From a virus (Duplodnaviria; Caudoviricetes), in IMG/VR virus record IMGVR_UViG_3300031555_002578: a stretch of 64,000 nt of DNA; one strand, written 5' to 3'. The translations under genes and the position numbers were made by a program. The stretch's first letter is position 1; every line of letters begins with the position of its first letter. Under the pieces are notes generated by a model that saw only the letters and a list, made by a program, of their open reading frames with translations, did not search any database and was not told the origin of the DNA. This document shows positions 1-64,000 of this stretch, piece after piece.

Positions 1-11540: not shown

Positions 11541-12743
11541 TTACAGGTCATCATCGTCATCTTCAAAGATATCTTCAACTGCTTCATCGGCAACTGATTT
11601 TACAACCATATCATCTGTTGTATATACAGTTTCAGTGCTACCTTTTGTATAGCCACGAGCAGGTTTTTTAAATCTGTACTCTTTCATTCTTTCACCATAT
11701 ACACTGCCAAGTTCTGCTCTAATATCATCCATTGTAATGATTTCCAGTTCTAGGTCTTCTTTTTGTTCATCTGTCAGCATATCTTCTGTAATTTCTGTTT
11801 TCTGAGCACCATTAATCATATCAACGATTGCACCATATTCTCTGAAATTTTCACCAGATACAACAAATTTGTTTTTAATTACTTCTACTTTTTTCTTTGC
11901 TTTTGCATCAGCATCTTCAGGGGCAGAAGGAATTGCAATAGTTACAGGGACAGGGATATTCGCTTTACGGTTATTATCTCTTTCCATCATATAACCATTT
12001 ACATAATATCTGCCTTTTTCTTCTACGGCATCAACTACTGCGTCTTCACCAAATACCATTACAATTGTTGCTTCAGACATTTCTTCTGCATCATCATCGG
12101 CAAGATAAATTCTCTGAGGAACAAAATTTTCATAGAATTTTTCCTTATCATCAGAATAAGAATGTTCAGATTTACCTCTAATTAGGAATTTTTTATTTGT
12201 ATATTTGCCACTATCAATTACTTTTTTAATGAATTCAGCAAAATCCCATGCAGAAATATATTCGTGACGTTTTTTCTTACTTGCTTCAAGTGCTTTTTCT
12301 ACTGTTTCTTTGCTACCATCTTCTAGTTCCAGTTCTGCAATATCCTCATCGGACATATTACCACCATGAGAAACATTATCCAGTGCTTTTTCCAGTTTGT
12401 ATCTTCTATTAGGTTTTTCTAAGTCAATTACAAATTTTCTAAATTCAGCAACTTCTGCAATTTTAGGAGAAGTCAGTCTTTCTTTAAAAGGAATTTGAAT
12501 TGTTTCACCATTTACTTTATTGCCATTATCATCTGTATAAGATTTTGTAAATGTGTAAACATCACCATGACCATCTGCATAAGCACCTGCATCTACTGTT
12601 AAAGAATGTCTATTATCTCCACAGATAGCATTGAATACTAATCTACGTTTTACCCAACCAGAATCATATGTTTGTTCGCTATAAGGTTTAAAATTATCAG
12701 TTTCTTTTGGCATTGATAGTTTGCCAATCATTTCAAAATTCAT
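11541..12743 (-). CDS. Putative single-stranded DNA-binding protein
   Basis: Acidic C-terminal tail (EDIFEDDDDDL); first gene of the replication module. Confidence 0.55.
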   Translation of the reverse strand: MNFEMIGKLSMPKETDNFKPYSEQTYDSGWVKRRLVFNAICGDNRHSLTVDAGAYADGHGDVYTFTKSYTDDNGNKVNGETIQIPFKERLTSPKIAEVAEFRKFVIDLEKPNRRYKLEKALDNVSHGGNMSDEDIAELELEDGSKETVEKALEASKKKRHEYISAWDFAEFIKKVIDSGKYTNKKFLIRGKSEHSYSDDKEKFYENFVPQRIYLADDDAEEMSEATIVMVFGEDAVVDAVEEKGRYYVNGYMMERDNNRKANIPVPVTIAIPSAPEDADAKAKKKVEVIKNKFVVSGENFREYGAIVDMINGAQKTEITEDMLTDEQKEDLELEIITMDDIRAELGSVYGERMKEYRFKKPARGYTKGSTETVYTTDDMVVKSVADEAVEDIFEDDDDDL

Positions 12744-12870
12744 TAAATGTTTTCCTCCTAATAATTAATTCTCATCAGTTAACATATTTAATCAATCTAA
12801 GATTGTTATATAGAATAACTTTATGTAAATATATATAATGAAACCTCCCCAGATTTCACTTTTGCTTTAA

Positions 12871-13701
12871 TTAACATCTTTCACAATTAGCATCACAATA
12901 TTCTTCTCTTGCAATTCTTGCTTTTTCTTCTTGACATTTATCATACATTTTCAGACCTTCACAAACCGCTTTTGCCTGTTCATTTAGTCTTCTCTGTTTT
13001 CTACGTTCAACATAACGAGCATGTTTGCGTTTTTTATTTGCTAGAGCATTTTTCTTAATTTCTTCATCTTTTTCTTTTTTAAGTCTTTCTTTTTCTGCTT
13101 TATTATGTTCTTTAATTGCTTTATCAACAATCTTCACATACATTTTCTTATAAGAAATCTGTTGTGCCATATATTCAATACCTTCCCAAGTATATTCGGT
13201 TTTATATAGATGTTTTGCAATAGCAATAAATAGACATTTTCTTAGGTCAAACACATCGTCTTCATGACATACCATTTTTTCTGTTCCTTCATCGTTGAAA
13301 GTAACTTTTACTACTTTATCTGGTTTAATAATTTCATAACTAACAATTACAGGGTCTATTACTTTTAGCATTTCTTTTTCTTCTCCTTTCTGTTCATCAC
13401 TATTCTCTCTATCATAAGATAATATATAATGCCCATTTTTAAAAACTATTTTGCAATTATTGCCAATTTCATAACCAGTATCAATAAACTGGATGCTGTT
13501 ATCTAAATATGTAAAATCTGAATAATTGTCTCCATATGAAGTAATAGTTGCACTATCATCAAATGAAATAGCACTACTAGCAGAATTCACACATTGTTCT
13601 AATGCACTGGATAAAGATGTGGTTGCATACGAACTTACATCTACAGCATTTTGTAATTCTTTAAAAGAACTACTATGATAACTGTTAACCATTTTCATCA
13701 C
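12871..13701 (-). CDS. Hypothetical protein
   Basis: 276-aa ORF, Ser-rich N-terminus, basic coiled-coil C-terminus. Confidence 0.7.
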   Translation of the reverse strand: MMKMVNSYHSSSFKELQNAVDVSSYATTSLSSALEQCVNSASSAISFDDSATITSYGDNYSDFTYLDNSIQFIDTGYEIGNNCKIVFKNGHYILSYDRENSDEQKGEEKEMLKVIDPVIVSYEIIKPDKVVKVTFNDEGTEKMVCHEDDVFDLRKCLFIAIAKHLYKTEYTWEGIEYMAQQISYKKMYVKIVDKAIKEHNKAEKERLKKEKDEEIKKNALANKKRKHARYVERRKQRRLNEQAKAVCEGLKMYDKCQEEKARIAREEYCDANCERC

Positions 13702-13802
13702 CTATTTTTATTTCTAATTTTTCCAACAATGTATCCCACAAGGAAAGACCCTGTGAGACACATTGCAAACACACTTATTTTTAAAACAATCATGCAATCA
13801 CC

Positions 13803-15338
13803 TTATTCAACAAGTTTAAAGCATACATCTGTTCTTCTATTCATCTGCATATTCGCTTCAGAATCATTAGGTGCAACAGGTTTTGTGCCACCGTTACCAA
13901 CTGTAATAATTCTATCTGCATCAATACCATTAATTACAAAATACTGCTTAACTGTTTCTGCTCTCTGATGAGAAAGTGTAACACCACTTGCATCATCATT
14001 ATCAGAAGCAATATTGCCTTCAATCTGAATAATAGAGCCATCCAGAGTTTTAGCAATTTTAACAAATTCATCCAGTGCTTTAGATGCTTCTGCATTATCA
14101 AGGAATTTTGCTGTATTTGCCACAAAATTAACAGTTGCAGATTTTTTCAGTAGGGCAACAGAATTTTTAATATCCATTTCATTGTCTTCTGTTACTTTTA
14201 CGTTATTATTTTCTTTTTTTACTTCATTAAATTCATATTTATCAGCCAATGCATCTAAATAAGAATCATCAAATAGTGTTTCTACTAAATCAGAGTTTGT
14301 TTTTTCTCCAATGGAATTCCATACTTCACACATATCTGTAAATACAGAAGGTGCTGTTTCATTTAGGATTTCTTTATTTTCATTCCAGTTTGCCATTTCT
14401 GCATCAGCACACATTTCTTTAATATCAGCATCAGACATACCATTGAACATAGGCATTACTTCACGAACTGCATCAGATTCTTTTCCATACAGTTCAATGC
14501 CCTGAATTGTGCCATCAATAAATTTAGTAATTAGTTCAGGATTTTTAGATGCAAAATCTTCTCTAAATAAGATACCATCCATAATCATGTTTTTAGAACT
14601 TGCAGTACTAAACAGTACATGGCAATTAGATGTATTTTGAGCCTGAGTTAGATAAGGTTGCCATGTTGCAGCCACATCAATTTTACCTGCAAAGAATGCT
14701 TTAGCGGCATCATCAGGAGTATCAAAGAAAATTAGATTATCAATAATCTGGTCTTTCTGTTTGTCTGTTAAGTCAGAGTTATTTACAAACCAAACAACCA
14801 GAGAGTGTGCTTCAGAGAATTGAGGAACACCAATCTTAGCATCTACCAAAGATTCTACTGTTTTAAATTTATCTGTTGCGATAATACCATCACCACCACT
14901 AGAATAATTAGTGAAGAAAGGCATTACCACATCTGTACCTGCTTTATCAAATTTTTCAGATAAGAATGCTGTTCTATTAATTGTATAACCTGCACCATCC
15001 AGACTACCTTTAATTAGTGCATTACTGCTCTGGTCAGCATCATTGATAATTTTAATATTTACATCTAAACCTAGATTATCATAAATAGAACCTTCTTGAG
15101 TAGTTAAACCACCGTTGGCTAAAATAATGCTTGACCATCCCACCCATTCGTCTAGTGAAATGTCAATAGTTTCATCATTCTTAGCACTACCAGAAGAAAC
15201 GGGTTTATCTGAATCTCCACCATTCTTAATTACTCCTGTTTTCATTCCTACTGCGATACCGCCACCTGCAATAGCAAGAATCAAAACCAGAATCAAAATT
15301 TTTGCTACTTTTGTTAGTTTAAACCTTTTTGCACTCAT
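13803..15338 (-). CDS. Membrane-anchored NMT1/SsuA-like substrate-binding protein fused to a C-terminal OmpA-like peptidoglycan-binding domain
   Basis: N-terminal TM helix; WVGW, SSGGDGI and DVAATWQPY binding-protein motifs; IQIEG..LSHQRAETV..G.G..KP..N..NRR OmpA motif. Confidence 0.85.
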   Translation of the reverse strand: MSAKRFKLTKVAKILILVLILAIAGGGIAVGMKTGVIKNGGDSDKPVSSGSAKNDETIDISLDEWVGWSSIILANGGLTTQEGSIYDNLGLDVNIKIINDADQSSNALIKGSLDGAGYTINRTAFLSEKFDKAGTDVVMPFFTNYSSGGDGIIATDKFKTVESLVDAKIGVPQFSEAHSLVVWFVNNSDLTDKQKDQIIDNLIFFDTPDDAAKAFFAGKIDVAATWQPYLTQAQNTSNCHVLFSTASSKNMIMDGILFREDFASKNPELITKFIDGTIQGIELYGKESDAVREVMPMFNGMSDADIKEMCADAEMANWNENKEILNETAPSVFTDMCEVWNSIGEKTNSDLVETLFDDSYLDALADKYEFNEVKKENNNVKVTEDNEMDIKNSVALLKKSATVNFVANTAKFLDNAEASKALDEFVKIAKTLDGSIIQIEGNIASDNDDASGVTLSHQRAETVKQYFVINGIDADRIITVGNGGTKPVAPNDSEANMQMNRRTDVCFKLVE

Positions 15339-15361
15339 ATTATCTCTCTCCTTTATTGTGC

Positions 15362-16105
15362 TTATTTATTATATTTACTTTTTAAACTTTCAAGATAATC
15401 ATTGCTACTTGCTTTTCTTGCTTCGACTTCTGCTTTGGAAATTTTAGTGGATGCTCTATTATTGTGAGCAATTCTAGCACCTTCTGTCATAGCGTTGAGG
15501 TCACTATTCTTTTCTCTAACGGCATCAAGCATTTTATCTGTACCAGTAACATTTTTCAAATCATTAATATCATCATAAACATCTTTAGTGATTTGCTGTA
15601 CCTTCATGTTTTCAACAACTTCTTTGCTTTCTCTCTTTAGTTTACGCAGACGTTTTTCACATTCCTGATGTGCTTCTTTGGCTGCTTTTTCTGCATCACT
15701 ATATGCTTTAATAATCTGTGTTTGTCTCTTAATATCAGAGATAATTTCTTCTCTTTCTTCTGCTTTTAACTGAGCATAATCCATTTTATTAGACTTAACC
15801 AAAGATTCACATTCAGATTCCACTTTTTTTAATCTTGCCTGTAGATTATCCATTTCTCTTTTAGCCATAGCCAATTTACCAGACGCTTTCTGTAAAGCAT
15901 CATCTGCTTTATTATAAGATTCTTGTGCTTGGTCAATTTTTTCACTATAAATTGCTTCTGCACCTTCTGGAGTAGTTGCCATATCTTTAATAAAGACACG
16001 AACAATACCTTTAAATAGGCTTCTTGCTTCTGGAAAGATAATAAAGATGCCAACAATTAAAATACATGCTACAATAAAGATGATTGTCTTCAATTCCATA
16101 ATCAT
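15362..16105 (-). CDS. PspA/IM30-like coiled-coil protein with N-terminal TM
   Basis: Long heptad pattern after a TM segment; PspA-like length. Confidence 0.55.
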   Translation of the reverse strand: MIMELKTIIFIVACILIVGIFIIFPEARSLFKGIVRVFIKDMATTPEGAEAIYSEKIDQAQESYNKADDALQKASGKLAMAKREMDNLQARLKKVESECESLVKSNKMDYAQLKAEEREEIISDIKRQTQIIKAYSDAEKAAKEAHQECEKRLRKLKRESKEVVENMKVQQITKDVYDDINDLKNVTGTDKMLDAVREKNSDLNAMTEGARIAHNNRASTKISKAEVEARKASSNDYLESLKSKYNK

Positions 16106-16632
16106 TCACCTCCGATAATAAAGTCAATCAGTGCTTTAATTCTTTCGCATTCTGCATCAACTTTTTCTCTGCAAACTTTCATATCTGTTTCTGCTTCGGA
16201 GATTACTTTTTCAAGTCTTTCGATTTCCTGTTTGTGTTCCTCAATCTTAATTTTTGTTTCAGCAATTTCTCCTTCACAACTTTCTTTAACTTTATTTGCT
16301 ACTGCTGTTGTAATGCCAATCCTATTTTCACCATCACATACAACCATTTCTGCTGTAAGACCAAAACTAGCCATAATACCTTTTACTGTTGCCTGTTTCG
16401 TTGCAGTAGCCATTTCTTTAGGCAGAGAATTCATAATTTCTTCTACTTTAAAGATAGACTGGGATTTATCTTCAACACCATTTTCTTTATAAATATCTTC
16501 AATTAATGTATCTCTGTTTACTTCTTCTAATTCTGCTTCAATTTCTGGTTCTTCTTCATAATAATAATCTTTTTCATCAAATTCTTTTTCTTCTTCTTCA
16601 ATTAACAAATTCTTTAAAAATCCCATTGCCAT
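16102..16632 (-). CDS. Acidic coiled-coil hypothetical protein in the ABC cassette
   Basis: ORF translationally coupled to the downstream gene; strong RBS. Confidence 0.7.
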   Translation of the reverse strand: MAMGFLKNLLIEEEEKEFDEKDYYYEEEPEIEAELEEVNRDTLIEDIYKENGVEDKSQSIFKVEEIMNSLPKEMATATKQATVKGIMASFGLTAEMVVCDGENRIGITTAVANKVKESCEGEIAETKIKIEEHKQEIERLEKVISEAETDMKVCREKVDAECERIKALIDFIIGGE

Positions 16633-16643
16633 ATTCTCTCTCC

Positions 16644-17255
16644 TTATAATTCAATAATTACATCACACATTCTTTCTGCTTCTTCCCTAGAGTGTGTTAC
16701 CATAATAATTGTATTTTTAATTTCTTCATGTTGTTTAATAATTAAATCCTGCATTTTCTTTCTAGTATTTGTATCTAATGCAGATAAAGGTTCATCCATT
16801 AGAACTACTTCTGGATTCATAAATAATGTTCTAGCCAACGCAAGTCTTTGTTTTTGTCCACCAGATAATTGTTTTGGATATTTATGTTGATGTTCATTCA
16901 ATCCTACAAGATGCAACATGTGTATTGCGTTTGTAATATCATTTTCATCAATTTTACCTTTGATTTCTTTTGCAATTAAAACATTTCTTAAACAATTAAG
17001 CCAATCAAACGAAGTATAATTCTGATGCATCATATACACATTATTTTTGTTTGCTTTTGTTACAACTTGTCCATCAATTATTACTTGACCTGCTAATGGT
17101 TTCGTTAAACCTGCAATTGTTCTTAATAATGTTGTTTTGCCACAGCCAGAACTACCTAAAATTCCATAAATTTTTGGTTCAAAAATATAATTGAAATCTT
17201 TTAAAAGCGGTTTATCTCTGCTATAACCTGTTTTTAGATTTTTAATTTCTATCAT
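16644..17255 (-). CDS. ABC transporter ATP-binding protein (TauB/SsuB-like)
   Basis: GSSGCGKTT, LSGGQKQR, LMDEPLSALD, VTH. Confidence 0.95.
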   Translation of the reverse strand: MIEIKNLKTGYSRDKPLLKDFNYIFEPKIYGILGSSGCGKTTLLRTIAGLTKPLAGQVIIDGQVVTKANKNNVYMMHQNYTSFDWLNCLRNVLIAKEIKGKIDENDITNAIHMLHLVGLNEHQHKYPKQLSGGQKQRLALARTLFMNPEVVLMDEPLSALDTNTRKKMQDLIIKQHEEIKNTIIMVTHSREEAERMCDVIIEL

Positions 17256-17994
17256 CTAAGTACCTCCACTTGAATATTTTTTGTATTAACTTATTCGCAA
17301 AATTATCAATAATAAAACTCAAAATCATAATAACCATGATTCCCATGAACACTAAATCTGTTCTACCTCTTGCAGAAGATTGTTGAATGATATATCCAAG
17401 ACCTTTTACTGCATTAATTTGTTCACATACTGCTATATATGTAAATCCAATGCCTATCATCATAATGAAACTATTCATTACACTTGGAAGACAAGCAGGA
17501 ATTTGAATTTTAGTAATTGTTTGGAATCTACTCATTCCTAATGTCAATCCTGTATCAATTAGGTCTTGATTAATTTCATCTAAACATAAGATTACAGATG
17601 GCATCATATATACAAATGTTGCAATAAAAAGAAAAGCCACTTTCATAGATTCTTCAATGCCAAACCACATAATTAATAATGGATAAAATGCTGTAACAGG
17701 AACATATCTTAATGTACTTATAATTGGATGTAAAATATCATAAGCAATTTTTGAATTATAAATTAGCAATGCTACTGGAAATGCAACTAAACCAGATATA
17801 ATTGTTGCAACAAAAATTCTTCTTAATGAATACATCATGGCAATAAGTAATTGTCCATCAGAAATCATCTCTAGCATTGCAGAAAAAACATCTTTTGGTG
17901 AGGGTATGAAAATAGGATTTACAAATATTGATGTTACTTGCCATATAGCAAGTATTGAAATCAATAAGAACAATCGTTTTATAACTGTTTTCAT
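17242..17994 (-). CDS. ABC transporter permease (TauC/SsuC-like)
   Basis: Multiple TM helices; PSP, PLLIMWFG and EAA-like loop (LIDTGLTLGMS). Confidence 0.9.
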   Translation of the reverse strand: MKTVIKRLFLLISILAIWQVTSIFVNPIFIPSPKDVFSAMLEMISDGQLLIAMMYSLRRIFVATIISGLVAFPVALLIYNSKIAYDILHPIISTLRYVPVTAFYPLLIMWFGIEESMKVAFLFIATFVYMMPSVILCLDEINQDLIDTGLTLGMSRFQTITKIQIPACLPSVMNSFIMMIGIGFTYIAVCEQINAVKGLGYIIQQSSARGRTDLVFMGIMVIMILSFIIDNFANKLIQKIFKWRYLDDRN

Positions 17995-19937
17995 TTATAT
18001 ATCCTCCAACTCTTTCTTAATATCTCTTTCTCTAAACCACATATTTATATCATACCATCTATCTTTTTCTGTTAAATAGAACACATAATCAGCATGTACT
18101 TTTTGGAAAAAGTTGTAATAAAAATTTCTTCCATATGTAGTACAGATTTCCCAAAAATAAGGGTCAATGTCTTGAAATATCTTCTCTATTGTCAGTATTT
18201 CATAATTTAAACTATTAATTGATTTATTGATATCTCTTTTCTCTTTTGAGAAAAACATTGTTTCATCTCTTTCATCTTGCAAATCTCTCATTGCATTTCG
18301 CAGTTCAATATATCGTGGAAATATTTTAATAATTTGCTCAATGTTCTCTTTTAAAAATGAATTATCTTCAAACTTAGAATTATATATCCAAGCAATTTTA
18401 TATGGGCATTCTTTTGTCGGTTCATGGATAAATGTATTTTTCATTATTCATCATCCTTTACGTCCATTATTTGTACAGGTTTAGGGAAAAAATATGGTGT
18501 AATCATTGGCTTAATAACTACATCAATTATATCTTGTGGAACATTTCTCGCACACAAAATTTTGTTAAATCTTGTTCCTTTAAAACCACTACCTGTTATG
18601 CATATAATTTTCATTACACTTCCATTATTAAAAATTAATTCTGTTCTTGTGTTAAATCTTAACCTCTCTTGAAAGTTCTGATTATTTTCTTTATATTCAA
18701 GAATAAATTTATCAATCAGTTCTTTTTCTTCTTTTTCTGATACAATAATTGCACACTTTAAGAAAGGATTAATCTCACACAAATATATCATTTCAATAAT
18801 ACTTTCTTTAAATTTCATTTAATTACTCCATAAACATATCTCTTAAAACTACCATTGTTTCAATTAATTCTTCTAACATAGGGAATTTATTCATAGAAAT
18901 ATACTGTTCATTATGTGCTGTTTCATGGCTTACAAATGGAGCAAATGTAATATTCCCATTGTCATAACAAACAACACCAATTGGAACGCCCATTTTGTCT
19001 AACTGAAAATGATAATGATTGCTACCATTCATAAGTTTAATATTTACATTATCGCAACCAGTTTTTATTTTTAATTCTTCTGCAAATACTTTATAGTTTT
19101 TAAATTTTACAATTTCCATTTTATTCCTCCTGAAAATATTAAGCACCAATACTCACCACATCTTCTATTTTTTCATAAATAGGGGTTTCTTGTCCCTCAA
19201 TCCAAATTTCATATGTATCATTTATTTTGTCTATAAAATATACTTGATGGATAATATGTTTTGATTTTAAAACAACAATCATTGATTTACCTCTTATTTT
19301 TTAACTAAATTTTCGTCAATTGGTAGGTTACAAAGTACTTTAGAAGCAATAACATAGCCATACTGAATTCCTTGTCTAAAAATCATTTCTTCTAATTCTG
19401 TTATTGGTCTACCTGCATTTGCATATGTTTCTTTATATTTATTAATGATTGTATCAATTTCTTTTTGTAAAAATTTTTGCAAATCCATTAGTTTCACTCC
19501 AATCCAAACTGTTTAGCAATTTCGTCAATTTGTAATTCGACTTTTTTATCTTCAGATAACAGTTTTTCAAGTTGTTTTTCTGCTGTTTTTAATCCCAGTT
19601 CTTTATTTCTATAATTTAGTACTTCAATTTTTTCTCTAATATCTTGCATCCACTCAACAGCAGTGAAGTTACCATACATTAAGGTATAATCTTCAAGCAC
19701 TTTTCCATAATAGTCACCAGTTTTTAAATCTTCACAAGCCAACACTTCCGCACCAATCATTACAAGTAAGTTTTTCAATTCAAATGGTGTCATAGCATGT
19801 ATGTTATAATCATTACCATGAAAACTTAACATACAATTTGTAATTGGTTTAAAAACAGGCTTATTTTCTTTTAGGTCTGTTTTCATTGATTCAATTTTAT
19901 TCTTTAAAACAAGGATTTTATCGTCATTTTTACTCAT
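17995..19937 (-). CDS. Run of hypothetical genes (17995-18444, 18444-18818, 18823-19149, 19294-19497, 19494-19937)
   Basis: Coupled ORFs with phage-like composition. Confidence 0.7.
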
Positions 19938-21135
19938 ATTTTGTTGTCCCCCTTTGGTATATCTTGGTATTTCTTAGTCTAGTAACGTACAATTTTGGTT
20001 CAAAAGCAGAATGAATTTCTTCTAACGAAACATTTTCCATTCCAAAGACTGTTCTCCATTTAATTTCTTTTTCTATAATTCCCCATGACATTATTTCGAC
20101 TTCTTTTCTTTTTGTTACCCTAAATTTTGTATCTTCTTCAAAATGACTTAATGGTTTTGCTTTATATATTTCAATTTCACCATCACGCATAGATAAAAAT
20201 TCAATATCATAGTAATATCTATTATACTGTACCTTCTCTTTCATATAATCCAACGAGATATCTTCAAGAGTAGAACCTTCATAGTCGATTTGGGAGAATT
20301 CATAAGATGATTGTAACCTTTCATAATATTCTGAATATTCAGGGTCACATTCTTCTTTTACACAATCAATAAACAAATCTTTGCTAATTGATTTATATTT
20401 TGTTATCCATTTTCCATCTTCCATAAATACATATCTTTTACCGTATGGAATATCATATCTTACATTATATTTAACTTTATAATTCCATCTTGAAGATGTT
20501 CTTGCTTCATCTGGTAGTTTGTCATATTTTGTAACAATTTGTTTGTTTCCATTTGTGTCTGTGTATTCATAACCTGCACCAAACGTTTCAAATTGTCCCA
20601 TATAAACAAATTCAGCACCAGATTTCTTTTTATATGTAGCACCAACAATTAAATCCTTTGCTCTGATTGGTTGTCTTTCTTCTAATTTTTTAGTAAATTC
20701 CATAATTTCTTTATAATCAACAGAACTTGTTGGAATCAGAATCAAATCTTTGCCACACCAACCATATACAAATTTTCCTTCCAGACCTTTACCTACAATA
20801 GAAGATGTATTCTCAAGAATATAAAGTAAATTTTCAATAGTTATTTCAAATTCAAAACCTCTTGGGTCATATACTCTACAGTATGCTTGTCTTTGCTCCC
20901 AATAAGAATAACGATAATCACCAACTTTTTTATTTAAAACAAAACCTTCGGTTGGCTCATTATCAAATTCTGTATTTGGGATATTTATATCTCTCCAACT
21001 ATTCCAAGACCTTTCTTTTCTTAGTTTTCCTTTTTCGTCATAATAAATTACATAAGCAAGTTTTCCTGTATATGTATCTGGTCTGTTTTGATATCCAACA
21101 TTAATACATTTAGGAATATAAATGTTTGTATTCAA
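19930..21135 (-). CDS. Hypothetical phage protein (401 aa)
   Basis: Long ORF with GAGGTG RBS; YDPRGFEFEIT segment. Confidence 0.8.
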   Translation of the reverse strand: MNTNIYIPKCINVGYQNRPDTYTGKLAYVIYYDEKGKLRKERSWNSWRDINIPNTEFDNEPTEGFVLNKKVGDYRYSYWEQRQAYCRVYDPRGFEFEITIENLLYILENTSSIVGKGLEGKFVYGWCGKDLILIPTSSVDYKEIMEFTKKLEERQPIRAKDLIVGATYKKKSGAEFVYMGQFETFGAGYEYTDTNGNKQIVTKYDKLPDEARTSSRWNYKVKYNVRYDIPYGKRYVFMEDGKWITKYKSISKDLFIDCVKEECDPEYSEYYERLQSSYEFSQIDYEGSTLEDISLDYMKEKVQYNRYYYDIEFLSMRDGEIEIYKAKPLSHFEEDTKFRVTKRKEVEIMSWGIIEKEIKWRTVFGMENVSLEEIHSAFEPKLYVTRLRNTKIYQRGTTKYE

Positions 21136-21400
21136 TTATTTCACCTCTTTAAAAACTTTTAGTTTGATTGAAATTACGGAATGTGGCAACTCCTGCTGTT
21201 TGAGTTGTTTTAAATGATTGAATGAAAATATGTTGGCTATACAATGGTTTTCCACAAATAGGACATACTTGGTATTCTTTATATTTATTTTTCATTTTAA
21301 AACTATCACATTTACTGCACATAATTTCACCTCTTATAAAATAAAAATGAGTTACCTACTTTATAATTCGATAATTATATTTCAGTAACTCCATATTTTT

Positions 21401-22917
21401 TTAACGGTCTATAATTACTTTTCTACCAGATAATTCAATAAGTGCTTTTAAATTTGCTTTAGCACTATAAGAATAATCGAATAATTCTGTTTCATCATTA
21501 TCGTTAATCCATAAATCATGTTCAATTTCTTTTACGATATTATACGCTTGATTTAAAATTTCAAATTCAGAATCTTCTAATGAGAAAGAAATGTCTTTAT
21601 AAACAGATACATCTGCCATTATTATCACTCCATATTGCTAATTGCTTCTTCAATTGCTTCATTAAAACTACATCCACCATTATAATACATAACATGGAAA
21701 TCAATTGTACCATCTAAATTTTGAGTAGCATTAAATATATCATCATCTGGGTCGATAGATATTTTCTCAATAATTTCATATACATTATGACCTGCAACAA
21801 CATACTTGTTATATAATTCATCATATACAGCCCAAACGAAATCTCCTTCATAAAAATCTAAATCGATATTAGTTTTATTACATTCTTTTAAAATGCGTTC
21901 ACATTGTTCATTTAATGTTTCATTTTTATGAAGTTTTGGTACAAATTTTAATTTACCTTTATATTGAACTGTTTCACTCATTAAATTCTCCTTCTTCATA
22001 TTCTTCCAAATACTGTTTAGATGCTAATTCACGTTTTGTTCTTGAATGTTTTCTATTACCTTCACACCAATCACAACCACCATGATTTCTACATCTTTTA
22101 TCAATTGCTTTTCCACCAGTATAGGGTTTACGTCTTTCTTTCTTATGTTCAATTGCTTTGTTCAGTGTCATCTTCGTTATCCTCTTGGTAATATGCATTG
22201 CATTCATTAATTGCCTTTGTAATTACTTCTGTGTTGAATTTTATTTTATATAGGTCTGTTATATCCCTCTCATTATATGTACAGTCTGCTTCTCCTTCAC
22301 TATACAAAAATGAACCGCACATAGGACAAAATACATACTGTTGAGAAATATTTAATTCTCCAGTTTTAAAATCCTTTTCTCCTACTTGATGAGTGAAATT
22401 ACAAAAAGGACAAATAGCATAAATAGCCATATCACCTTTAAATTTTTCATATTGCCAATTAAGTTTTGCTTCTAATTCTACAACAATTCTGTCTTCATTT
22501 TCTTCCATAATTTTCATATGAATCACCTATCAAAAATAATATTAATTAACTATCTGTAAACCAATAACCTGTTGTTAAATATCTTAGTGAACCTACATTA
22601 TTAGTAATTTCTTCCCATTCTTTATCTCCATTATCTGATTCTGGATAAACAATACATCTAATAAAATCTGTATCATTAGCATATTGATTCATAATTTTTT
22701 CTTCTTCAAATAATGCTTTCTTTGCAATTTCAATATGTTCTTCATCATTTGAATTTAGATAATCTTCAATAATAGAATCTTTAATTGATAAATGTCTTCC
22801 AAACCATAAGAAATCACTCCATTTGATTTCTTCATTCATAAGGTCTTCTTTAGATAAATTGTCCCATTTTTTTAAATATTCTTTTTGTTCTTTTGTTAAT
22901 TCCATATTCATTTTCAT
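21401..22917 (-). CDS. Five small hypothetical genes (21401-21628, 21625-21999, 21974-22207, 22149-22526, 22546-22917)
   Basis: Coupled ORFs; two have Cys clusters. Confidence 0.7.
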
Positions 22918-23186
22918 TCTCCTTTATAAACTTGAATTGTGCCATCAGTATTATAGAGTGGTGTAATACCAAATCCATATGACCCATAATGGATAAAATA
23001 TTTTATTTTTGTATCATTAGCATAAACTATAAATTCATAATCTTTCCATTTCTCCAAAACGGTAAAATATCCACCCATCAATTGTTTTCTGTATGTGTCG
23101 TTATTTTTATTTTGATGGTCTTCACCACACCCAGATAAGCAAAATACCATCATGATTAATAATATTAATTTTTTCATTCTAGCCAC
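22914..23186 (-). CDS. Small lipoprotein
   Basis: Lipobox LSGC; GITPLYNTDG C-terminus resembles that of 50962-51228. Confidence 0.65.
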   Translation of the reverse strand: MARMKKLILLIMMVFCLSGCGEDHQNKNNDTYRKQLMGGYFTVLEKWKDYEFIVYANDTKIKYFIHYGSYGFGITPLYNTDGTIQVYKGE

Positions 23187-23926
23187 CTATTTTCTAATCT
23201 ATAAAATCCATATACTGCTAAAGCAGTTAATGGAAACCAAAGAACCCAGAATAATCCTACATAAAAAGACCCATTAGATACTAGCATTTTATATGTTTCT
23301 TCTGTTGTTTGGTCATCATAAAAATTGGTGTTTTCTGGAATAGTATTGTCTTTTAGATTAGCAAAAATTGTACCTTTAAATTTTGTAGGTGTACCATAAT
23401 ATTTATATCTAATATGAGAAGATTCTTTGATTGTCTTAATATGGTCTGGAGAAGGAATGTCAAATTTAACAGAATCAAATACAACATCACTAAATTTAAT
23501 TTGTTTACAAGTTAGTTCATCTTGTCCTGCATAATCCCAAGTCCAATAATGTTCTGTTCTTGTCTGATAATGTTTTCCGACTTTATATCTAACAGTTCTA
23601 GTATGCATTGTATATTTTTCTTTTACTTTTTTAGCATACATATATTGTCCATCAATTTCTGGATAAGAAACAGTATCAACTGCTTCTAAATTTCCAAATA
23701 CAAATGCATTGCCAACATTTGTTTCCATACCATATTTAAATAAATCAGAATCTTCAATTTTGATTGCTTTATTGTATACTTCATTTCTATCAAGAATTGA
23801 ATCAGAAATTTTATTTGTAATCACTATACCAATCAGTAAAGATATAATAATAATACATATACTAAATAATATTTCTCTTTTTGTTATTTCTGTTCCATCT
23901 AAATTTCTTTTAACAACTTTACTCAT
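23174..23926 (-). CDS. Two-TM membrane protein associated with LemA
   Basis: N- and C-terminal TM helices; directly downstream of LemA. Confidence 0.7.
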   Translation of the reverse strand: MSKVVKRNLDGTEITKREILFSICIIIISLLIGIVITNKISDSILDRNEVYNKAIKIEDSDLFKYGMETNVGNAFVFGNLEAVDTVSYPEIDGQYMYAKKVKEKYTMHTRTVRYKVGKHYQTRTEHYWTWDYAGQDELTCKQIKFSDVVFDSVKFDIPSPDHIKTIKESSHIRYKYYGTPTKFKGTIFANLKDNTIPENTNFYDDQTTEETYKMLVSNGSFYVGLFWVLWFPLTALAVYGFYRLENRWLE

Positions 23927-23929
23927 ATA

Positions 23930-24478
23930 TTAATCCTCAAATAAGTTTGTAGGAGCATCTTCACTTACACCGTAATCTAAATATTCATAATCCATAATTT
24001 CATATCCTAGAATACCTAAGAAGTTTCTAGCAGGAAATTTTCTAACATATCTATTATATTCTTTGACTTGCTGATTGAAGTTTTCTCTATGTTCTGCAAT
24101 CATATTTTCTGTAATAGATAGTTCATTCATCAATTGTTTATAGTTTTCATTTGCTTTTAATTCTGGATATGCTTCTGCTACTGCGGTAATTGCTGTCATA
24201 GCACCTTCAATATCTCCTGCTTGTCCACGCATTGCAACAGTTTCTTTTAGCAGAGTTGCTTCGTGTTCATTATAGTCTTCTACGCAATCAACTAGATTAC
24301 CAATTAGGTCAATTCTTCTTTTTTCTTGCACATTAATTGCAGATTGTGCGGAATTTACCTGTTCTTCCAAAGAGAATGCCCTGTTCTGATATCCTTGAAC
24401 ACCAAACACAATAAATAGTGCAATAGCAACTACAATGCCTACAATAATACCAACCAATTTCATCTCAGATTTATTCAT
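23930..24478 (-). CDS. lemA: LemA family protein
   Basis: RRIDLIGNLV, AEAYPELKANENY, YNRYVRKFP. Confidence 0.9.
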   Translation of the reverse strand: MNKSEMKLVGIIVGIVVAIALFIVFGVQGYQNRAFSLEEQVNSAQSAINVQEKRRIDLIGNLVDCVEDYNEHEATLLKETVAMRGQAGDIEGAMTAITAVAEAYPELKANENYKQLMNELSITENMIAEHRENFNQQVKEYNRYVRKFPARNFLGILGYEIMDYEYLDYGVSEDAPTNLFED

Positions 24479-24493
24479 TTTAATTATCCTTTC

Positions 24494-25159
24494 TTATAAT
24501 AAATATGGTAATACTTTAATATACTTTTCTTTTAATCTATCTGTTAGTGTATCTTTTTGAGCAAAATGGTCTTTCATGTCAGCAAGTTTAACCCACCAAG
24601 CACATTGACCCCACATAGAATTTGTGTGTGCTTTAATTTTTTGAATATAATATAAATAATCCTCGTCTGGTTCTTTTGTTAATGTTTGTAGTGCAATAAT
24701 AAACATATTTTGCAATCTACCATTTACAGGATATGGAACATCATTTATATTGCAATTTGTATCTTCTATAATGTCATGCAAAATAGCAAGACACATACAA
24801 TCTAATCTATATTCTTCTGGAATTAACATATTGCATTTTACATATTCAGTAACTCGTTTTGCATGAGCAAAAGTTTCTTCATCATAATATTTAGATGCAA
24901 AACTCAGACAATTTTCATAATCTTTTTTCCAATTAATTTCTTCAATCATTGCGTAATTACCATCATCACCACAATACATTTTTGCTTCACAATATGTCTC
25001 TCCCATAGCATCCGTTTTCATAATACCCGTACCATAAGTAGACCAATCTATTGCCTGTCCATATTCTGTATCATGATAAACAAAGTAATTTCTTACATAT
25101 TTTTTACACATTTCTTTTTTAGAACAATTACTTCCTTTACATATTGCCATCGGTATCAC
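24494..25159 (-). CDS. HD-domain hydrolase (RelA/SpoT hydrolase / Mesh1-like) with Cys-rich N-terminus
   Basis: HAKRV, AILHDIIEDT, LTK, VKLADMKD. Confidence 0.8.
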   Translation of the reverse strand: MIPMAICKGSNCSKKEMCKKYVRNYFVYHDTEYGQAIDWSTYGTGIMKTDAMGETYCEAKMYCGDDGNYAMIEEINWKKDYENCLSFASKYYDEETFAHAKRVTEYVKCNMLIPEEYRLDCMCLAILHDIIEDTNCNINDVPYPVNGRLQNMFIIALQTLTKEPDEDYLYYIQKIKAHTNSMWGQCAWWVKLADMKDHFAQKDTLTDRLKEKYIKVLPYLL

Positions 25160-25179
25160 CTCCTAACTAAATATGTATA

Positions 25180-25608
25180 TTACTTGTGAATATATCTGTC
25201 TACTGGATTCATGTTATTTTTATCTTCCCAATATTTAAAATTTAAATAATTCGCAATATCTTCAAGGTCATTAAATACTCTTGCCCCATTTGATTCTACA
25301 AGTCTTTCTACAGCACAAAGACTATGATAAACTTGTTTATCCCATACTTTACCAAGAACACAGAATAAAGTTTTTTCTGGTCTTTTATTTGAATCATCTA
25401 CAACTTCTGCAATAGAATAAAATCCTTTCATCCCAGAAGTAATTACATATAATACATAATCTGATTCTTCTCTTTCTTTCACTTCACGCAGTCTATCTTC
25501 TTCATTCCAATTCTTTACAATAGGGTTATAATAATCACATTTAATCATTGGAATAAGTTTGTCACGCCACTTATATCCACTACAAGTACCACCTAAAAAT
25601 ACTTTCAC
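25180..25608 (-). CDS. Nucleoside 2-deoxyribosyltransferase-like protein
   Basis: VFLGGT..WR..YYNP..W..E..YSIAE pattern. Confidence 0.7.
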   Translation of the reverse strand: MKVFLGGTCSGYKWRDKLIPMIKCDYYNPIVKNWNEEDRLREVKEREESDYVLYVITSGMKGFYSIAEVVDDSNKRPEKTLFCVLGKVWDKQVYHSLCAVERLVESNGARVFNDLEDIANYLNFKYWEDKNNMNPVDRYIHK

Positions 25609-25737
25609 TTTATTCCTTCTCTCTATAATGTATAAAATTTTCTTCTTTACATTGGTTCATAGTGTAATCAACATCATCACCATATACTTCACAATACAAA
25701 TTGGTACAATGCACACATAATCTACAATCTACATTTT

Positions 25738-26610
25738 TCATAAACCTTCACCTACATAAATCAAATCATCAATATACTTTCTATCTTCACCTTTAAAAAT
25801 TGGAATATTCTTATCAATAAACCACTGACCTTCGCCAACTTCATTTGTCATCATTTTATTACCCCAAGGTTCTGAAACCATTTTATTTCTAATACAACAA
25901 GAACCATGTTTTTGATATGTAGGTAAATCGTTCCAGTTAATATTTTTCTGTGTTATCAGCATATCTTGAATCATATTACAAGATTTGCCTTGTAATTCTT
26001 TATGACTAAAATTAGCCTGTCCAATCATTTGAATAGAATTTCTTGTTGCATCTAACTGTCTCCAATAAACACAGTTTGTCACTTCTTCTTTGGGAATGTT
26101 AAAACATCTAGCATCAAACATGGCTTTGTTGACTTTTTCATAATAAACTTTATACTCTGCCTCTAATGCATCAAATTCTAATTGTGTACCGCCTTGGTCT
26201 ATTCCTCTTTCATGGAATTCTTTATAAAATTTGAAATCTACAATTTCAAGAAAGAATTTATTAAAAGCCATAGTTGCCATAGAAGCAGAAACACTGCACA
26301 TTTTTTGTACTTCATAATCAAACCATGCTTCTGATGTAAATTTCTGATAATCAATTAAAACAAGCGTAATTTCATCTGACTGTGTATAACCTAGAACACA
26401 ACCTTGAATATTTTCACAAAGATATTTCATTGTTTCTTGCATTGATTTAATTAATACTTCATCAAAAGGTTTCTTAAAACCTCTTGTAAATGTATGGAAT
26501 GCTTTCCCATCAAGTCGGATAATCACAGGTGTTCTTCTCATTAATTTTGTTTTTGGAATTTGTTCATAGAATGTCTTGATTCTAACTCCTAAATCATCGT
26601 TCACTGGCAT
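25738..26610 (-). CDS. tRNA(His) guanylyltransferase Thg1-like 3'-5' polymerase
   Basis: IRLDGKAFHTFT, YTQSDEIT, FDARCF, WRQLDATRNS. Confidence 0.93.
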   Translation of the reverse strand: MPVNDDLGVRIKTFYEQIPKTKLMRRTPVIIRLDGKAFHTFTRGFKKPFDEVLIKSMQETMKYLCENIQGCVLGYTQSDEITLVLIDYQKFTSEAWFDYEVQKMCSVSASMATMAFNKFFLEIVDFKFYKEFHERGIDQGGTQLEFDALEAEYKVYYEKVNKAMFDARCFNIPKEEVTNCVYWRQLDATRNSIQMIGQANFSHKELQGKSCNMIQDMLITQKNINWNDLPTYQKHGSCCIRNKMVSEPWGNKMMTNEVGEGQWFIDKNIPIFKGEDRKYIDDLIYVGEGL

Positions 26611-26614
26611 ATTA

Positions 26615-28571
26615 TCATCTCCTTAATATTAATTTCATATATAATTTTATATATAATTCTTGATACCATTTAAGTTTGATGCCTAACATTTCTTCACAAA
26701 ATTTATACGGATTTCTTTTATAATAATCAATTCTTTCTTGATGTATAAACTTATCTAACTCAGAATAATTTTTATTCATTACTACTTCCTCCGATATTAG
26801 TAGGCATTACATCTGTTTTTCTTTGTAACCAATCTACCCACTCTTGTGAGGTTATTAAACAGCAACTACTTTGACTAACATAAATTGTTGCAGGAATAGG
26901 CACATACATATCTGGGTAATTCTCTTTATATTTCTCCCATTGTTCTGGCGTTCCACATCTACCAAAAATTTTTGCACTCATTTATTCAACCCCTCATACA
27001 TATATTTATATTCTAATAATTGTTGATATAATTTCTTAGAGATTGTAATATGCTCATCAGTATCGTAAACACAAAATACTACTTCTTTTTTACCGTCCAT
27101 TCTAGGCACTTCATATCCGAAAAATCCGTCTTCTTCAAACTTATTCATCTTAATAAAATGTTGGAATACTGCGTCTACAGCATTATCAGTTACATCTATT
27201 CTTGTCTGCGTATTCATAGTGCCTTGCTTTTCATTTACAGTTGCCCAATAAATTGTATTTGAAATTGGAGCAACAACTAATTTTTTCATATGCATTACCT
27301 CATTGTAAGTCTATGGTATATTCATTTGTTACTGTTTCATCTGGAACATAAATAATATAATATTCTGTTTGTTCTACTTCTCTAGGTTCTAATGAAAATA
27401 ATCCTTGCATCCAATTTGGAATCTCTCTATAAGATTGATGCACTTCAATTTTAGGATAACCTTCATATTCTTTAATGTAAGTTTTATTTGCAGGTATATA
27501 TCCAACCTTTTCTCCATGAGTTGAATTTCTAGCAAAATAATATCTCATTTCTCCATCAATAGTTATTCTTGAATAAAACATTCCACTAGAACCAGAGCCA
27601 ACGGTAGTAATATTATCTTGTAGAGCATTAATCTTAAAACTATAATGTGTTGTTTTTTCTGGACAAAACTCTATAGCAATACATGAAATCATAAATACAA
27701 TTATTGCATCTAAAATTATTCCCATGAATATAGAAAATCCAACATCAAACGAATCATAATGCGGTTCTACTGTATATAACCAATAAATAAATGCTCCAAC
27801 TATTAATAATCCTATAAAAAATGCTAACATATAATCACCTCATATATTTATTCGATATAAAAATAAGAAAGCCACCCTATAAATGAGTGGCTAACTTATT
27901 ATGTATTCGTTATATAATTATGTTCTAATCTAGCGTTTTTAACAGTATATTCTACCATTGTAACGCCATATTTTTTCAGCCATTTTTTATTAATTCTTTT
28001 CTTTTTATGTTTTCTAACCTGAACAGGAATTTTAAAAGTTACATCAACTTCATTTGAATCTCCTACTGATTCACACATTCTTTTTACTAATTCTTTATCA
28101 AATGATGCTTTTTCAAGTTCTATTGTACTTTTATAATCCATAAAACTAATAAGTGGAATTCCATCATGATTGTAAGCATATTCTGGACGATATGTAATTT
28201 CAAAATTAGAAATATTAACATCAGTCAATTCTTTATCATCAATATACATTTTACAATTTTTAAACACTTTAATCCTCCAAATTATATAAAATCACAGGTG
28301 TTTTATTTCCCATGTATGGTAATGCTCTTAAAACATTATAGTCAATCCAATCAACTGCTTCTATTTCAGAAAATTCTTCTTCATCCATTAACCAACGTAC
28401 CATTTTATCATAATCATAAACTGCTCTACCCTCATCAGACATACCAACAAAAGCATCTGCAAAATCATAATTGTCTAAAATAATTACATCATCTGACCAT
28501 CCATTATCTCTAATTTTATCAATAATATCTTTAACGGTCATTGCTCCATCTCCTTGTATTGATAGAACCAT
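26615..28571 (-). CDS. Small hypothetical genes (26615-26779 not in track, 26772-26981, 26978-27295, 27300-27830 membrane protein, 27899-28267, 28269-28571)
   Basis: Coupled ORFs with RBS. Confidence 0.65.
27859..27892 (-). terminator. Intrinsic terminator
   Basis: AGCCAC/GTGGCT hairpin followed by a U-rich tract on the minus strand. Confidence 0.65.
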
Positions 28572-30730
28572 CTTCTTAAAGTTACAATATCTGTTGGAAT
28601 CAAATCTCTATCCTCACCATCATGTAACTTCTTAACATAAGAATAGAATTCATTTGCTAATGGAGTTGTTAATGCAGAAGTTTTCATTGTGTATCCTTTT
28701 CTTAGTGTTTCATGAGAAATTCCTCTCATAAATTTCCAAAAATTATAATATGCAAGTTTTAGTTTTGTCATATATCCATTACTATCTTCAATAACAAATC
28801 CTTCAATATTTGTATTATTGTAATGATAGTCATTTGTAATTACTTCGTAGTACCAGTCATAGAATTCTTGCCATGTAGCAATCTCATAAGCCTTTTCTTT
28901 ATGGATTAATCCAATTTCATTTGCAACATTACACATATCTTCATAACTATATTTTTTAAATTCTAATTGATTATGAATAATATCTAGTAAGATAATTTTG
29001 CTTTCAGTATATTCAATGATATGAGGGTCATTTACAATATCAATTACTTCAAAAGCAAATGTTACATTATGCTCTTTAGAATATTGTTTAATTTTTTCTA
29101 ATTGCTCCCCAGTATGTTTTCTAGCAAGAATTTCTTTAAACCATATAGCATAATCACCATCAATATTAGATTTAGTTGTTACAAGTAAATTATCTTCTTT
29201 TTCATCATATCCAACTAATCCAAGATATCCATTTTCTTTAACATATACAGTAATAGGGAATTGTAATTTCCTCTGAAGATTTTCAATTTTAGTTTCTTCC
29301 ATCTCGTTAATATTAAAGAATTTCTTATAACCACGACATAAAACCTTCATTTTTTCATTATCAATATATAGCCCTCTTGCTTGAATAGTCTGTTTATTCC
29401 ACACTTTTTCATAGAAAGCCTGTTTTGTAAAATTAAAAGAAGAAATATGTCCAAATGTTTTTTCTGTAATATATTTGTTTTCTCTCATTTCCAGAATAGC
29501 ATCTGCTACATCTCCATTTAGATAATCTTTTTCTGTTTCATCTGGAATTCTAAATACTGGATTTGGAACAGAAATACCTTTAATTTCTTCATGAGTAATT
29601 TCTAAACATCTTAAATCTCCACCAAATTCTACATGACCTTCTAAATTAAACACTCTATCGTTTACTTTAATAGGTAAACGTTTTGTATTTCTATGTCCAT
29701 GAATCTGATAAAAATTATTTGGAGTTGTGTTAACCCAAGTATTTGCAATTACTTCAAAATCTTTGAAATCTCCTGCACCTTGCATCATTTGTTCTGTTGA
29801 AATAAATGTTAGAGGTTCGGTCATTGTTGCTAAACCTGCGTGAGTAACCAAAAAGAATTTATCATCATATTTGAAAAATGCACACTGAGCAAATTTTCTA
29901 TACAATTGACGAATATCTTTCTTATCAATTTCTGCATCAATTAATTGTTTCTTAGTTACAAATTCAAACTCCTTAGACATTGTGGTTTCATTATTTCCAT
30001 ATTTTCTAAGGAATTTTTCATGATTACCTTCCAGTAATAAAACATTTTTTTTATCTTTAATATTAATTAAAAATTTAACTACATCTCCATTTTCAAGTCC
30101 TCTATCAATATAATCACCTGTGAAAATATAAAATTCATCATCTTTAATTTCATCTTTTAAATAATATTTTAATACTGTATAACAACCATGAATGTCACCA
30201 ATAACATGAATTTTGCTATATTCAGAGAAATCAATTGGATTCATCCAAATAGTACTTAATTCATTTGGCTTGATTACTTTAATACCAGAAGGAACTTTTT
30301 GTGTTTTAAATCTTGAATACATTTTATCAATTGCTTCTTCTGGAACTTGTTTCAGTTCTGGACGCATTTTATTTCTTCTTTTAACTTCTTCAATAGAAAC
30401 ATCTGTAAAGTCAACACAATAAATACGATAACGATATTCTGAACACAGTTCTTTATATCTTGTCATTTCAGAAGTTTTGGAATTTGTTGCATCAATAACT
30501 GTAAATTCGCCATTCTTCATTCTTTCTTCAAGAATTTCAAATAATGTATTCCATACCTTTTTATCTTTGTTTGGAACGATTTGAAATTTACCATTAGCCA
30601 TTTGACAAGGACTTTGATACATCATTCTAATGTCATCGGCAGATAATGTATATGGTTTTAATCCGTTTTCTTCAATCCATGTAGATTTTCCTACACCTGC
30701 TGAACCTCTTAATAATAATAATACTCTCAA
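28538..30730 (-). CDS. Polynucleotide kinase - metallophosphoesterase - RNA ligase fusion (PNKP-like RNA repair enzyme)
   Basis: GSAGVGKST and IDATN (kinase); GDIHG, GDYIDRG, GNHE (phosphoesterase); KFFN, KENG, EGFV, KLK (ligase). Confidence 0.92.
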   Translation of the reverse strand: MRVLLLLRGSAGVGKSTWIEENGLKPYTLSADDIRMMYQSPCQMANGKFQIVPNKDKKVWNTLFEILEERMKNGEFTVIDATNSKTSEMTRYKELCSEYRYRIYCVDFTDVSIEEVKRRNKMRPELKQVPEEAIDKMYSRFKTQKVPSGIKVIKPNELSTIWMNPIDFSEYSKIHVIGDIHGCYTVLKYYLKDEIKDDEFYIFTGDYIDRGLENGDVVKFLINIKDKKNVLLLEGNHEKFLRKYGNNETTMSKEFEFVTKKQLIDAEIDKKDIRQLYRKFAQCAFFKYDDKFFLVTHAGLATMTEPLTFISTEQMMQGAGDFKDFEVIANTWVNTTPNNFYQIHGHRNTKRLPIKVNDRVFNLEGHVEFGGDLRCLEITHEEIKGISVPNPVFRIPDETEKDYLNGDVADAILEMRENKYITEKTFGHISSFNFTKQAFYEKVWNKQTIQARGLYIDNEKMKVLCRGYKKFFNINEMEETKIENLQRKLQFPITVYVKENGYLGLVGYDEKEDNLLVTTKSNIDGDYAIWFKEILARKHTGEQLEKIKQYSKEHNVTFAFEVIDIVNDPHIIEYTESKIILLDIIHNQLEFKKYSYEDMCNVANEIGLIHKEKAYEIATWQEFYDWYYEVITNDYHYNNTNIEGFVIEDSNGYMTKLKLAYYNFWKFMRGISHETLRKGYTMKTSALTTPLANEFYSYVKKLHDGEDRDLIPTDIVTLRRWFYQYKEMEQ

Positions 30731-30908
30731 CTTAATTCATCTCCTTATTACCAAAAACCGCCCCATTTAAGGATAGCAATACTAATACCAACACTTAATA
30801 GAGAAGTCCAAAAACTATATTTATCTGTCTTTGGCTCTCCATGCTTAACCATCCCAATGCCGATATTCATACCATAAATAATACACATTGCAATTTGAGC
30901 ACCATTCA

Positions 30909-31828
30909 TTATTCTATCTCTCCTTTATATTTATGGATTTCTTCATTCACTTGATTCTTACTTCCACAATTAGGGCAGTAATTTTTAACTACTTTCGTCC
31001 AATCTATCCCATAACCACATTCTGAACATTCAAATCCAGAAATAACTCTCTTGCTTGGGAAGAATTCATGTTGTACAAAAACTTTAATCCATTCACCATT
31101 ACTAGGTGATGTTTCTAACTCTTGTTCTTCTAAACATTCCAAAACAAGTTGCAAAGATTTTCTACCTAAACCATGACAATGAATAAGTGAATCTGCAAAT
31201 TTATTTTTATCAACTAATTCTCTCATTTGTAACCAACCCTTTTATAAATTTCTTGAATTTTTTCATTTGCTTCTTCTTGTGTTAAGAAAATATCTTGTCC
31301 AAGTCTATAAGAATAACCAGATGTATAATACATTTGGGATGCAATTAGATGTGATGTGTCATCAAAATTATCTGTCTGCTCATGAATTTCCCAAACAATA
31401 TCTCCTTCTTCTGGAAGTTTAAGTTTCTGATTCTCTACTGTTTTATCATCTTGTTTATTTAATTTTAATTCTTTTTCTCTACATTCTCTGCAATGTGATT
31501 GAGGGATATTCTTACCATCATTCATTCTCCATCCAAATTCTTTTTCAATCAATGTACGTTTGCGAACAATTTTCCCACATTTGGGACATTTTGTCATATG
31601 TACTTTGCTATCTTCATTTAATTTAAAATATTCATCAACATAATCACCAAGCATTTCATTAATAAGTGATTCTAGTGTTTGATTATTTCCTTCTTTAGAA
31701 AGTATATAATCAACATCTTCTTTTAACATACGATTCATTGTAAAAGTAATTTGTGGGTGTTTTTTCTTACTCATAAAACCTCTCCTTATTAAGTTTATAT
31801 AATATAATTCGACAAATAAAAATAGCAC
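30909..31828 (-). CDS. Two zinc-finger hypothetical genes (30909-31226; 31223-31828, likely start MSKKKHP at 31774)
   Basis: CSEC..CPNC and CPKC..CREC; AAGGAGAGG RBS. Confidence 0.7.
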
Positions 31829-31852
31829 CCACCCATAAATATGAGTAGGTGC
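31817..31852 (-). terminator. Intrinsic terminator after groEL
   Basis: GCACCTACTCAT/ATGGGTGGGTGC hairpin with G-U pairs, then U tract. Confidence 0.75.
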
Positions 31853-31858
31853 ATCAAA

Positions 31859-33759
<1,901 letters not shown>

Positions 33760-33780
33760 TTTAAATCTCTCCTTTTTAAT

Positions 33781-35326
33781 TTAATCCCAAATACCAGTTA
33801 CATTTGTTCCATTGATGCTATGTTCAACAGAAATCGCAATGATATCTCTAGGTGGGGTACTTAATACATATCTTGTATTTTCTTTTGTTTTTGAATTAAT
33901 TTTTGCTAATGCCAATACTACTTTTCCCATTGCTTCTTCATCGTTATTAGCATCAACAAACAAAGTATGGTTAGATGCTTCGTTAGAATAAAACCATTCA
34001 CCATCTGATAATCTTTGTTTTCTGTGTGTAGCCATATACAAACCCATTTATCTCACCTCACAAATCATTTATTAAAAAATTTATTTATAGTAACGCCACT
34101 TTCCATTTTAGTAAATTCTTTTAATGGCATTTTTCCACCATGTTTATATTCGATACTTTTAGTTGTCATGTCATCTGAAATCATGTAGTATGTATTATGT
34201 TCAATTTTTGTAATCAAATATAATTTTCCATTTGGAAGATATGTAATTACATCTCCTTCTTTTACAACACTATAATTTATATAATGCTCATAAATAGAAA
34301 TTGTTTCTTCCATACTATATTGATAAACAATTTGACCAATCAGTTCTTCACGATTCTTAAATCTATCTGATTCATCAAAACCAAACATTTCTAAAATTAC
34401 ATAGTAATCAAGTTTGTGAAGTTCTTCTAATGTATTGTAATATGTAAAATCTGATTTATTATTGTTTGCAGATGTCGTTCTTTTTTCTGGATAAAAAGTG
34501 CATTTAGATTCATTTCCTTCACAATCACATGATTCACGTTCTTTAGTGCCATAGCAAACATCTTTTCCATATTCTTGCTTATAACATGAACATTTCCCTG
34601 TGATATATGGTGATGTACTTGGATAACATTCCCAAGTAGTTACTATTGCTTCTTCTGTACAAGCATAATCATCTCCATATTCACCATTACCTAAGTTAAT
34701 ATCTATAGAATATTGAAATTCTTCTATTTCATTTACGCCAACAACAGTTGCTTCTAATAGTACTCTATCTCCTTTTTTATACTTCACAATATATTTTCCT
34801 TTCTATCTTATGTATTCACTCTATATGTTCCATATTGTTAACTGGAATAAAATGATTACACTCTACTTTTACTACAAGTGTAGATAATCTTTCCATATAT
34901 GTTTTACCATTACAGAATTCCATATTTGCTAAATCATTTCTGAACAATGATACATCAGACTTGATTCCACAAACTTCATAACTAATACATTGTTCACAAT
35001 CTGGTCTTACAAATTTCAAAATAATCACCTCATTTCTTATTTCCTAATTCGATAAACCAATAAAAAAATCTCACTAAATAAACTACTATTGCACAAATTA
35101 AAAATGAAATTATCATAGAAGGTAAAAATATTAAATTTGCCATAATCATTTGTAGTTTGCCAAAAGCATTTTTATTGTTCCATTTATATGTGAAATTAAT
35201 AAAAGTGATTTCTGGAATAAATTTATTATTTTGACAATATATATTTGTAAAAATATCAATGTAATGTCCACAAGCAACAAAAGATAATGTTATATATATA
35301 AATATATATAAAAAATTATTATACAA
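33781..35326 (-). CDS. Four hypothetical genes (33781-34047, 34065-34787, 34816-35028, 35030-35326)
   Basis: ORF track and operon packing. Confidence 0.65.
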
Positions 35327-36368
35327 AACCTTTCACCACTCTCTCGTTAACAGACATTACAAATTCATCAATCGCATTGTAATCTGGTTTTTCTGGTAAA
35401 GAAGTATGTTCTTTTGCGTATTCCAAACGCTTTTCTAATTCATCAACCATTTCATAAAATTCTGAAATAGGTTGTCTATTGTCATCTAAATATTTGCCAT
35501 TTCTTAAATCCATCAATAATTCATGCTCTTTTTCTCTATATGTAATGATTTCTTCTTTTTCAAGAATATCAAAGCACATATAATACAGTCTAACTAAATG
35601 TGCCATATGTTTTCCAAGTTTATCATGAGCAATGGCATTTTGATTTCTTCTTCCGACTTTAGAATATTCCTTCACAATATTATTCATTTCAGACCACATA
35701 GCCTTATAGTCACGCAAAGGATAATGTTTAAGATTAATGTCCATGAAAATTTCTTTATCAAAATCTTCATTAATTGAATCATCTAAATACAATTTGATTT
35801 CATCAGAATCATATGCAAAAAACTTTTCTGGGAACATATATTCTGCATTTTTAATAGAATTCAGAATATGTTGTTCTCGTTCTGCCTGTTCCACTAATCT
35901 TACTGCTTTATTATCCAAACGCCGTAACTGGGAATTTGCATATCCTCCAAAAGAATGAACTGCTTTCTTTGATAAAAACAATCTTTTATTGGATAAAATT
36001 TCCTCTCCAATGGGGTGTAAATACAGATAATGCTCCGATTTTAGCCCCAAAAGTTCACAAGTATTAGGATTTAAGTCACATAATAACTTAATAATTTTGT
36101 TGAAAGAATAAATTACTGTATCAGTATCTTTATGTTCTACTTGTTCAAAATTTTTTCTTGTTAAAATCTCAGATTTTTTATTTAATGCAATACCACGAAT
36201 GTCGATATCAGATTTCCCATCAATATTCATTCCATAAGAATAGCTGCCACCAACACCAAGTAGAATAATGTTATCTCCAAGATGTTCATTTGTTCTAAGA
36301 AAATCATATTCTTTAGATTTAATTACTTCTTTAAAGTTCACATATTTCACTCCCCTACAAGAATCCAA
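35319..36368 (-). CDS. DNA polymerase beta-superfamily nucleotidyltransferase
   Basis: GGSYSYG..SDIDIRG, NPN..ELL, KHMAHLVRL. Confidence 0.85.
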   Translation of the reverse strand: MDSCRGVKYVNFKEVIKSKEYDFLRTNEHLGDNIILLGVGGSYSYGMNIDGKSDIDIRGIALNKKSEILTRKNFEQVEHKDTDTVIYSFNKIIKLLCDLNPNTCELLGLKSEHYLYLHPIGEEILSNKRLFLSKKAVHSFGGYANSQLRRLDNKAVRLVEQAEREQHILNSIKNAEYMFPEKFFAYDSDEIKLYLDDSINEDFDKEIFMDINLKHYPLRDYKAMWSEMNNIVKEYSKVGRRNQNAIAHDKLGKHMAHLVRLYYMCFDILEKEEIITYREKEHELLMDLRNGKYLDDNRQPISEFYEMVDELEKRLEYAKEHTSLPEKPDYNAIDEFVMSVNERVVKGFV

Positions 36369-36658
36369 ATAGTTCTTTTCTTACTTACTTTGTATTTATC
36401 AATAAACATTGGTCTATCCAATAACATCATTAAATCTTTTCGATTTCTACGAATTTCACTCACTGATGGATATATACCAAGTTCAACTAAAATTTTAGGC
36501 AAAAATCTTTCTTCTGTGAAAAATGTTTTTTCTTTTTCAACATTCTCCCAATCTTCTTCATCTAAAGCGAACATATCTACAGGAGATGCAATAGGTTTTC
36601 CAATTACAATATTTTCAATGTATGCCATAATATCACTCCTTGTCTTTATTAAAAGCAA
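36347..36658 (-). CDS. Small protein with S4-like RNA-binding motif
   Basis: LPKILVELGIYPSVSEIRR resembles the S4 helix pair of TyrRS C-termini. Confidence 0.4.
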   Translation of the reverse strand: MLLIKTRSDIMAYIENIVIGKPIASPVDMFALDEEDWENVEKEKTFFTEERFLPKILVELGIYPSVSEIRRNRKDLMMLLDRPMFIDKYKVSKKRTIWILVGE

Positions 36659-36938
36659 TTATATTAATACCTTCTATTATTAAAGTAATAGTTGTATACA
36701 ATAACACAAAAATAACTATTATTAACAATGGTGGTAGGAAGAAAAGAGTTATAATAAAAATGATTATATATCCCAATATATTTGCCCTTTTAAATAAATC
36801 ACAATATGTATCAATTAAGTCTTGTAAATCAAATATTTCTAATATAAATGTTACAATTACTCCTGTAAGAGAACTTACAAACAACCATATGATGATTCCA
36901 AGAAATATTATTTCATTCATAAATTTCCCTTCTTTCAT
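36633..36938 (-). CDS. Small membrane protein
   Basis: Strongly hydrophobic 101-aa ORF. Confidence 0.6.
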   Translation of the reverse strand: MKEGKFMNEIIFLGIIIWLFVSSLTGVIVTFILEIFDLQDLIDTYCDLFKRANILGYIIIFIITLFFLPPLLIIVIFVLLYTTITLIIEGINIIAFNKDKE

Positions 36939-36970
36939 AAAAATAGCCCATAGAAAAATACTATGGGCTA
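36939..36970 (-). terminator. Intrinsic terminator
   Basis: TAGCCCATAG/CTATGGGCTA perfect 10-bp stem plus U tract. Confidence 0.8.
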
Positions 36971-36980
36971 AATATCACAC

Positions 36981-37367
36981 TTATTTCAGTCTTGCTTTCA
37001 ACTGTTCAATAGACATATTGTGTAGTTCTTCATCCTCTTTCATTGCAATGATGCTCATAATCTTCTGATTTTCAGCCTTAATTTCTTTTTCTTTTTCTTT
37101 TGCTTCTTTTTCAGCCAATTTAGTAGCAACAATATATTTAATAATAGAAATCTGAACTGTTAGTGCTTCATCTTCTTTTGTTTTTGTTGCCAACAGAGAT
37201 TCTTCTTCTGCTGTTTTTGCCTTTTTATTCAGCACTTTAAAAATAGAATCCAGTTCTGTTACAGACAAATCCCACAGGTCTTCTACAGAGATTGTACCTT
37301 TATAGGGAAATCTCAGTTTATTTCTAACAGCATATTCAAATTTATTTTCCATAATCATATCCTCCAA
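36981..37367 (-). CDS. Coiled-coil hypothetical protein, partner of 37368-39419
   Basis: KLRFPYKG..SVEDLWDL; abuts the upstream gene. Confidence 0.8.
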   Translation of the reverse strand: MEDMIMENKFEYAVRNKLRFPYKGTISVEDLWDLSVTELDSIFKVLNKKAKTAEEESLLATKTKEDEALTVQISIIKYIVATKLAEKEAKEKEKEIKAENQKIMSIIAMKEDEELHNMSIEQLKARLK

Positions 37368-39419
37368 TTAAAATTTAATCTTCATAATGCGTTCAGTTTC
37401 ACCTTTAACTTTTACAACAAGTTCTGCACGTTTTGTAGTAGAGAAACCAAGACCACTCAACTGGTCATCTGTGTCTCTTACAGAACACATTGTTCCCAGT
37501 GCTTCAAGTGCCTGTCTGTGTACATTCCATTCTGCTCCAAGATATTCATTGAACATACCATTAGGATTTTCTGGATTTACGCAATCTTTCAGCATGAAGA
37601 AATAATGTTTATTGCCAATACCTGTCTGTTCATCCCAATAGTTAGGAGAAAGCATCAGCACAGATACAGGAACAAAATTATTTGTATCAATATTCCAAAT
37701 TTTCTGAGAATTATTTACACCTTCTAATTCTCTATCTAAAGAGAATTTACCATCTTTCAGTGTTACCTTTGCTACAGTAACTTTTTCGTTATCTCTTACA
37801 TTTTTACGATGTTCATAAGTATAAATTTCACCATCAAATTCAATTTCTGCTTTGAAACCATCCTTACCACCATTATGAGAAAAGCAATGGACAAACATAT
37901 GATATGTACCACTGTTCATTTTTGTTCTATCTGGATAAATAATGTTTTCTACAGCAGGAACATTCCTTCTAGGATTAATAATATCCACATCCAAAGTACC
38001 TTTAGATGGAGAAGGATGGTTTCTATTACCATAATAGATTTCATAATTCGTAGGTTCAACGCAATGTGCATCATAATCATTTGGATTATATGCATCTAAA
38101 TCATTCCACTGAATAGAGAATCTTAAATCACCATCTACTCTACCACCAGCCGCTTTTACTCTTTCTTTCATAGAACTGTCTGTAATATTGCCAGAGTAAG
38201 CCCAAGAGAAAGGGTTATCCCATTTTAACATAGATTTTGCTTCTGGATTAATAGAAGTAATCAGAGATACAAAATTAGATTTATGTTTGTTTTCAACATA
38301 TGCTTCAATTTCTCTTGCTGTAGGTAGAATTTCAGAAACAAATTTATCGATACTTACTTCTTCTACTTTAGAGAATTTCTTTGTTGTAGATTTAGTGTTC
38401 TTTGCCATCTGAGCAAAAATATCTCCATTTTCAATTCTCTTTGCAGAATCTTTATTAGAGAACAGGATATTGGATACTTTAATATCATCCAAGTTTGCAT
38501 GTCTTCTGGACAAGAATTCCATGAATCCACCTTCAACAATATCTTTTTTCAAAGCATCCAACTGTTTCTGAGTGAACAGACCTTTTGTTCTCTTATAATT
38601 TTCTGGAGCAACAATTCTTTCATACTTAGTTACGGCAACATCCAAAGATTCACCATTACTGATATCTGTCAGTAAAGTACCCATGCTATGATTACGAATT
38701 TTACCTACTGCATCACCAATTTTTGTTGCAGTCAACCATGCCCAGTTTGCTTTTTCATCCTCTGGAACAGTATCATATTCATTTTTATATTTTAAAAATT
38801 CTTCTAAAGCACCTTTCCATTCAGAACCACGATAAATAGAATTTGCATAAATCAATTCAAGAACAACCTTTACACTTTCTGTTGTGATTTCATCCAGAGA
38901 ACGTTTGAATACATTTCTTTTATCTCTAAATGTACCTTTTAGTTCTTCATTAGAATACCTTGTATTGTTAACTACATGTTTTGGCATATCAAAATAAAAG
39001 TGTTCCCATGTAATTGTTTTATCATCGACAACTTCATAGTTCTGTGGTGTACCAATTCTGGATTCTTTTGTATAGTAAATATCAGAAATTACATAAGATT
39101 TTACATATTCTGCCAGTGCATCAAACACAGGCTGATATGTTGTGTCCCCCAGTTCCACATCCCAAATTGTTACTAGTTTATTATCTACAACTGTAACTGC
39201 GTTACCAACACTTTTAATAAAGTGTCGGCAACAAGCACAATCATGTTCTCTGCGTTCCCTAAAAATTTCATTAGTTCCTTCGGGGAAACTGTCAAGATAC
39301 AGTTCCCACATAAATCCTTTGTCCAGATTAATGAAGAACAAAGGTGTATTGTCTTTTGTCATTTCTTTAAAATGCTCCTGCATTTTATCTCTCATTTCAC
39401 CAAAAGTCATATCATTCAC
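37368..39419 (-). CDS. Large hypothetical phage protein (683 aa)
   Basis: HDCACCRHF N-terminal motif; LRFSIQW..DYDAH..LDVD..VENI C-terminal beta domain. Confidence 0.85.
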   Translation of the reverse strand: MNDMTFGEMRDKMQEHFKEMTKDNTPLFFINLDKGFMWELYLDSFPEGTNEIFRERREHDCACCRHFIKSVGNAVTVVDNKLVTIWDVELGDTTYQPVFDALAEYVKSYVISDIYYTKESRIGTPQNYEVVDDKTITWEHFYFDMPKHVVNNTRYSNEELKGTFRDKRNVFKRSLDEITTESVKVVLELIYANSIYRGSEWKGALEEFLKYKNEYDTVPEDEKANWAWLTATKIGDAVGKIRNHSMGTLLTDISNGESLDVAVTKYERIVAPENYKRTKGLFTQKQLDALKKDIVEGGFMEFLSRRHANLDDIKVSNILFSNKDSAKRIENGDIFAQMAKNTKSTTKKFSKVEEVSIDKFVSEILPTAREIEAYVENKHKSNFVSLITSINPEAKSMLKWDNPFSWAYSGNITDSSMKERVKAAGGRVDGDLRFSIQWNDLDAYNPNDYDAHCVEPTNYEIYYGNRNHPSPSKGTLDVDIINPRRNVPAVENIIYPDRTKMNSGTYHMFVHCFSHNGGKDGFKAEIEFDGEIYTYEHRKNVRDNEKVTVAKVTLKDGKFSLDRELEGVNNSQKIWNIDTNNFVPVSVLMLSPNYWDEQTGIGNKHYFFMLKDCVNPENPNGMFNEYLGAEWNVHRQALEALGTMCSVRDTDDQLSGLGFSTTKRAELVVKVKGETERIMKIKF

Positions 39420-39424
39420 GCCCC

Positions 39425-41698
39425 TTAAATATTATTTTCTAAATCATCCATTACCATATTATAATTATGAATCATTGTTTCTGAATCTGCCCCAAATTTC
39501 CATTTATTAATCCATGTTGGCAGATATTCAAGATATTCTTTCTCACTGATATCATCTTCATTATCCATTAAGTAAGCAACGCTACTTACAAGCACTGGAA
39601 TGTTTGATTCACTCAATACTTCTGGATTCTCAATAACTCTATCTGTATAATCAACTAACATATCACAAAGAACAGTAATATATTCCATTGTTTCTTCTTC
39701 AATGAATTCATCTTCAATATATTCCTGCATAGCATCATGACTAATATCTTCTTTTTTATTAATAAGCATCATCGTCTGAATTGCTACTTTAATTAAAGAG
39801 GTTTCATCCATATCAATGCTATTCATTAGTCTTGTTTTTGAAAACTTCTCAACATAATCGCACCAGTTTGAATCTAACACAAAAGTATCTTCGTCATCAC
39901 TATAACCGTCAAAATACATTTTCATTAAAGTTTCCAGATGTTTTACTTTTCTCTGTAATACACTGTTGTCTTTTGTGCTTTTATTTCCGATTGTATTATA
40001 AGTAAATCCGTCAATTTCTGTTTCGCTTAATTCTTCATTAAATGCTTTAATGAATTCTACAAATTGTTCATCAGTAATACCGTATTTACTACATTTATTA
40101 AATAATGCAAACCAAATCTTAGAATGAGTAGAATTAAATACCTTTTCTGTTTCCTCATTTGCAACTTTACTAATTCTTTCAACTAAAGAAATAAAGTTAG
40201 CGTAGGTATCTTCTCTCACTTCTTCTGCAAAATTTTTGCAAGTCACACCGAATTCTTTATTATATTTATCGGGGAAATATGTAAGCATAATACTATCAGT
40301 AACGATTCTACGCATTTCACCTTTCAACTTATTGTTGTTGGTGTAATTAGAACCGACAAAATCTGTTTTAAAAAACTGCATTTCATCAATAATTCTATCG
40401 ATATAAAATGCACAACTTTCATCCATCTCTGTCCAACCATTCTGAGATTTATTCATTGGTCTAGCCCTGTTGAATCTTGCGATATCATAGGCAATCTCAA
40501 TTCTGTCACAGTTCAGATTCATTAATACTGGAATAGGATAATCAAGAATACTTTCCTGTAACTCCTGTGGCAACTGAAAGAATTTTTTACCTCTTACATC
40601 AAAAGTTTTTTCTTCATAAACAGGATTTCCATATTCATCACAACAAATTTCTCCATCTTTTGTCTTTTTTGTAGTCTGATATACAATAAATGGACGCTGA
40701 ACTTTTTTGCTAATAGCAAAATCACCCGCACAGAAAGAATCAATATTATTGCATCTCTGTTTGCCATCAATTAGCCAACGATAAATTAATCCATCTCTGA
40801 TTTCCTCAGACACAATAATCTGAGTAAGTGCTTTGCCCCACATCATATCTACCATTAATTCACTTTTTTCAAAACTATTCCACATGCCAGAATATCTCTG
40901 TAATAAATGGTCATCTCTCCATTCTCTGTTTTTTAATTTTTTTCGCATAGAAGATACAGAGATATTAGTGTCTTTAGTTTTTTCTGATGTGTTCGGTAAA
41001 CTGCTCATGATATCATCTCCTTTTTTCGTACTAAATCCAGAACCATTTCTGCGTAAAATTTTTAATCGTTCATAGGATTTAATTTCCTTTAACTGTAGTT
41101 CATATTGTTTTCTTGTAATTCCTAAAGCATCTTGAATTTCTTGTCCAGTCATGTCTTCCATTTTCATTCTTAGAATTTTATTCTGCAAATCAGATAAACT
41201 AGATAGAAACTTTTCAATATGTTCATCTAGGAATTGATTATTTAATTCTGACGATTCAAAGAAATCTAAACCATCAGATTGATTACATAAAAAATCTCCG
41301 ATTGTAAAAGATTCATCTTCGCCAATCGGAGTTTCTATAGATACTGTTTGGAGATAGTGTACATCCCCATTGTCATCTACAATGCGAGAACTTCGTTTCT
41401 CTGCATTCCTGTACTTGATATTATCTATAATAGCAAGTTTGATTGCACGATAAATGTAACCTTCAAAATTACCTTTTGTTTTATCATATGTAGGTCTGTC
41501 AGCCCTTGGATTTTTAATGGAATCTAAAATGTCTGAAATAGTGTCACCTGCGATAGAGTAAAAATCATCTCTATCTTTTCCAGATATTCCACCATATTTT
41601 GCAATCATTTTGTCAACCATTCGTTGCAATTTGTAGGCATTATCTTTATATAATTCATATATATAATTTTGCATACCTACATCTATTACTCCATCCAT
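39425..41698 (-). CDS. Sigma-70-like N-terminal region fused to a DUF262 (ParB-superfamily)-like domain
   Basis: YDKTKGNFEGYI, SIETPIG and a region-4-like HTH (MTGQEIQDALGIT); then QR..W, LIDGKQR and RFN motifs. Confidence 0.65.
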   Translation of the reverse strand: MDGVIDVGMQNYIYELYKDNAYKLQRMVDKMIAKYGGISGKDRDDFYSIAGDTISDILDSIKNPRADRPTYDKTKGNFEGYIYRAIKLAIIDNIKYRNAEKRSSRIVDDNGDVHYLQTVSIETPIGEDESFTIGDFLCNQSDGLDFFESSELNNQFLDEHIEKFLSSLSDLQNKILRMKMEDMTGQEIQDALGITRKQYELQLKEIKSYERLKILRRNGSGFSTKKGDDIMSSLPNTSEKTKDTNISVSSMRKKLKNREWRDDHLLQRYSGMWNSFEKSELMVDMMWGKALTQIIVSEEIRDGLIYRWLIDGKQRCNNIDSFCAGDFAISKKVQRPFIVYQTTKKTKDGEICCDEYGNPVYEEKTFDVRGKKFFQLPQELQESILDYPIPVLMNLNCDRIEIAYDIARFNRARPMNKSQNGWTEMDESCAFYIDRIIDEMQFFKTDFVGSNYTNNNKLKGEMRRIVTDSIMLTYFPDKYNKEFGVTCKNFAEEVREDTYANFISLVERISKVANEETEKVFNSTHSKIWFALFNKCSKYGITDEQFVEFIKAFNEELSETEIDGFTYNTIGNKSTKDNSVLQRKVKHLETLMKMYFDGYSDDEDTFVLDSNWCDYVEKFSKTRLMNSIDMDETSLIKVAIQTMMLINKKEDISHDAMQEYIEDEFIEEETMEYITVLCDMLVDYTDRVIENPEVLSESNIPVLVSSVAYLMDNEDDISEKEYLEYLPTWINKWKFGADSETMIHNYNMVMDDLENNI

Positions 41699-41712
41699 CG
41701 GCTTAACCCCCT

Positions 41713-42342
41713 TTATATGTTAAACAACTCTGCCTTTTGTCTTGGGTTATACTTTCTTTTATCTAAAGCAGAAATTTGTTTTTTAATATCCTCAGAAACA
41801 ACTTTTCCTACTTCTTTATCTAAGATAATATTTAATACAGTTAGTTCGTTTTTAATGGAACGTCTTTTAATCATAATCTTTTTAAGTCTTGCATATGCTT
41901 GGTATCCTTGATAAGCATTACAGTTCACAAGTTCAATATAGTGTTCTTCGTCAGATTTCTCTTGGTCTATAACACTTAATTGTTTTCTTAATTCTTCTCT
42001 ACGTTTACTTGCTTCATCAGCCAATCCATTTAGTTCTTCTAACTTGGTTAGCCATTGAGAAACATAATCCGTTTCCATTACCTTTTCAGTATTTTCATTT
42101 AACTGTTCATTAGTTAATGCTTTTACTTCTTTGGGGTCTGCAACAATTACTTGCTGTACTCTAAATATCTTTTTTAAAGGTTTTGGCAAACAGTTTTTAA
42201 GAATATTTTCTGCTTGAACTTTTGTGTAATGTTCTGCCATAGATTCCCCATATGAGGGAACATATTTTCCTTGATGATTACGAAATATAAAACGTTGACC
42301 ATCTGTTAGTATGTAATTTTTTATTTGCGTAATGATAACCAC
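41713..42342 (-). CDS. Hypothetical coiled-coil protein
   Basis: 209-aa ORF directly downstream of the RNA cluster. Confidence 0.8.
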   Translation of the reverse strand: MVIITQIKNYILTDGQRFIFRNHQGKYVPSYGESMAEHYTKVQAENILKNCLPKPLKKIFRVQQVIVADPKEVKALTNEQLNENTEKVMETDYVSQWLTKLEELNGLADEASKRREELRKQLSVIDQEKSDEEHYIELVNCNAYQGYQAYARLKKIMIKRRSIKNELTVLNIILDKEVGKVVSEDIKKQISALDKRKYNPRQKAELFNI

Positions 42343-42367
42343 ATCCTATCTTCCTGTAATTAAGGAG

Positions 42368-42449
42368 TGGAGAAAGAACGACTTGAACGCTCAACTTGGC
42401 AACATATAATCTTCCAAACGCCATGTTTTACCAGTTAAACTACTTCCCC
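42368..42449 (-). tRNA. Atypical tRNA: UGG (Pro) triplet inside a 17-nt anticodon loop; G3-U70/A73 acceptor
   Basis: GGGGAAG/TTTCTCC acceptor, GTTT/AAAC D-stem, TGGCG/TGCCA stem around TTTGGAAGATTATATGT, GAGCG-TTCAAGT-CGTTC T-arm. Confidence 0.75.
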
Positions 42450-42550
42450 ATATTGGGCAGATTCTACTGCCCAAAGACTACAGAAAGGAACTACTAGATG
42501 AAAAACAAGAGATTTTACCTAGTATTTTATCGGGTCATCACTCCGACAAA

Positions 42551-42722
42551 GGCAAGATGCATGGAATTGAACCATTCTTAGTGTTTGTGGGCAACCATGT
42601 TTTCTTCAAAATATTGAGCCTACCCTAAAGAAAAGAAGGTTCACACCTCTCTTTCTTAATGGTAGATAAATAATTTAAATACTATTGATTCACTAAGAGC
42701 CTACCGTACAAGGCACATTTGC
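42551..42722 (-). ncRNA. tRNA-like RNA with a 107-nt insert replacing the anticodon loop
   Basis: GCAAATG/CATCTTGC acceptor, GCCT/AGGC D-stem, TCTTAGTG/CACTAAGA stem, ATGG-TTCAATT-CCAT T-arm. Confidence 0.7.
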
Positions 42723-42933
42723 TTAGTTTATGCCAACCAATCCTCACAGACATAAACATGACCACCTTCTATACACTGTGGTCTTCCCCATCCGTGTTTC
42801 CAAAAAAGAATATAAATGACATTTCCATACAGAAACATCGTATCACCTCAACACATGACGGAATTGAAGTGTTGAGATTTTCAACTGTGGCTAACAGTTG
42901 TTGCATAGATGCCGACAAAACATCTGTGCGTAA

Positions 42934-43006
42934 AGTCGGTAACGAGGGTCGAACTCGCAATCCCCAGAGTGGAAGTCTGGTGTGTTAACCATTACACTAT
43001 ACCGAC
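42934..43006 (-). tRNA. tRNA-Gly(UCC)
   Basis: Canonical cloverleaf, CCAGA-CTTCCAC-TCTGG, U73; no encoded CCA. Confidence 0.9.
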
Positions 43007-43274
43007 TTAGAGATAGCGGAGAGAACAAAACCAACACTGTCCTCTCCAAGAATCAATACAAATGATAAGAGGTTAGGTTATTAAAAATAGAAACCGTAAT
43101 AACCTATTAAGGAATTTAAAATTTTAGATTAACAATTAGACTTTGGGCTTACACTGTGCTGACCAGTGTGGATAGTAACCGTACTCAGCCCATGTTACTG
43201 ACGGGGCAGATACCGTCAGTATAAAATAAAAGGATTGAAACAAGAAAGTTAATTAGGCAACACTTTCTGTTTAA

Positions 43275-43357
43275 GGGGCAGTCCTTGAATCGAACAAAGG
43301 TTAAGCCATATATACATTCGTGGTAGTTGTGGTGGAAATGTATACTTTCTTCTGCCC
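43275..43357 (-). ncRNA. tRNA-like RNA lacking a D-stem, with an 18-nt C-rich loop
   Basis: GGGCAG/CTGCCC acceptor, TATACATT/AATGTATA stem, CCTTTG-TTCGATT-CAAGG T-arm. Confidence 0.6.
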
Positions 43358-43441
43358 ATAATGTGATAATCTTTTACACCAAAGACTATCACAAACATTT
43401 TAGAGGAACTACAATGAATTTCATTTAGAATCCGTTGTATA

Positions 43442-43603
43442 GGCATAGTGAAGGAATCGAACCTTCTTAATAGGATAAACACTAAAACGAGGTTTTTATT
43501 TCTAAAGGAATGATATGTACAAAATGCTAAATCATAAAGGAAAGATGATTTTATTCAGTGTGAGTAATAGTGATTTATGCATTTATCCTACTCCATTCTA
43601 TGC
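43442..43603 (-). ncRNA. tRNA-like RNA with a 12-bp stem and 96-nt insert
   Basis: GCATAG/CTATGC acceptor, TAGGATAAATGC/GTGTTTATCCTA stem, GAAGG-TTCGATT-CCTTC T-arm. Confidence 0.72.
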
Positions 43604-43720
43604 ATATTATATAGAATAGGCTGAAAGATTAATTGCCGTTGTAATATATTTGCAGATACATTACGAATCCAACAACCTATTCTATATGGAAGGGGTACAA
43701 TCATGAAATGACTTCCGATG

Positions 43721-43867
43721 ATGAGAAGTTGGGGAATCGAACCCCAAATAAAACAAATTTTCACGATGTTTGCCTACAATGTGGAGTACATTATCCAGAA
43801 TCAGATTAACGAGGATGTACTTAGACGGGTATTGCAGATTGTTTTTATTTTCCTACATACTTCTCAT
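43721..43867 (-). ncRNA. tRNA-like RNA with a structured insert
   Basis: ATGAGAAGT/ACTTCTCAT acceptor, AATAAAAACAA/TTGTTTTATT stem, TGGGG-TTCGATT-CCCCA T-arm. Confidence 0.72.
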
Positions 43868-43878
43868 ATTATATAAGT

Positions 43879-44339
43879 TACCCACCGTTTATCAGCCTTG
43901 CAGATGCTTACGGACAATATCATTACTCCAAACTGTAACTCAAGGATTTTGTAAAACGTTTTTCTTTATCGGGACTATAAGAAACCAACATCATCATAAA
44001 TTGAGTACATACTATATTCCAAATTAAATCATTAAACAATCTTTTAATAGAATATAAGTCCCTTCTTTGCACTTTTAACTTTATTATTTAGAACTGAACT
44101 TTGAGCATTGAACTTTAATTCTTTAAACCTTGAACATTGAACTTTACAGTGCATTAGAATCCGTTTCTATAACGGGAATATAATTTCATCTTGTAAAATA
44201 TGTAATATGTTTTTAAGAATAATGCCTTAACAGGGCAGTTCTTGATAATATCGGATTTTATTTATCTTTTTACATTGGTCTACTTTCCGATTAAAAGACA
44301 AATGAATGATAGTTAAAAGTTTCCGATAAACGATGGATA
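43879..44339 (-). ncRNA. ~460-nt structured RNA with an internal heptamer-repeat tract
   Basis: TATCCATCGTTTATCGG (44339-44323) pairs over 17 bp with CTGATAAACGGTGGGTA (43895-43879), using G-U pairs available only on the minus strand; no credible ORF. Confidence 0.75.
44065..44145 (-). repeat. ~11 degenerate tandem 7-mers, consensus AAAGTTC
   Basis: AAAGTTC AATGTTC AAGGTTT AAAGAATT AAAGTTC AATGCTC AAAGTTC AGTTCT AAATAAT AAAGTTA AAAGTGC. Confidence 0.85.
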
Positions 44340-44363
44340 TTTTTATTTAGTTAGAAACACTTA

Positions 44364-45008
44364 TCAATAAGTAAATTCGATTTCTGTCAGAGAATTGCTC
44401 ACAGACAGAGCAGAATCAATTTCAACGAGGAAATCATTGATTTTTGTTTCCAGTTCTCTAATTTTATCAACGATTTTAATTTCATCAATAAAATCATAAG
44501 AATTCTGTTCAATGTATTCTTTTTTAGCCAGAGAAGCATTTTCGCCTTTCTTAGCATCTTCATTAGAACCATACATTTCTACAATGTATTTTTCTGCTTT
44601 TCTTTCCAGTTCATCACCATTTCTCATAGTGATAGTATTCTGTTCTTTATGATACTGTTTTTTCAGTTCTGCCAGAAGGTACTGGTCATACTCAACGCCA
44701 TGATTTTTCATCTCAATGGCTTCTGCAACAGTACATTCAATATCATTGATTTTTACCATTGTAACTGCATTGGACAGAACCAGTGCTTTTTTCATGGCAT
44801 TTCTTCTTTTGATTAGAGAAGTTGCTCTGTCATAATCACCTTGCATTTTTGCTCTGTAATCTGTCAGAGTAATGCCAGAAATCTTCATATTAGAATGTTT
44901 GTTTGCAATACAGTATTTACCTGTATCGATTGCATCAATGATTCTTTTATCCATTGTTTTCAGTTCCGCTAAACATTTGTGTACGGACATTCTTTCAGTT
45001 GTAGCCAT
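44364..45008 (-). CDS. All-helical coiled-coil protein embedded in the RNA cluster (start MATTERM at 45008)
   Basis: AGGAG RBS 9 nt upstream; SVHKCLAELK, LSNAVT, TVAEAIEMK and EIDSALSVSNSLT suggest an internally duplicated helical repeat reminiscent of DIP1984-like proteins. Confidence 0.85.
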   Translation of the reverse strand: MATTERMSVHKCLAELKTMDKRIIDAIDTGKYCIANKHSNMKISGITLTDYRAKMQGDYDRATSLIKRRNAMKKALVLSNAVTMVKINDIECTVAEAIEMKNHGVEYDQYLLAELKKQYHKEQNTITMRNGDELERKAEKYIVEMYGSNEDAKKGENASLAKKEYIEQNSYDFIDEIKIVDKIRELETKINDFLVEIDSALSVSNSLTEIEFTY

Positions 45009-45051
45009 AATTAACATCTCCTTTTAAATTTTGATTTTTGAATTTTAATGA

Positions 45052-45126
45052 AAAATCGTACTGGGAATCGAACCCAGTGTTCCTGCTGTGAAAAGAGCAG
45101 AGCCTTTACCTCTTGGCTAACGATTA
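45052..45126 (-). tRNA. tRNA-Glu-like with an 8-nt anticodon loop (CUUUUCAC) and 6-bp T-stem
   Basis: CTGCT-CTTTTCAC-AGCAG; ACTGGG-TTCGATT-CCCAGT; AATCGT/ACGATT acceptor. Confidence 0.75.
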
Positions 45127-45212
45127 CTTTGCCATCGTCATGGCTATCTCAGTTCCCACACTGAGATATTTTACAGGCATAAGTCTATCATTTGAGTGAT
45201 AGTTATGTATGT

Positions 45213-45726
45213 TGTTGTAAACAGATTATTCAGTACCTTCAACTGTGGTTACATGACTATGTATGAACCAGAATCTAAAAACCAACAACCAGAAATCGTT
45301 TCTACATTTAAGGTGACAGCCTATATAATATACTTCGATTTCCATTTTCGCTTTCACCTCTGTCACGATGAAAACTGAACGACTGTAATAATGTTAATAT
45401 CTTGAATCTCAAATAGGCAGAAAAAATACAAGATATTTAGATTACAGTATGATAGTTCAATAAAAGAGAATAGCATATATTGCACTATCGTTGTTTGTAC
45501 CAACCATCCACACAGATACAAACTTGTCCATCTTCCATAATTATGGACTTCCCACATTGTTAAAGTACGCTTAATCGGTTTTGACTTGGCTGAAAACAAT
45601 TCAGAACGATAAGCCAGAATCTAATGTGTGCTTGTGGTATAAGTATGACACATCAGATGTTGTGCAATTAAAACCACACAAACTTCATTGCACTTGTCTT
45701 ACGCATTTATGATGTTATTTACAACA
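45213..45726 (-). ncRNA. Large (~510 nt) multi-helix noncoding RNA
   Basis: 11-bp closing helix TGTTGTAAATA/TGTTTACAACA and at least eight internal stems; lies between tRNA genes. Confidence 0.65.
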
Positions 45727-45761
45727 GAGCAATGGGATTATAAGACATTCCACCCAAGTAG

Positions 45762-45855
45762 CGGCAACGGAGGGATTTGAACCCCCATGTCGGATGCAAA
45801 GCCGACACAACTGATTTCAAGTCAGTGCCGTTATAACCAATTTCGGTACGTTGCC
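45762..45855 (-). tRNA. tRNA-Ser(UGA)
   Basis: ACTGA-CTTGAAA-TCAGT, long variable arm, G73. Confidence 0.93.
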
Positions 45856-45864
45856 ATTATAAAT

Positions 45865-45934
45865 TTGGAGAACTGTGGATTTGAACCACTCTACCCCGTA
45901 AAGGGTGTGCTAACCGTTACACTAACGCTCTCCA
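45865..45934 (-). tRNA. Degenerate tRNA with a shortened anticodon arm
   Basis: GGAGAGC/GTTCTCC acceptor, intact D and T arms; anticodon arm only ACCCT-TTAC-GGGGT. Confidence 0.65.
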
Positions 45935-46071
45935 GATTGTGACTGATTTCTCAGTCACGATACATAGCAACTCTATAACCCTTTATGAACCTAGAAAGGA
46001 ACGTGTAGATATCAATTTAAACCAATTTGTTTACCAGACAAATTTTCGACCAGTATTAAATTGATATCTGA

Positions 46072-46153
46072 TTGGGAAGGAAGGATTTGAACCTTCACAC
46101 ATGTAACCATGCTAGGGTGCTACCCTATGCGTCTGCCATTTCGCCACTTCCCT
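46072..46153 (-). tRNA. tRNA-Leu-like scaffold with a 5-nt anticodon loop
   Basis: GCG/CGC D-stem, TAGGG-TAGCA-CCCTA, variable-arm hairpin, GAAGG-TTCAAAT-CCTTC, A73. Confidence 0.7.
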
Positions 46154-46195
46154 AGATTGTGGCTGAAAATATCAACCACATGTCCTAAGACTAAA

Positions 46196-46278
46196 TCGGG
46201 CTAACGGGAGTTGAACCCGTACTGCTCAAAGCAAATGGATTTTAAGTCCATCGTGTCTGCCTGTTCCACCATAGCCCG
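46196..46278 (-). tRNA. tRNA-Leu(UAA)
   Basis: ATGGA-CTTAAAA-TCCAT, variable arm, A73. Confidence 0.92.
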
Positions 46279-46435
46279 TTATTGCATGATGATTTACTAA
46301 TCTAACTTCCCGTAAAAATGAATGCTTTTGTATGTAAAAAACAAAAATCACATTTTAGATGAAAAGTTATGTATTATGTTTAAAAATTTTGAAAGACGTT
46401 TTGCAGAAGTTTAATCAGCAAATCATCATACTAAA

Positions 46436-46509
46436 TGGGTCTTGAAGGACTTGAACCTTCGACCGACCGCTTATGAGGCGGTTGCTCTGACCATCTAAGC
46501 TAAAGACCC
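46436..46509 (-). tRNA. tRNA with CAU anticodon, Ile2-type
   Basis: ACCGC-CTCATAA-GCGGT; body resembles Firmicutes tRNA-Ile2 rather than the initiator. Confidence 0.85.
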
Positions 46510-46512
46510 TTA

Positions 46513-46832
46513 TGGGGTGATAGTTTTACCAAGATAGTTACAGATTGCTACTCTCCTAACTATCCGTTACTCCAACTAACAAGGATGCACATTATATGTA
46601 TAACCCCACGCAGGACAGCATTTCCCTACTTCCACACTTTCGCAGTGGCATTGCGTCTAGCATCTGATAACTTTCAATCACTTTCAAACTACTTACGTTC
46701 TCCTTGGTTCGTTTGATTGTAATTACAAACATGGCAGTCAACATAACCATTACTAGATTAAAGCGTTATCCTTTCGGACGAGTGAACTACCCACTCCTAT
46801 GAACCTAGCCGTTAGTTCTTTCCTAACAGTCA
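46513..46832 (-). ncRNA. ~320-nt structured RNA at the head of the cluster
   Basis: Stems CTGTTAG/CTAACGG, GAGTG/CACTC, GTCC-GAAA-GGAT, CCAC..GAAA..GTGG, GATAGTTA/TAACTATC, TGGGGT/ACCCCA; GC higher than coding DNA. Confidence 0.55.
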
Positions 46833-46895
46833 GAGGATATACATTTTATTAAGTTTTTGTTATTTAAATAAGGAATTTTTGTGGAAAACACCACA

Positions 46896-46924
46896 TTGAC
46901 ATGAGAAGAAAAAATATGTAAAAT
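46896..46924 (+). promoter_or_regulatory. Plus-strand sigma-A promoter
   Basis: TTGACA-17 nt-TAAAAT. Confidence 0.7.
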
Positions 46925-46989
46925 AAAAGAGCAGGTGTATCCTGTATATTATAAGATTCTTTTCAGTGTCTTGTAATGTTTTTGGTTTC

Positions 46990-47037
46990 GACCTCACTAC
47001 AAACTTTGCCGAGCCAGTAGTGAGGTCTTTTCTTATT
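46990..47037 (+). terminator. Plus-strand intrinsic terminator
   Basis: GACCTCACTAC/GTAGTGAGGTC 11-bp stem followed by TTTTCTTATTT. Confidence 0.75.
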
Positions 47038-47046
47038 TACATCCTT

Positions 47047-47075
47047 ATTATACCAAACATACATTCGTTTGTCAA
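47047..47075 (-). promoter_or_regulatory. Consensus sigma-A promoter driving the RNA cluster
   Basis: TTGACA-17 nt-TATAAT with TGn extension and A-rich upstream element. Confidence 0.85.
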
Positions 47076-47118
47076 GTATTTTTTTGGATTTTTTACGAAC
47101 ATTTGTTTGTTTTCCATT

Positions 47119-47448
47119 TTATTCATCTATTGCTTCTTTTTGTGCAAAAGTAATACAGTGAATAAAATTCGGTTCTTTCAAAACATTCATAAGTTCCATT
47201 CTTCCAAAAAAGGAATGGTTTTCGTAATCAATGGATTTCGCTTTTTCAATCAGTTTATATCCATCAAACTTTTTCATCCATTCTGTATTCCCACTGGTAT
47301 GTGTTTCTACATTAATAATAGTTACACAAATATTATCAGAAGGGGATTCATCTATTAACCTTTTTGCTTCTTTTTTAGAAACATACTTGGTAACGACTGT
47401 ACGATTGTATTTTCTTTTGCTTTCTCTCATCGTAACACTTCCTTCCAA
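47119..47448 (-). CDS. Hypothetical protein coupled to the MazF-like gene
   Basis: Overlaps the upstream stop; GGAAGG RBS. Confidence 0.7.
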   Translation of the reverse strand: MEGSVTMRESKRKYNRTVVTKYVSKKEAKRLIDESPSDNICVTIINVETHTSGNTEWMKKFDGYKLIEKAKSIDYENHSFFGRMELMNVLKEPNFIHCITFAQKEAIDE

Positions 47449-47810
47449 TTAATTTTTTCACCATAGAAGAACGATAAATAACATACTTTATTTACTTTAT
47501 TTTTCTGATTTGGGTTTGTAATTACTCCCAATTTTCTTACAACTTCACTTTTGCATATAGTAGTTAGTTGTTCACCAAGAAGCATCGAATAGTATTCTAG
47601 CCCATTTTCTGTCTCTACATCAAGACATTCATGTGTTGGTAAATATTCTTTTTTAATGACATGAGTTAGAGGAACTACTGTTACTACTTCTGCACTTGAA
47701 GTACCACGTTCATTACTTACAATTATACATGGTCTTCTTTTGCTTTGCACAGAACCAGTGGCATTTCTATTTTCAACTTCTATTACATCGTATCTATGAA
47801 ACTCCATCAT
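47427..47810 (-). CDS. PemK/MazF-family endoribonuclease-like protein
   Basis: GSVQSKRRPCIIVSN, VVPLT, LPTH, EQLTTICK. Confidence 0.88.
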   Translation of the reverse strand: MMEFHRYDVIEVENRNATGSVQSKRRPCIIVSNERGTSSAEVVTVVPLTHVIKKEYLPTHECLDVETENGLEYYSMLLGEQLTTICKSEVVRKLGVITNPNQKNKVNKVCYLSFFYGEKINWKEVLR

Positions 47811-47883
47811 ACTGTTCCCCCTTCCCTATACAATTTTCTTGCTGGCTAATAAGTAACTGCTTAGTCACTTATCATCTGTCTAT

Positions 47884-47993
47884 ATAATACCATATTTACC
47901 ATAATAATGCAAGTTTTATTTTATATTTTTCAGGTAAATTTTATACAAAAAATCAAATACAAACTTGATTAAAACTATTAAAAATGATATAAT
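47884..47993. promoter_or_regulatory. Divergent sigma-A promoters between the MazF-like and XRE genes
   Basis: Minus: TTGCAT(47912)-17-TATTAT(47884); plus: TTGATT(47965)-17-TATAAT(47993); both with TGn. Confidence 0.7.
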
Positions 47994-48035
47994 TCAAATA
48001 TAGTGAGTGGAAATGAATTCCAAGGAGGTGTTTCT

Positions 48036-48269
48036 GTGAAGTTTACCAACGCAGAAGAACTTTATATTTATTTCAGACAGATTATGCTCTATGAAAGAAT
48101 AACTGTCAAAGACCTTGCCAACAGAATGAATAAGTCTCAAAGTGCTGTATCTATGGCTTTTAAGCAAAAGAATTGCACCACAGATACATTGCGTGAAATG
48201 GCAGAAGCCATTGGTTATGACCTTATTATTGATTTTGTTCCAAAGCAAGATAAGGAGAAAACTGGTTAA
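48036..48269 (+). CDS. XRE-family HTH regulator (only credible plus-strand protein gene)
   Basis: AAGGAGGTG RBS before GTG 48036; ITVKDLANRMNKSQSAVS HTH; hairpin at the stop (48252-48282). Confidence 0.85.
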   Translation: MKFTNAEELYIYFRQIMLYERITVKDLANRMNKSQSAVSMAFKQKNCTTDTLREMAEAIGYDLIIDFVPKQDKEKTG

Positions 48270-48347
48270 TCCAGTTTCTCTTACATAATATACTTCGATA
48301 TAATCTCCTACATTTCTCTCTATATTATAAAAGGACTGATAATCAAA

Positions 48348-51300
48348 TCAGTCCTTTTTATATTTTCCTATTAAATATTGTGTTATTAAATTTATATATT
48401 CATCAAACTCTAAGTGACCATCAAATAAATCAGAATGTTCAGTTCTGTGATATCCATTCCAACAATGTTCTGCACCACAATTTTCAAAACAGAACTTATC
48501 TCCATTGTTTAAATTACAACAACGCATACAATCTGGTTCTTCATGGTCTGCATTATATATAATTAATCCCATAATTATTCACCTACAATTATATCAATGC
48601 AGTTATTCCAACCATCCTCATAATCTCCCCATTGAAGTTTAATAGAAAGGTTTCCCTCCATCTTTTTGGGAAGTTCTCTTAAAGGACATCTATCCATTTT
48701 TCTTTCTCGTGTTCTAAAATTATAGCCTCTAACTTCTTGTGTAAAACGGCACATAGGATAGTCTCCACTATCATCTAACATAAAACATTTATCACAGCAT
48801 TCAGGCATATCCATAACTAAAACTGCTTTCATCTGTATCACCTACTCAAAACTGATTAATAAACTCTTTAAACTGTTCAAATTCTTCTTTATTCATAATA
48901 AGTTCAGAATAATAATAATCTTTACCTCTTAAAATATGCCAAATTTTCTTTAATCTCCAAAACAAACCATACTGATTAATATTCCACTGAGTATCCATAA
49001 GATGTTCAAAACAATAAAAATCTTCATCTTCTTTGTCAATATGGATAGATACTCCTTCCATACAACCACAACCACAAGTAATTACACATTCATTCTTTTC
49101 TTTATTTAAAAATATCATAATTCATCCTTCTCTCTACCACACATATATACACCATAAACAAAATCTATTAATAAAGATATACTAACATTAATAGTCAATA
49201 CAATTAAAACGATTAAAATTGGCACATGCCATAATGGAACTGTTGTATTTTCATATCTAATAGTAATACATATCATGTATAATATCATTAAAAAAGGAAC
49301 AAATATTAATATTTTATTTATCATAAATATCACTTACCTTTTCCCATCAATATATTGCTGAAATGTAATATTTTTTGTATTTTCAATTATATCACTTCTT
49401 CCTGCCACAAAATTTCCTAATTCTGTAATAAAGTGATTAATCCACCACAAATTCATTCTATATTTGGTATTGCACACACAATATAAAATATAATGGTTAG
49501 CATCATAAATTCCTTCACGATAAGAAGATTCTTTTATTAAATCAATTTCATTTTTAGTTAATTCATATACTTTTTGTGTTGTCGTAATATCTATTTCTTT
49601 TTCTTTCATAAATTATCCTCGATTTAATTGCTTAACTTTTTCTCTACATTCCAACATTCGTTCAAAACTAAAAGCATCGATATGACCATACTGGCATAAA
49701 TCTTTACACATAATCAAATCTGCATATAATGCGTAAAATCTTGCTTTCACATCTTTTTCTTTTTGTGCTTCATAAAAAATGTTGGAAAGTTCAACAAGTT
49801 CAGATGAATTTAATGTAACAACAACTTCTTGCGTTGTTTTGTCGATTCTTAATACTTCCATTTAATCACCTCTTATATTCAATCCATTTATCTGAATCTT
49901 TAAATTTTACTCTAATCTTTAAAGGCAATCCATCTTGTACACTATTAATTGATTTATAAACTCCAACAATAGTTGCAGTTTCCAATACTTTGTGTTTATG
50001 TTCACACTCTAATGCCTTTTCTTTATCTGCATAATCTGTATTACAATATTCACAAGTATATAAAGTTTTTTGTTTCATAATATCAACTCCAACCAAATGA
50101 CACTTTTATTGGCATTTTAAAACCATTTCAAACCCCAAATTACGCCAAAAACTTTTTGACTTTTCGATAAATTCACTTAATGTAATTTCGTGATATTCAT
50201 AATCATAACGAGAAATTGCAATCATTTCTGGATAAGTGTCAATTTTATGTTTGAATCTTCCAATATGAATACCATAATAATTACATATCTTTTCTAATTC
50301 TTCCTCATTATTTACTCTATACCATGTTGTAGTTGTCTCATCTTCAATTTCTTCAATGTCATCAACAATATAAGGTGGAAATACATTTCCTGCCACTTTC
50401 AATTTATCAACTTCTACTTTTTTACGATTACGTTCCAAATCTCTTTCATATTGTTTACATGAACCTTCATGAGTAAATTCCTTACCATCTTCCGCAATAT
50501 AAATAGTCATCTCTTTTGTAACCGTTTCTGTTCTTGTTTTCATATAATCACCTTCACATTTATTTCATAAACCAACGTTCTTTTTCGTTGTCTTTCATTG
50601 TCAACACAGAATCTTCTTTTATATCTTCGTTCCACTGTAATAATTCTAACATATCACCATTTTGTTCAATGTTATTTGCCTGTTCCAAATGATTAATAAT
50701 AAAATCAATTTGAGCATCAGTTAATAAATTAACTTCTCTTGTTCCATCCTGATTAATTAAAAAGAATCTATATCGTGCATTTCTGGCATAGAAAATAACA
50801 TATCCTTTTTCATACAGAAAATCTTCTGCGAAAATGCCATTGAAAAATTCTTCTCCATAAACTTCAAGAACTATATCCAACGCACATTCCGTATGAGCAA
50901 ACATTGGACATGATGTATATGTACCATCAGGTGCTAAAAATCCACAAAGCATATTATCACCTCATTTATCTACATATAAACTTCCATCTACATTTAATCT
51001 AGGAGTAATTGTGACACCCCCACCATGAAATACATCGTTATTAACAACAATATAATGAACACCAGTATCTTCATCTAAAAGAACCATTGTTTCAACTGTT
51101 CCATAATCGTTTTTATCCCATAATGTAAAAGGATATTTTTTCTGTTCCGCAATTACTTCACTCACTGGAGAACACGCACCTACCATAAATGCCAGTGCCA
51201 AAGCACTTGCTGTTAAAAATTTCTTCATATAATCACCTCTACTATCATTCTTACCAAAATCTAAGTGTTGCCTTGTCTTTATGGCTCATCATTCCCTCCA

Positions 51301-52141
51301 TAGTAATTAAATTATCAACAATCCAGAAATCTCTCCCATCACCATAGTTATTTTGTTTGAGATGTTCAATAAGTTCCCTTACTTCTTTTTTAGTTAAATC
51401 ATAAGAGGAATTTTCACATGGAGTAGCATTTAATTTATGAATAAGAAAGATAATAATATAATCAAAAAAATAACATGCTGTAAATTTATACTGTTTTGTT
51501 TCAATTGTTAAATCCACAATATCACTTCCTCATAAATCACGAATTTCATCAATACAACTTCCTTCCACAAGTGGGACAATAATACACAGTGAATTCATCT
51601 TTGTGATTATCGTCCACACCAAGTTTCCAATTCTTTCCTGTAGTGTCGCAACGCAGAACCATTTTACCTACGCCAATTCTACCTTCCAGTTTTGCAGTTC
51701 CGTTAACCAGAACAGTTTCAAATTTTTTATGATTACATGTGCTACACATTATTCTTCCACCTTCTCAATCTTAGGTAACTCTCCATACACTGCAAACGGT
51801 TTCCGTTCATCATTTCCAACATAATACCTTAACACCTGATGGATATTCCATGCCATGTTAGATTCTGTATCATGACCAATTCCATAAGTGTGTAATTTTC
51901 CTTGCAATTTAGGAAAGATAAATTCTCTTGCTTCGTACATTTTATTTTCCGCTTTATCTCTACGGTCTAACCAATCATGAAATTCTTCATCAGACATTTT
52001 CTCTGTTCTTCCGATAAATTCCTTATCCATACAGAATTCCACAATTCTATCAAACTGTCCAAGTCCAATCCTACAATATAAATCACAAGCGTTAGATACG
52101 AGTTTTGCCTGTTCTTCTGTAAGTTCCAGTTTGTATTTCAT
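48348..52141 (-). CDS. Cluster of 13 small hypothetical genes; 50962-51228 is a lipoprotein
   Basis: Tightly packed ORFs with GAGGTG/AGGTGA RBSs; lipobox VGAC in 50962-51228. Confidence 0.7.
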
Positions 52142-52142
52142 T

Positions 52143-52838
52143 TCAACACCATTCCTTTAACTTTTGAAATAATTCAATTCCAATATCACACAAATCATAA
52201 GCAGAAGTTTCTCCATATTTTTTAATTACAAACTTACAAGATGTTGCTCTACTATCTAATTCTGTACATACATTAAACAATTCCTCAATTATATGATTAG
52301 GTCTTAATTTAATATATTTTGTAGGTACATAATCTGTTAGCCATACACCATTTTCAGACTGATAGAACTCATATCCATCATCGTACATTTCTTCTGCTTT
52401 AACAGAATAAATACAAGCATCTCCATGTCTTTCTCCCACTGTCATAGCCTGTACAATTCCAGTAGACAAATGAACAAACTGTCTTTCCATTTTCATGATT
52501 CCTTTTTCATTAATAGAATCAATATTTTTAGTTGCAGTTCCATGATATAGAATCATTGGTGGTTTCTGACTTTCAAATCCCATATCTACATCAATAGAAT
52601 GACCTTGATTTGCTCTAATTCTGGTCTTGTCTGCATTAAAGGAATATCTTTTCTTTGCATCTGTATTTACAATTTCTTCCAGAATTTCCATGTCAATGTA
52701 AAATCCATTCTTGTTAACACCTTCAATTAGTTTTTTGACACTCACCCATCCACCTTTTGCCATATTTACATAGGCTTCTTCTGGTTTATGTCTTAAAATA
52801 TAACTTAGATAAATACTCAATTTATCATACTGTCCCAT
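52143..52838 (-). CDS. kptA: RNA 2'-phosphotransferase (Tpt1/KptA family)
   Basis: LSYILRH, KKRY, IRANQGHS, LYHGT, RQFVHLS, NGVWLT. Confidence 0.95.
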   Translation of the reverse strand: MGQYDKLSIYLSYILRHKPEEAYVNMAKGGWVSVKKLIEGVNKNGFYIDMEILEEIVNTDAKKRYSFNADKTRIRANQGHSIDVDMGFESQKPPMILYHGTATKNIDSINEKGIMKMERQFVHLSTGIVQAMTVGERHGDACIYSVKAEEMYDDGYEFYQSENGVWLTDYVPTKYIKLRPNHIIEELFNVCTELDSRATSCKFVIKKYGETSAYDLCDIGIELFQKLKEWC

Positions 52839-53491
52839 TATTCATCACCTTTAAACCATTTACTAATAAATTCAATCTCTGTATCTGTGTAATTATAATC
52901 TTTCTGGAAAGTTCCTTCATTCCAAAGTTTTTCACTGCTATCTACACCATAACCAAATACACATTCATACTTTTTGCCATTGTATTCCCAAGTAGTAAGT
53001 TGCTTTCCATTATATCTAAGCATGGATTTATCTTTTAGATTTCTTCTATGTTTTTTAATCCATCTGTCTTTCAGCAATCTTGCTTTTCTGATTCCATAGC
53101 GTTCTGTCCACCATTCAAATTCCCAATCTTCAACAGCATTATCTTCAATCAACCATTTAGGCATATACATTTTCTTATCAATATGCTCTACTGTAATAGT
53201 AGGGAATCCATCAAATATCATCGTTTCCTTTGCAAAATTTGTTATCCTATGAATACCAAGATACACTCCCTTACTAATCACAGCAAAAGATTCTTTATAA
53301 AATACAACAAGAAAATTATCATCACCTGCATAAACATAATAATTTCCATCAATGTCATACCATTTATCTGTTTCTGGATAATACGCTTTTTCACATACAT
53401 ATCCAGTATCGGAACACTCCATAAACAGTTCTTCTTTATTTACAATCTTTCCATCTACTCTAAGAATAGCACCATAATCAATCATTGCCAT
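52838..53491 (-). CDS. Hypothetical protein
   Basis: 217-aa ORF coupled to kptA. Confidence 0.75.
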   Translation of the reverse strand: MAMIDYGAILRVDGKIVNKEELFMECSDTGYVCEKAYYPETDKWYDIDGNYYVYAGDDNFLVVFYKESFAVISKGVYLGIHRITNFAKETMIFDGFPTITVEHIDKKMYMPKWLIEDNAVEDWEFEWWTERYGIRKARLLKDRWIKKHRRNLKDKSMLRYNGKQLTTWEYNGKKYECVFGYGVDSSEKLWNEGTFQKDYNYTDTEIEFISKWFKGDE

Positions 53492-53635
53492 TATCTTTCA
53501 CCTCGTTTAATTTGATTACTAATTTTCAAAGCAATACTTTCCAACTGACTTTTCTGTTTGCCAGTCAAACTAAGTTCCTCATAATGCTTCATAATTTCTT
53601 CCAGAACCATTAAATATAATCCTCTGTCCATTAAA

Positions 53636-54619
53636 TCACACCATTCTTTTCTCTGCAAAACTAATCATTTCATTTAATCCATCAAATTTATCAGTTCCAT
53701 TCTTTGCCATATCCCAAGTCCTACTCAAAATTTCTCTGAAATCTTCTGCTTTAAATCTTACTGTTGGTCTATGGTCAAATTCCATCTTTTTGCCATTTCT
53801 CATTCCAATCATGTAATTAGAATAATCTTCATTATATTTATCAATCTTTCTATCAATCTCACCAATGTAAATCTTAGTGATTTCCTCTGATGAATGACCT
53901 AAAATTGTCTGAATTACTTTTAAATTATCTACATCATCTGGATGAAGTTTATAAAGTGTATTTGCATAAAATTTGCGGAAACTATGAGTACTAATGTCAC
54001 CTCTGATTTTTGTTTCCATCACTGCTTCTTTTAATGCTTTTCTAAGTGCAGCATCACCTGTATCGAATATGTTTCTATTGTAGTTTTCCAATACATTGAT
54101 TCCAAAATGTTCAATATATTCATTTACTACAGACTGTGCCAGTGCATTGATTCTTACACCAAGGATTTTGCCTGTTTTTTCTTCCTTTAATGTATTCATT
54201 CTATTCTTATAACTTCCATTTTTATTAAACAAGTCACTCCATCTTAGAGATAATGTATCCCCTACTCGTCTACCTAAAGAAGTACAAAGCCAACCTGCTA
54301 ACCAATGATGCCAAAAATCTTTTTCTTTAAAGTAATTTAAAACTTTCTCTAAATCTTCATATGATTCAAATTCATCTACTTTTGTTTTTTCATCTTTCTT
54401 CTTTGTAACAGAACGCAATCTTGTAACAACTAAGTTATTTTCTTCATTTGGTTCTGTATCAATCCAAATTTCCCTTTTATAATTTGTAAAACGAATAACA
54501 TCAGAATCATCTGTTTCCATCAGATAATATCCAACACCATTCATATAATTTTCCAATTCAGTATAAGATAAAGGTTCTTTCATTAAATCTGCTCTATATT
54601 TATCAATCAGTTTTCCCAT
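53636..54619 (-). CDS. Tyrosine recombinase/integrase family protein
   Basis: GRRVGD..L.W, EEKTGK, HSFRK, LGHSS..IT..Y catalytic residues. Confidence 0.9.
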   Translation of the reverse strand: MGKLIDKYRADLMKEPLSYTELENYMNGVGYYLMETDDSDVIRFTNYKREIWIDTEPNEENNLVVTRLRSVTKKKDEKTKVDEFESYEDLEKVLNYFKEKDFWHHWLAGWLCTSLGRRVGDTLSLRWSDLFNKNGSYKNRMNTLKEEKTGKILGVRINALAQSVVNEYIEHFGINVLENYNRNIFDTGDAALRKALKEAVMETKIRGDISTHSFRKFYANTLYKLHPDDVDNLKVIQTILGHSSEEITKIYIGEIDRKIDKYNEDYSNYMIGMRNGKKMEFDHRPTVRFKAEDFREILSRTWDMAKNGTDKFDGLNEMISFAEKRMV

Positions 54620-54660
54620 GTGCGTTCACCTACTTTTATCCTTCTATTCGATTTTCAACT

Positions 54661-54686
54661 AAAAAAGACACCTAATCCAGTGTCTT
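54661..54686 (-). terminator. Intrinsic terminator
   Basis: AAGACAC/GTGTCTT stem plus U tract. Confidence 0.65.
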
Positions 54687-56512
54687 AATTCCATCCATCT
54701 TTACTCCAGAAAATACTTCCTGTATTATTATATCTCAATTCAATTCCTCTGTCAGAAAAATAACTTTCTAATACTTTATAAAAACTTTCATTTACATTGA
54801 TAATTGAACTTTTAATAAATAAATCGTTAGATGGTACAATTTCACAACTCGGATTCTTTTCTCTTGCGTTAATATGTATTTTAAAACTACAATTCAAATT
54901 CTTTAATGTTTGGTTAAATTCTTCTACCATTGATTCTGTTATCTTCACTTATACCACTTCCAATCAACTTTTTCTATGTGTTTCACAATATTCAGAAATT
55001 GCAATACCACATCTGATTTGTGCATTTGACAGTGCTTGTTTTGCTTTTTTAACATCGTCTTCTAATCTGTATAGGTCATACTTTAACATAAAATAATCTT
55101 CAATATATGTACTACCAAACAAAGAATACATATATTCTAAATATCGTTCCATTGCATCTGCTTTCAAATCATTGCATCTATGCCATTTATGTAATGAATA
55201 ATTGGAAAAAGCAAATTCAAAATTTTTTCCATAAACCTCAATCAACTCTGGTGTTGACAAAATCATTTCTACATCTGATTTATTAAAACATAAATCAACA
55301 ATATGTAAAATCTGTTCCACTGTCAATTTCCTAATATATTTATTCCAAAAGTTTTCTGGTATATCTTTATAGCCACTATATTCCATTTAATCACCTTTTT
55401 CATTTTCCAACTTAGCAATAAATCCTTCTAATGTAGACAACGCAGAAATATAACCAGTATAATAATCTGTATTCGTACTACTTTGATTCTTTTTTAATTT
55501 TCCAATTTCTTTTTTTAATTCCATTGCAAACTTTTTGATTTCTTCATCTACAATAGCAGAAATTGCAAAATCTAAACTCTTATTGTTCTCCATAAATCTT
55601 CCCATTATATATCACTTCCACTCTATACTTATTGATTTGTCTTCTAAAATAATCAATTATATCCTGCTCTGTGCAAAATTCCAAAGGAAATGAGAACCAA
55701 AACCCATTCCATTGATTAGTCGTTCTCTGCATACCATCTACACAATTAACTCTCTTTCGGTATCCATTATCCTTCTCAATAAAATATGCCACATCATATT
55801 TATCCAACTTCATATAATCACTTTCTTTCTAATACTACAGTATTACTTATTATAATTTTTTATCCAATCAATAAAAATCCATTCTCCAAACTCCACTTAG
55901 TAGCCTGTTTCGTATATTCCATCAAATATTTATCCAGTGCAGGATAACCATTCTCAGATTCAATAGCATCAATGTACTTCTCTACACCATCAAAAATATA
56001 CATTACATAATAATCCGCATCTTCTCTATCTTCAAAATTTGTTGTATATATAGTAGGGTCTACTACCGTATTATTTTCATCTAAGATAAAACAATGTCTT
56101 GCAAGTAAATTATGAATTGAAGAAATATAACCATATGCAATTTTCCACTTACCACTTTTCACATTTTCCATGTGATTACATACTGCACGAAATACATTGA
56201 TATAACATTCCTTCATTTGATAAGCATTTTTGTCTTTATTATAAACATATTTACTTGCTTCTGCATTAAGTTTATATTTCTCCATCATAATTATTTCTCC
56301 TTATTTACCCACATTTCAAACATCAGAAGTCCTTTTGTGTCTGTTCTTACTCGTACACATCTAATATTTGTGTATCCACATTTCCTTGCTCTTTCAAATG
56401 CAGTATCAATAACAGTTTCTTTATTCTTTTCTTCTGCATAAAAGGTATCAAACAATCTAAGACCTTCTGCGATAAATCTTTCATATTGTTTCATTAAAAC
56501 ACTTCCTTCCAA
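54685..56512 (-). CDS. Six small hypothetical genes
   Basis: Packed ORFs with RBSs. Confidence 0.65.
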
Positions 56513-56820
56513 CCATTCCTACGAATGATTCTTCTCATATTTTCCACACCTACAGGATTCATAGAGTGGATACGGATAGGGTAATTACGACCAGTTTCTT
56601 CTAACCAATCCAGAATACGAATGTAATCTCCCCCATACATATAGTAATCACCAGAATCATGGTCTAAGTCTATCAATTCAATAGGGTCAATATCTTCAAT
56701 ATCTCCAAATTCTTTAATCTCATATTCTCTTAACTGAATTTCTTTTATTACTCTGGAAACACTATGACACCATTTATATCCTTCTGGTGCAGGTCTTTCA
56801 TCATCTACCCAAAGTTTCAT
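56494..56820 (-). CDS. Cyclic-phosphate-processing receiver-like domain protein
   Basis: LWVDDERPAP, IDLDHD.G, IHSMNPVG motifs. Confidence 0.7.
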   Translation of the reverse strand: MKLWVDDERPAPEGYKWCHSVSRVIKEIQLREYEIKEFGDIEDIDPIELIDLDHDSGDYYMYGGDYIRILDWLEETGRNYPIRIHSMNPVGVENMRRIIRRNGWKEVF

Positions 56821-59051
56821 TATTTCACCTTCTCACACATTTCATCTGCGATTTCCATACAAATTTCTCTTGCTTTATCCCAAGTCATCCATTCAACTTT
56901 CAGTTTTTCATATTCCTTCTCTAATTCTTCTGCTTTTCTACACATTCTTCTGTATTCTGCATAAGAAATAGTTTCTTTTTCATTTGCTAATTTTTCTTGT
57001 AACTGATTAAATTCATGCCAAACTTCATTTCTTCTTTTAGAACATTCTACATAAGCATCAGACATAGCCTGTCTAACTCTTGTATTGTATCTGTTTAAAT
57101 CCATCAAATCACCCACTTGATTAACTTCTTCTTTTAAGCCATTTTACTGTTTCTTTACTAATTTCTCCAAACATTTTATTTGCTTCTTTATTTGGTACAG
57201 ATTTAGAATAATCAACAGACAAAGAAACATCATTTGTAAACACATTATTAAACAGATATACAATATGAAAATTTGTGTATTCATATTTATCTTCAAATGT
57301 TACAAAGAATCCTTTTGCACCATATTCATCAGAATAAATTTCTGTAATATCACTTTCTTTACAGCCAAACCAATCCATAACCTGTTCAATATATCTATCC
57401 ATATTACCCCTCATTTCCTACTATAAAACTATGATTTTATCAGTACCATTATCTCTCTACTTTTCTTACTTCAAAGCAAACACCATTTACAAATCCTCTA
57501 TCCATTTCAAATCTGTCTGGGAAGATAAAACCAATCTCCATATCAATAAAACTTTCTTCTTCTGTTTCATAGATATTTTCACCTTCACCAACGTACAGGA
57601 TTTCAATTTCTTCTTTATCGTGATGGTATGTTTGCACTTTTACATTGCCCTGAATTTCAACACCCTGTTCCAGTAAATCTCTCATTGTAATCATATAATC
57701 ACCTCTTAGAATACAACTGCAACTTTCATTTCCTGTGTATCTACAATAATATCTTTTACATCATTATTGATATATTTGCCTACCATCTTAGAAACCTCAT
57801 TATCTTCCATTTCATGTTCATCCTTTGCAGAATAGAACCATTCTGTACCTGTAAATTCAATATCAAAGAAACCATTACTTGCTTCTCTAACAATATCTCT
57901 ATATTCTTCCCAAGTAAAAACCATTACATTATAAACTGTTTTCAACATATTAAAACTCCTTTATTCTAACTAAATTATACTCCTTAAAAAGATTATCCCA
58001 TATAATTGAGTATGTAAAATCATGAATCCTTTCTACTACTTCTTTACTGTTCTTATTGACTTGAACATCAATATCGTTTTCTGCATACATTAGACTAATA
58101 TCATCAATAGCCATTGTAGTTGCAACTTTCTTCCATTTATTAGGAAGTTCTTCAAATTTCATTCAATCACCACCAAGTAAATCTTTCATTGCATCCATTC
58201 TACATTTTTCCACAAATGCAATTTGTTTTCTCAGTTCATTTATTTCCTCTATACCTTCTGTATCAAATCTATTCAATGTCTTCTTTCTTTCTTCAATTTT
58301 CTTTTCAAGTTTTTCAATAAGAATTTCAAGACAGAGAATTGCTTCATATTTTTCCTCATAATCATCTTCATCAATATCATATGTAGGAATATTATTTTCT
58401 ATTGGTTTAAATGGGATTACTACACCCATGCTATCACTCCTTCATAACTGCAATAATCTTGCTATTGTTTACGAGTCTAAGTTCCACCATATCATTTACA
58501 TATGCTCTCATAAAAGATTCAATTAGCATAGACTGGCTAACATCTTTTTCTTTACATTTTGCTTTGAACACTTCTAATGTTTCAACATCAATAGTTGCAG
58601 AATATGTTTTCTTTGCCATAATTATCTCTCCTTAATCTTTCTTTCTCCAATAGTTGCCGATACATCCATCTGTGCTATCCCATGTATCATATACTTTACA
58701 TTTTACCACAGCAACAATATGATTACCACCAATATTTGCTACATAATTTTCATCATATCTGGCTCTTTCACAAAACTCTTTTCCAGTATACTTTGTGTTG
58801 TTTGCTTTTCTAGGCTGTTTGTGTTTCTCCCAACCTTTAGATTCCAGATATTTCTCTACACACTTTTTGTCTGTGTATTCATATCCTGTTTTAATAGAAA
58901 TCTCAAACATTTCCTTTAACACTTTTTCGTAAGGCTCATTTAATGCTGTGCAAATTGCTCTTACAACACAATCACAAGTAAGTTTACCTTTTGGATTAGC
59001 ATTATAATAATGAAATGTTTTTGTGTCTGGATATTTTTCATGTCTTTTCAT
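56820..59051 (-). CDS. Eight small early-type genes; 58434-58619 is ribbon-helix-helix-like
   Basis: TYSATID..FKAKC..SQSMLIESFM RHH pattern; operon follows the promoter at 59101-59129. Confidence 0.65.
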
Positions 59052-59100
59052 ATTGTCACTCCTATCGTTTTGTCATATAACACTTCCTTTATCTACTATT

Positions 59101-59129
59101 ATTATATCACAAAGCAATAAGTTTGTCAA
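59101..59129 (-). promoter_or_regulatory. Consensus sigma-A (early) promoter
   Basis: TTGACA-17-TATAAT with TGn. Confidence 0.88.
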
Positions 59130-59168
59130 TCACTTTTTATAAGATTTATAATCTTATTTTTACGATAT

Positions 59169-59198
59169 ATAGCCACTAGATAATAACCTAGTGGCTAT
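59169..59198 (-). terminator. Terminator-like hairpin
   Basis: ATAGCCACTAG/CTAGTGGCTAT 11-bp stem. Confidence 0.7.
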
Positions 59199-59204
59199 TA
59201 TATT

Positions 59205-61909
59205 TTATCGTTTATCATATTTACCATTCACCATATTTCTTCCAACCTGTTTATCGGATAGATTATTATTTACTTTATCGTTTAGCATCTTGATACTATC
59301 TGTCTTTGTATAATCATAATTATCAATTCTATGTTCTAAAATACCACTTGCAAATTTATAATAGATAATAAATCCAATAACCAAAAATACAGTTGCGATA
59401 CCTTCCATAACAACACCTCACCTAATCATAATCCAGTTTTCATGTTTGCTTTCTTCAAACAATTCTCTTGCCTTTTCCATAAAAGCCTGTACTCCAATAC
59501 CATAATCTTCCAGTTTCATATTAATGATTTCTTTTACAGTATCAGTATCCATTTTTTTTGTCTGAATAGAAGGACTACGGTTTCCGTCCTCGTTTCTCCA
59601 ACCTACAACTTCCATACCAATTTTCATAACCGATAAACCTTTTCTTCCATACATATTATTCATATCAATATGAACGGATTTACCACGATGTTTAACAACA
59701 AGACTTCCACCAAGTACCTTTCCGTCATGAGCAATGTATGTTTCACCAATTAAAGGTCTATATAAATCGTATGCACCATTCATCATATACATATAAGCAT
59801 AGACTGCACCAACATTAGAAAGCGAACCATCCAACTGTCTATGCTTTTCATATTCTTTCCCGTCCCAACAAACTAAAGGAATATCACCATAGTTACACGC
59901 AACAATATCATGTTTTTCTTCATTCCAACTGGTATAATATTTGTCAAATAGTTCTTCTCTTGTCATTCTCATAATTATTCTCCTTATTCAAAAGTAACTT
60001 CATTTTTCAGAAAGTCTACATAATAATCTGCTTCATTTTCACAACCTTTTACAGAACAGCATCCAGAACCATCTGAAACTCTATCATCAAGAATATTTTT
60101 AAATTTATTAAAACATTCTTGACACATACCACCCCAATAGTCCCCATATTCTTCTGTTTTAGTCCAGTCATCAAATACAATACTCACACCATTATGTGCT
60201 ACGAATTTCATATTTTTTCTCATTTGCCTTTCACTTCCTTCACACAAGCACTTTCATAACCTCTGCCAAATTCACGATAGATTCTATAATGAACATCCAG
60301 TACATTATTTTCTTCCACCTGACCAACAGCCATTGTGCCATCTAAAAAAGTAACTACATACATAAATTTTTTCATATTAACACTTCCTATCAATATATGC
60401 TGTCATTTCTGCCTGAATTGGTGTAACTTCTAATCCATTGGCAAGACCATTCAATCTACATTCCTCAAGGTCTACTACAATATTAAGGTAATAATCATTA
60501 TCTGCTAAAACATTTTCATACAAACTTGCATCAACTTTCATATGAATATGATTTGTATAAAGAAAACACTCACCAAATTCTACATCTTCAATTTTTCTTG
60601 CTGTTTCATACTGTTTATTAATCTTCATTTATTTCACCTCTCAACATCTTTCTGGATACAGTTTACAAAATGCATCAATCATAAATTTTGTGATACCTAC
60701 TGCACGATAAAGTTGATAAAGTTTTTCTTTATCTTCTTCCCAATAAGTTCCATCTAAATCTTCCCACATTACAATACCATCATATAATGTCATTGCCTGT
60801 GCTTCATTAAAACATCCATGTTTAACGCAGTAATCAAGAAAATCACTAAATCCATCATTGATAATAATGTCAATACATTCTGTTTTATCTTCTACTTTTA
60901 ATTTTTGTACTAAGTGCATCACTCTATCAAAACAAGTATATTTACAATCCATAATTTCACCTCAATTTTCATCAATATATTTTTGAATTACTTTTTCTGC
61001 ATCTTTCATAGATACAACTTCTGTAATACTATTACTATCACGAATACCATTTGTTTCAAACAAACATTCTGCAATAATCTGGTTCATATCTTCTCCGTAA
61101 ATTTCTTCTAAAGATTCTGTTGTATAATCATAAAAATAAATCGTACAATCAATATCTTCTTTATCATATGTTTCCAAGTCAATCCAATCTGTGCAAACAA
61201 CATAATTATCGGATTCATCTTCTCTGTTCTCTGCTTTTGGGTCATAACCACAAGTGTCAAACCAAATTGCTTCAACAAACTGATAGTTATTTTCATCTAT
61301 CTTTTTACAATACTGCATATCATCAGTAGCAAACCATCCATTTCTTTCTACTACCATAAATCCACCTCAACTTATAAATACTTTTTCAAAATTCTTTCAA
61401 TCTTATTTGCAAATTCAGCACTTGTTAATGTTGGAGTGCCACACAATACGTTCATAACAATTTCAATTTCTTTCTGCGTAAGTTTTTCATCCATAATTTA
61501 TACCTTTCAAATATCAGTTTTATCAGTATCTTAACTCAACAAAACATCCTGTTTTCTTAGCATAGTTACTAAGATTATCCCAAAACTTTTGACTGTTCAT
61601 TATCCCATTAAATTCTTTGCTTGTAAATGTAACTCCATTTACAACTCCATTGATTATTTTTACAGGTGCAAAACAACTTCCACTACTTGCAAAAAGTTTA
61701 CTCATACAATTCACTCCTTACATACATAGCAAACCTGCGATATGATTACAATGTTCTTCCATTTCATGCACAAGACTATAATGTTCATCTTTATAAATAT
61801 CTGTTTCACAGAAATCCATAAAGTTCATATAACCTGTTTTCTTACAAAGTTTAAAATAATCAATCATCAAATCCATGATATATTTTTTATCTTTATCCAT
61901 TTTTGCCAT
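59205..61909 (-). CDS. Eight or more small early-type hypothetical genes
   Basis: Packed ORFs with strong RBSs downstream of the promoter at 61942-61970. Confidence 0.65.
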
Positions 61910-61941
61910 TGTATCAACTCCTTTATTTCTTTTACATCTTA

Positions 61942-61970
61942 ATTATATCATATATAACTGATACTGTCAA
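61942..61970 (-). promoter_or_regulatory. Consensus sigma-A (early) promoter
   Basis: TTGACA-17-TATAAT with TGn and A-rich upstream element. Confidence 0.88.
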
Positions 61971-62022
61971 TAACTTTTCCTTAATTTTTTAAGATTTTTC
62001 TTAATTTATTTTCCAAAAAAAA

Positions 62023-62659
62023 TTATACCTTTTCAGTAACCCCTACTGGCATAAGTCTAAGCCAAGTTACGTTTCCTTTAATAAGGTTTTTTACAAAGTC
62101 AATACAAATTCTTTCCGTATCATCACGAATAATATCTACTCCAATACTATTATCATACAGACACCAATCTTTTGTATTAGGACACCTCCATATAGTAAAT
62201 CTATTTTCATAATAACAACTAATAGCATCGTCAATCCATTCCTGTGCAAGTTCGTCAGTTCTTGCATCATCATCACGATACTCCAACATCATATTATTCA
62301 GATTTAGTGTAGCAATTACTTTTCCTTCTTCATTATCATCATCAGTCAAATATCCATCAAAGTACATGATATTATTACTATCCACAAAATCATTTCTAAT
62401 TTCAGACCACTTACTCATTCATTTCACCATCCATTATCATAATTCCAATACTAATTACAATGTGTTCAACATACCCACGAATAGGATAGCCAAACATCTT
62501 ATTAAAACTTTCCACATTATGATTATATTTTCTTACTTCATATTCTGTTTCGCATACACAAGTAGGCACTTTGCCTTTATGTATTCTTTTATATCGTTCC
62601 AATACCTTTTCTGCATAAGTTTCACAATTATTTAATTCCTGCCAAGAAATATCTCTCAT
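62023..62659 (-). CDS. Two hypothetical genes (62023-62418, 62411-62659)
   Basis: Coupled ORFs. Confidence 0.65.
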
Positions 62660-63018
62660 TATACTACCTCTTTATAGAAAAATTCTTCATATGTCATACC
62701 AGTATAATTAAGTAACTTATCAATAGTAGTCTTGCTTGGGTTTTGTTCTCCATAAAGAACTTTGTGCAGAGAATTATGATAAAGACCAGTTTCTTTACAC
62801 ATTCTTCTAAGAGAAATCTTGTTTTCCTTCATAAACTTATTTACATTAGGATAAATATAACAAAACTCCCATTTCTTATGCCTTGCTCTTTTAGAAGAAG
62901 ATGGAAACAACGCATGGATTCTCTGTCTGGAAACACCAAATCGTTCTCCTACTTCTTTGTATGTACTACCATTGTCAAGCATTTCTTTCGCAATTCTTTT
63001 CTGTTCATTCGTCAACAT
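62659..63018 (-). CDS. Double HTH DNA-binding protein (sigma region 4-like plus XRE-like)
   Basis: GSTYKEVGERFGVSRQRI and ISLRRMCKETGL..NPS..TIDKL. Confidence 0.75.
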   Translation of the reverse strand: MLTNEQKRIAKEMLDNGSTYKEVGERFGVSRQRIHALFPSSSKRARHKKWEFCYIYPNVNKFMKENKISLRRMCKETGLYHNSLHKVLYGEQNPSKTTIDKLLNYTGMTYEEFFYKEVV

Positions 63019-63022
63019 TTAA

Positions 63023-63990
63023 TCACCCTCTATAACTTTCAGAAACTTCTTCATCTTTATTGTAATAATTAGCCTTGTTTAATTTCTTTTCATATTTAGT
63101 TGTTCTCATAGGAAGAACATAACCATAACCAACGCTAGATTCAATTCTCATTGGAGAAAATTCTCTATCTTCATCAATAGTAATTGTAAAATCATTGCCA
63201 TCATCCAGAATAGAAACAACTTTATCAATTAAACAAATTTTAAATACATGATTTTTGTATAGCAAACGGGGTTCGTCACCTTTTTTATTCATACCATGAT
63301 TCGTGTAACCATAATCTTTTGCCCACTTAAACATTTTTTTAAAGTTTGTTTTAATCTTCTTTGTACCTCTGGAATTAAAAAATGCAATACTTGTTTCAAC
63401 ATTAAACTTTTCTACATCAAAAAATTTGTTTTCGTCACCACTATAATATTCAATTTCACCAATATCTTCTTTTGTCATTACGATTGTATAGCCATCTACA
63501 AAAGCATTGTATTCTCCAATTTTCTTTGGTTTCCTCATTTCTTCTTTGCAACTATAATGCCAATCAAAATATCTTTTCATTCCTGCATATCTGTTTCTCT
63601 TGCTCATTCATCTTCACCCCAGTTACTATACTTAACTGCTTTTTTCTTTTTCTTAGTCCATTTATCAAAATCAACATTGATTTTATATTTTGTGCAAATT
63701 TCACGCATAAGATAAATGCTTTCTTCATCTATATCGGCAGTAGTTAAATTTTTTTCTACATCAATAACTGCACTAATCATCATAGAAGTTTTAAGGCTAA
63801 TATCATAACCAAATAAAGTATTTAACCAAGCATAATCATCTGCTTCATGAAAACTATATCCTTCATCTTTAACCTTTTTATGGAATACAAAGAAATCATC
63901 TTCATATTCAGTAAAATCATCGTCAATACAACCACAGAACCAAAGTCTAATTTCTTCTTTTAACTCTGCTGTTACTGGATACTCACCCAT
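63023..63990 (-). CDS. Two hypothetical genes (63023-63607, 63604-63990)
   Basis: Coupled ORFs; 63023-63607 has SPM...GYVLPM near its C-terminus, weakly like sliding-clamp C-termini. Confidence 0.65.
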
Positions 63991-64000
63991 ATAAATGTAT

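Follow-up and report, generated by a model that had tools for sequence, protein, structure and literature searches.

tRNA-shaped units and a putative tRNA-punctuated non-coding precursor in a phage genome

Known tRNA-linked RNAs and the phage locus

tRNA-like processing marks are known from MALAT1/mascRNA and from the tRNA punctuation model of mitochondria (RF01684 is the Rfam entry that we take to represent the MALAT1/mascRNA-type mark). Acceptor stem and T arm close a large foreign insert in tmRNA and in the engineered tRNA scaffold for RNA expression, and the T4 species 1 and 2 RNAs are small stable RNAs of unknown role that are encoded in, and processed from, a phage tRNA cluster. Firmicutes have C/U-rich anti-SD sRNAs (RsaE/RoxS and other sRNAs with UCCC motifs). 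In E. coli, RNAs from tRNA spacers act by pairing, as PMC8383071 describes for 3'ETS-leuZ (citing Lalaouna et al. 2015), which in that account is a sponge of specific sRNAs (RyhB and RybB).

The locus studied here lies in a 64-kb stretch of gut-phage DNA (the window; G+C ~29%) whose long ORFs are all on the minus strand. PHROG matches in the window include a DNA polymerase, a RecJ-like exonuclease, a GroEL-like chaperonin and a kinase-phosphatase-RNA ligase protein. At 28538–30730 is a healing-and-sealing enzyme of 730 aa that combines polynucleotide kinase, phosphoesterase and RNA ligase parts (PHROG 8238, E=6e-228) and could repair or join cut tRNAs. The window genes have strong AGGAG/GAGGUGA ribosome-binding sites of the Firmicute type, such as are seen in phages with low-G+C Gram-positive hosts. 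The IMG/VR relatives are contigs of gut type, some of which are complete enough to reach about 150 kb, and the proteins of the flanking genes in the closest ones are just 56–63% identical to those of the window. A protein-free stretch of 2 kb (42343–44363) holds the features reported below, and a second one (45018–46700) contains five more tRNAs. With moderate confidence, we regard the studied stretch as the downstream half of a minus-strand phage tRNA island lying within a long non-coding precursor. Genes for a PemK/MazF-like endoribonuclease (47427–47810; Pfam E=3e-13) and a 109-aa partner (47119–47448) head the island, as they do in the relative L081 (1931–2586), and no antitoxin-like gene is evident upstream. 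As the mazF-like gene goes with the island in the window and L081 but in no other relative, we rejected a link between MazF and the island.

Within the studied stretch, the D and anticodon arms give way to 30–330 nt of other RNA in four units named U1, U2, U3 and X, which form a chain with tRNAs and spacers (S1–S4). As in the mascRNA and punctuation systems, a non-decoding tRNA-shaped fold adjoins another RNA (U1 comes after an RNA containing RAGATH-27, and X after tRNA-Gly), and tRNA-trimming enzymes would set the ends of the neighbour. Unlike those systems, the units here are serial, belong to a bacteriophage and carry large inserts inside them, and their cleavage would be predicted from shape; there is also no sequence relation to mascRNA, as Rfam's weak mascRNA match falls on tRNA-Ser only. 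The T4 species 1 and 2 RNAs are likewise RNAs within a phage tRNA cluster, a likeness of description, whereas the window units keep only acceptor stem and T arm and have inserts of up to 330 nt. With tmRNA and the tRNA scaffold the window units share a big insert closed by acceptor stem and T arm, but no tmRNA was found by ARAGORN or Rfam, and there is no tag ORF. The spacers may resemble RsaE/RoxS in having unpaired, hairpin-flanked pyrimidine tracts complementary to the SD, in a host group with strong SDs; RsaE/RoxS, in contrast, have their own promoter and terminator and form defined families, whereas here there is no Rfam match and no terminator-like hairpin, and the tract lies inside pre-tRNA spacers. 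3'ETS-leuZ is a base-pairing RNA from the maturation of a polycistronic pre-tRNA, and for the window spacers we propose a similar release, with pairing as a possibility; the sponge has its specific sRNAs, whereas no partner was found here among 96 start regions of the window, and the conserved tract is a mimic of the 16S tail.

In the literature on nested or tRNA-like phage RNAs and on RAGATH-27, we found no published description of this layout. Theta ribozymes adjoin phage tRNAs (PMC10879173); Rfam models matched no self-cleaving ribozyme (theta/HDV-like, hammerhead or twister) beside the tRNA ends, and no ribozyme family at all, over 41500–47500 at E≤10. The same search gave no group I intron, tmRNA, Y RNA, ROOL or GOLLD.

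tRNAs and tRNA-shaped units

On the minus strand of the window, TTCRA-loop T arms are confined to 42376–46509: six in tRNAs recognised by Rfam, and four (one less regular) in U1, U2, U3 and X, which give no match to RF00005 even at E≤10. In each of these units an acceptor helix of 6–8 bp directly adjoins the T arm, abutting its 5-bp stem (7–8 bp in U1, 6 bp plus A-A in U2 and U3, 8 bp with one bulge in X). The D arm and an anticodon arm with a 7-nt loop are absent, and folds give long arms or unstructured inserts instead. ARAGORN makes long-intron calls at X, U2 and U1 (tRNA-Phe, tRNA-Stop and tRNA-Gln with introns of 223, 85 and 77 nt, respectively), which we rejected because of weak D/anticodon arms and non-canonical intron positions. 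Relatives contain many units with a perfect 7-bp acceptor and non-canonical spans of 38–305 nt. The acceptor helix beside each T arm, together with these similar units, thus shows that the tRNA-like units reported in the initial annotation are real, as four minus-strand RNAs keeping acceptor stem and T arm.

U1 (43721..43866, minus strand; all features below are on this strand) has an insert of ~110 nt replacing the D/anticodon arms, the acceptor (U)GAGAAGU/ACUUCUC(A) and a T arm at 43730–43746, and its MFE fold closes with the acceptor stem; a scanner reports it as a perfect 7-bp acceptor beside a TTCGATT T arm, with a span of 143. U2 (43442..43603) has the acceptor GCAUAG/CUAUGC with A-A at 7:66, a T arm at 43450–43466, and a 14-bp arm bearing a weakly folded AU-rich insert that contains two CAU..UUCCUUU words. 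The 5' part of U2, with the upstream TATATAATAT, is a 75% repeat of the corresponding part of U1 (family D4), and the two are paralogues with compensatory differences between their acceptor strands. U3 (43275..43357) is tRNA-sized (83 nt), with the acceptor GGGCAG/CUGCCC, A-A at 7:66, a T arm at 43283–43299 and no recognisable anticodon arm. Words like TATATAAUAU are found directly 5' of U1 (43868–43877), U2 (43604–43613) and a mini unit in L081 (5350–5362); one of them scores 10/12 as a sigma-70-type promoter (43895–43868), and on the strength of such words some units may have their own transcription start.

The stretch also contains a canonical tRNA-Gly (UCC) at 42934..43006, found by both ARAGORN and Rfam (67.2 bits), and 5 nt after it comes X (42551..42929), a structured RNA of ~380 nt with a T arm at 42560–42576. 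X is closed by the acceptor-like helix GCA(C)AGAUG/CAUCUUGC adjoining the T arm, which is also the closing helix of its MFE fold (-109.5 kcal/mol, z -3.1). The X core consists of a hairpin CAACAC/GUGUUG, the sequence GGGGAAG, a hairpin with loop ARUGUAUAGWAG and a hairpin with loop UCUGUGAGGAWKGUUGG. These hairpins recur with compensatory, different stem sequences in L081 (5560–5720), L124 and L125, a lineage in which the core is without the tRNA-like cap. No Rfam family matches the core, and a pattern search of IMG/VR for homologues of X returned 42 matches, about the chance number, of which only the L081 contig is real. At the downstream end is a tRNA with 10 extra nt in the anticodon loop (42368..42449), recognised by Rfam (46.9 bits, with a 12-nt loop insertion) and by ARAGORN in intron mode; its anticodon is UGG, provided that the insert sits at 37/38.

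In the relatives, what comes after the conserved C1 block is without exception a tRNA, a tRNA-like unit or some other folded RNA. U1 follows a ~460-nt RAGATH-27-containing RNA (43884–44344), and relatives have a tRNA or a mini tRNA-like unit there. The RAGATH-27 match (44250–44337; 72.5 bits, just under the threshold of 76.1; 87 bits for the L081 homologue) is followed by AAAGUUC-type repeats and then by a block (43866–43973) that is ~77% conserved in some 35 relatives. The mini unit at the U1 position in L081 (5366–5419, 54 nt) has a 7-bp acceptor AAAUAUU/AAUAUUU, a T arm and two tiny hairpins, and is kept in L124 and L125. The island region is poorly conserved (~560 nt in the L081 lineage vs 1470 nt in the window). 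Conservation tests are thin, as one distant lineage alone (L081, L124 and L125) shares parts of the region, and a global alignment of the window with L081 is uninformative beyond the first 500 nt.

Some relatives carry tRNA genes with a tRNA or tRNA-shaped insert in the anticodon loop (L074:9447–9594, L041:8276–8424, L066:10122–10269 and L041:9312–9467), and in two contigs a whole second tRNA lies inside the loop (Asn GUU in L074, a CUA-anticodon tRNA in L041). Excision of a nested tRNA by RNase P/Z could leave halves with 3'-OH and 5'-P that an RNA ligase can seal. A tRNA-Leu(UAA)-like gene (L065:7097–7402) has a 224-nt anticodon-loop insert that is possibly a group I intron. One case of nesting was noted in Lak phages by Devoto et al. 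2019, who remarked that tRNA introns were possibly tRNAs themselves (PMC6784885).

Four animal-gut metatranscriptome runs contain contigs 90–99% like parts of the region. Such contigs bridge U2-S2-U3 (43322–43551) and U2-S1-U1 (43556–43753) and cover X at 42586–42917; they carry no information on strand, ends or levels, DNA may be present in the libraries, depths cannot rank parts, and uncovered parts carry no meaning. In three runs from two studies, contigs end at 43882–43886, where the conserved block ends, which is at most a weak hint of cleavage.

Spacers, leader hairpins and anti-SD words

S1 (43604..43720, 117 nt) has a stem GGAAG/CUUCC holding a CCCCUUCC tract (43688–43695), and then a 79-nt hairpin (43609–43687; z -4.9, a stability reached by none of 200 shuffles) followed by AAUAU and U2. 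S2 (43358..43441, 84 nt) has a weakly folded 5' part with a UUCCUCU tract (about 43404–43411) and a leader hairpin (43363–43392, z -3.4) whose tail, AUUAU, runs up to U3. In S3 (43007..43274, 268 nt) there are a AUCCUUUU tract, a structured element of 87 nt (43138–43224, a CUGACGG hairpin plus a three-way fold) and the leader hairpin of tRNA-Gly (43018–43047). The element was found by covariance model R1 only in the window and the L081/L124/L125 lineage, where 90% of cells pair and 3 pairs are changed on both sides. S4 (42450..42550, 101 nt) contains two hairpins, then the unpaired sequence AGUUCCUUUCUGUAGUCU, 8 nt of which match the 16S tail (42482–42489), and then the leader hairpin (42453–42474, tail UAU); its fold has a z of -5.2. 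The four hairpins predicted by the initial annotation fold as claimed, the remaining one (43197–43221) within a fold of z -2.8.

Each of the four spacers ends in a stable hairpin 3–11 nt before the next 5' end. With units and spacers arranged in a chain and hairpins just before the next unit, cutting of the RNase P/Z type would release discrete spacer RNAs. Leader hairpins precede the island's canonical tRNAs too, and across the phage group a hairpin of at least 6 bp ends 1–9 nt before the tRNA in 43% of 187 non-redundant leaders, vs 24% (sd 4%) for shuffles. The hairpins had been taken for special 3' ends of sRNAs; as they stand in front of tRNAs group-wide, they are instead a general tRNA leader element. 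None of the spacer hairpins is like an intrinsic terminator, promoter-like sites are at chance level, and the spacers have no Rfam match. The nearest relatives (L081, L124 and L125) do not share the spacer sequences.

The initial annotation had further read the spacers as antisense to ribosome-binding sites, from SD and ATG words on the plus strand. All eight words are where it placed them. AGGAA-N(1-10)-ATG occurs 4 times in 1271 nt, vs 0.40 expected from first-order Markov simulations of the stretch (P=0.002), and with a broader SD core the numbers are 4 vs 0.81 (P=0.04), a modest excess; the large excess over the remaining plus strand mostly reflects lost GC skew in the stretch (-0.04 in 42450–43720 vs about -0.25 elsewhere). 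The sites are not independent: those in S2 and S4 share CAU..GUAGUUCCUYU plus UAGUCUUUGG, both U2 sites share AUCAU..UUCCUUUA, and by sequence both pairs look like duplicates. The repeating order of unit, anti-SD segment, hairpin and next unit holds for S1 (site 43688–43705), S2 (43402–43416) and S4 (42484–42500) and fails for three words that are inside units (43504–43517 and 43536–43547 in the U2 insert; the weak word 43331–43340 in U3); the anti-AUG of S4, moreover, is base-paired as part of a hairpin. On the RNA strand of the window, words matching the 16S tail show no excess over Markov expectation and no strand bias. The plus-strand words are the mirror image of pyrimidine tracts and nearby CAU triplets, and these triplets are not conserved and come partly from duplicated modules.

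The relatives give a stronger signal. Their inter-tRNA spacers (74 non-redundant, 14.2 kb, window excluded) contain 11 matches of at least 8 nt to ATCACCTCCTTTCT on the RNA strand, vs a Markov expectation of 0.59 (maximum in 500 simulations: 4) and 4 on the other strand; they are 14 times as dense there as elsewhere in the loci (Fisher P=1e-8). A first tally with the window included gave 13 matches in 87 spacers, where permuted strings averaged 1.3. The tracts have a mean unpaired probability of 0.73 (vs 0.46) and are usually located 21–40 nt after the upstream tRNA, before the leader hairpin. The four 7-mers of the 16S tail rank 1st, 1st, 1st and 3rd in their C-content classes among pyrimidine-only 7-mers; at the 6-mer level, SD-like complements equal anti-SD words in frequency on the RNA strand. 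Processing alone hardly accounts for an enrichment so strong and sequence-specific, which hints at a base-pairing role. The window tracts are degenerate (UUCCUUUCU, UUCCUCU, CCCCUUCC), with 6–8 nt and unpaired probabilities of 0.4–0.8, and taken alone are not above chance. Thus, at the group level, the anti-SD part of the proposed segments stands, as an enriched and unpaired 16S-tail tract (CCUCCUUUCU), and the anti-AUG part does not: the matching CAU is not conserved, and words against SD plus AUG number 19 in relatives vs 12.2 expected, mostly from one clade. We note that in L036 (8171–8232; also in L033 and L035) a leader hairpin before a tRNA with a 51-nt insert has the loop CAU-N9-CACCUCCUUUCU, with 12 nt identical to the 3' tail of Firmicute 16S rRNA; its opposite strand reads as a perfect SD plus ATG.

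The initial annotation had found no matching gene start in the window, and our searches agree. Using blastn, the best hit of the island to the 96 start regions of the window has 23.8 bits, compared with 26.5 +/- 2.5 for shuffled sequences (P=0.98), and complementarity no greater than that of shuffles speaks against spacers as gene-specific seeds. RNAduplex with eight segments places the best pairing of both S1 (-27.8 kcal/mol, P 0.03) and S2 (-22.3 kcal/mol, P 0.05) at the mazF-like gene start, a borderline result with P values uncorrected for the 8 segments, and we rejected it given the blastn result.

Readings of the locus and their meaning

We favour, at roughly even confidence, the reading of the stretch as a tRNA-punctuated non-coding precursor with leader modules. 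In it, tRNA-Gly, the tRNA with the enlarged loop and the four tRNA-shaped caps would all belong to one long minus-strand precursor. RNase P and RNase Z recognise acceptor stem and T arm, and just these are kept by the caps; caps and tRNAs would act as cutting marks that chop the precursor. The spacers would be leader modules, with hairpins that may serve processing or stability. They follow one plan: the 5' part is folded, a pyrimidine tract like the 16S tail, short and mostly unpaired, comes next, and the leader hairpin closes the spacer. Ordinary tRNAs of this phage and its relatives are preceded by the same plan. The anatomy is seen directly in the window and the layout recurs in relatives; the cutting and any trans-acting role we infer from them. 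If the spacers act in trans, the conserved part would be the generic anti-SD tract and not gene-specific seeds.

Three other accounts of the stretch can be weighed on the same evidence. It is very unlikely that the spacers form a gene-specific antisense array, in which variable seeds would cover both SD and AUG in selected host mRNAs (those of defence genes, for example), as the initial annotation had it. Five plus-strand words do combine an SD core with ATG at proper spacing, and the L033/L035/L036 clade has its CAU-N9-CACCUCCUUUCU loop; the array has no target among the 96 start regions, its best RNAduplex P values are only 0.03 and 0.05 before correction for eight segments, the 19 words in relatives (vs 12.2) are mostly of one clade, three seeds are inside units and one anti-AUG is paired, and L081, L124 and L125 do not share these sequences, so that gene-specific seeds are unsupported. 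We give hardly any weight to transcription of the plus strand with the SD+ATG words starting real mini-proteins: good SD spacing at 42484–42500 and 43504–43517 precedes ORFs of 27 and 34 codons, but the other ORFs have 2, 4, 5 and 7 codons, the window's long ORFs are all on the minus strand, the ORFs run antisense through T arms, and opposite-strand SD-like words in relatives mostly have no start codon at 4–12 nt or open short ORFs. The stretch might otherwise be debris, with decayed or duplicated tRNA genes and flanks, SD+ATG words arisen by chance or duplication, and function only in the intact tRNAs. The visible duplication of modules (U1/U2, and the S2/S4 and U2 words), the poor conservation (~560 nt vs 1470 nt) and an SD+ATG enrichment that is modest once duplicates are discounted agree with this; on the other hand, compensatory change has preserved the acceptor helices of U1 and U2, shuffles fold far less stably, the structures of X and the S3 element are kept across lineages, and X is covered by RNA-library contigs, and we consider debris unlikely.

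A generic anti-SD role is possible, and we count it as a live but less likely rival of the precursor reading. Here the excised spacers, small RNAs protected by hairpins on either side, would carry an unpaired mimic of the 16S tail that pairs with the SDs (GGAGG/GAGGUGA) of many mRNAs, or decoys a factor or nuclease recognising the 16S tail, and translation would be changed globally, not gene by gene. Consistent with such RNAs are the strand-biased, sequence-specific and mostly unpaired CCUCCUUUCU-like tracts of the relatives' inter-tRNA spacers, their usual position past the upstream tRNA and ahead of the leader hairpin, the strong Firmicute-type SDs of the phage genes, and weaker copies of the module in S4, S2 and S1 and at about 46000 of the window. 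Against them, the phage relies on these very SDs for its own genes, the window tracts are short and not above chance, and SD-like complements are equally frequent on the RNA strand at the 6-mer level. A wider extension, which we think rather doubtful, is that tRNA islands of gut and rumen phages are small-RNA factories, whose 16S-tail mimics would bind SDs or decoy a factor or nuclease aimed at the anti-SD and so reshape translation during infection.

Returning to the tRNA-punctuated precursor, its units defeat tRNA finders and could be taken for pseudogenes or introns in annotation, and the result counts for annotation even if units and spacers are mere leaders. Should the spacers or the capped RNAs have a function, phage tRNA clusters would do more than help codon usage: they would be processing platforms that yield many small RNAs per transcript by means of the host's tRNA-trimming enzymes. 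A concrete hypothesis of translation control by phages of Gram-positive gut bacteria follows from the group-level excess of 16S-tail mimics.

Follow-up and report, generated by a model that had tools for sequence, protein, structure and literature searches.

The beta-rich rings of TRAP and HutP bind to leaders of mRNAs, and the HutP sites follow a 7-nt period in two blocks. The Csr motifs are GGA sequences displayed in the hairpin loops of an sRNA with a loose structure; CsrA itself regulates globally and has its gene elsewhere. In type III toxin-antitoxin pairs the toxin is an endoribonuclease, which cuts the upstream RNA with its repeats of 34–45 nt into units. ROOL and GOLLD RNAs form RNA-only multimers (bioRxiv 10.1101/2024.12.08.627333). 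A proposed role of phage tRNA arrays is defence against attacks on tRNA or translation, and the L-arrays are induced under translational stress (PMC8421152). RAGATH-18 is the guide RNA of IS607 TnpB nucleases (PMC11061315), a precedent which shows that orphan motifs behind a protein gene can conceal whole systems. RAGATH-27 (Rfam RF03100) is an orphan candidate sRNA of 86 positions with no function or partner protein on record. We found no mention of it in the literature; Weinberg 2017 leaves the RAGATH motifs unnamed in its main text.

Here we describe a gene-RNA module in a 64,000-nt stretch of Caudoviricetes DNA (IMG/VR record IMGVR_UViG_3300031555_002578), referred to as the window, and in its relatives. 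As judged from comparison of homologous loci, the family module consists of a helical protein of about 210 aa and a 230–460-nt ncRNA lying close behind its gene and presumably co-transcribed with it. The parts found in the window are the following.

47047..47075, minus strand: sigma-70 promoter TTGACA-17-TATAAT with TG (12/12 consensus match), at the head of the tRNA/ncRNA cluster
45125-45053, minus strand: upstream tRNA; the leader begins 6 nt past its end
45019..45046, minus strand: leader of the mRNA; its four heptamers, AAAATTC AAAAATC AAAATTT AAAAGGA, are in phase, as read directly from the sequence
45024-45018, minus strand: SD AAAGGAG, overlapped by the last leader heptamer
44364..45008, minus strand: gene of the 214-aa helical protein, phrog_1491 family (ATG 45008-45006, stop TGA 44366-44364)
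44339-43879, minus strand: whole ncRNA, 461 nt, with a 17-bp closing helix, beginning about 25 nt past the gene stop
44323..44339, minus strand: 5' strand of the closing helix P1, UAUCCAUCGUUUAUCGG, pairing with CUGAUAAACGGUGGGUA
44337-44325, minus strand: 13-bp family core of P1, lengthened to 17 bp in the window
44250..44337, minus strand: 5' domain of the RNA, matching RAGATH-27 (full model, 1-86)
44324-44305, minus strand: conserved joiner GGAAACUUUUAACUAUCAUU, part of the 5' domain
44304-44296 / 44281-44273, minus strand: helix P2a, CAUUUGUCU with AGACCAAUG
44292-44286 / 44256-44250, minus strand: stem of the Rfam model, AAUCGGA with AUCCGAU, interleaved with P2a
44305..44311 / 43924-43918, minus strand: long-range pseudoknot from joiner to 3' domain, UAUCAUU with AAUGAUA
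44150..44249, minus strand: variable region that resists alignment across the family, with hairpins particular to each lineage
44064..44149, minus strand: heptamer array of about 11 units; two more follow the inserted hairpin
43971..44063, minus strand: optional inserted hairpin AGGGACUUAUA...UAUAGUCCC (alignment A2, columns 582-700)
43894..43970, minus strand: last two heptamer units AAACGUUUUACAAAAUCC and 3' domain, ending GGCU, kept from phages to cyanobacteria
43945-43941 / 43900-43896, minus strand: helix P3, CCUUG with CAAGG, adjoining the closing helix
43935-43933 / 43903-43901, minus strand: helix P4, CAG with CUG
43929-43928 / 43913-43912, minus strand: helix P5, GG with CC, in the 3' domain
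43879..43895, minus strand: 3' strand of P1, CUGAUAAACGGUGGGUA, with a tRNA-like element immediately downstream
about 43740: T-arm of this tRNA-like neighbour, downstream of the P1 3' strand

A sequence-only reading of this DNA had pointed to four leader heptamers running into the SD, and to an RNA of about 460 nt, starting some 25 nt after the stop, with a 17-bp helix, about 11 units and a CCTTG/CAAGG stem. The heptamers are present at 45046-45019, and all of the RNA parts lie where that reading had placed them. It had missed that the 5' end of the RNA is RAGATH-27, the pseudoknots, and the membership of the module in mobile tRNA arrays and T5-like phages. All defining parts of the module are located in the window 3' of the gene, namely the 13-bp helix, the GAAAAC joiner, the YAAAGYU array and AAAUCC-P3...P3'-GGCU. 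Judged by its pattern match alone, the promoter probably drives one polycistronic transcript that includes the module; no minus-strand terminator was seen inside the tRNA/ncRNA cluster of the window. A coding role for the RNA region was rejected, since its sole ORF (43923-44072, 49 aa) is unconserved and the indels are not multiples of three.

The gene and the RNA were found together in both directions of search. Among the IMG/VR loci found via the protein, 80/80 show the parts of the RNA in their order immediately past the stop, and gene-then-RNA order is kept in all 144 of the 144 related loci with enough sequence. The closing helix is present in 144 of 150 sequences (149 loci and the window), the remainder being truncated or mis-framed. 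In the reverse direction, the gene lies upstream of each of the 50 testable intact RNAs. The sole apparent exception carries an inserted 467-aa ORF, which destroys the gene and the 5' half of the RNA together. Locus L064, which resembles a broken gene, proved to contain a single in-frame TAG (codon 4) and to have its RNA intact. Cyanobacterial homologues of the protein retain the RNA at 27–33% identity. On this comparative evidence, the gene and the RNA are an obligate and ancient pair.

The module is widespread: the protein family comprises 3038 cluster representatives at 50% identity, and 719 of about 50,700 deposited phage genomes carry the module, including 441 T5-like records. The T5-like records take in E. 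coli K-12 phages of the BASEL collection; phages of Bacillus, Vibrio, Pseudomonas and Klebsiella carry the module too, and it is also found in gut phages and in the horizontally spreading long tRNA arrays of cyanobacteria and Clostridia. When deposited phages were searched at the DNA level for near-identical ones, Dulem virus 39 was the sole match, with 65% across the gene. The modules of Bcp1, Chloris, phiPsa315 and KB57 were missed by our rigid helix finder, and the same landmarks were recognised in them by eye. In Bcp1, Chloris and phiPsa315 an intrinsic terminator follows the RNA, and no tRNA adjoins the RNA within the stretch read; the terminator indicates that gene and RNA end one transcription unit. 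Sister loci of the window also carry the Rfam families drum, skipping-rope, FuFi-1 and RAGATH-36.

The minimum free energy (MFE) fold of the window RNA includes the 17-bp closing helix, with a z-score of -2.66 and none of 100 shuffles as stable. Covariation was assessed in a set of 73 non-redundant homologous RNAs, drawn from cyanobacteria and from phages of the Firmicute type. Six helices, among them the closing helix and P3, covary in this set: 92.6% of 2528 cells are paired, compared to 36–46% with slid partners, and double or compensatory changes occur in 39 of 40 base pairs, the two pseudoknot helices included. The covariation score is 0.603 versus at most 0.122, and the observed values were reached by 0/500 shuffles. 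All 13 pairs of P1 covary, with 97.6% of cells paired, and pair 7 is a conserved G-U in 62/73 sequences. P3 is 99.7% paired, with covariation in 4 of its 5 pairs, and P4 is 94.5% paired across the homologues. P2a, in which 9/9 pairs covary, interleaves with the Rfam stem to give an H-type pseudoknot. In the long-range pseudoknot, both sides change in 7/7 pairs and 87% of cells are paired; cyanobacterial RNAs present UUUAUGG/CCAUAAA in place of UAUCAUU/AAUGAUA. In 8/73 RNAs, ARAGORN finds a tRNA nested in the variable region. The inserted hairpin occurs in the window and in some other lineages, and L039-41, L062-63 and L074-78 have an analogous GGGC...GCCC insert. The comparative data across homologues (co-occurrence, covariation and array register) go far beyond chance, and we consider that the alignments establish the RNA of about 460 nt as a real, structured, pseudoknotted ncRNA.

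The match of the window to the full RF03100 model reaches 72.5 bits (E 5e-9), below the gathering score of 76.1, and is missing from a scan at that threshold. In twelve sister loci the corresponding site behind this gene scores 78.5–97.4 bits, and the window aligns column by column with these above-threshold RAGATH-27 members. It has the conserved 46-nt 5' sequence and the hairpin with the UAGAC..AUGUAAAA..AAAGAA loop, at posterior probabilities near 1. We therefore treat the window RNA as a divergent true member of RAGATH-27. RF03100 found neither the cyanobacterial nor the T5-like branch; at the cyanobacterial loci, the best 150 of the 230 matches were all tRNA.

The array in the window reads CUG UAAAGUU CAAUGUU CAAGGUU UAAAGAAU UAAAGUU CAAUGCU CAAAGUU, followed by a spacer and by UAAAUAA UAAAGUU AAAAGUG CAAAGA. 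Its lag-7 identity is 0.505, versus 0.30 ± 0.055 in shuffles, and the family mean is 0.547 versus 0.30. The family consensus consists of 7 + 5 units YAAAGYU, in which A2, A3 and U7 each reach at least 0.95, and the approximately 12 units stay in register across phyla, from gut phages to cyanobacteria. The window array folds weakly (-0.037 kcal/mol/nt, z +2.6) and across the family the array MFE does not differ from that of shuffles (mean z -0.66), by which folding of the array back on itself was rejected. The array is thus predicted to be weakly structured and accessible. We also discarded the joiner as an 'anti-heptamer' (GAAAACUUUAAAC) that pairs with the array, since the energies with a member's own array and with those of other members barely differ: -5.67 versus -4.92 kcal/mol in the Firmicute type (31/51 better) and -4.01 versus -3.95 kcal/mol in cyanobacteria (8/22 better). 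The 10-bp joiner-array helix in the MFE fold of the window is not conserved in the family.

The sequence-only reading had expected homologues to keep heptamers upstream as well as the closing helix and repeats downstream. Downstream, helix and array are co-conserved. Upstream, the expectation holds for Firmicute-type and T5-like leaders, most of which present an array-like heptamer motif against the SD, but fails for cyanobacterial ones. In 50 non-redundant Firmicute-type loci, the strict motif YAAMGNU occurs 0.90 times per 46-nt leader, compared to 0.07 in the background and 0.079 ± 0.042 in shuffles, and strict heptamers abutting the SD are 13-fold enriched. The motif also abuts the SD in the leaders of the T5-like phage NBEco002 and of Klebsiella phage KB57. 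Cyanobacterial leaders show no heptamer enrichment (0.14 vs 0.063), so that leader autoregulation cannot be universal and would be at best lineage-specific. The four leader units of the window itself are degenerate (YAAAA), with zero strict YAAMGNU matches; taken alone they are only weakly significant, and their support comes from the homologous leaders.

The window protein matches phrog_1491 with an E value of 3.6e-48. This family is labelled "tail fiber" or else "hypothetical", and the former is a misannotation. Pfam has no family that matches the protein at E up to 1, searches of NCBIfam and of PDB sequences returned nothing meaningful, and no recognised RNA-binding domain was found in any of the three. 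PF20935 (DUF6847/DIP1984) matches 1 of 28 relatives, at E 0.02, and does not match the window protein. Invariant motifs in the alignment A1 are RRxAxKxAVxS, AEAIEMKNHG and LSxSN. The AF2 model (pLDDT 79) is all-helical with short strands, and its best structural match is 3kdq (Foldseek probability 1.0, E 0.077). VIA gives the same structure a Z of 11.0 (rmsd 5.5, 151/152 residues aligned, next match 7.8), where about 13 is advised for helical proteins, and Atlas gives a TM of 0.56–0.66 to a DUF6847 cluster. The earlier suggestion of a DIP1984-like protein is tentatively borne out at the level of fold: the model looks distantly like DUF6847/DIP1984, with a Z below the safe level for helical bundles. 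We found no literature on DUF6847 and nothing relevant on DIP1984.

The protein is also predicted to self-associate, in agreement with the oligomeric helical protein that the sequence-only reading had anticipated. The model gives an ipSAE score of 0.58, versus 0.12 for the best of 3 controls; in calibration, 20/30 proteins solved as pairs of one chain and 1/23 solved as single chains reached this mark, while our run, unlike the calibration, used our own alignment and three copies. Contacts agree to at least 72% between runs and the partner pLDDT is at least 80. The predicted interface is that of a symmetric dimer and not a head-to-tail ring contact; as modelled, it neither yields nor rules out an assembly with one subunit per heptamer.

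Based on these results, the gene-RNA pair is probably an undescribed protein-RNA particle. We infer binding of the protein to the heptamers, its stoichiometry, the autoregulation and the cellular role. The RNA would act as a rigid scaffold, built from the 13-bp closing helix, the long-range pseudoknot between joiner and 3' domain and the stacked P3–P5, which would present an 85-nt A-rich, weakly structured loop with about 12 YAAAGYU heptamers. A protein dimer or higher oligomer would bind these heptamers, and a particle of defined stoichiometry would form. Any surplus of the protein would then, in the lineages of T5-like and Firmicute phages, occupy the 2–4 similar leader heptamers at the SD and block its own synthesis, much like ribosomal proteins and TRAP. 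It is plausible that the protein assembles on the array and represses itself in this way. The module travels with mobile tRNA arrays, which makes tRNA or translation biology, in infection or under stress, the probable field of action of the particle. To this proposal as a whole, scaffolded particle, leader autorepression and action on tRNA or translation together, we give an even chance.

An RNA that works without the protein as its heptamer ligand, either as a ROOL/GOLLD-like multimer or as a decoy, with the neighbouring protein linked to it in function, is unlikely though it deserves consideration. In the decoy case, the single-stranded YAAAG units of the RNA would titrate a factor of the host, for example ribosomal protein S1, a chaperone with affinity for A-rich RNA, or a single-strand-specific endoribonuclease, be it of the MazF/PemK type or an anticodon nuclease. 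The large and ornate RNA does sit in a ROOL/GOLLD-like context of phages and tRNA clusters, with other Rfam ncRNA families in sister loci; many array units hold UAA/UAH-type sites; known RNA-binding domains are absent from the protein; and both the supposed defence by phage tRNA arrays and the stress induction of L-arrays (PMC8421152) are in line with such an RNA. Against it stand a two-way co-occurrence near 100% with fixed gene order across huge distances, and the reappearance of the heptamers in the protein's own leader. The same host factor is hardly conceivable from E. coli to Clostridia to cyanobacteria, and the Rfam ROOL and GOLLD models give no match at E up to 10 in 42300-47000.

The RNA might instead be a cis-acting 3'-UTR or processing element with no trans function, which mainly stabilises or punctuates the polycistronic tRNA/mRNA transcript, its closing helix being an acceptor/T-arm-like minihelix for RNase P/Z or an RNase III site. 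The module does lie inside polycistronic tRNA clusters, flanked by tRNAs or tRNA-like elements and tolerating nested tRNAs, and the closing helix is as long as an acceptor plus T stack, with the conserved G-U at pair 7. We nevertheless regard this explanation as improbable: a stabiliser needs no 12 or so phased heptamers kept across phyla, two pseudoknot helices and invariant joiner nucleotides, and the RNAs of Bcp1, Chloris and phiPsa315 have an ordinary terminator behind them and no tRNA alongside in the stretch read. The module might also be a toxin-antitoxin or abortive-infection pair that follows type III logic, the free protein being harmful and the repeat RNA sequestering it. Such a pair would fit a protein gene adjoining a repeat RNA on mobile elements, as in ToxIN, CptIN and TenpIN, and the leader heptamers appear to hint at a fixed protein:RNA balance. 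Yet the gene order is the reverse of those systems, with the repeats downstream of the gene and in units of 7 nt instead of 34–45 nt; the protein is helical and apparently DIP1984-like, without a Kid/CcdB-type nuclease fold; there are no evident processing sites; and strictly lytic phages in their hundreds (the T5-like records) have the module in their core. We hold such a pair to be very improbable.

A more specific form of the proposed particle is a new RNP class of mobile tRNA arrays, in which about a dozen protomers, for example six dimers, would assemble on the heptad loop and act on tRNAs or the translation apparatus. This version is tentative, and we think it somewhat doubtful. Its roles could include shielding the tRNAs of the array or countering host defences that target tRNA. 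If true, an ancient particle has gone unnoticed in relatives of phage T5 and in L-arrays. Recognition of the module makes it directly testable, in a model phage with its host, what cargo other than tRNAs the mobile tRNA arrays carry.

Compared with known systems, the module resembles TRAP and HutP in its phased array of short single-stranded motifs, whose occupancy could, by analogy, control a downstream SD; with the HutP sites it also shares the 7-nt period and the two blocks. It differs in that the protein is helical, a predicted dimer, and apparently unrelated in sequence or fold (neither TRAP nor HutP is among the fold matches listed for the model), and in that the main array is carried by a scaffolded ncRNA of its own. 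As with CsrA/RsmA and the CsrB-type sponges, copies of the motif on one RNA also overlap SDs, which suggests a similar titration logic. Unlike CsrB, the YAAAGYU units lie in one weakly structured loop of a pseudoknotted scaffold with a co-encoded protein, and the window RNA does not have multiple GGA motifs in hairpin loops. ROOL and GOLLD are likewise large, ornate phage or prophage RNAs beside tRNA genes, but have no obligate partner gene and no heptad array. With DIP1984/DUF6847 (3kdq) the apparent likeness is one of fold; the module protein is about 60 residues longer, with no significant sequence match.

The cyanobacterial copies of the module lie in long tRNA arrays that have been described, among them those of two strains named in that work, Calothrix sp. 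NIES-4105 and (Dulci)calothrix desertica PCC 7102; there the embedded hypothetical ORFs were drawn as empty arrows and no RNA was mentioned (PMC8421152). Our literature search on the T5 transcriptome and ncRNA returned nothing on the module locus. Common as the module is, only an 86-nt orphan fragment of its RNA had been catalogued before, since RAGATH-27 covers just the 5' fifth. The 46 conserved bases that Rfam draws as unpaired belong to the closing helix, the long-range pseudoknot and P2a, whose partners are outside the Rfam model or unmodelled in it, and this pairing explains their conservation. The full pseudoknotted RNA, together with its obligate partner, also corrects the widespread "tail fiber" annotation.

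Gene and RNA at this locus are, almost certainly, a genuine structured RNA and its obligate partner gene. Every long ORF of the 64-kb window lies on the minus strand, as in large phage, and the module sits in the following context:

Features of the module and its surroundings in the window
47075-47047: promoter TTGACA-17-TATAAT, a perfect match, at the cluster head
47047-42368, (-): cluster made up of tRNA genes and tRNA-like elements, with stretches free of ORFs
44364-45008, (-): protein gene, 214 aa, the sole protein gene within the cluster
44063-43971: optional hairpin between the heptamer array and the 3' domain of the RNA

Direct reading of the sequence located all the elements that the sequence-only reading had listed: four in-phase heptamers (45046-45019) extending into the SD, a 17-bp helix (44339-44323 / 43895-43879) enclosing 461 nt, a periodic array (44149-44064) and a CCTTG/CAAGG stem. 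The start codon is assigned to the ATG at 45008, 9 nt after AAAGGAG, because homologues begin with MTTEK or MATxEK. Folded as a single sequence, the window RNA beats its shuffles by a modest margin (z -2.66).

The cluster holds further elements. The heptamer leader begins 6 nt past the end of a tRNA gene (45053-45125, (-)) whose anticodon loop has 8 nt; ARAGORN reports this gene as 'tRNA-???' and gives its anticodon as four bases, tttc, while its Rfam tRNA score is 37.2 bits. An 82-nt tRNA (42368-42449, (-)) reaches 46.9 bits with Rfam, is missed by ARAGORN and may carry an anticodon-loop insertion. Just downstream of the cluster promoter lies a weak match to RAGATH-36 (RF03104; 46629-46799, (-); 30.5 bits vs a gathering score of 70), and a strong one (103 bits) is found upstream of the module copy in a sister locus (L060, 1946-2073). 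A PemK/MazF-like toxin ORF (PF02452, E 3e-13; 47427-47810, (-)) lies immediately upstream of the promoter, its end overlapped by a 109-aa ORF without family (47119-47448, (-)), an order atypical of type II toxin-antitoxin pairs. Between two tRNAs, about 600 nt without an ORF (45130-45757, (-)) matched nothing in Rfam at E up to 10; this stretch was ruled out as another heptad RNA, because the nhmmer profiles match the window once only.

All 80 IMG/VR loci encoding relatives of the protein (42-58% identity) present, directly after the stop codon and in this order, an RNA 5' domain, a repeat block and a 3' domain. Species-representative genomes contributed 69 more loci. Cyanobacteria account for more than 40 of these, the others coming from Clostridia and their relatives; the cyanobacterial homologues share 27-33% protein identity, and their repeat block also lies 3' of the gene. 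The cyanobacterial genes are located within long tRNA arrays reported by Santamaria-Gomez et al. (PMC8421152), in which embedded hypothetical ORFs are shown without function; two strains pictured there recur among our loci. A 13-bp closing helix, immediately before GAAAAC and immediately after RGGCU, is present in 144 of 150 sequences (149 loci and the window), the six failures being cut contigs or a mis-set frame, with locus L064 intact. In the reverse direction, IMG/VR was scanned with a 17-mer from the RNA 3' domain, and the gene precedes the RNA in 50/50 intact RNAs with sufficient upstream sequence.

Two apparent exceptions, L159 and L222, are a single locus type in which a 467-aa ORF replaces codon 11 of the gene through mid-array; since this ORF spans the gene and the 5' half of the RNA, both partners were lost together. 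What is left (L159 724-2333, the same in L222) is a decayed module retaining the heptamer leader and first 10 codons, with the last array units and RNA 3' domain after the ORF, which has zinc-ribbon-like CxxC pairs and is possibly of homing-endonuclease type. L064 carries one in-frame TAG (3004-3006; codon 4, Glu in relatives) in an otherwise intact gene and RNA; either a start further downstream or a phage that recodes TAG could account for it.

The protein family comprises 3038 clusters at 50% identity, and 719 deposited phage genomes give a tblastn match to the protein. In all five phages inspected (T5-like NBEco002, Bacillus phage Bcp1, Vibrio phage Chloris, Pseudomonas phage phiPsa315 and Klebsiella phage KB57), an unannotated gap of 360-480 nt follows the gene and contains the closing helix, phased units and AAAUCC-P3..P3'-GCUG (P3 being an internal helix), with an intrinsic terminator 3' of the RNA in three. 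Gene and RNA are common to 441 T5-like records at >=80% identity; in several T5-like RefSeq records the RNA is overlaid with spurious ORFs annotated as 'hypothetical protein'.

We aligned 73 non-redundant RNAs (232-462 nt) and tested six helices: the closing helix P1, a long-range pseudoknot pairing the conserved 5' joiner with a 3'-domain hairpin, P2a, P3, P4 and P5. The pseudoknot was scored on Firmicute-type rows only, because cyanobacteria form theirs (UUUAUGG/CCAUAAA) in different alignment columns. Pair 7 of P1 is G-U in 62/73 sequences.

Pairing support for the six helices, observed and with partners slid
Standard-pair cells: observed 92.6%; partners slid, 36-46%
Pairs changed on both sides: observed 39/40; partners slid, 21-28
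Covariation score: observed 0.603; partners slid, at most 0.122
Shuffles attaining the observed values: 0/500

Rfam assigns 44337-44250 to RAGATH-27 (RF03100; 72.5 bits, E 5e-9, full model covered), slightly below the gathering score of 76.1, which is passed in 12/20 representative IMG/VR loci. In that model the first 46 bases are highly conserved yet shown without pairing; our structure explains this half because its pairing partners sit 300-400 nt away. An H-type pseudoknot results from the interleaving of P2a with the Rfam stem. RAGATH-27 is named in no paper that our literature search found. Sister phages carry other orphan motifs alongside the module: FuFi-1 lies antisense a short way upstream of the gene, and the tRNA clusters that hold the module also contain drum and skipping-rope RNAs (L033, L034, L035 and L038, about 2655-2835, minus; L062 524-634; L039 5074-5153). 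The stretch of RNA leading from the 5' domain to the array is variable; 8/73 RNAs contain complete nested tRNAs there (Asn, Ser, Asp, Gly, Leu, Lys; L097, L101, L107, L113, L127, L132, L142, L094); many cyanobacterial copies have degenerate tRNA-like inserts at this site.

The array keeps its register across phyla, with seven YAAAGYU units and then five more, set apart by a short spacer in Firmicute-type RNAs. Lag-7 identity averages 0.547 (window 0.505; shuffles 0.30 +/- 0.055), and positions A2, A3 and U7 are at least 95% conserved. Because it is A-rich (40% A) and folds no better than shuffles (worse in the window), the array is probably displayed single-stranded by the RNA scaffold. Pairing with the complementary-looking joiner was tested and is unsupported.

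Counted over 50 non-redundant Firmicute-type loci, a 46-nt leader contains 0.90 strict YAAMGNU motifs on average, vs 0.07 elsewhere on the same strand and 0.079 +/- 0.042 in shuffled leaders (maximum 0.24 in 500). The units typically abut the SD directly, e.g. ..AUAAAGUUUAAAAUUCAAAGUUAAAAAGGAG, and T5-like and KB57 leaders are phased in the same way; those of the window are degenerate, and cyanobacterial leaders show no heptamer enrichment.

The protein belongs to phrog_1491 (E 3.6e-48), labelled 'tail fiber', and Pfam and NCBIfam searches return no family. Many RefSeq T5-like records, and NC_048855.1 (41516-42154), name it 'tail fiber protein', apparently propagated from the phrog. Its AF2 model is helical (pLDDT 79), and two methods give as top structural match PDB 3kdq, a C. 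diphtheriae protein that is uncharacterised (Foldseek probability 1.0, E 0.077; VIA Z 11.0 with 151/152 residues aligned, second-best 7.8). The DIP1984-like family hinted at earlier agrees with this match and with an Atlas match to DUF6847, at a level below that safe for helical folds and conveying no function. A three-copy model supports self-association, with a score of 0.58 vs 0.12 for the best control, runs agreeing in at least 72% of contacts and partner pLDDT of at least 80. This mark was reached by 20/30 proteins solved as same-chain pairs and 1/23 solved as single chains, in a calibration from which our run differed by using an alignment that we built ourselves and three copies.

A model in which the protein would bind the heptamers, as well as its own leader in some lineages, is supported by strict co-inheritance, by phased accessible units in defined number, by the recurrence of their motif at the SD and by predicted oligomerisation; on these sequence and modelling grounds we give it an even chance. 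An RNA that assembles by itself, or acts as a decoy for a host factor, is a weaker candidate at roughly half that likelihood. We consider it improbable that the RNA is a processing or stability element, and marginally more so that the module is a type III-like toxin-antitoxin pair. As to the cellular role, the tRNA arrays that constantly accompany the module point to tRNA or translation biology.

For the model of heptamer binding by the protein, the sequence-only reading had drawn on the TRAP ring, with one heptamer per subunit. Its oligomer is supported by the modelling; the predicted interface is symmetric, engaging residues 23-129 and 167-182 on each copy, a dimer contact and not a ring contact.
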